From the NCBI GenBank assembly GCA_029717555.1, contig JAMDHS010000133.1, positions 1 to 38,648 of the forward strand: DNA of 38,648 bases. The letters run 5' to 3'. Below, in pieces: positions 1 through 38,648 of the stretch. This DNA comes from Peribolospora baueri (lineage: Eukaryota). The position numbers were made by a program, and so were the translations under genes. Numbering within the stretch: the stretch's first letter is position 1; each line of letters starts with the position of its first letter. Below the pieces are notes generated by a model. The model was not told the DNA's origin, did no database searches, and worked only from the letters and a program-made list of their open reading frames with translations.

Positions 1-52
1 CTCGGTTTTTTTTTTTTTTTTTTTTTTTTTTTCATTTTTCATGCGTGTACAG

Positions 53-3000
53 GGCGGCGATCGAGGATGACTATGCTCGGAGATTGGCCAAGCTCGCCAA
101 GCAATCGCTAGCAAAGGATGAGTTTGGGTATGTGGAGCAACCTTTTTCTAATGGATACGGACGTCGCGTTGTTCTGTGTCGGTCATGCTGATCCGCTTCA
201 GTCGTCCTCCCCAGCTCGCTTCGAAACTCCCTGGACACCGTCCGCGTTGAGACCGATGCGACGTCGCGGGCACACATGGAACTTGCCAGTCAAATCCGTC
301 GCGATTTGGAAGGCGCAGTCAACGAGTTTGTGGCCAAGACGGGCTCCAAGAGGAAAGCGGTGAGTTTCCCTCTTTTCCAGCGCCTCACTTCCAACCTTTG
401 CGCGCGGGGGCCGATTTTCGTCGCTCCGGTGGCAATGTCCTCGCTTCCTCAGGATCAAGTAACCATCGAGAAATTGTTCAGAAACAAGCAGATGCAGGAG
501 CAGTATGTGAACAAGGTGAGTCCGCCTTTATATATCCACAACCGCCCAGGCATCATCGTGCCCTTAGTCTTCGTCCATACTCGGTGTGCAGGCGAAGGAA
601 AAGTACGAGCAGGATTGCATCAAGATCAACAGCTACACCGCACAGACCAACCTTGTCCAAGGCAAGGATCTCGACAAGGTGAGCCGGATACCTCGTCCAG
701 ATTGCACTGCTCGATGTCTTGGATCGCAAGCTCAGTACACAAGAGCTTTTCTACATTTCCCTTACGAACAGGTGTCCGCCAAGCTGGATAAAGCGCAAGC
801 TACCGTGACGAGCAACGAGCGGGACTATCAGATGTTTGTGCGGGCGTTGAAGGAGACGACGAACCGGTGGAATCTGGAATGGAAGGCGTTCCTTGACGTG
901 AGTCGGCGCCATTCCGAGAGGTGATCCGAGGCGCTTTTCTTCTTTCAAGCGACATGGGCGCTGACTCCGGTATGACTTTTTGTTTGTTTCTGTTAGCAAT
1001 GTCAAGACTTCGAAGAAGAACGTGTCGAATTCATGCGCAGCATCCTCTTTAACTATGCCAATATACTCTCCGCAGTATGCGTCAAGGACGACGAGGTGAG
1101 TCGACCTTGTCAAGTCCTCCTCTGCTAGTAGTCCCATGTCCTCAATTCAGTCCGCACTTTCCCTCACTGTGACGTTTGCTACACCCGATGGGGACATAAC
1201 AGAGCTGCGAACGAATTCGCGTAGTTATAGAACAGGGCGACACGGAAAGGGACATCGTTCTTTTCATCCACCAGAATGGGACGGGCGCGAAAATACCGGG
1301 TGAGCAGCGGTAGATTACCCTGAAGGGCGCACGGGTGAAATGTCGCCGAGCTTACTGTATTGCGCTGTTCAACCCAATTCAGATCCTCCTCGCTTTGTCG
1401 ACCTCGCCAATGGCCAGTCCGTTCCGTCTAAGCCGACCCATACGATCGCCAATTTCCAACGGAGCACCACACGACAGCCACCCCCTCCACCTCCCGACCT
1501 GCCCTCCTATGACGGGCCGCCGCCACCAGAACGGCCCAAGTCCACGGGTTCTACGTTCCAAAGGGCAGACCCTGACCTTACTTCGCGATCGCAGCCGCAA
1601 GGGACAGGGGAGGACAGAGCTACCGGCGACGCTCCAGGCCCCATTGCAACGTCTCGTCCGCCACCTGGTGGAGGGCCTCCGCCAGGTATGCCTGGCGCTC
1701 AAGGCTTGCCAGGTATGCTGCGGTCGGCTTCTCCTAGTTCCGCTCCACCGGTCCATCCGCCTCCTGGAGGAGCAGCCGTACCGGGCCCACCTCCGTCTAC
1801 TTCTTCGGCTCACTTTACGGCACCTTCCGTCCACCCGCCCTCCGGTGCGGTCGGCCTGCCAGGAATGGCTCGCTCCCCATCTCCGGCTCCTCCACCTCCC
1901 AACGACGACCCGATTGCCAAGGCGCTCAGCGTCCTCAAATCGCAGAACGGCAGCATCAGGAGCACGGCTTCTCGGAATAGCGTTCTGACAACCTTGGCCT
2001 CAGCCGGATCTGCTGCGTCTACGATCGCGTCGAGAGGGCAACCTTTAGAGGGTTATCAGCGAGCACCGTCGCCGTCGGTCTCTGCACCGCCACAGCAATT
2101 CTCAGCTCCGCCGTCGTCTTTCTCCGTCCCGTCACCATTGTCCTCTGCTCCGCCGCGGTCCACCTCGCCACAGCCAAGTGCGGTCATGATGAGGCCACCG
2201 CCTCGTTCAACCAGTCCTGTACCAGTGGAAGAGGTGGTCATCAATTACCAACAGAGCTTGCCTGGCGAGAGAAAGAGCCCGAGTCTCAGTCGACAGAACT
2301 CGATGGCCTCCACTTTCCGAGGCCAGCCAGAGTACCCACCTGCGCAAGGCATCCCGCAGCAAGAGCGAGGCAGGCCCGTATCTGGCTTTGCCGGCGTAGG
2401 GGCCAGAGGCAGGAGCCCGAGTCCACAGCCTTTCCAGACGAGCACCCTCCAGTCACCAGCACAGGTGCAACCTCCACAGAGGGCCACGTCGCCTTTGGGC
2501 ATCCAGCTCGACGCCACAGGCAGCGTAACTCATGATCAAATGGCGGAGGAGTACATGCGACGTCAACAGTCCCAGCAAGCCCAACAACAGGGGCAGGTCC
2601 ATCCGCAGGTGCACGCTCCTCAGCCTCAACAGCCCATGGCCCAGACGACGCCCTCGCAGCAAAGGCATCCGAGCTACAGCCAGCAGCCGACGTCTCCGAT
2701 GTACTGGCATTCGCAGCAACTCTCGCACGCGTCCGTGTACAGCCAACCGCCTCAGCCTCAGCCGATGCCTTCATATCAGCAGCCGCCTCAACCACTGCCT
2801 TCCTATCAGCAGCCGCCCCAGCCAATACCTTCATATCAACAGCCGCCTCAGCCAACACCGTCGTACCAGCAGCCACCTCAGCCAACGCCGTCATATCAAC
2901 AGCCGCCTCAGCGATCTCCGTCATATCAGCAGCCGCCTCAGCCATCGCCGTCATATCAGCAACCATCCCAGCCGATGGCTTCATATCAGCAGTCATCCCA

Positions 3001-3633
3001 AGCGATGCCTTCATATCAGCAGCAGCCCCCGCAACAGCCTCAACAGACGCGACCACAGCCACAGCAACAGCCATCGCCGTCTCACAGGTTAAGCTCGGCC
3101 TCCAACCCGCTGCACGTGTTGAGTCAGTCTTCGCAAGGCGTTACGCTCCTGCAGTCGCCGTACGCTCAGCAACCCACGTTGGGAAGCCTGCACTCCCAGC
3201 AGCCGCCCTCGCAGCCTAACCCGAACTCGCCTTCCAGCTATCAAGGACGGCCGAGCACTATATCGCAGGCGCCGTCCTTGGCACACCCCGCGCAGCAGTC
3301 GCAACCACAGCAACCTTCCGCCTCTCCGACAGGCCAGTTCAGCGAGGAGGGCAAGCCGATCATATTTTACGGTGAGGGAGATCGGACTTACTTGTGATTT
3401 CGGCCGACTCGTTATCGGCTGCCGCTGACGTCGCCGCTCGTTAACTGTCAGTCAAAGCGCTGTTCGACTACGAGGCGACGATCGACGAAGAGTTCAGCTT
3501 CCAAGCAGGCGATATCATTGCCGTTACCGCTACGGAGCCGGACGGGTGGTGGAAGGGCGAGCTGCTGGACGAGAAGAGGCGCTGGCCTGGGAGGAACACG
3601 TTCCCCAGCAATTTCGTCGTGCTCCTCGTGTAG
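53..3633 (+). CDS. hof1: F-BAR + proline/glutamine-rich linker + SH3 protein (Hof1/Cdc15/Imp2 PCH family); 5' end lies outside the window
   Basis: Manual splicing gives exons ~53-127, 215-359, 453-515, 592-678, 772-897, 998-1095, 1203-1299, 1383-3371 and 3452-3633, all bounded by GT..AG. The N-terminal part reads AAIEDDYARRLAKLAK...KEKYEQDCIKINSY...WNLEWKAFLDQCQDFEEERVEF (F-BAR). The last exon reads VKALFDYEATIDEEFSFQAGDIIAV...DGWWKGE...FPSNFV* (canonical SH3). Confidence 0.9.
2756..3025 (+). repeat. Coding minisatellite: ~9 x 30-bp units encoding PQPxPSYQQP
   Basis: Visible as repeated cctcagccNNNNccNtcatatcagcagccg units in the F-BAR protein linker. Confidence 0.9.
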
Positions 3634-4466
3634 CTCGGGTCAGTTCCCTAGTGTACCCTCGTTCTCTTCCGCCGCTGCGCGTTTGCCGCAAGAGGCTCCC
3701 TTTCGAGTTCTGACGTCTTTGCCCTCGAGGTCCTTGGAGTGAATATGTTTTGCATGAATTTGTCCCTCGCATGAGTGTTGCAACGCTGACGAAGATCCAC
3801 AGTGATGACATAACATATTCCAAACGATGGAACCTGCCGTACGATAGCTGAAGCTAGACCCTTGCACGCCTTCCCCGTTTCAGCTTCCCCTTGGCCAACA
3901 ACATACGAGGCCGGAAATGCTAGAGAAGTTACCGCAGGGACAAGTGGCTCGTGGCATATTGCGAGGACGTCAAGATGCGCCTACGTAGTGATCCGATGTT
4001 CTCCGACATGAGCTCCCCCTTCCTTTCCGTACCTTTAACACCGTCGTGACGCGCCGTTACATGACACGCATTGCGAAGACAGCGTCTAGAGTTGATACGA
4101 GAGAGTAGCTAAACCTCTACTCCCCCTGTAGAGTTGAAAGCCTGCGTAATCATTTCAGACGGAGCAGGGATCTTACGGAACGGGAGACAACTCCCTTATC
4201 GCAACAGATTATGAAACCGGCGATGCGCTCATCGACGGCGTCGAATCCCTCAACATCCGCGTCAACTTTTCTTCACTCTCCTCGTCCTCGTTAAATGAGC
4301 AATCTGTCGCCCAACCCACTTGATATTAACCCTCCACGTACTCGCACAGCGCCTGCTGTCACGCCTGCTGTCAGTCCACCTGCGGACCTGCACCAGGCAT
4401 GTCCGAGACGCTTGTCAGTGACGTAATCCTCATATCTCATGCTATGCGACAGGTCGACAAGGTCAC

Positions 4467-4635
4467 TGTCACAAACCTCCGCTCAGAACCTCGTGCTCAT
4501 AGGCTCGGACAAAGGAGCTGTGACGTTGCGAGGTTAGAACATAGGAGCTACGGTGCTGCACCGGTTCATGAACGTGTATATAAAGAGAGCCCGACAGGGC
4601 GTCCGCATCTTTCCTCCCCAAGCTAAGAATATTCA
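4467..4635 (+). mobile_element. Partial LTR (5' part) of an LTR retrotransposon
   Basis: Starts TGTCACAAACC and closely matches the first ~160 bp of the complete solo LTR at 26231-26585, including the TATATAAAGAGAGCCCGACAGGGCGTC block. A gypsy protease fragment follows directly. Confidence 0.85.
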
Positions 4636-4644
4636 GTGACCGGT

Positions 4645-4930
4645 ACAACCTTTTGCTTCAGGCCAAGACCCAGCCTCAGCCCCTCCTAGTCATCGACGGG
4701 CGACCGATCAGCTCCGGGCCCGTCACCCATTACGTCGAGACCGGGCTACGCATTAGTTCCCATCGGGAGACCCTCCTTTTTGATGTCACCCGTCTCGCCC
4801 ATTATCCCATCGTTTTGGGGATCCCCTGGTTGCGTCGCCATAACCTTTCATCGACTGGCGGCGCGACAAGCTCCAGTTCACCTCCAGTCATTGCGTCCAA
4901 TCCTGCGTCGAGGATCCTCCAGCCGTTTCA
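4645..4930 (+). pseudogene. Ty3/gypsy retropepsin-like aspartic protease fragment (frameshifted; the N-terminal catalytic D-S/T-G part is missing)
   Basis: Reads LLVIDGRPISSGPVTHYVETGLRISSHRETLLFDVTRLAHYPIVLGIPWLRRHN, then after a frameshift (~4845) FIDWRRDKLQFTSSHC. The 'IVLGxPWLxxHNPxIDW' pattern is typical of fungal gypsy proteases. Confidence 0.85.
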
Positions 4931-5001
4931 GCCGTGCCTCTTGTTCCAGCAGCTCCCCAGTCTACAGAATGTCCCAGCACCGAGGTCGTCCAGGTCACCA
5001 T

Positions 5002-5083
5002 CCAGCCCAGCCCCGTTCAGTCCAGTCCAGCCCGGCCCAGCCCTATCCAGTCCAACCCAATTCCACTGAGTCCAGTTCCCAGC
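5002..5083 (+). repeat. Degenerate pentamer repeat (CCAGY)n
   Basis: ccagcccagc...tccagtccagcccggcccagccctatccagtccaacccaattcc. Confidence 0.7.
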
Positions 5084-6326
5084 CAAGAGGGGCTCCTTGA
5101 GGCTGGGAAGACGCTCTGCCAGACTCACCATCTTGACGAGGTACCGCCAAGACGCTGTCTTGGGGCGCTCTGCCTTTCCCAGCAGCGAGAGCAGGCGATC
5201 CACGGCCGCAGCCACTGCTAAAGGATCACTGTCTTTCATCCCGTACCGTATGAAGATGGACTCTCGGTTCGACAGCAGACTAGGGAGGGTCGACGGCAGG
5301 AGAGCACGCGAGGCGCCGACTCCAGAACGGTGGAGGCGTTCTTCTCTTCCGTTTCATCGGCGTCAAGGTCTTGAAGGACGTCGGGGAGAGCATGACGACA
5401 TCTGAGCGTGAAGAAGCGGCCGCCAGTCGGGTTTGACCTTTTTGCCTGTGCTCCCACACACGTGCTCCACGCGTGGGCGAGAGATGGCCTTGCCATCGCA
5501 TTCAGCACAGGTAGGCAGCACCAGCGCTCGTGTAGTCTATGCTCCCTCAAGCGCCGCCTGTTCGTTGCGACGCGACGGTCACATGACCCTTCGCACCAAA
5601 AGGTCAAGCTGTCCGTCCTGTCCTGGTCGGTCGCCTGGAGCGGTTCTGTGCTAGAATGGGCCGCCAGCCAAGCCGTCCGCTGCCTCTCCGTCTTGAGTGT
5701 TGTTTCCCGGCCCCGTTTGTACTCCGTGTTGGCCTTTGCGTGTGTATTCTATGCCGGTCTGTTCATGTGTATTATATGTCGGTCTGTTGCAGTCTGTCGC
5801 ATGTGTAATCAGCAATTAGTCCGAGAGCGGGTTGGGCTCGGTTCCATTAGGCCAAAGTCGTTCGCGAATCTTTTGAATTTGTCGCCCCATGGGAAGGAAG
5901 ACATGGGTTATGGGTTACGCTGCACATTCATATAACAATGTATCGGAGAGCCCATGCGGGCCTCTCGTCTGGACGCCTTGTAACCTAGAGGCATGATTAC
6001 ATAAGACCCTCTGGCGGCTGTAATTGCCCGTGATCAAAGCCTCGTCTGCCGCAATCGGTGCCGATCATCTAAATTCGCTGGCCGTTGCAGCGGGTACGCG
6101 GGTGGGTTGGTTTGTCCTTTGTGAGGCATCCGTTGTTGGAACACCGCCGGCGGGCCGAATGATCGCCCATAGCCTAAATGTTCCTGGGTGCGCCCTCGTC
6201 GTCCAGGCAGGCAGGCCCCGCTCTGGTTCGGCCGTTGCGGGTCTGCTTAGGACGGCGTGACAGGCGGCGCAACAGATCGTGCGAGAGGGCGAGCGCATGC
6301 GGTGCTGGGATGGTATATAAAGCGAG

Positions 6327-6400
6327 AGTTGGAAGAGCGTCAGAGTGTAATTGTTAGCCGGTTTATCTGAATGTCCCTGGTTCGATCCCGGGTGGTCGGA
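6327..6400 (+). pseudogene. 5'-truncated, intron-containing tRNA-Tyr(GTA) pseudogene
   Basis: Contains a D-loop remnant AGTTGGAAGAGC, an anticodon stem TCAGA/TCTGA around GT-GTA-A with a ~14-nt intron, a T-arm with B-box GGTTCGATCCC, the 3' acceptor strand GGTCGG-A, and a T6 Pol III terminator (6401-6406). The 5' acceptor strand (expected CCGACC...) is absent. Confidence 0.75.
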
Positions 6401-7251
6401 TTTTTTGGAGTCAGTCGGCCTTCGGCCGACTGGTCTGAGTGGTCTGACGCCTTGAGCTATGGTCGGAAACGATTACATGGGAGTTCTCTTGGATGCCTTT
6501 TGACCTGTACGACAACAACGACGGCCCGTCCAACGACGACGAGACGCGCAAGGAGTTCGAGGACTCCCCGCGGGGCGAGCAGCACGAGCAACACGAGCCA
6601 GGCGAACGACGCGACTCGTTCGACAAGTCGGACGATGCACCGTCGGCCGCCGCCGCTGCTCCTCCTCCTGCGAGGACGGAAGGCGGCGGCGGCGGTGGAG
6701 GTGCAACGGCTGGGTCTACCACCGAGTCGTCCAAGTTCCCCCTGCCGCCACCGCCCGTTGCCTCTTCTGATGGAGGCGCCAACGGTGCGCACCTACTCTA
6801 GCGCCGTCGCAGCACAGTTTGCATCATACAACCAGACACCAGACCAGGAGCGCATTCGGCGAGCGGATGCGGACCAGCAGTCCGACAGGCCCAAGACCGG
6901 AAGGATCGCCCCTCATGAGATGCCTGAGGAAGGGTGAGTAGCGCCCCGTGTTCGTCTTCTATCTGTCTGCCACCGGTGCTGGTCATTCCCGCCGTTGCCC
7001 TATTGCCTCCGTCTGTCTGTCTGTCGTCGCTCGGCAGCCAGCTGCATTCACACCACGTAGTCGGTCGCACCGCGTCGCATCGCGTAGAAGTAGGACTTAG
7101 TTCCTTACGTAGCCCCGTCTCTCTACCTATGCCGATGTCATTCTCAGTTTGAGCCATCTGGTCGGTCTCGACAAGACGATGCCTCGACGCAAGGAGTATC
7201 GGGCAGCCGTCCGTCGTCTACGTAAAGCGGGCAGAGGAGAGTTGCATTGGT

Positions 7252-9051
7252 CTACTCGCCGAAAGGGAACTTCTGCCCTACCCAACCCTCGGTGAGGGTC
7301 CACAACTTGCGAGCGGACTCCTACAAGGCAGGCGAAGGACATCACCGAGGCGGGACGGTGGGGCAAGAGCGACGGTGAGCGCTTGCCGAGCATAGCACAC
7401 GAGTCTAAGAGCGACTCACCTTGTCCCTCGCATAAGGGGCGGCGACATCGTTGGCAATCTTTCCATCGGCGAGATAGCTGCCGGATTGATCTGGGGATAA
7501 GAAGGGAAGAGGGAGGACAGAGATGAGCGAGTGCGGTCGGTCCATCGGACGGCGACGAGCCCAAATGGGACGGCACGTACCCTTGATTGTCTCGTCAAAG
7601 GCTGCCGCGAGGACGCTGGATGTGGACGGAAAGGTTGGTAGACGGACGGGAAAGATGTCAGACGCATGTCCCCACCCGCGACGTCGGTCGCACTCACTTG
7701 ACGGCAGCCTGCGTTCGGGTCATGAAAGGGATCTGGTAACCACCGCGAATGTGGGCCACAGTGATCCTTTCGCCATTCGGCCCAAAATAGCCTGCGAGCG
7801 ATGGCGACGTGAGCGGTGCCGACCACTGCGTCGGGCATGATCCGAGGTCGCTCACCTTCCTTGATCATGTGCTCGGTCGATAGGCTCCGGTTGAAGTTGG
7901 TGTAGGTCACTTTGGAAGCGGGGAAAGGGGATGAGTGAGGGTGAGCGAGGATCAAAGATAGGCGAAGAGACAGGCGGTGCGCTCACGTCCGGGATGAGGA
8001 GCGAAAACGAGGATGCTGTCCTCGTTTAGTCGGTCGGCGAGTTCCAAAGAGGACAACATGACGGCCGTCTTGGTTGAGCCGTAAGCGACCCAGGTATCGT
8101 AGGGCTCCTTCTCGAATTGGGGATCGTCGAACCGGAACGGGCTGGCGTAGTGGCCCGAGCTGGCCACGTTGACGATGCGCGGGAGGGGGCCTCGGATGGC
8201 CTTGGCCGCCTTGGCCGTCTCGCGGAGCTTGGGCAACACGAGGTTGGTGAAGAGCCAGGGCCCGATGTAGTTGACGGCCAGCTGCGCCTCGAGCCCAGTC
8301 GAGACGGTCTCGCGGAATTCGGTCACGTTGCCGGCGTTGTTAATCAGAACCTGGGAGGGCGGGGGAAGGGAAAACCAGAGAGGCAGAGGTAGGAAGGAAA
8401 GAGAGGATGGCCTTTGATCAGTCCAGCTCCGTTCGACCTGTTTATCATATGCGTCCGAGGCCGAGCCCTTGTCCTCCCTTCCGTCCTGTCCGCTCACGTC
8501 GACGTGGCCGGGAAGGGCTAGGACCTCGTCGGCGGCCTTGCGGATGGAGTCGAAGGAGGAAAGGTCAAAGGCGAGCGGGACGAGGTCGACGTCTGGGGCT
8601 TCGCGACGGATGTTCTGGATCGACTTGTTGGCGCTGCGGGGAGGACGGGAGGATCATGGGGCGCACCGGACAAAGGCAGCGACGGGGAAACGAGGGGTCA
8701 GACATGGATTGAGCACGACGTCAGGCAGGGGTTAGCCCCGGCGGGCGATGAGCGAGAGCGACGAGGAACCCCCGCGCGACACCCACTTCTCCAACGTCCG
8801 GCCGTGGACTACGATCCGCTTCGCGTCGTTGACGGCGATGAGCCTGGCGATCTCGGCGCCGATGCCGCCGGGGGAAGCGCCGGTGACGATGACTGGCGGG
8901 GAGAGGGAGAAGGAGGAAGCGGGGTGGGGTATCAGAACCGTCGCCGCTGGTCCGCCGTCGCCCAAGGTGCGCTGGCCTCTCTCTCACCGCTCTTGCCCTT
9001 AATGCTCGGAGCGAGGTCAGCGATGACCGTGGCTGGGTCGACGGCGGACAT
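7252..9051 (-). CDS. Short-chain dehydrogenase/reductase (retinol-dehydrogenase-like classical SDR), multi-exon
   Basis: The spliced product reads MSAVDPATVIADLAPSIKGKSVIVTGASPGGIG (Rossmann), FDLSSFDSIR, VLINNAG, RIVNVASSGH, catalytic YGSTK, and C-terminal SGSYLADG...ESARKLWTLTEGWVGQKFPFGE*. Introns are GT..AG and no disabling lesion was seen. Confidence 0.9.
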
Positions 9052-9661
9052 GATATGGAAGAACGGCGGGCTTTTTGGGGAGGGGCTTGATGGAGGGAGA
9101 AGGGGGACGGGGAGAAAAAGGACGTGCTCTATATGTGTGTCTTTAGCCTGCTCGCCTCGCGTCACTGTCTGGTCGTAAGTAAGTCGTGTATTTCTCTGAG
9201 CGGAGGTCGGTGGACGACGGGATGGGTTTGGAGAGTCCGAGAGCTACGTGATACTCTGTCGAGTGCATACAGTCTCAAGTCTGGCAGTGAGGGGCATACG
9301 ACGTCCGACGAGCCAAATCAATCGCACTTTGCGCCGAGATTAGCCGCCATTGCCGCAGTAGGAGACGAGGCCAGCGTTGGCGCTATGAGGAGATGAAGAA
9401 TTGATCTGTGATGAGCAGCAGGCTGCTGGGTAGGGCCAACGCTCTGCAGTTCCCTTGGGCGGCTAAGCTGACACCACGCTCGACCTCTGCCTCGTTCGCC
9501 GGCAGGTCGATCCAAGTTCGCTGCCCAGGTGGTCCGGGGTGTGGAGCCACACATGTATGTGACGAGCCGGAAAACACGAACGTTCTTCATAAAATAGGGA
9601 TGCGGACAAATGCCAAGGTATATCAAAAGTGAAGAAGAAACGACCAGAGAAAAGACTTCAA

Positions 9662-12600
9662 TCATCTACAGATGTCCGAACGGAACCATCGTCGGGCAGC
9701 GGCGAACAAGGCGGGAGAACGGAGGATGGAGTAATGCGACACGTCGTCCACCACTTCGACCTGACAAGACGGCAAGGTAGCCGCGAGTAGCCGAGCCTCT
9801 GCCTCCCCGCCGTTAAAGCTGCGCGACGCCAGGACGAGGAGGACCGGCGACGAGACTCGGAGCAAAGACAGCACCACATCCCTATCACCCTCGTGAGCCG
9901 CATCAAGGACGAAAGAGGACAGGGCCCGCATGTGCGACCGGAATCGAGAGGCCCACGCCTTGGCTACCGGTAGCGAGACACCGTCGGCGGTCAGAGCGGA
10001 GGCCAGCGCTCCAGCGGAGACATCATCGAAGAACGGCGGCGGGTGGCCGTCGCCACCGCCCTTCCCCGCCTCAGAAGCCTCTGCGCGCATCGCTTCGAGG
10101 ACCGGCTGACCCAGCGCAAGCAGGTCGCCGTCGCGCGCCCGTCGCGCACCGTCTAGGAACGAGGGGCTAGCCAGATAGATCGGCGACTGATCCACGAGCA
10201 GCAGCCGACACTCTCGTCCCTCGGCCTCGAGTAACCTCGCCACTCTCAAAGCGACGATGGCGCCGAAGGAAAAGCCGGCGAGCAGGTACGGTCCACGAGA
10301 TTGCCGTCTCACCAGCTCTGACCGGCTCGCTTCGGCCAGTGCATCCAAACTCTCGCACTCCTCTTCCGCCTTCGACACCACGACGGCACCGCCGAGAGCA
10401 GAGGCGAGGGCGGACAGTTGGTGCGTGCCCCCGCCGGCCCCGGGAAAGAGGAACACTCTCGTGGCACCGCCCCCTTGATCCTCCGACTGCTCGTCCCCAA
10501 CCGCCGTGGCGCGCCCCTGCTCCACGTCGTACTTCTCTCTCAGCGACTTCAGAGTGGTGGAAAAGAGGACCTGCATCTGCGGCACCTCCATACCCAGCTC
10601 TCTGCGCAACTCGGTGCTCAGCCGCACGCCTGTGAGCGAGTCCAGGCCGTAGTTGGCCAAAGCCAGATCTGGCTCGAGCTTGGACGGGTCAACGTCGAGG
10701 ACACGTGCGACGATCGCGTCCGTCGGCGGCATGTCTTCAAGCTCGTCCTTAGACCCAGAGCGCTTCCGGCCGTCGACCAGATGGCCCATCGTCCGGGACC
10801 GGGCTGACTCTGCCACCGTCTTGATGTCCACGTGCGGGACGTAGACGCCGACCTTTCCGTTCCGCAGGAGCAGCAGCGCTTGCTCGACATGTTGCAGGTA
10901 GTCTTCAGCTTTGACGCCCCACTTTTGACCGAGCTGCAGCGCCGCCTTGGTTCCGACGTCGTCGAGCGTGCGTCGGTAAATGCCGCCGTCGAGCAGCGGC
11001 ACGACCGCCATGGCCACGGCGTTGGGAAGCGGCGCCAGCAGCTCCTCGAGGCCGGCGTTGGCGATGGTGTACGTAGCCTGGCCTGCAGAGCCCGCGATGG
11101 TGGCCAACGACGAGGCGCCGATCACAAAGTCGAGCGTTTCGGAACGAACTATCGACAGCAATCTACCAAGCGCATCCACCTTGACGCCCCACGGCACGTC
11201 AAAGTCGTTCTGCGTCCGCGTCGTGATCATGCCGTCCGTCAACTGGACTGGAAGGTACACCAGACCGGCCAGACGCCGCGTCCTCATCAGATCATGCACG
11301 AGGGCGCCTGACTTTTCAGCGTCCGCCGCGTCCACGGCGGCGATTCGGAGCTCGACGCCGGCCCGACTCTCGATGTGCTCGATAATGCCCCGTTCGCGGT
11401 GCCACCCGGGACGATCGAGGGTGTCGCGCCCCGAACGCGAGGTCAGACAGATGTGTCGAGCGCCTCGGTCGACGAACCAGCGGGCCATGCGGACGCCCAG
11501 CCCTCCGCACCCGCCTACGATCAGATACCAAGCCTCTGCATCGAGCTGCAGGCTGTCTGGCGCCACGCCAACGGCTCGACAGGTAGACGAGACGGCAAAA
11601 GGCGTATCGGACGGGTGGGCTTCGATAAGTTCGGAAGCCGGAATGGCGAAACCGTCGTCATCGGGAGTGTCTCCGGGCGGCCCGTGCGCAAGAATCTCCT
11701 TCAAGCCTCGGAGCACCCTCCTTATGCGCGGATGCAGCAGCTCGATGTCGCGACTGAGTTCTACCGCTTCGACGCCGGGGAAGCGCTGGGAACCGAACAT
11801 GACCGCTACCTTTGATGTGGGCCGGGCCGTGTACGCTTCCGGCAGAGCTGAGGTGGCGACCAGCAGGTCGAACCGGCGAGAGCGCAGATGCCAGAGACGA
11901 CGGAGGACTTGTTCAGGTCCGCCACAGCAGGGCTCGTCGATCACCGTCACCACGTCGATGTCCAGTGCCGAGGCGGCCGAGGCGAAAGCGTCTGCCATGA
12001 CGCGGCCGCCGACGAACAAGACCGACGACGGAGGGTCCAGCACTGAAAAGCCGGAGGCGTCGATAGCATACAGAGCGAACACGAGGCCGAGCAGATAGCG
12101 TTGGCCGGTGACGGCACCGGCTTCAACGCGGACGATGAGGTCTTCATTCAGCGCGACTTTGCTGGCCAAAAGGGGCGAAAAGCCGATCAAGGTCGCTCCC
12201 TGCCCGCTCTGCCCGTGCACGAGGCAGGCACCGGAGGAGATAAAGATGCCGCCATCGACGGTGACCGCGACCTTGCCCGGATCGAGAGCGGGCGCGTACG
12301 CAGCTTCGAGCTTGATGGCGTCCGCTCCGGTGTCTGAGCGCGAGTTGACCAGTCGCCATTCTGGCAGCGGGGACATCTTCTCAGCAGCGTGCTCCGGCCG
12401 CAGCAAGCGAACCAAGCGACAGACCTGCATAGTGCCGTCACCCACGAAACGAACCTCAACCTCGTGGTCAGGCACCGACGCGACTCGCTTTAGCAGGTCC
12501 TCACGAGCCGGCTGTGTCAAGACAGAATCGAACAAGACGACCCGGACCCCAATGTCGAGGTCCACTCGGAGAGAACGACCGAAGGCCAGGGCGCCCGCCG

Positions 12601-15600
12601 AGTCACCACACACTGTCAATTGGGCGTCCGGGTTCTGTGCCAGCTCAGTCAGCTCGGCGACCAACTTGGCCTCCTGACCTCGTTGGTGCCAGAGAACGCG
12701 GGACGTGCGATCGTCGCCGCCGTACCTCCCATTGGCGCCGTCTACGGGATCAGTCCAAGCTGGGTCGAGACGCGCCTCAAAGACCATACGGCGGAGATGG
12801 GTGCCGGCCTCGTCTCGCATGCCGACAAAGCGGTCGAAACCGTGCCGTTGAAAGTGGGACTGCCACTGTTCGCAGGTCTGAAGGGGGTGGGAACGCGAAT
12901 CCGCGAAGCCCCACCAATCTTTAAGAGTGCCGAACAGAAAATTGAGGAAGGCGGTGCCGGGTGCCCGGGCGCGCTCGAGCCCGCCATCCGCCTCAACGAC
13001 GAGGACAAACCCGCCGGGAACGAGGAGAGACCGCGTGGCCGAGATGGCCGCGTCGAGATTCTTGGCGACATGCATCGTGTCGGCCATGACGACGATGTCG
13101 AACGACCGCGGCAGCACGCCCGACTGAGGCCTGTCGGCGTTGAGATCGAACAGCGCCGTCGACACGCCGCCGTGCTCGATCGTTTCTGCCGCGGTGCGGG
13201 CGAGGTGGGCGGACACGTCCGTGATCACCCACTCCATTTCCAGGTCTGGCTGCTCCACGAGGACTTCTGACCATGCGCGAGAGAGTAGCCGTGTGAGTTG
13301 ACCAGTGCCCGCCCCGAGTTCGGCCACCTTGATAGCACGCTTGCCGGCCGCGGCGAGGAAGCGGACGGTCTGGGCGAAGAGGTTGGCGGCGTTGTGGAAG
13401 GACTGGTCTGCGCTGGCCTCGGACTTGTAGTAGTGGGTCATGACGTCGTCGCGGAAGAGCGCCTCGACGGCCGCTCGGTCATCGATCAAGACCTTGTTCC
13501 AGATGCTCTCGAGCCTACGGGCGATCTCGTAGTGATGTGGATGACGGTCTTTCAACGGCGCGAGCTGCGCCAGAGACGAACCCTGCTTATCCACGGAAAC
13601 CCGTTGGGCCAACGAGGACAGCCAGGCGTAGTGCCTCTTACGGTCGATGAGGTCGCTCGGCTGGGATCCAGAGGAGATGATCCGACGAGCCATGGCGGAG
13701 GCCCATGCGTCCAGGGCTTTGTAAGTCGGGAGCATCGAGTCCACGGGCATCGGAGCTCGTGCGGATATCGCGGCCCGCTCGAGGTCGAAGGGTCCGACGT
13801 TGGCCCACGGCTGCCAAATCTCGGTGATGGCGCCAACGTGGGGGTTGGCCGCGTTGGAGAGACGCTGAAGCCTGAAGCCGTCCACAGTGAAGAGGACTAC
13901 ACCGCGGAGGTCAGTGGCGACCACGTTGAACTCCATGCGATCGGGCTCGAGCAGCGTACGGGTGACGTGGGACAAGAAGGACGGCTCGGAAGGCCGCCCG
14001 TACAGGCGGACGCGCCTGGCAAAAGAGGGCAGGAAATAGTCGAGCATGTACCCTCCTAGATCGGAGCAATAAGGGAAGACCAGCGCGGCGGCGGCTTGCC
14101 AAGCGGCGTCGAGGATGGCGGGATGAAGGCGGTACGACCCATAGCGATCGAGATCACCCACGTTGCCGCGGACAACGCCGAGGGCCTCCGAGTAATCCTC
14201 CCGGAAATGGGCCACCTCCACGCGACAGAACTTTGCGCCAAAATCGAACCACTTGCCAAACTTGCTGGTCGTTTGGCCGAACCCGTAGAACTCGTCCCGT
14301 TCGACCCGCAACGGGCAACGGGAGCGGACGGTTTCGAGGTCGACGGGAGGCGGTCTAGCTGAAGGCGCTCCGCCGACTAGAGTGCCGTCTGCGACGAGGC
14401 GGTCGAACGTGACGTTACCCTATGGGAAAAAGCAACGCCAAGAAGGAAGTCAGGCGGGCGCCAACAAAGAAGGAAAAGACCATGCCGGGCTCGGCTCACC
14501 ATTCGCGTCGCTTCGTCCATGCCATCCCGCTTGGCGAGCTCGGTCGAGGTCCGCACCGTGTAGGTCGGCCCGTCGCGCACGACTTGGACGGTCATCGCAA
14601 TGTCCTTGGGCGTACTCAGCGCGCTGTAGAAATTAGCGTTCTGGATCTCTTGTACACCAAACTCAAAGCCCATCTCGACCAGCGCTGAAGCGGGCACGAT
14701 GGCCTGGCCATCGATGATGTGGTCCGCGAGGTCGGGATGGGTCATCTGCGAGAGCCGGAGGCGAGGATGACAGAGTGGCTTCCACGCCTCTACGTGCTTG
14801 GAAAGGTAGCCCGGGCCTTGAAGTATTCTACGCGCTTTGCGGTATGGATAGGCGACGACCGAGCGGCCGAAGGTAGGCGGGGACGCCGGGCACGGGTCCC
14901 GCATGATCAGGTCGAAGTGCACATCATCGACACCCTCCATCCAAAGGTCTCCAATGGCCTGGAGCAATGCCACTCCTTCCGCCTTGGCGCACTCGTCGGC
15001 GTCGCGCCAGTCGGCCGCTCTCCGAGAGACGGTGCACACGTGTGCCGTCCCTAGCGTCTGTGCGACGTACGGCGCGAGGGCGGGGTGGGCGGACAGCTCG
15101 ACAAAGACCGTCGATCCGGGACCCGCGCGGCTGGCGACGGTCTGGATGGCGTCCGAGAACAGGACCGGCTTTCTAGCGTTGTCCCACATGTCGTCCGGCG
15201 TTGCGAACGAGCCCGACGGAACGAATCGGCCCGTGACGGTCGAAACGAACGGCTTTCGATGGACGGCCTTGCGCTCGGACAAGCCCTCGAAGACGGCATG
15301 GACGCCGGACACGTAAGTCTCGCGACACCGGTCCACGAGCTTCGAGTGAATGGGTGTGCGGGTGCGCAGCAGGCCCGCGGAGTAGCCCCCAGCTTTGGCC
15401 TCGTCGACAAACGCAGAGAGAGGAGCTGCAGCACCAGAGACGAGATAGGCGTCCGGGCCGTTGAATCCGGCGATCTCCAACTCTTGCTGGCCCTCGAGGA
15501 GCGGCAGGAGCTGAGCCAGGGGAGCGTGGAAGTAGGCCATGGAGCCGGAGCCTTCGATCTCTTTGAAAGCTCGGCCACGGGCCACGGCGAGCCGGACGAC

Positions 15601-18245
15601 CGTCTCGCGCGAGCAAGCGCCGGTGGCGTAGAGCAAAGCAGTCTCTCCGGCGCTGTGGCCGACGAGAAGATCCGGTCTGATGCCGAACGAGACGAGGAGG
15701 TCGAAGAGGGCCATCTGAAGCACGGCGATGGCGGCGAGGGTAACGTCGATCGACCAAGCAAATGTGTCCGCCGCTGCTCCCGGCGATGGGGTCGCGAAGA
15801 GTCCATAGTCTCGGACGAGGGAGACGCCCATCTCCTCGCTGTAAGCGGCGTCGCCTCGCAAAACCGCTTCGCGAAAGACATCGTACTTGGCGAATAGGCA
15901 TCTTCCCATGCTGCAGGAGCAGAAGGAAGGAGAGAGAGTCAGCTTCTGCATTAGCAAGGGTGAAGGCGGCGCAAGCGACTCACTGGAAATGCTGAGGTCC
16001 CTGACCGGAAAAGAGAAAGACAATCGTCGGAGTGACGTCCGGCCGCGCCCTGGGCTCGGCGAAGCGGAGGTTCTGCCTTTGAGCGTCAAATCCGGTGGCG
16101 AAAGAGCGGAACGGCATGGCGCGAGCGGTTCGAGCCATGGCCAAGAGGGGGACGTCTTCGGAGGTCTCTTTCCACTCGTCTGCGATCGCCAGGAGACTCC
16201 GGTGCGTCAACGCACCGACGCAGAACAGGCTTGGCGTCCGCGAGGAGGACATGCGGCGCACACATCCCGCGCCGTTACCGTTCGCGAGCAGGGCACGATG
16301 TGCGCTAGGAGCGGCTTCGAGCACGACGTGGGCGTTTGCCCCACCGAAGCCGCTGCTGGCGACCGAGACGAGCGGCAGTGGCTTGCCTGCCGTATCGACC
16401 TCGGCAACCTCAGTGCAGACGCGAAGATCGTACTTTGCCCAATCGACGGCCGAGGTCGGAGTGGCAAAGTTGATGTTGGGGAGGAGCTGTCGGGAGGAGA
16501 GAACGTAGCACATCTTGACAATGGAGACGAGGCCCGCCGCCAGCTCGGTGTGTCTACGGAAGGCCGAGTTGGTCAGTTGCGGGGCGAGGCACGCGTGGTG
16601 GTGTCACGGAGGAACTCACCCCACGTTGGACTTGACCGAGCCGACCGACAGCGGTCGTCGCCGTCGGTGCTTCTGGAAAGCGAGCTCGCCGATCGCCGCG
16701 AGTTCTGCAAACGGGGAAGATGAGCAGGTGATGTGGAGGATCAGTCGACACATCAGATCTGCTTACCTGTGCTATCGCCCACCTTGGTGCCGGTACCGTG
16801 AAGCTCGACGAAATCAACGTCTTCGAGGTCACGCGCGGCCGCTCGGTAAGCTCGTGTGATGACGTCTTGCTGAGCGGGACGGCTCGGGGAGACAATGGAT
16901 AGCCCGCGGCCGTTCGAGTTGATGGCCGAGCCGAGGATCTGCAGGGCCGATGAGAAGGAAGGAAGAAGCGAATTGAAAGGAAGACAATGGAACGGAATTG
17001 GGGGTGGAGGCTCACGTTGGCGTAGATGCGGTCGCCGTCAGCGACCGCCTTTGAGTATGGTTTAAGGATGAGCGCTACGGCTGCCTCGGACCGCACGTAA
17101 CTGGAGTGAAGGACCGCGGTCGCAGGAGGGAGGTATGAGATGAGCGAAGAGGCCTCTCAAGAAGAACCGGGAGCGTTACTTGCCCGTCTGCGGCTTGATC
17201 AAACGGGGAACAGGTGCTGGTTGGAGAAAGGACGCCGAGCTTGGAGAAGCCGATCCAAGACTCGAGACTGCGAGGGACACGCGAGAAGGGAGACGGGCGG
17301 TGAGGTTAGACAGAGAGGATGATCGAGCTTCTTTGAACAGTCAACCGGGACAGCGGACACCGCACCCACTCTCCGATCCAGTTGGCGGCGGCGACGACGG
17401 CCTGGCAGCACTCCCCTGCAAGGAGGCCGCGGACGGCCAGATGAAGGCCGACCAGGCCCGCGGAGCAGGCGGTATCGACGGGGAAGCTGGGGCCTTTGAG
17501 ATCGAATATGAAGGAGATACGGTTAGCGAGCATGGTCGATGCGATGCCGGATTCGTAGTACTCGTCCGCGGCGTAGAGGGCGTCGTCCCAATTCTCTGCC
17601 CCCGCCGGCGGGTTGGCGGCGCCGACATAAACGCCGGTGTCGGAGCCACGGTAGTCGACGCCGGCGTCGCGGAGTGCGTCGAAAACGGTGGAGATGAGGA
17701 GGAACTGGACGGGCGTCATCTTCTGGAACTCGCGCGCGTTGATGCCAAACTCGGTGTGGTCGAACTCTTCCGTGCCGGAGAGAAAGCCGCCGGAGTCGGG
17801 CAGGACCTGTCCTTGGCCCTTTCCGTGCCACCTGTGTTCATGCGGTGGAAGAAGAAGAGGAGGACGGACGAGCGGGGTAGGCGAGAGGTTGGGGAGGGGT
17901 GGGGGAGGGGCGTCACATGCGTCAGTGCACGGACTCGTGGCCAGTGGCCGTTCAGACGAAGGAAGCTGCTCACGCATCGATGTTGAACCGTTCCTTCGGG
18001 ATCCGGGTGATTGACGACCCTGGTGACGCCGACCGAGAGGAGAACACCGTGAGACAGAGCACGACGCTCCCGAAGGGGGGAGAGGGCCTGGAGCTGGCCG
18101 GTGCCTGCTCACCTTTGTTCCTCAGGAATTGCTCAAAGCTGACCTTGTCGAGGTTGGGGCCGTTGCCGCCGTCGGGCAGATGGCAGGCGAGGCCGACGAT
18201 CGAGATGGCCTCCTTGCCAGCATAGCTGAGGTCGTCCAGAGACAT
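9662..18245 (-). CDS. Highly reducing iterative type I polyketide synthase, KS-AT-DH-cMT-ER0(degenerate)-KR-ACP-TE
   Basis: KS: VDTACSAG, ELHGTGT, KSNVGHTE (C-H-H triad, last motif spanning an intron). AT: FSGQGPQ, GHSAGE, TPIHS. DH: LADHIIDGQAIVP and LHPAILDA. MT: ELGAGTG and DTMHVA. KR: GGCGGLG and GQATYTIAN. ACP: YGLDSL. TE: FLFPGAGG, GFSFG, SHYSIL. The 5' half is intron-rich and the 3' exon is ~4.75 kb. Confidence 0.95.
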
Positions 18246-18277
18246 GTAGTAGAGAGCTGCCGGTGTGGAGCGAAGCG

Positions 18278-18289
18278 AGGGTTAGGGTT
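18278..18289 (-). promoter_or_regulatory. Telobox-like AACCCTAACCCT motif ~35 nt upstream of the PKS ATG
   Basis: + strand AGGGTTAGGGTT at 18278-18289. A regulatory role is speculative. Confidence 0.25.
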
Positions 18290-20082
18290 GTCGTTATCAC
18301 TTCGGAAGCGGGGTTGAAAGGGGAAGAAGGAGGGTGGAGGAGTGGAGGAGGGTATATGGGTGTCGTCTTGAACCTGGCGAAGCGAATGTGTGCGAGCAAT
18401 CGAATGGCATTGGCGCCAAGCTGTCGGAGATCAGCCTGCGCGGTCACCGGTGCCTCGATACAACACTCGTCGAGCACATGTTGTGGCGCGAAGCTAAGAC
18501 TCAGCGAGGGCAACCGCAAGCTTGCTTCTTCGCTGCTTTCGGCAGTGCTTGGAAGTCGGCCTGGCGCCCGGCTGTGAGCGGCACACCGTAAGCAAAGTTG
18601 ACTCGGTGCTCTCCCGCATGTCCCGGTTTCTGCACCAACCCGCGAGGTCGGGACAGGGGCCACAGCCACCATCCTCACTGATGGCTGCCATGGGCCGTGG
18701 CAGCACATCAAACATCCCGAAGATGGGGGCTCTAAGGGCATTGGGCTTGGAGTCACGGAGTCTGTCTGTCTATCTATCGGCCAGCGCTGGTCACTGCGAC
18801 TGCGACCGCCAATCTGACTGTCACTACTTCCGCCTCGGCGCCGTGGGGGATAGCTGCCGTTCTGGGGCGGGTGCGCTCGGTGGGCGTCTCGGTTAGTACG
18901 AGACTGTTCGAAAGTTCGACGCATGGACTGGAAGGGACGCGGTGGGATGCTGAGAAATCGCCGGGCCAGGCGGTAGGCAATTGGGGGCCGTCGGCCATTG
19001 AGAGCCGGCGGAGGGCGGGCACGAGCAAGGAAAACATGGGAGCTCCTGTTTAGATTTCGACGACAGCGAGCCAGCGGCAGGAAGAGAACGTGGACGATGG
19101 CTGCAGACGATAGCCGCCGATGCTGCTCGCTTACCGCAGCCGCAGGAAGTGTGCACCGCGCCTGCTATGGACGCAAGGATAACGCCAGCAGCAGCGAGCC
19201 TTAAATGTCGGAAGGACAAAAGATTGACGTTCTCTGTCCGCCTTGTAGCACCATAGATCAGACAGACAAACGGACATTTGTAGGGCGTGTTTAATAAGCA
19301 CGGCGAACAGGACTCGAGCGGCTCGGTGGAGCTTGACGCCGTCGGCATTGTGAGGCCGTGAGTGGTGTACAGGGCATAGGCAAGCGACCAGGGAGAGGTG
19401 CATGCCGTGCACTCGAGCACTTCGCGCCTAGCGGACGTGAGGCAGTGAGGGGGGTGGAGTGGAGCCGGATACGAGGCTAGCACACGAATTGATCAGAGGG
19501 AGGTACATGCGGCTTCTCTTTGTACTTGGGCAGGTCGCGCTTGCAGTATTCTCATGGGCCCGGATCCTGCCGGATGTTAAGTACGAATGCGATCAAGGGG
19601 CCGGCTTTTACGGCACGACCTGTGCGGTCAGACGTCTCATGACCCGTGACGACATCGCTCCAAAGCGGTGCTCATGGTGACTGCCGCCAGCGTTGGTCTG
19701 CAGCTGGGAGAAGCGGAGTTCCACCATTAGCGCGGCCCACTCATCAATGTCGTCGACCGGTCGTTGCAGGTGGCTGCAGCCAGTGTATCGGCACCATTCG
19801 GGCCATGCAGTATGTACGATCGTCGAGAGCTTGCGAGACTAGCCCAAGCGCTGGCTCTCTCGCGGCCATACCCGCCTCCAACGCGCTTTCATTTGCCAGA
19901 ACGACGCATGCGTTCAAGCCGGACTGGTCCTTTCGACAATCTCACTCAATCAGGGGATTGGGCCGATGCTCCTGCACTCATCTCCTTCTTACGAAACGGT
20001 GCTATTGGGATACTGTGAAATTGGGAACTGCTCCATACATCTAGACTTTCGTCGGAGACCAGGCTGGACGGGGGCAGCCACA

Positions 20083-21589
20083 TCAGGTCGCCGGCTGGGG
20101 GACGGCCAAGACGAGCTTCTTCCCTGGTACCTTACCGATGCGGGGCCAGGTGGTCTTGATGACCTCGAGCCAGCGGGACGTTTCCTCGACCTGGACGACC
20201 TCGGGCACGCTGGGGACTATTTTGCCCTCCTCCAGAAGGCTCGGAATTTTTGCCCACACCTTCGCCCCGAACTGTTGATGCGGGTAGCTGAACTCGAAGC
20301 GGGGAATATGCGCCGGGTCCTGACCGAGCAGAATAGCGGCACCAAAGGGGGACATGTCGATGCCTTTCTTGGCCAGCTCCTCGGCGTCTGGGAAGCCGTT
20401 TTCGTTCCCAACGATGGTGAGGCGCGACCGAAAAGACGACGCCCCCGGGTCGACGCACTCGAGGACGGCCGGGGTGGCCAGGTGCGAGCCAAAGGCGTCG
20501 ATCACCACCGCCGCACCCTTGGACAGGTCCGCGTCACTGCTGAGGATAGATCGGATCTCCTGGGCCGCCGAGGGGGAGCGGTAGTCGACCGTGTGGGTCG
20601 CACCGACCGACTTGAGTAGGTCGAACACTCTCGGCGAGGCGGCTGCGACGACGGGCGTGTTGGCGGGGACGGAGAGGCGGGCGAGCTGAACGGCATAGAA
20701 GCCCACGGCCGAAGAGGCACCCCAAACCTTTTCGAGACGGCGAGCAGGAATGAGTGGAGAAAAGAGGAACTCATGAGAGAACCATGAGATGCGAAACGAA
20801 TCGACCCAAGGCGATCACTCACAACCACGGCTGCTACCGGCTCCTTGAGCGTCTGGGGCAGGGCGACGTCTTCGCTAAGGACGGCCTTGGTGGACAATCC
20901 GGCGCCGACGAACACGCCGGCGGCTGCCGTCGATAGAGTCAGCGGGACATTGACCGCCTTTTCGAGCGAGACCGAGTCGGGCACCTTGGCCGTCGTGTTG
21001 ATCGGCGCGACCGCATACTGGGCGTACCCGCCCTGGGCGAAAAGCCAGGAGCAGACACGGTCGCCGACTTTGAGGCCCGAAGCTTCGGCACCTTCGCCGA
21101 GCTAAGGGCGAGTGCGGGGAAGAGACACGAGGGTTCGACGACTTTGACTGAGGAAGACCGAATGTCGAGGATAGGGTCCGCTCACCTCGGCCACTGTGCC
21201 GGCGACGTCTGCGCCGAGAATGTGGGGCCAGGCTCTGACCAGGAAGCCGGCCTTTTGTTGGAACTAGACGGTAGACAAACGGCGAGAGGAGGAACGTTGG
21301 TCAGCTGTGCAATGGGGAGGATAGCGAGGACAAAACGGCGTGCGCCAGCCAGGCTCACCGGGTCTATGGGGTTCACTCCCGCGTACTGTACCTGCGGAGA
21401 AGAGGCGAGGGTGCGCCAGCCGGAATAAGACGGGTCAGCGCATGGATTCCTGATTCAACGAGACGGGCCGGCGGTTCGGTAGCTCGCCTTGATGAGGACC
21501 TCGTCCTTGCCGGGTTTGGGGATTTCGAGGTGAGACAGGACGGGGTCTTTGCCGAGCTCAGGCAGCTGGACGACAGCGTTGAGGGGCAT
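20083..21589 (-). CDS. Stand-alone (trans-acting) enoyl reductase-like MDR oxidoreductase (LovC/ToxD-like)
   Basis: Spliced product: MPLNAVVQLPELGKDPVLSHLEIPKPGKDEVLIK|VQYAGVNPIDP|...WPHILGADVAGTV...LKVGDRVC...GGYAQY...KVPDSVSLEKAVNVPLTLSTAA...VWGASSAVGFYAVQLA...ASPRVFDLLKSVGATHTVDYRS...GKVPGKKLV. It has the WG(A)SSxVG nucleotide-binding motif and lacks the Zn-ligand cysteine cluster. Confidence 0.88.
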
Positions 21590-22219
21590 TTCGAAGAGCC
21601 TGCGTGTAGTTGAACGAAAAGGAAGAGGGAGCTTTGGCGAGGCGGGGCGATGAAGACGTCCAGGTATTTAATCGCAGACCTGCCGGCGGGCATTCATCAA
21701 TTTCGATAGAAGTTGTAGTGAAAGGGATGTTCAATATCGAGAAACCTCGTCTTTAGTGCGCACACTCTTGCAGCCGCCTAAGCTACTAGGCGGAAGAAAA
21801 AGTACCCCGGTGTCACCTTGGCCGTTCCGTTCCAACTCGGGACGATCGCTCAAACGTCCATATGACCTTGACCTTTGGAGTCGGATGCAAACCTAAGCCT
21901 TCTCAATCATCTCACGCCACATCGCTACCCTCCGACTGCCAACCTGCAGTTGCGTCCGCTCCAAGTGGGCAACGCTGCAGGTGTGAGGACTCAGCCTCGC
22001 TTTCCGTCAAGTCGACCATGCCCCTTGGCCCGCCGGCAATCCGGATGGGGTCGTCTGAACAGCGCTTTCCCGGCGCGCTGCACATAGCCCTTCTGTTCGG
22101 ACCGGCAGCCAGGCTCCCTCCCTTCCTCTCTCTTCCACCATTCCTTTCGTCTCCCTCGTCGCACTCAGTTCGACACACACTCTCTCTGCCATCGCCATTA
22201 TCACAGCACGTGCTCGACC

Positions 22220-23140
22220 ATGACCGTTGCCCCGAAGACGAGGGCGGCCCCCGGGCAGTCGTCGTCCAAGCTGTCCTGGCTGTACATGGCCTCCCCCGTG
22301 CTCTTCCTGCTGCCGTACTGCCTTCTTGAGCTGACCCGGTACTGGACTTTTTCGGACGAGGAGAAGGAGGCCTTCCATAGGTCCTTCGACGATCTGCCCG
22401 CTTTGACCACGCTGAGGGAAGCGGTGAGCTCGCAGCGGCTACTACTCGTGCGCTCAGAGAAGCCAGCTGACCCCCGACGACCCGTCCGGTATGTCTCTGC
22501 CCCCTCTTCCCTCCTACAGAACGGGCACACCCCGATGGAAAAGTATGACGCCCGTCCGCTCATCTCGCACCACATGCACTTTGCTCCTGGTGTGCTCTGG
22601 TCCATCCTCATGCCGCTCCAGTTCACCTCGCGCGTTCGCGCACGTTGGCCAGCTCTCCACCGCGCCTCAGGCTATGTCTTCTTCTCCTCCTCGCTCTCCA
22701 TCTCGCTCTCCGCTCTCTATTTCAACTTGTCCGGCATCCTCTACTCCCACCCGAACCGTCTGCATATTGCCTGGGGCTTTGTGCCGACCGTGTCGATGCA
22801 GAACTTTGTCATGAACCTCGTCTTCCTCGGCACCGTGCCCCTCGCCGTGCAGGCAGCCAAGGAGCGTCGATTCGGAGACCACTACTGCTGGATCGTTCGG
22901 CACACCGGCATGGGCGTCGCCGCTGCGTTTCAGCGTCCCCTCATCATCGCCGGCAGTCTTTTTGGCGACCGGTTCAGGGACTGGATCGACGTGCCCGTCG
23001 GTCCGGACGCCTACGCGCTCGAGAGAGACTGGTTCGCCTTCACCGTCTTCGCCAGCCTTCTCCTCGCCGTCGTCACGGCCGAGATCCTCGTGGCGCGCCA
23101 CAGGCGAGGGCGGCGGCCTGCGAAGGAGCGGTTGTCGTGA
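22220..23140 (+). CDS. Intronless multi-pass membrane protein, DUF2306-like
   Basis: 306-aa ORF with several hydrophobic segments. The motif H..PG.LW..L.PLQF...VR.RWPALHR.SGY.F and a later H..W..RH segment match my recollection of the DUF2306 family. Confidence 0.75.
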   Translation: MTVAPKTRAAPGQSSSKLSWLYMASPVLFLLPYCLLELTRYWTFSDEEKEAFHRSFDDLPALTTLREAVSSQRLLLVRSEKPADPRRPVRYVSAPSSLLQNGHTPMEKYDARPLISHHMHFAPGVLWSILMPLQFTSRVRARWPALHRASGYVFFSSSLSISLSALYFNLSGILYSHPNRLHIAWGFVPTVSMQNFVMNLVFLGTVPLAVQAAKERRFGDHYCWIVRHTGMGVAAAFQRPLIIAGSLFGDRFRDWIDVPVGPDAYALERDWFAFTVFASLLLAVVTAEILVARHRRGRRPAKERLS

Positions 23141-24125
23141 CCGTTCTCACATCGCTTCTCTTTCGGTCCACCCGTCCTTCTTTGCCTTCCCCCGTTGCCA
23201 TCTGACTCACCACTTTCTCCTGTACTATACTGTTTGCAGGCAGCACATGCGAAGGTCCATTTTAATACCGGCGCGAGCCTTCCTATGATCTCTTCGTTGT
23301 CCACTTTGCATTCTTGCCTGTCTAGCCAGGTCACCCCCAATGTCGCACTGCGCTCGAGCACGGTGCTCCGCCTAACCCGAGTACAGGCGTGAATCGACGG
23401 GAATAGGGTCATGTGCCACGGGGGGTGATCTTGTAGTACTTGCTTGCCATGTATGGTATCCAGGAGCTAGGAAGTGAGACGTCGCCGCCTGCCGACGGGA
23501 TCTAGGAATAGCGTCGGCTCCGGCGGCAGCGGGGCGAGGCCGAGTGCCACAGATCAGTACTCGGTCAGTATTCGAGTGCCACAGATCATCAGTGTAAGAT
23601 GGAGTAATGGGCCCGCCAGAGTCATACCCGTGACGGCCTTGAGCGAGATAGCGTGTCGAGCTAGGGTGAGCCTAGTCCACGCATCCACGCACCCCCTCTC
23701 GCCTCCGCCATGTGCTCCGGGTCCTCTCAGCTGACACCACCACGACGTGAAGTGCTTTCGCTCCATGCGGTCCGGGGCGGTGCTGCTGCCGCTCCTGCGC
23801 CGGCTCACCGCACCCTATTTCGTTATAACCCCATCCAGGCCGCATGCTCAAGGCGATTAAACGGGACCGGTCAAGGGGACGCCAGCGGGACAGAGGGACA
23901 GGCGGTGAAGCATCTCCTCCTTCGTCTCCTCCTTCCTCCCGTCCCTCTTCCTCTTCCTCTTCCTCTTCCTCTTCCGCAATCGACTTTGGCGGCATTGCCT
24001 CGTCTCGGCCCCCTCACCTTTCTTCCTCATCTTCTCCACCACCTCCAGCGGCAGCAAACCAGCACCAACGCCAGCTCCAACGTCGACATCCCTCCAGCCG
24101 GTGGTCGTAAAGCGACAAAACAGCC

Positions 24126-25707
24126 ATGTCCGCGCCGATCGACTACCACACCGCCCCGGTCAACGAGGTGATCGCCTACATCAACCTCTCCACGCGGATC
24201 GTGATTTCCGGGTCGATCGCCTTTGGCATCGTCGCCGCAGAGCTCATCGGCCACCTCCCCAAGGATGTGAGCCTCGTCCGTGACTGGAGATGGGTCAACC
24301 TGCTCTACTTCATTTGCAGGTGAGACAAGTGTCATGCCGCCGTTCGCCCTCTCGCTCCGACGTGAGGGACGGGCAGCCGCCGCGCTGATCAACTGGACCC
24401 AAGTGACATATTGCGTTTTCCCTCTGCGCTTTGCCTCTGCGCTTCAGATGGTCCGGAGTAGCGACGTCGGCCAGTTACGTGGTCATCAGCTCCATTGGCG
24501 CAAATAAGACAGGATGCCAGACGGGCTTCGAGTTCATGCAGGTCATGTTTGCCTTTGTTAGCGTCTCTGCAAGCTGCATCTTCTACCTTCGGTGAGCTTT
24601 CGCCCCGCACCTCAATATCCCCCCCCAGGCTGATCTTTACACCGATCCTCCTCTTCCCTCTTCTCTCCGCCTCCCAGCCTGGTCGCCATCTGGAACTTTA
24701 ACAGGGTCATAGCTGCTGCTCTGGGCGTCTACCTGGTCGGCATGTTCTCCTTCCAGGTGTACGCCGCCTTTGACTTTTTCGCCGTGCTTCAAAGCCCGTT
24801 CGGCCACATTGTCTGCGACGGCTCGGTCAGCAACAGGAACCAGGGCCTCTGCTGGTTCCTCACCGCCATCTTTGATACAGTCGTGCTCTGCCTCGCCGTG
24901 TTGAGGCTTTACAAGCGCCAAGTGTCGTCAGAGATCACCCGCGTCCTCCTCCGGGACAACGCGATCTATTACGGCATCATCACCGCTCTGTACATCATCA
25001 CCGGCTCGCTGTACTACGCCAATTCCGACCTCGTCGCCGAGTTTGTCATCGGACAGTATACTAACACGCTGAGGCGAGTCGCGCGCAGCTCGTTCAAACG
25101 GAGCGCGGAGCGTGATCTGATCATTGATCCGCGTACAACCTTTTGCCCGTTCCTTCCTGCTAGCTCCGTCGTCGCTTGCCGGGTGTTCCACAACCTCGCC
25201 AGCTACCGCACCTCCGGTGACTCGTCGGCGAGCGTCACCCCGAGAGCCGAAGTGACCTCCACCTCTGCCGGCCGGGGCAACCCGAGGCCCTCGTTCGCCA
25301 TGAGCGCCACCTCTCGCAGGAGAGCCGAGGTGACCTCCACCTCTGCCGGCCGGGGCAACCCGAGCGCCTCATTCGCCATGAAACCCGGGCAGTTCTCCAT
25401 CCGCGATGGCTCCATCCAACAGGACCGTCACGAGTCGCTCTCCACCCACGGGACCGATGTCCCCGTGTTTGCCATCAGGAGCATCGGCCGATCTCCCAGC
25501 GCTGCCGAATTTGAAGAGCCTTTTGCGGACCTGGAGGTGGCGTACGGTGACCCACGGGAGGGCTCATTTGACCGAGGCTCCGGGGCCTCCAGGTTGCTCG
25601 TCGACGGGGCGGCCGGGTACCCGGACGCCAGGCTCGGCGACGAGGCACACTTGGGGTCCAGCCAATGGCGCATCCATACCGAGCGCGACGTCGTCCGGAT
25701 GGGCTGA
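24126..25707 (+). CDS. Basidiomycete multi-TM (about 7 TM) receptor-like membrane protein (DUF6533-like)
   Basis: The spliced product contains WRWVNLLYFICRW, CIFYLRLVAIWNFNR, FDTVVLCLAVLRL, LLRDNAIYY and SSVVACRVFHNL, followed by a low-complexity cytoplasmic tail. Introns lie at ~24320, ~24592 and 25074-25163 (GC-AG). Confidence 0.75.
25243..25380 (+). repeat. In-frame 78-bp-period tandem duplication (RAEVTSTSAGRGNPxxSFAM x2)
   Basis: agagccga(a/g)gtgacctccacctctgccggccggggcaacccgag occurs at 25243 and at 25321. Confidence 0.9.
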
Positions 25708-26141
25708 GCCGACGATTTCGGACGATACCTTGATCCGTCGGCGTGACCGCTCACCGTGTCACCCCGGGGTGTTCCCACTCGTACGCCTCGCCGCGCCGCC
25801 CCTCCCCCTTCCGGGGCTCTGTTCTCGTCCGATCGGGACCCACGCCTTTGACAGCGTATTTGTTTCCTCTGCTGTCATTATACGACTCCTTTCATCCTTC
25901 CTTTCGCTTTTACTTCCTAATATTCTCTGCGGTGGATGCATGACTCGAGATCACACCATACTCTCACCACTGGCAGGCGTGTCAACCCGGATGAGGTTCC
26001 TGGTTTCAAAGGCTTGAAGGGAAAGGAGATTTTCGTCGACTAGGGCGCGGGCCGTTAACTTCTTTCGATCATTCAGCAGTCGCAATGGTTGGTGCGGTAG
26101 CCGACCATGCTAAGCTGAGGCGCATGAGAGGAGCTCGGCTA

Positions 26142-26167
26142 TTGGGGTTAGGGTTAGGGTCAGGGTT
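26142..26167 (+). repeat. Interstitial telomeric tract TTGGGG-TTAGGG-TTAGGG-TCAGGG-TT
   Basis: Directly visible. It has the same strand polarity as the terminal telomere and sits exactly where the Prp24-like coding sequence begins. Confidence 0.85.
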
Positions 26168-28453
26168 GCAACAGGCTATGGACGCCCAAGCAGCTTATGC
26201 TAGCCAATATGTTACCCAAGAGCCTCAGGATGTCACAAACCTTCGCTCAGAACCTCGTGCTCATAGGCTCAGACATAGAGGCGTTGCAAGGCTGGAACAT
26301 AGGAGCTGCGGCGCTGCACCGGTTCATGAACGTGTATATAAAGAGAGCCCGACAGGGCGTCACAGCTTTCCTCCCGAAGCTAAGAATACTTTTGTCACCG
26401 CTCAGGTTTCCTCCAGAGTTCCCCGTCCAGCATCAGCACCTCTGTCCCAGCCTTCGCCCCATCCTCTTTCCTGTCCTCGTCCCTGTCTCCGACTTGTTTG
26501 CTCCTTGCTTTGCGTCGACTTCCGGTGGACCTCCATTCCGTCCCTCGCTCGTGACCCGACCTGAGTAGGGAAGTCCTCCCTGTCACAGGACGAGCAAGAC
26601 ACTAGAGGCGAGGCGAAGGGCCAGAAGCGCAAGGCGGGAGATGACGAAAATATCGAGGTCGGCGCTGTCGATGATGGAGCTGGAGACGCTGTAGGTCACA
26701 AGCGCGCGAAGACAGGTACGTTCTTCTCTCATAATCCACCTCCTTGTGTCCTCGCCGCTCATCCTCTGATGTTTTCCACTCTTTGTCAAACAGAAGCAAA
26801 AGCTCCCGAACGTGATCGTTCGACAGTCTTTGTTGCCGGATTGCCTAAAAGGACGGATCAAGAAGAGCTGAGCAAGCTATTTCGAGATGTAAGGGCATCC
26901 TACATTTTTCCTGCCGTAACTACATCGATGCTGATCTTATGTCTCTCGTTCAGTGCGGGGACATCCGCGAGATCAAGGTTCACGACCAAGAGGACCAAAC
27001 GGTGGCCACCGTCGAGTTTCATAACCGCAACGACGTCCCCACAGCCCTTACCAAGGACAAAATGGTTGTTAACAGGGCTCAGATTGAGGTTCACCGTGGC
27101 TCGGACAGCACCCTCTTTATCACCAATTTCCCTGAAGACTGGGACGATAAGGAGCTTCGGTCGAGGTTCGAAAAGGTACGGAAGAATCCATGTGGTGCCG
27201 GAGGAGTTTTTCAACGCTCATTTTTGTCCTTGACTTTCAGTATGGCGTCCTCTTCGACACGCGGTGGCCAAGCAAAAAGTTTAAGAATTCACGCCGTTTT
27301 GCTTATCTTCGGTTTAACTCGCCGGTGAGTCCCATTAAGCGTTTTCTTGTCCGTGACGAAGAGTGGCTGATATGATCTGCTTCGACACTCAGACTGCATC
27401 CAAGCTTGCTTTGGAACTTGATGGCGTCGAGGTGGCTCCAGGGCGCTCCCTCATCGTGCGGATATCGGACCCGGAAAGGAAGCAACAGCGTTCGGATGCC
27501 AAGTTAGACGAACGAGAGCTGTTCGTCCAGGGCTTGAGCCGGTTTGTAAAAAAGGAGGATCTGGAAAAGCTGTTCGGTAAAGTGAGTTACGGATTGAACG
27601 TGGAGCAGTACCCTAGGTGTTTGCGGGCTTGTTCCAATGCGTGGACAGACGCAATGCTGAAAAACGTCTGGAATCACAGTATGGCAAGGTCAAGGACGTG
27701 CGTGTAGCACTGAACGCGGACGAGACATGCAAGGGATTCGCATGGGTGGACTTTGAGGATGAGGTGGGTATTACGCATTTCTGACGTTTTCAAGCTCTCA
27801 TTTTAGGCTGACCTCTTCTCCCGCCTTGGGACGCCAGAACGAAGCACAGGTCGCCATGCGTGAGTTGCACAATACTCAACTCAAGAAACGTATAATGTCC
27901 GTCATGGTCACGGCACCGTATGCGAAAGCAGCAAAGGCACAGAAAGCGGAAGGAGGATCGGCAGGGTCTGGCCAGAGCTCCCGCATGGACGCCCGAGGCA
28001 AGACGGCACTGGTGTCTGGTCTTCCCGCTGAGGCGCAGGAGGCGAAGCTACAACAGGTTGTGGCAAAGGCGACCAGACTTAGGGCAGTAAAGACCATCGA
28101 GATGGGGAGCGCCGACGGAGGGAATGGCCCGAAGCAAGGCGAAGCCCGTGTCGTCTTTGAAAATGCGGCAGTGAGTTTCTAGGCACCTGAAGGCCATGTT
28201 TCGTTCTGCCTACAGGGTTTTTCTCATGAGTGGTACATTTGCCTTGTTGATACACCCGCAGGACTTTGGCAAACTTCTCTTGCTCTCAAGCATCGCCTAC
28301 GACGACAATGTCACCCTCACCGTCGCTCCGTACGAATTGGTGGTTGCTGGGAAGAAACCGGGGGGACAAGGGTTTGCACCTCGCAGCGTTACCAATGGCG
28401 GCCGAGGCAGGGGCCGAGGCAGAGGCGGGATTGGTTTCCGTGGCCACACTTGA
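26168..28453 (+). pseudogene. prp24: 5'-truncated Prp24/SART3-like multi-RRM splicing factor, interrupted by a solo LTR
   Basis: Exons 26168-26715 (minus the LTR), 26794-26888, 26954-27175, 27241-27324, 27393-27581, 27680-27763, 27838-28170 and 28262-28453 join in frame. They read ERDRSTVFVAGLP...LFRDCGDIREIK...ALTKDK...STLFITNFPE...YGVLFDTRWPSKKFKNSRRFAY...ISDPERKQQRSDA...RELFVQGL...CKGFAWVDF...GRGRGRGGIGF. The N-terminal HAT region and the C-terminal LSm-interaction motif are absent. Confidence 0.85.
26231..26585 (+). mobile_element. Solo LTR (355 bp) with 5-bp target-site duplication
   Basis: Ends are TG...CA and are flanked by CAGGA (26226-26230 and 26586-26590). There is an internal TATATAAA at ~26335. 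Removing the LTR and one TSD restores the reading frame EPQD-EQDTRGE. It is homologous to 4467-4635. Confidence 0.92.
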
Positions 28454-30546
28454 AAACTTTTTGAGGTCCTTTTTTGTAAAACGAGGCGCTGTGAACCTAT
28501 GAGGATGTTTACGTCTCTCGGGAAGTGACAATGGCCGAGGGAGGAAAAGGGGAACAATGGACAAGAGGAAGAGAACGTAGAGCGAGGGTTGTATCCTATA
28601 GCGTGAGAGGCGCAAGGTAACCGACACACCCCCCTTTCAATTTAACATAGTACGATGAAGTGATTGCATACGCCATCCATCCCCGCTCGTCCAGCGCTCA
28701 ACTACCAGTACATGTCGTGTAGCCAGTCGTTTAGGTTGTATGGTCCCAGTCGACGTTGCCCCGGCGCCTTGTCGAACCCCAGTACCTGCTCGGTCGACCG
28801 TCACATCTTCGTCCTCCGCTCCCACTTCCACTTTCCCCTTCCGGGACGACCAAAGGTGAGCAGAGAGGAGACAGACGCCCACTAGGGCAATGTCGGCATG
28901 TATGAGAGGACGTTGATGAAGGAACCGGTATGACGGACGAGAAGATCGGAGGGGGGAAGACGGGAACGCACAACACTGAGTTGCACGTCGCGTCGGGCAT
29001 AGACCAGAACAGGTGCGTCAGTTCTCGTGCATGTCGAGCGTTGCTTATTTGAGGTAACCCTTCCCGTGCTAGATGATGGTTCGGGTCGGATTTGGCGAAG
29101 GACGTGGAGGGGTCGCGCTCGCGCTCGTCTTGTCAGTCAGTCAGTCAGTCAATGTGTCTGTCTGTCTGTCTCCCAGTCGCCATTCTGTCCTAACCTTCCT
29201 TTTCTATCGTAGCCTCATAACATCTACGACCGAGAGAAGAGGCGCGGCGCGCCCGGCTCGGTCCTGCTCGCTGATCCGCCGCTCTAATCTGCGCCCAACC
29301 GAGCGCCCTCCAGCTTATTAATCCGGCGAATGCCTTCACATGCGCTGCAAGCTGTGCATACTCGCGGGAAGGCTTCGGAGCAGGCGTCGAGGAAGAGCGA
29401 GAGACGGGCATTCGGGCGTCTGGACCTGTTCGGATCCTTCTCTGTCTCATTGCGATCTGCTTTCCCATCGCGCAGCACTGTGAGTGTGAAAATCTCGCTA
29501 TATCCCGCCTGACCCTCGCGTATCCTGCGAGTTCGTCCCGCCGATCTCTATGACGACCGAAGAGAAGAATCCAAATTTTTTTATTTCTCTTTCCCAAAAA
29601 AAGCCCCAGGGCAGCGCCGTGTAGATTTCAGACTGTCTGCCCTGCCTCCATGTCGGGGCCCCGCCTAGGAGGCGATCCCACTGCTGTCATGGCACCGGCT
29701 TGGTGCGACAACCGGCTATGGCGGTCGCCCGGCGCTACAGGATCGTACGTCCGAGATTGAGCTCGCAGTAGCTCGCTTGTTCGCGCCGCTGATCTGGTCG
29801 ATAACAGTTGTTTTCCTTTCTTCTCATTATTTTGCGGGGAGACCTGCAGGGACAGGAGGTTCCGCGGGATGGTAGGACCTAAGGCTGACGTGTCAACGCC
29901 ATTGCATATAACAGGCACATGCTCGGAAAGCCACCAATCGCTCCCGTGCGCTTTAGCAGGCTCGCCTAGCTATGCCACGTCCAAGGCCAAGGGTCGCGAG
30001 CTGATGCACATACGAGGGAAAGATTTACTTGGCCTACGGCGATGCGGGAAAGCCAAGCAGCGAGAAGCAGCTAAGCGGCGAAGACAGCAACGACAAACCT
30101 CGCGCACGCCGCGCAGGTAGCTAAGGTCGCGATTTGCAAGCCGGTTGTAGTTGCTGCATCAATCCGGTGCTGCGATTGGTACCCATAGCATGTGAGTGCA
30201 TGCGGCTTCCCTTCTGCGCGTCGCTTGCCTTGACCACAAGACCTCTGCCATCACATTGTCTTGTCGTTCCCATCCCATCCATCTCTTTGCCGTCAGCATC
30301 ATTCCCGTCGTGGCCAACTTGGTCGAAGCAGCCAGATCGATTCCCGTTCCTTCCCCGACGCCTTAGCAGATCTGAGCTTGTAGTACAAAAGCCCTCCACC
30401 CCTCTGCGAACGAACGTGATGAACGACATCCTCCCGCCCCTTCGCCATCGCCGTCGCCCCGTCGTCACGTACTCTCCTTTTGGAGGCGTTGCCCTCGCCC
30501 GCTTCCCCATCGTGCCAGCCTTGAGGACATGCCCCAACCCTCCATC

Positions 30547-33299
30547 ATGTCGTCGGCCCCGTCCTCCGCCACCATGGTCTCCCTAGTCCCGAGGGTGGAC
30601 TGGAACGATCCAAAGCAGATTGCAATGGACGTCAAAGTTTGTGAGTGTGTCTTAATTGCTGTGGTAAAGCTCGCTAGAGCACCCGCACACACGCCTCGTT
30701 TATTCTTCCTGGCGCCTCGTCGTCCGATGATCCTCACCCGTCTTCGTTCGACGCCGTCCTCTGTCTGGTTCACCAGATCAAGCATACTTGTTTTGTCTCT
30801 TAGGAGTGTTGTGAGTACCTGACGAGGGTCGTCGCCTGCGCGTTCAAATCAGCGAGCATCTGCGCAAACCTTTTTCACTCCCCCGAATCGATTCTCCAGC
30901 ACCTGGGACTTTATCCTTTCCGTGAGCGCTCCTTCCCATGCTCTCTAGTTGTTTCTTCTTGCGCTGACTTCTGCCCGTCTTCTCTCCCTCTTGTCGACTT
31001 TCGCAGTCCTGGTACGACTTCAAAATTGTCACCGGACGGATCAAGTTCAGATGGCCCATGATATTCTACTTTGGGAGCCGTCTCGCCACGTTCGGTGCTC
31101 TCGTTCCAGTGTGAATCCCTAATAGTCCTACTCTCGCTACGATAGCTTACATTCCGTCCTCATAGTCATTCTTTCTCCTTTGCTGCCGCCTCGTAGCATC
31201 ATCACCAACAACGTGACGGACACCTTTTTGAACTGCAAAGCTCTCATCGTCACCGTTCTGTTTTTTGCTGGAGCCTCGGTCTACATGTCGGCAGCCATCT
31301 TCGTACTGCGCACGGTGAGTTAAATGTCTCGCATGACCGCCATCGTGGGCTACGTTTACTTACGGCGGCGCCCTTTTCTTCCTTATTAACGTTTATGACC
31401 GTTGCCATTCAGATCGCCGTCTGGGGCAGACGTCTGTGGGTGATCGTCCTTCTCGGCGTGTTGTGGTTGAGCCTAGTGACCGCCTGGTCCTATAACTGCA
31501 CTTCCATCATCAACGTATGGGAAGGAATTGGACAAGTGAGTACCGCTTTATGTTTTGCTCCCTCGGACCCGCTAGCTCTGCCAACTTTATAACGATCCCT
31601 GTCCTCCCTCACATCTTCTCTGCAGGGTTGTATACCTGTCCATGTCTTCCCATACTTTAGCGCACCCTATGTCGTCACTGAAGGTACGAAGGAGATGTCA
31701 TTGGTTCATGCACATGCGTTCAATCCATTCGATCTAAACGCTAGATTTCTTTGGATCTCATAATTTTGGAAAAAAAAAGTCATCGACGTCACCACCTTGT
31801 CCCTGACGGCGTACCAGGTAAGCGAGGCAAGGGAGACTAGAGACCGGCTTGTCTGTCGGCCAAATGGTTTATTTCCACCCTCTTGCCGCATCATAGCTCT
31901 TCAAAGTGCAAAGCAACGCTGCCAACCCCTCCAGCATTAGCATGGTCTTGTTCCAGCAGGGTCTTTCCTACTTTATGTGAGAATCTCCGCCGGAATCGCG
32001 AATCCAGAAGGAACTCGACATCGTCGAGCTTACGCTTACCAACGACACCTTGCCCCTCCCTTTCGGCAGCGTCAACGTCGTCTTCAACACCGTGTCGCTC
32101 GTGCTTATTTGGTCGAACGTAAACACAGGTGTGCTTGATTTCGGTCGTTCGTGATCGACGATGTTTTCGGCTAATCCATGTCATCGTCTGAATAGTGATG
32201 CACTTTATCAACTCGATCGCCGCTCTCACCTTTGCGTAAGTTGGCCTCACCTTTCGGCGTTTGTGCCATGGACGGCAGTCCGTTGACTTATCTTTTCCCT
32301 TTTCCGCTACTCTTTCCAGGTCCATCAGTGAGTAGTCGCCGAGGAATTTGTATTCCATTTCGCACAGGCTGATCTTGCCATATTCGTTATTGGACGTATA
32401 GTGTCATGCACGGCGTTCCGGTGAGCTAGTCGCCTCCTTGTGTAGCGTGATTGAAGGTGGCGGAATGATGTTGCTGACACCCTATCCGCTTCGCGCCATT
32501 TGCTTTCACCCCCACCTTCAGGGATCTCTCTACCGGCACCGTTCGGGAAGGGCACGGCTGGTTCGCCTCCTCGGAGAAAGGGAGGTTCTGGAATGTGAGT
32601 ACCTGACGGGATGTGGAACCATCATTCGCCCGGCGTTGATTTCCCTTTGTTCTTCCTTCCGCGATGACTCTCGTATTCAGGGATGGACCGAAGGTGGGTC
32701 TTTCTCCCACGACACAGGCACGTTCAAAGCTTACGTACTCCATCCGCACTTTGTATCTTCACCACCAGGTCAATCCGCCATTGGCCCCGTTTCACACGAT
32801 GGTACCGGGAGGCAGCCCAGTCGACCTCAAACCGGCGGTCGCAGCAGTCCCACTGGGGAAGGTGTCAGGATCACATTGAGCAAGGTCGTCCGAAGGTGAG
32901 AGCTGGCGCGGAGCTTGGTCACTCACGTTCGGCAGGACAATGACTGTCGTATGCAGTCCACTCACACCTTTACCCTCGCTTTCCTTCCCCACCTGGACAT
33001 TCAGGGACGGCTACGGATACGAGCGACACGACGACGTCGACTTGGCATCGCTATCCAATGCCGGCGGTGCCAAAGCTGGATCCGAGGGTTCCCAGATACC
33101 GCTGGACGGTTTCCACTCTGAAGAACCCATCTCGTCGCCCCAGCCCGCTCACTCCCATTTCGCCCGTGCAGCCGACATCGAGGCCTCCACCTATGCCAAC
33201 AATTACCAAGTGGGAGAGGCCATCTTCGGGAATGGCACTTCTCCCGAAATCGGCGCTCATGAAATTCGGTATCCGAACAGGCATCCGTTCGCTGGCTAA
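30547..33299 (+). CDS. Second multi-TM receptor-like membrane protein (DUF6533-like) with many short exons
   Basis: Manual splicing gives MSSAPSS...VDWNDPKQIAMD...LLGVFTWDFILSSWYDFKIVTGRIKFRWPMIFYFGSRL...AIFVLRTIAVWGRR...VIDVTTLSLTAYQL...LFQQGLSYF...FASIMSCTAFRDL...HPFAG*. The start could alternatively be the ATG at 30529. Confidence 0.75.
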
Positions 33300-34440
33300 A
33301 GGTCGGCTGCCAGAGGATTGTGACGAGCTCGCTTTCGTCCCTCTCTCTCCCCCCCACCTTCCTTTCCATTCATCATTTTGTACGGCCAAAAAAAGTCCGT
33401 TCAGTCCGAGACATTCCTACATTTCTCGTCCACTCCTTTCCCTTCTTGTTTCCCGCGTCGGACCGACTGGATGTCGGTGGTCGGGTCGACCTGCGGCTGA
33501 CCTTCTTAGGTACTATCCGTAGCTGGAGTTAATCGATTTTGGGCTCTTTAACTTTATGGAAATGAAAAGGGTTTCGCACATGCAAAGGTTATTGATACAA
33601 TCTTGCATTTGACGCAGTAACAGAATGGAATATCGTCGAGGACGCCCGCGATCTTTTCGTTTAACGGCCGAAGACAAGGGCGATGACGGCTGAGGGGCGG
33701 CCCATCGCGTGAGTGGCGGCGGCCGAGTATATATATATATATGTATATATATGTCGCCCATCGCACCTTTGAAAAAAAAAGTCGTAGGGAGTATTTGACG
33801 AGTAGATCCGGAGCGACTAGTCGTATACCCCCGGGAATGGCCGCAGGCGCGCAAGTCGACAGCAGAGGATAGGAAAGATATGGACGGCAGTTTACGAGGA
33901 GCGGTCGTCGACGACGTCGTCATCGGGCAAGAGCGGGAGAGATGTACGGAGGGACGGGTCGCAACGTGAAGCACTACCCCGCTATCCCACCTCGTCCACG
34001 CCCGTCTTTCCATCCGTAAATGCAACCTTTACTTACCGGCTGGAACCGCCTAATTTTATCGCTTCGATCGGATATTTAACTAGGACTGGGGACAGGGGCC
34101 CGGAGCTGGGGCTAGGCTCTGAACATCTACCCTAGGAGCTAGGAACTAACATCTCCCTCGGTGTCGATCGACGACGGGTTATTATATGCGTACAGAGAGG
34201 GGAGACGAGCTCGAACGAAGGAAGAACGGATGACGAGGGAGCCAAAGAACCGAAAAGGGAAGTGATGCGGGCCAGGGGATTGGCGATGGGACGAGGCGAC
34301 TAGGAAACAGGTAAGAAAGAGACATGAGGAACGGCTGACGACCATCCACCGCGATGTTTACTTGGATGGGTGGTCTATGCGGAGTTGAGACGGTACGACG
34401 GAAGAGAGGCACAGTCCGTGGTGGTATGGACGTTACCACG

Positions 34441-37178
34441 GTTCGTGTTCAAAACCTTTTACAACCCCATCTGGGATGGAGTCGATTTGCGTCCCGTCTG
34501 GGACCTTTACCTCTCCCAATGGGTTGATCTCGGGTTCGTCCCTCAGGGCACTCGGATCATCAATTGTAAAAGGAAGACACGTAGCCTCGGTGACCTTTTG
34601 AACGCGTCAAACAAGAGATCTATCCAGGGAGAGTCGCGTTAAACGCGTGCAGTTGGATTACGACCCTAATCCTAATGAACTAGGCACGCGACCTACCGCA
34701 GGTACGTCACCTGACCAATCAGGTGACACGGCTCCCGCGTCTATCCCGACGTGACGTGACCCGATATTTCCACGATGAAATTTTTTCGCGACCGCCACAA
34801 GGGAGAGAGCTGATCGTTGCTACCTGACGAGCCCTCGGGCGAAACAGCAAAAGCTTTCTGTCACAGCTTGCTCTTTCTTCTCGACGGCTTGGTTTTTTGG
34901 TCCAGCTACTTCATGGCCACCCCCAAGTTGACATCCAAAAGCCAACCCCCAGCCCTCTCCCACCCCTTTCCACCCCTCCGGTGAAAAATGACCCACCCCA
35001 CCCCCGCCACCCAACGCCGCAATAAACGTCTCGCAGTCGACCCCTTAAGGGAGGAAGACCTGGTGAACAGCCTAGCTGTATCCCAGTTAGAGACACCCCT
35101 CTCCTTCCTTGAAACCTACAAGGAGCACGTTGCTGTCTACACCAGCAACGCGTCGAGGGCCTTTCGCGCAGAGGCTGGCGTGGCCGAGCTGGAAACAGCA
35201 AAAGCCACTGGGGTTTACCCCCCAGCGATCGCCAACGCAGTCAAACTGCCTCCTTTTCAAGTTTCAGACTTTGCTCGAGCCCAAATAAGGGAAGACATCG
35301 TTACTGGAACCTCTGAAAGACATCGTTACTGGAACCTCTGAAATGGAGCAAGCGGCTCAGACTTGCCAAACTGCTCTTCTCAACCAACTCATTTGGGTCA
35401 GACAAAGGGAGCTCGAGCTCCTCACTCGTCTCCAAAAGGAAGAGAGAGTAGTACCGCAGAGTAGTACCGCAGCTGGCCCGTAGCCTTCGCGAGAAAGCGG
35501 CCTCCTTAACCGCTATGGCTAAAGTTCTCCCAGGCGTCTATGAACCCCATATCAGGACTCTCTGCGGGCGCTTCCGTAGCTCTCTAGATCAAATCCGCGT
35601 GAACTCCGCTTCCCGAGTCTCAGCGGCCTCTGATCGCAAAAAAGAGAAAAAGGAGGCCTTCCTACGCAGTCAACATGATGCTATCAATACTCATGACTCA
35701 ACGACTGTACAGGAAATGGTCAACGAGGCAGTGGAGAGGCGACTGCGCAGCAGTACCCTCCCTACCCCAGGACCTTCTAGAGCCACTACTAGTCGGCCAT
35801 CACTGCGTGTACCCAAACCCTCAGGACCTTCTAGGTTATCCAGGGACAAAAGGGACACAACAAAGCAGCAGAAGAAGAGCTCCTACGGCCAACGCGCCAA
35901 GAAGAAACGGCAGGACCCTAAAAAGTCATCCTCTTGGTATGTAGGCCCTCACTTTAACGTGAGAAAAATGGCTACATATCCTGACATCTTCTTTCGCGCT
36001 ACCCCCGCAGAACGCGCAAAGTTCGTATACCGGCAGTCGTCCCCTCTGTTTATTGACACCTTGTCAAAAACAATGAGGTACACAACATTGCCGGTAAACC
36101 TCTGTCACTCCAGGTCAAACGGACCCTAACCTTCAATATGAAGTTTATTCCGAAACCTAGAATGTCAGATAGCGAATGGACAACCTCTATTGAGGATTTC
36201 GAACGACGCGCTCGCTGGAGATGGTTTTTCCGTGATAAACCAGATCTTGAACCCTTCGTCCCAAGGCTCCACATTCCCAGCTAGACCCCCGCTCTTAAAC
36301 AAAGTCACCGTTTTGAGCACAGCCTCGCTGTTGGTCGTTCTGCGTTAATGACAGCGATTCACACCGCTGCCAGGAATCGTCCTCCGACGGCCCCAAACGT
36401 CGGTAAAAGGACTTGGACTGCCCTTCGTGAATTCCTATCAGATGAAGACACCTAGTGCTCCCCACTGATAAGAATCTCGGAATGGCCATCGTCTCCAAGA
36501 CATGGTACTTCAGCGAAGCGCAAAGGCAACTGAGCGATCGGTCCGTGTATGCCATCGCAAACCCTAACCCAAGGGCTTGGCAAGCTACCCTCCGACGCCT
36601 CACAGAGCTTTACCGGTCTTCCCTTTCCTCCCGAGAAAGGAAGTGGTTACTCTCCTCCGAGGACCTCTTGACCGGAAATGATCTACGCCTCCCGCAGTTC
36701 AAGCTGATTCCCAAGATCCATAAAAATCCCATCGCCGGACGCCCCATCGTCCCCAGATTTGACGCCTTTTGGTCAAGGGCATCTACATGGATCGACTATA
36801 AGCTGCAACCGCTTCTGCCGAGCTACCCCTGGATCCTCCGCGATTCCAAGGAATTTGTTAAAGGGATCATAAAGCTATCCGGACAAATTTCGCCGACACA
36901 GCGGCTCTGCCTTGTATCTGGCGACGTTGAAGCAATATATCCCTCCATTCCCCCGGAAGGGTTGCGAACACTACGCTCCGTCATCTCCAAGTCTAGGTAC
37001 GATCAAGGCATAAAGGATCTCATCCTTTCCTTGCTCACCCAAGTCCTCTGGAACAACTACTTCACTTCCTCTGGGGTCACCTACAAGCATCCGAGGAACA
37101 GCCATGGGGACGAGCTGCGCACCAGCGTACGCTAATCTCTTCATGGCTTGGCACGAGCAACAGCTCACCTCGGAGTGA
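34441..37178 (+). mobile_element. Decayed Penelope-like retroelement (Coprina/Athena-type) in partial-tandem arrangement, 3'-truncated
   Basis: A long ORF can be reconstructed from 34988 across several frameshifts. It shows the PLE motifs LTFNMKFIP, DFERRARWRWFF, LPTDKNLG, IPKIHK..IAGRPIV, SGDVEAIYPSIP (RT motif A) and GTAMGTSCAPAYANLFM (motif B'), and breaks before the YxDD motif. The upstream segment 34441-34642 (FVFKTFYNPIW...KRKTRSLGDLL) resembles a PLE ORF C-terminus, followed by a UTR with a hammerhead core. Confidence 0.88.
34817..34870 (+). ncRNA. Type I hammerhead ribozyme-like motif in the PLE UTR (stem I degenerate)
   Basis: CTGACGA (34824-30), stem II GCC-CTCG-GGC, GAAAC (34841-45), stem III ACAG/CTGT around the loop CAAAAGCTTT (contains the palindrome AAAGCTTT), and a GTC cleavage triplet ending at 34862. 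Stem I GCTAC/ACAGC has two mismatches next to the core. Confidence 0.65.
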
Positions 37179-37180
37179 AA

Positions 37181-37731
37181 ATGGGAGGAGATGATCTGTG
37201 CCTTCTAGCGATCGAGAGGCCGACTTCGGGCTCAAGTTCATCCTGGAGAGTGTGCATCGACGAGTTCGAGGAGAGGGACGGTCTGCTTTTTGCGAAGCGC
37301 TTCCGAAACATTGAGGCACACGAGAAGGGGGAGGTCCGGACGACGACCGGACTGTCTTGCCGCACTGTCTGGCCGAAGAGATCTCCCGCAAAGAGGCCGA
37401 CTACGCGGCGCGGACCAGCCCCTTGCTGATCGACGTCGTGCTTCCGCGCTTCATGGAACGGGACGAGTGGATCCAACTCAGCCACCAGCAAGGCTACGAC
37501 GTGGACTCGCACCGGGTGTGGAACAATGCCCAGTCTTTCCAGCGCGTCTCCAAGCCGGTCGAACTGGCAAACGGTGGGGAGGACATGGCCTTCTACCATT
37601 ATGGCTCCGACAACGAATATCGCAAGCTGCTGACAGCCGTTCGTGGTGATACTCGTCTCAACAGTCTCGCTTACGTCGGCGCGGCGGTGCAGTGGGTTGC
37701 ACGCACCCGCAGAATGTCGAATCGAACATGA
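37181..37731 (+). pseudogene. 3' fragment of an unidentified intronless protein-coding gene (one frameshift at ~37355)
   Basis: Protein-like translation ...WRVCIDEFEERDGLLFAKRFRNI...[shift]...LLIDVVLPRFMERDEW...MAFYHYGSDNEYRKLL...*. It abuts the broken RT. The family was not recognised. Confidence 0.4.
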
Positions 37732-37871
37732 TCTCATTTGTCAAGTCATAGTTAGTCATTGGAAACGATTGTCCCAGTCAATTAGGTAGAAACCGTATCG
37801 AGTCCCCTTCTCTCTCCAAGATATGTGTGTGGTCACGTGTAGAGAACTGTGGTTCGTAGTCCTAGACTGGG

Positions 37872-37880
37872 TATATATAT
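37872..37880 (+). promoter_or_regulatory. TATA-like element upstream of the terminal P-loop ORF
   Basis: TATATATAT is followed by a CT-rich tract and lies ~130 nt before the ATG at 38007, as is typical of fungal core promoters. Confidence 0.5.
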
Positions 37881-38006
37881 GACCCTTCGCCTCCTCTTCT
37901 TCCAGTTCCCTTCTTTGCCCTTTTCTTATCGCCCATCACCAACTCAGGCACACCTCTCAAGGCAAAGATCCACCTCCCCAGGCACACCGCCTAAGGCACA
38001 GCAAAG

Positions 38007-38648
38007 ATGCCCACGCAGCAGACGCCACACAAGCTCTTCATCCAGATGTCTGGTGCACCAGGTTCTGGGAAGAGCACGATAGCAAGACTTCTCGGACGCT
38101 CGATCGGCGGAGTGGTCATCGATCATGACGTCCTCCGATCCAGTCTTCTCGATTCCAACATTTCGTTCGACCAGGCGGCAAAACATTCTTACCAGCTTCA
38201 ATGGACGCTAGCCCAAGATGTCATGAAGCAAGGCCACAGCGTCATCATCGACAGCACCTGCAACTTCCCGGAGGTTCTTGACCAAGGGTCCGCATGTGCC
38301 AAACAACACGGCCACGCCTATTGGTATGTCGAGTGCAAGGTCCAAGACGTCGACCTGCTGGACCAACGGCTGCGCACTCGAGCTCCGATGACGAGCCAGC
38401 GAACTGGTGTCGACTGTCCTCCTGCTGCTGCTGCAGCACGTGGCGCTCGTGACGGCGAAGACTCTCGCGCTCTCTTCAAGAAGTGGATTGAGCACCCGTG
38501 CCGTCCAGAGGACAACGTTGTGATGGTTAGGGTTAGGGTTAGGGTTAGGGTTAGGGTTAGGGTTAGGGTTAGGGTTAGGGTTAGGGTTAGGGTTAGGGTT
38601 AGGGTTAGGGTTAGGGTTAGGGTTAGGGTTAGGGTTAGGGTTAGGGTT
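38007..38648 (+). CDS. AAA_33-type P-loop nucleotide/small-molecule kinase, C-terminally truncated and fused in frame to telomeric repeats (no stop codon)
   Basis: ATG at 38007, with an in-frame TAA upstream at 37992. Reads MPTQQTPHKLFIQMSGAPGSGKSTIARLLG (Walker A)...VIDHDVLRS...GHSVIIDSTCNF (Walker B)...YVECKV...LDQRLRTR (lid)...WIEHPCRPEDNVVM, then (VR)20V. There are 173 codons before the repeat. The ORF track omits it because it has no stop. Confidence 0.88.
   Translation, partial: MPTQQTPHKLFIQMSGAPGSGKSTIARLLGRSIGGVVIDHDVLRSSLLDSNISFDQAAKHSYQLQWTLAQDVMKQGHSVIIDSTCNFPEVLDQGSACAKQHGHAYWYVECKVQDVDLLDQRLRTRAPMTSQRTGVDCPPAAAAARGARDGEDSRALFKKWIEHPCRPEDNVVMVRVRVRVRVRVRVRVRVRVRVRVRVRVRVRVRVRVRVRVRV
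38525..38648 (+). repeat. Telomere (TTAGGG)n, chromosome end
   Basis: 20 perfect TTAGGG units from 38527 plus partial flanking units, running to the end of the window. Confidence 0.97.

Follow-up and report, generated by a model that had tools for sequence, protein, structure and literature searches.

The closest described counterparts of the locus analysed here are chromosome ends at which telomere repeats stand inside genes, together with the peptides that telomeric RNA can encode. In Plasmodium falciparum 3D7, PMC5550746 reports telomere repeats inside a truncated var coding region at 4 of the 28 chromosome ends, and in Pyricularia oryzae, according to PMC7367193, 19 of 24 de novo telomeres arose from seeds of 1-4 nt and the rest did not. 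For TERRA, the telomeric RNA, Val-Arg (VR) and Gly-Leu (GL) are given as its two open frames, and a VR peptide has been reported in human cells by antibody (PMC9992779); the title of a further paper states that VR represses in vitro translation (PMC12663981). The initial annotation of the DNA considered here had named VR and GL as TERRA-encoded dipeptides, in agreement with the account in PMC9992779. Healing within genes is a known kind of event, and we take the junction described below to be a new and unusually tidy case of it.

The window is the whole stretch of DNA that was analysed, 38,648 nt long. Its final 780 bases contain a TATATATAT box with a CT-rich tract, an ATG, and a reading frame that stays open to the last base. 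The features that matter for the argument are, in order along the window:

about 9.6-18.2 kb, minus strand: a reducing polyketide synthase
36452 to 37174, plus strand: a retroelement fragment, truncated at its 3' side and comprising the N-terminal half of a reverse transcriptase (tblastn); multi-copy, and outside the kinase gene
37175 to 37870, no strand assigned: a unique spacer between the retroelement fragment and the kinase promoter, single-copy in sequencing runs X1 and X2 and on the same contig as the kinase
37871 to 38006, plus strand: the putative core promoter and 5' leader of the kinase (sequence, and BLASTN against L001, a locus in a relative)
38007 to 38522, plus strand: kinase codons 1-172, intronless, without the last ~21 codons, the stop codon and the 3' UTR (Pfam, homologue alignment)
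38523 to 38528, plus strand: the junction zone, in which AT at 38523-38524 is probably native (from an Ile or Met codon)
38525 to 38648, plus strand: the telomere tract at the end, (TTAGGG)20.7, its G-rich strand oriented 5' to 3' up to the last base

The open reading frame (38007 to 38648, plus strand) encodes 214 aa, is open at its 3' end, and meets no in-frame stop before the window ends; its kinase part comprises residues 1-172, counted from the ATG at 38007. Codon 173 (ATG, 38523-38525) is a hybrid whose third base opens the telomere repeat; the 41 codons after it are telomeric and read (VR)20 plus a final V. The perfect repeat, counted back from the window's final base, measures 124 nt and so begins at 38525, and Tandem Repeats Finder describes the tract at 38525-38648 with a period of 6, 20.7 copies and 100% matches. 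The three frames of the tract translate as G*, VR and LG, and the kinase frame is the VR frame. An ATG at 38007 opening a stop-less frame into the repeat, as first annotated, is correct to the base by both the ORF listing and the repeat count, and the accompanying claim of one Val-Arg, one Gly-Leu and one stop frame matches our translation of the tract. Because two of the three telomere frames are stop-free, the lack of a stop codon is expected rather than designed; for a coding break that faces a telomere, with two of three phases stop-free and one of three Val-Arg, the open frame is unremarkable. What exceeds chance is the telomere tract itself, not the open frame: compared with shuffled sequence, its 23 matches were reached in 0 of 100 shuffles.

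The coding sequence that runs into this tract is a recognizable kinase. Pfam assigns residues 13-129 to AAA_33 (PF13671; 55.2 bits against a cut-off of 27, E 1.2e-14) and residues 5-103 to Zeta_toxin (PF06414; 42.6 bits against a cut-off of 22.3), the latter match covering profile positions 12-122 of 199. A Walker A motif, GAPGSGKST, occupies residues 16-24, in which G16, G19, G21, K22, S23 and T24 are invariant in the family alignment, and every family-invariant residue is present in the 172 codons of the window's protein. A homologue search of a set of 5.8 billion proteins at E<=0.001 gave 452 relatives, and the best 120 of these, which we analysed, are all fungal or metagenomic, are 56-87% identical to the protein of the window, and for the most part have lengths of 190-200 aa; they are colinear with the window's protein, and the gene therefore has no intron. 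The names attached to homologues are generic (predicted kinase, ATP-binding protein, zeta toxin domain-containing protein). The closest full-length homologue among the best 120 (P0002) was modelled with AlphaFold from a 40-sequence alignment (mean pLDDT 82.3), and the model is a five-stranded P-loop kinase. Among solved structures, it is matched best by the putative kinase 2rhm (TM 0.67-0.71), followed by APS, adenylate and gluconate kinases; a direct sequence search of solved structures gives weak P-loop matches, the best with an E value of 0.016.

We find that this kinase gene is truncated near its C-terminus, because beyond window residue 172 at least 17 more residues (median 21) are present in 116 of the 120 best homologues. 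The alignment behind this count took in all 120 listed homologues with none dropped, and of the four exceptions three stop earlier, being short gene models, and one has 12 further residues. In the P0002 model the last strand spans residues 174-178 (VVIVD) and the last helix residues 183-195; V171 and V172 of the window correspond to the first two of the five strand residues, and the telomere-coded M-V-R occupies the place of I-V-D. Judged by this model, the break lies inside the last beta-strand, with the 13-residue C-terminal helix lost outright. The window's copy of the AAA_33 fold is incomplete, keeping two native residues of the last strand and none of the C-terminal helix. The initial annotation had placed the cut near the C-terminus, which the homologue extensions confirm, and had described the last beta-strand as seemingly missing; the latter needs correcting, since three of its five residues are lost but two are kept, the break falling within the strand of the P0002 model.

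The sequence distal to the break exists in the homologues and in L001 and is gone from the window. The L001 DNA carries the rest of the gene (ATT GTG GAC TCC...) where the window enters the repeat, and a contig from organism B (run X6) matches 38004-38511 and then continues for 185 further letters; the missing part is thus judged from homologues and the DNA of relatives, not from an intact allele of the same species. An intact, diverged paralogue of the kinase may exist elsewhere in the genome. An AlphaFold model of the 214-aa product has a strand at 171-175 and a VR tail with a pLDDT of ~30; its helix at 205-213 (pLDDT ~50) was rejected as an artefact of homologue C-termini aligned to the end of the VR tail, and we give this model no weight on stability.

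Relatives' DNA also bears on the exact point of breakage. A scan of metagenome contigs for relatives of the kinase gave four loci, L001-L004, with L001 the closest (87% identical in amino acids and 85.8% in nucleotides, the latter over 37871-38527). At the junction L001 reads GTT GTC ATT GTG GAC TCC and the window GTT GTG ATG GTT AGG; the aligned junction codons are ATT GTG in L001 and L003, GTT GTA in L002 and ATG GTG in L004, and the 120 homologues follow VV with I in 73 cases, V in 31, T in 5, M in 4, A in 2 and F in 2, and have a gap in 3. If the native sequence was ATT GTG, the break would lie after 38524 and leave no in-register seed, and if it was ATG GT, as in L004, a GGT-type seed would have primed telomerase. 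The GGTT at 38525-38528 is either wholly telomeric or in part a native seed, and these codons are compatible with a GG/GGT seed at the junction or with none. Seeded and seedless healing both have a precedent in P. oryzae.

We regard it as likely that the locus is a chromosome-healing scar, left by terminal breakage and subsequent telomere addition, with a stump that is dead or nearly silent. A terminal deletion, or progressive erosion of the end, would have reached the 3' part of a kinase gene in this Pezizomycotina fungus, and the gene that was hit would have been a conserved, intronless P-loop kinase of about 193 aa oriented towards the chromosome end. Telomerase would then have put TTAGGG repeats straight onto the broken coding sequence, with the loss of ~21 codons, the stop codon and the 3' end-formation signals, and the telomere would by chance have taken up the Val-Arg phase, which leaves no stop codon. 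The event would be evolutionarily recent, or at least without decay so far, and is apparently fixed in the sequenced culture; what remains is most likely a dead or nearly silent gene. The arrangement of the DNA is that of a healed end, with unique coding DNA up to 38524 and then a G-rich repeat running 5' to 3' to the end. The proposal of a cut gene healed by telomere addition, made in the initial annotation, is supported by the truncation and by a repeat that directly follows unique coding DNA and is oriented as at a true end. The tract at 38525-38648 is likely a true telomere, because its 20.7 repeats are perfect and correctly oriented and its length is like that of P. oryzae telomeres, which are described as 20-30 repeats long (PMC8381367).

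Upstream of the break the gene appears well preserved. The TATATATAT TATA box lies at 37872-37880, 135 nt 5' of the ATG, and the CT-rich tract at ~37883-37935. BLASTN homology to L001 begins at 37871 and extends across CT tract and leader as far as the ATG; both the TATA box and the CT tract are kept in L001, and similarity fades upstream of ~37850. To judge from sequence, the core promoter is intact and conserved with this relative, and it may be working at this position. The TATA/CT-rich promoter of the initial annotation is present in its sequence elements and conserved in L001, with a function that we infer. Over the 172 codons, the comparison of the window with L001 gives a dN of 0.067, a dS of 0.468 and a dN/dS of 0.14, and these codons contain no frameshifts and no stops. 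At columns at least 90% conserved, the window departs from the family once in 69 (A61S) against a family median of 2, and 96 of 121 family sequences depart at as many conserved columns or more. By these comparisons the cut was made recently, or else constraint on the stump persists, and an undecayed coding sequence behind an intact promoter is as compatible with a stump that is transcribed, or even of use, as with a silent one.

The first alternative to a dead or nearly silent stump is that it is expressed, the Pol II promoter driving a TERRA-like sense RNA with a coding 5' portion and the ATG at 38007 starting a kinase-(VR)n fusion with a tail that would lengthen and shorten with the telomere of this one chromosome end. 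On the present sequence this would seem improbable, even though TATA box, CT tract and leader are undamaged and shared with L001, the coding sequence is without decay, and the frame is open to the last base. Sequence and the L001 comparison give the promoter the orientation of TERRA transcription, in which the C-strand is the template, and if the promoter fires the 3' part of the RNA would for this reason be TERRA-like (orientation and template as described in PMC9992779). In the AlphaFold model of the product the last strand (E171-175) is made up by M-V-R, and folding of the core is thus conceivable, but the C-terminal helix is lost and the VR tail has a pLDDT of ~30. The native 3' end signals are gone, so that every transcript would be without a stop. 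Stop-less messages are cleared by non-stop decay, and ribosome-associated quality control disposes of the proteins made from them; the usual non-stop mRNAs come from premature polyadenylation or cleavage. A sense transcript of the stump, stop-less wherever its 3' end forms, would be a target of both pathways, and non-stop decay with Ltn1-type quality control would keep such products very low.

Two further points weigh against expression. The tail would be read from a G-quadruplex-prone RNA composed of two seldom-used codons, as 20 alternations of GUU and AGG, and in the 2366 codons of the window AGG accounts for 7% of Arg and GTT for 10% of Val. The ATG lies 518 bp from the telomere tract, and the stump, 0.5 kb from the type of tract that induces repressive chromatin in Neurospora, would be subject to silencing; there a tract of similar size, (TTAGGG)17, is described as sufficient for a large repressive H3K27me2/3 domain (PMC5752202). 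We expect little RNA and less protein from the stump. The fuller version of this alternative, in which the conserved promoter fires and a fraction of a capped, ATG-initiated mRNA ending in telomeric repeat escapes surveillance to give kinase-(VR)n with a tail length that reports telomere length, seems to us quite improbable.

Comparison of the predicted tail with known proteins adds little here. A protein search with residues 173-214 gave 173 matches at E<=10; among the best 120 of these none has a perfect VR run of at least 16 residues, the matches being degenerate VR-like repeats instead, and the search is uninformative on how common such junctions are. A narrow literature search found no description of an ATG-initiated frame reading into a telomere, which is weak evidence that no such description has been published.

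It is very unlikely that selection retains the truncated kinase as a working or newly functional protein, with termination achieved otherwise, for example by cryptic polyadenylation. The 172 codons do lack disabling mutations, with all family-invariant residues present and a single deviation in the 69 conserved columns, but a recent break accounts for the same data, and a cryptic poly(A) site would still leave no stop codon. The C-terminal strand and helix are, moreover, kept by 116 of the 120 homologues and so are normally needed. A recently healed, dead or nearly silent stump remains the preferred account of the gene.

The chromosome arm as a whole resembles the unstable subtelomeres typical of fungi. 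A 625-aa RVT_1/DUF8422 protein (P0122) is matched over its residues 143-363 at 36455-37123 with 32% identity (E 3e-20, tblastn), and the rest of P0122, including the catalytic half, was not found by tblastn. The summed contig depth of this retroelement fragment is 400-900, against about 117 for the kinase contig, and other copies of it in X1 and X2 diverge at 37172-37174; the spacer that follows, 37175-37870, is not alignable to L001. Pfam gave no match for the ORFs at 35452-37731. Two upstream ORFs have weak leads in the Protein Atlas, to rotifer clusters in which 12-14% of members carry DUF8422, and the recognition value there for the second of them is 1183. Farther inside the arm, a degenerate, telomere-like internal tract (26142-26167; 2 mismatches in 26 nt) is oriented as the terminal tract is and is located exactly where G+C drops from 0.63 to 0.54. 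It may mark an earlier chromosome end, for which the 'internalised vestigial telomeres' described in PMC8381367 offer a comparison.

The presence of such an internal tract on the same arm, and the fact that short-read contigs end in any shared repeat, raise the question of whether the terminal repeat is itself a long interstitial telomeric insertion, with more DNA, and perhaps the remainder of the gene, beyond it. We think there is very little chance of this. The terminal tract has 20.7 perfect repeats, against 2 mismatches in 26 nt for the internal one, and in orientation and length it matches a working fungal telomere. A weaker point in the same direction is that, among the X1 and X2 contigs listed, none joins the missing 3' part to the junction. 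A true chromosome end, healed within the kinase gene, remains the better reading.

Support for the junction comes from two sequencing runs, X1 and X2, both of which possibly represent the source sample of the window rather than an independent isolate. Each of the two contains every 31-mer sampled from 37700-38560. Logan contigs of 1409 nt (X1) and 1410 nt (X2), assembled independently of the window's own assembly, fit 37145-38514 with 0 differences, and each carries 39-40 extra letters on the telomere side of 38514. With 38515-38560 masked as repeat, these 39-40 letters are presumably telomeric, their number being the expected yield of a 31-mer graph entering a repeat common to chromosome ends. 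Because the X1 and X2 contigs match with 0 differences and extend telomere-ward, the junction is not an artefact of one assembler.

The depth of the kinase contig is 116.7 in X1 and 81.7 in X2, and that of neighbouring copy-specific contigs 131-145 and 91-103, respectively. This similarity means that the stump is single-copy and in essentially all nuclei, not subclonal; the junction region stands at full depth in both runs, which, as noted, may both be the source sample, and an identical intact copy of the kinase is absent from that sample. In a soil-metagenome run (X3), a single 202-nt contig matches 37954-38156 with 9 differences and stops short of the junction.

The contig evidence argues strongly against an assembly or library chimera, that is, a junction absent from the organism, which we consider exceedingly unlikely: telomere-like reads can be mis-joined at contig ends and both supporting runs are possibly the source sample, but X1 and X2 each give one unbranched contig with 0 differences at depths of ~117 and 82, all sampled 31-mers across 37700-38560 occur in both, and a rare chimeric molecule would fall short of full depth.

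Taken as a healed end, the locus is a textbook-clean junction that packs gene, promoter, a break in the last beta-strand and a full-length telomere into 780 bases, and it can serve to date and type the instability of chromosome ends in this fungus. Its wider appeal hinges entirely on expression. If the stump is transcribed, it is a natural construct in which a normal start codon leads ribosomes into UUAGGG repeats, and this would provide a fungal test both of the translation of telomeric RNA into VR and of the response of non-stop and stalling surveillance. If kinase-(VR)n is made, it would be a genetically tractable source of VR by canonical rather than RAN translation, and an equivalent construct is easily engineered. 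Such junctions should arise often; by our own estimate roughly one healed end in six gives one, assuming that half of the DNA is coding, that half of the genes point outward and that two of three phases are open.

Set beside the systems that resemble it, the locus shares with AAA_33/zeta-toxin-like kinases the Walker A motif, the five-stranded core and Pfam scores above the cut-offs, and differs from them in that the last strand and final helix, complete in those kinases, are incomplete and absent, respectively, in the window's copy. Non-stop mRNAs are without an in-frame stop, as any sense transcript of the window's kinase gene would be, given that its ORF (38007 to 38648) is 3'-open at the level of the DNA; unlike the usual ones, such a transcript would owe its missing stop to a permanent change in the genome, and, barring use of a cryptic poly(A) site, it would encode a Val-Arg and not a poly-Lys tail. 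The TERRA VR and GL proteins of Al-Turki and Griffith 2023 (PMC9992779) involve a (UUAGGG)n RNA and a Val-Arg frame, as predicted for the window. Their account, as available, proposes an AUG-less start (RAN translation) in mammalian cells, whereas in the window a canonical ATG and a folded domain would come before the repeat, and the tail is predicted to be at most ~41 residues long.

As to healing itself, the truncations of var, rif and other genes in Plasmodium falciparum show telomere healing within coding regions, as in the window; they belong to another organism with another repeat, and PMC5550746, in the portion available, describes them as pseudogenes and does not discuss the frame through the repeat. 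The nearest likeness is to the rDNA-telomere, MoTeR and AVR-Pita truncations of Pyricularia oryzae (PMC8381367, PMC7367193), which also carry TTAGGG repeats. As those sources describe the junctions, the repeats abut unique or coding DNA that is not subtelomeric, the tract has ~20 repeats, and there are zero to a few nt of possible seed, all as in the window. What sets the window apart from the Pyricularia oryzae cases is that the broken unit is a conserved single-copy kinase gene pointing outward, in which the start codon, the promoter and an open frame into the repeat survive.

The features on which the following paragraphs draw are, in window order:
7952-8653, minus strand, short-chain dehydrogenase piece
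about 9662-18121, minus strand, large reducing polyketide synthase (KS, AT, DH, methyltransferase, KR, ACP and thioesterase domains)
22088-23140, plus strand, DUF2306 membrane protein
26142-26167, plus strand, interstitial telomere-like tract of 26 nt, degenerate, with 2 mismatches against TTAGGG repeats
26849-27328 and neighbours, plus strand, RRM_1 RNA-recognition-motif pieces (E 8.7e-06)
35292-35341, plus strand, two identical tandem copies of a 25-nt unit, within the region associated with the retroelement
36452-37174, possibly starting near 34900, plus strand, fragment of a multi-copy retroelement with an RVT_1/DUF8422-like reverse transcriptase
37175-37870, unique 0.7-kb spacer between the retroelement fragment and the kinase promoter
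37315-37731, plus strand, open frame in the spacer (124-138 aa)

We find that G+C content falls from 0.63 to 0.54 exactly at the internal telomere-like tract, which is oriented like the telomere at the end of the window, and that this tract may be a former chromosome end, internalised on capture of the distal 12.4 kb. Just distal to it, the RRM_1 pieces are scattered across several frames at 26.5-28.2 kb and probably represent an intron-containing gene for an RNA-binding protein. The polyketide synthase, the short-chain dehydrogenase piece and the DUF2306 protein probably form a subtelomeric secondary-metabolite cluster. The window itself starts with a run of 27 T (6-32).

The reverse transcriptase of the retroelement fragment is 32% identical to P0122, a 625-aa RVT_1/DUF8422 protein, and lacks the YxDD half; a Protein Atlas look-up for the fragment gave a weak lead to rotifer clusters. 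Other genomic copies of the element diverge at 37172-37174. A Pfam search of the adjoining spacer and its open frame returned no match, the open frame has a low recognition value in the Protein Atlas, and no counterpart of the spacer was found beside the kinase gene of L001, the metagenome-contig locus that is the closest relative.

The metagenome-contig locus L004 carries its kinase homologue (1238-1839) divided between two frames, as ORFs 1238..1525 and 1423..1716, an arrangement that may reflect either a frameshifted copy or an intron-bearing gene. Among the best 120 of 452 relatives (P0002-P0121), this small intronless kinase shows unusually high conservation over distant Pezizomycotina, a pattern for which strong constraint and mobility are candidate causes, with identities to the window's kinase, among the matches listed and with organism names as given by the source records, of 80% in Tuber, 78% in Melanomma, 73-75% in Fusarium and 72-73% in Orbilia.
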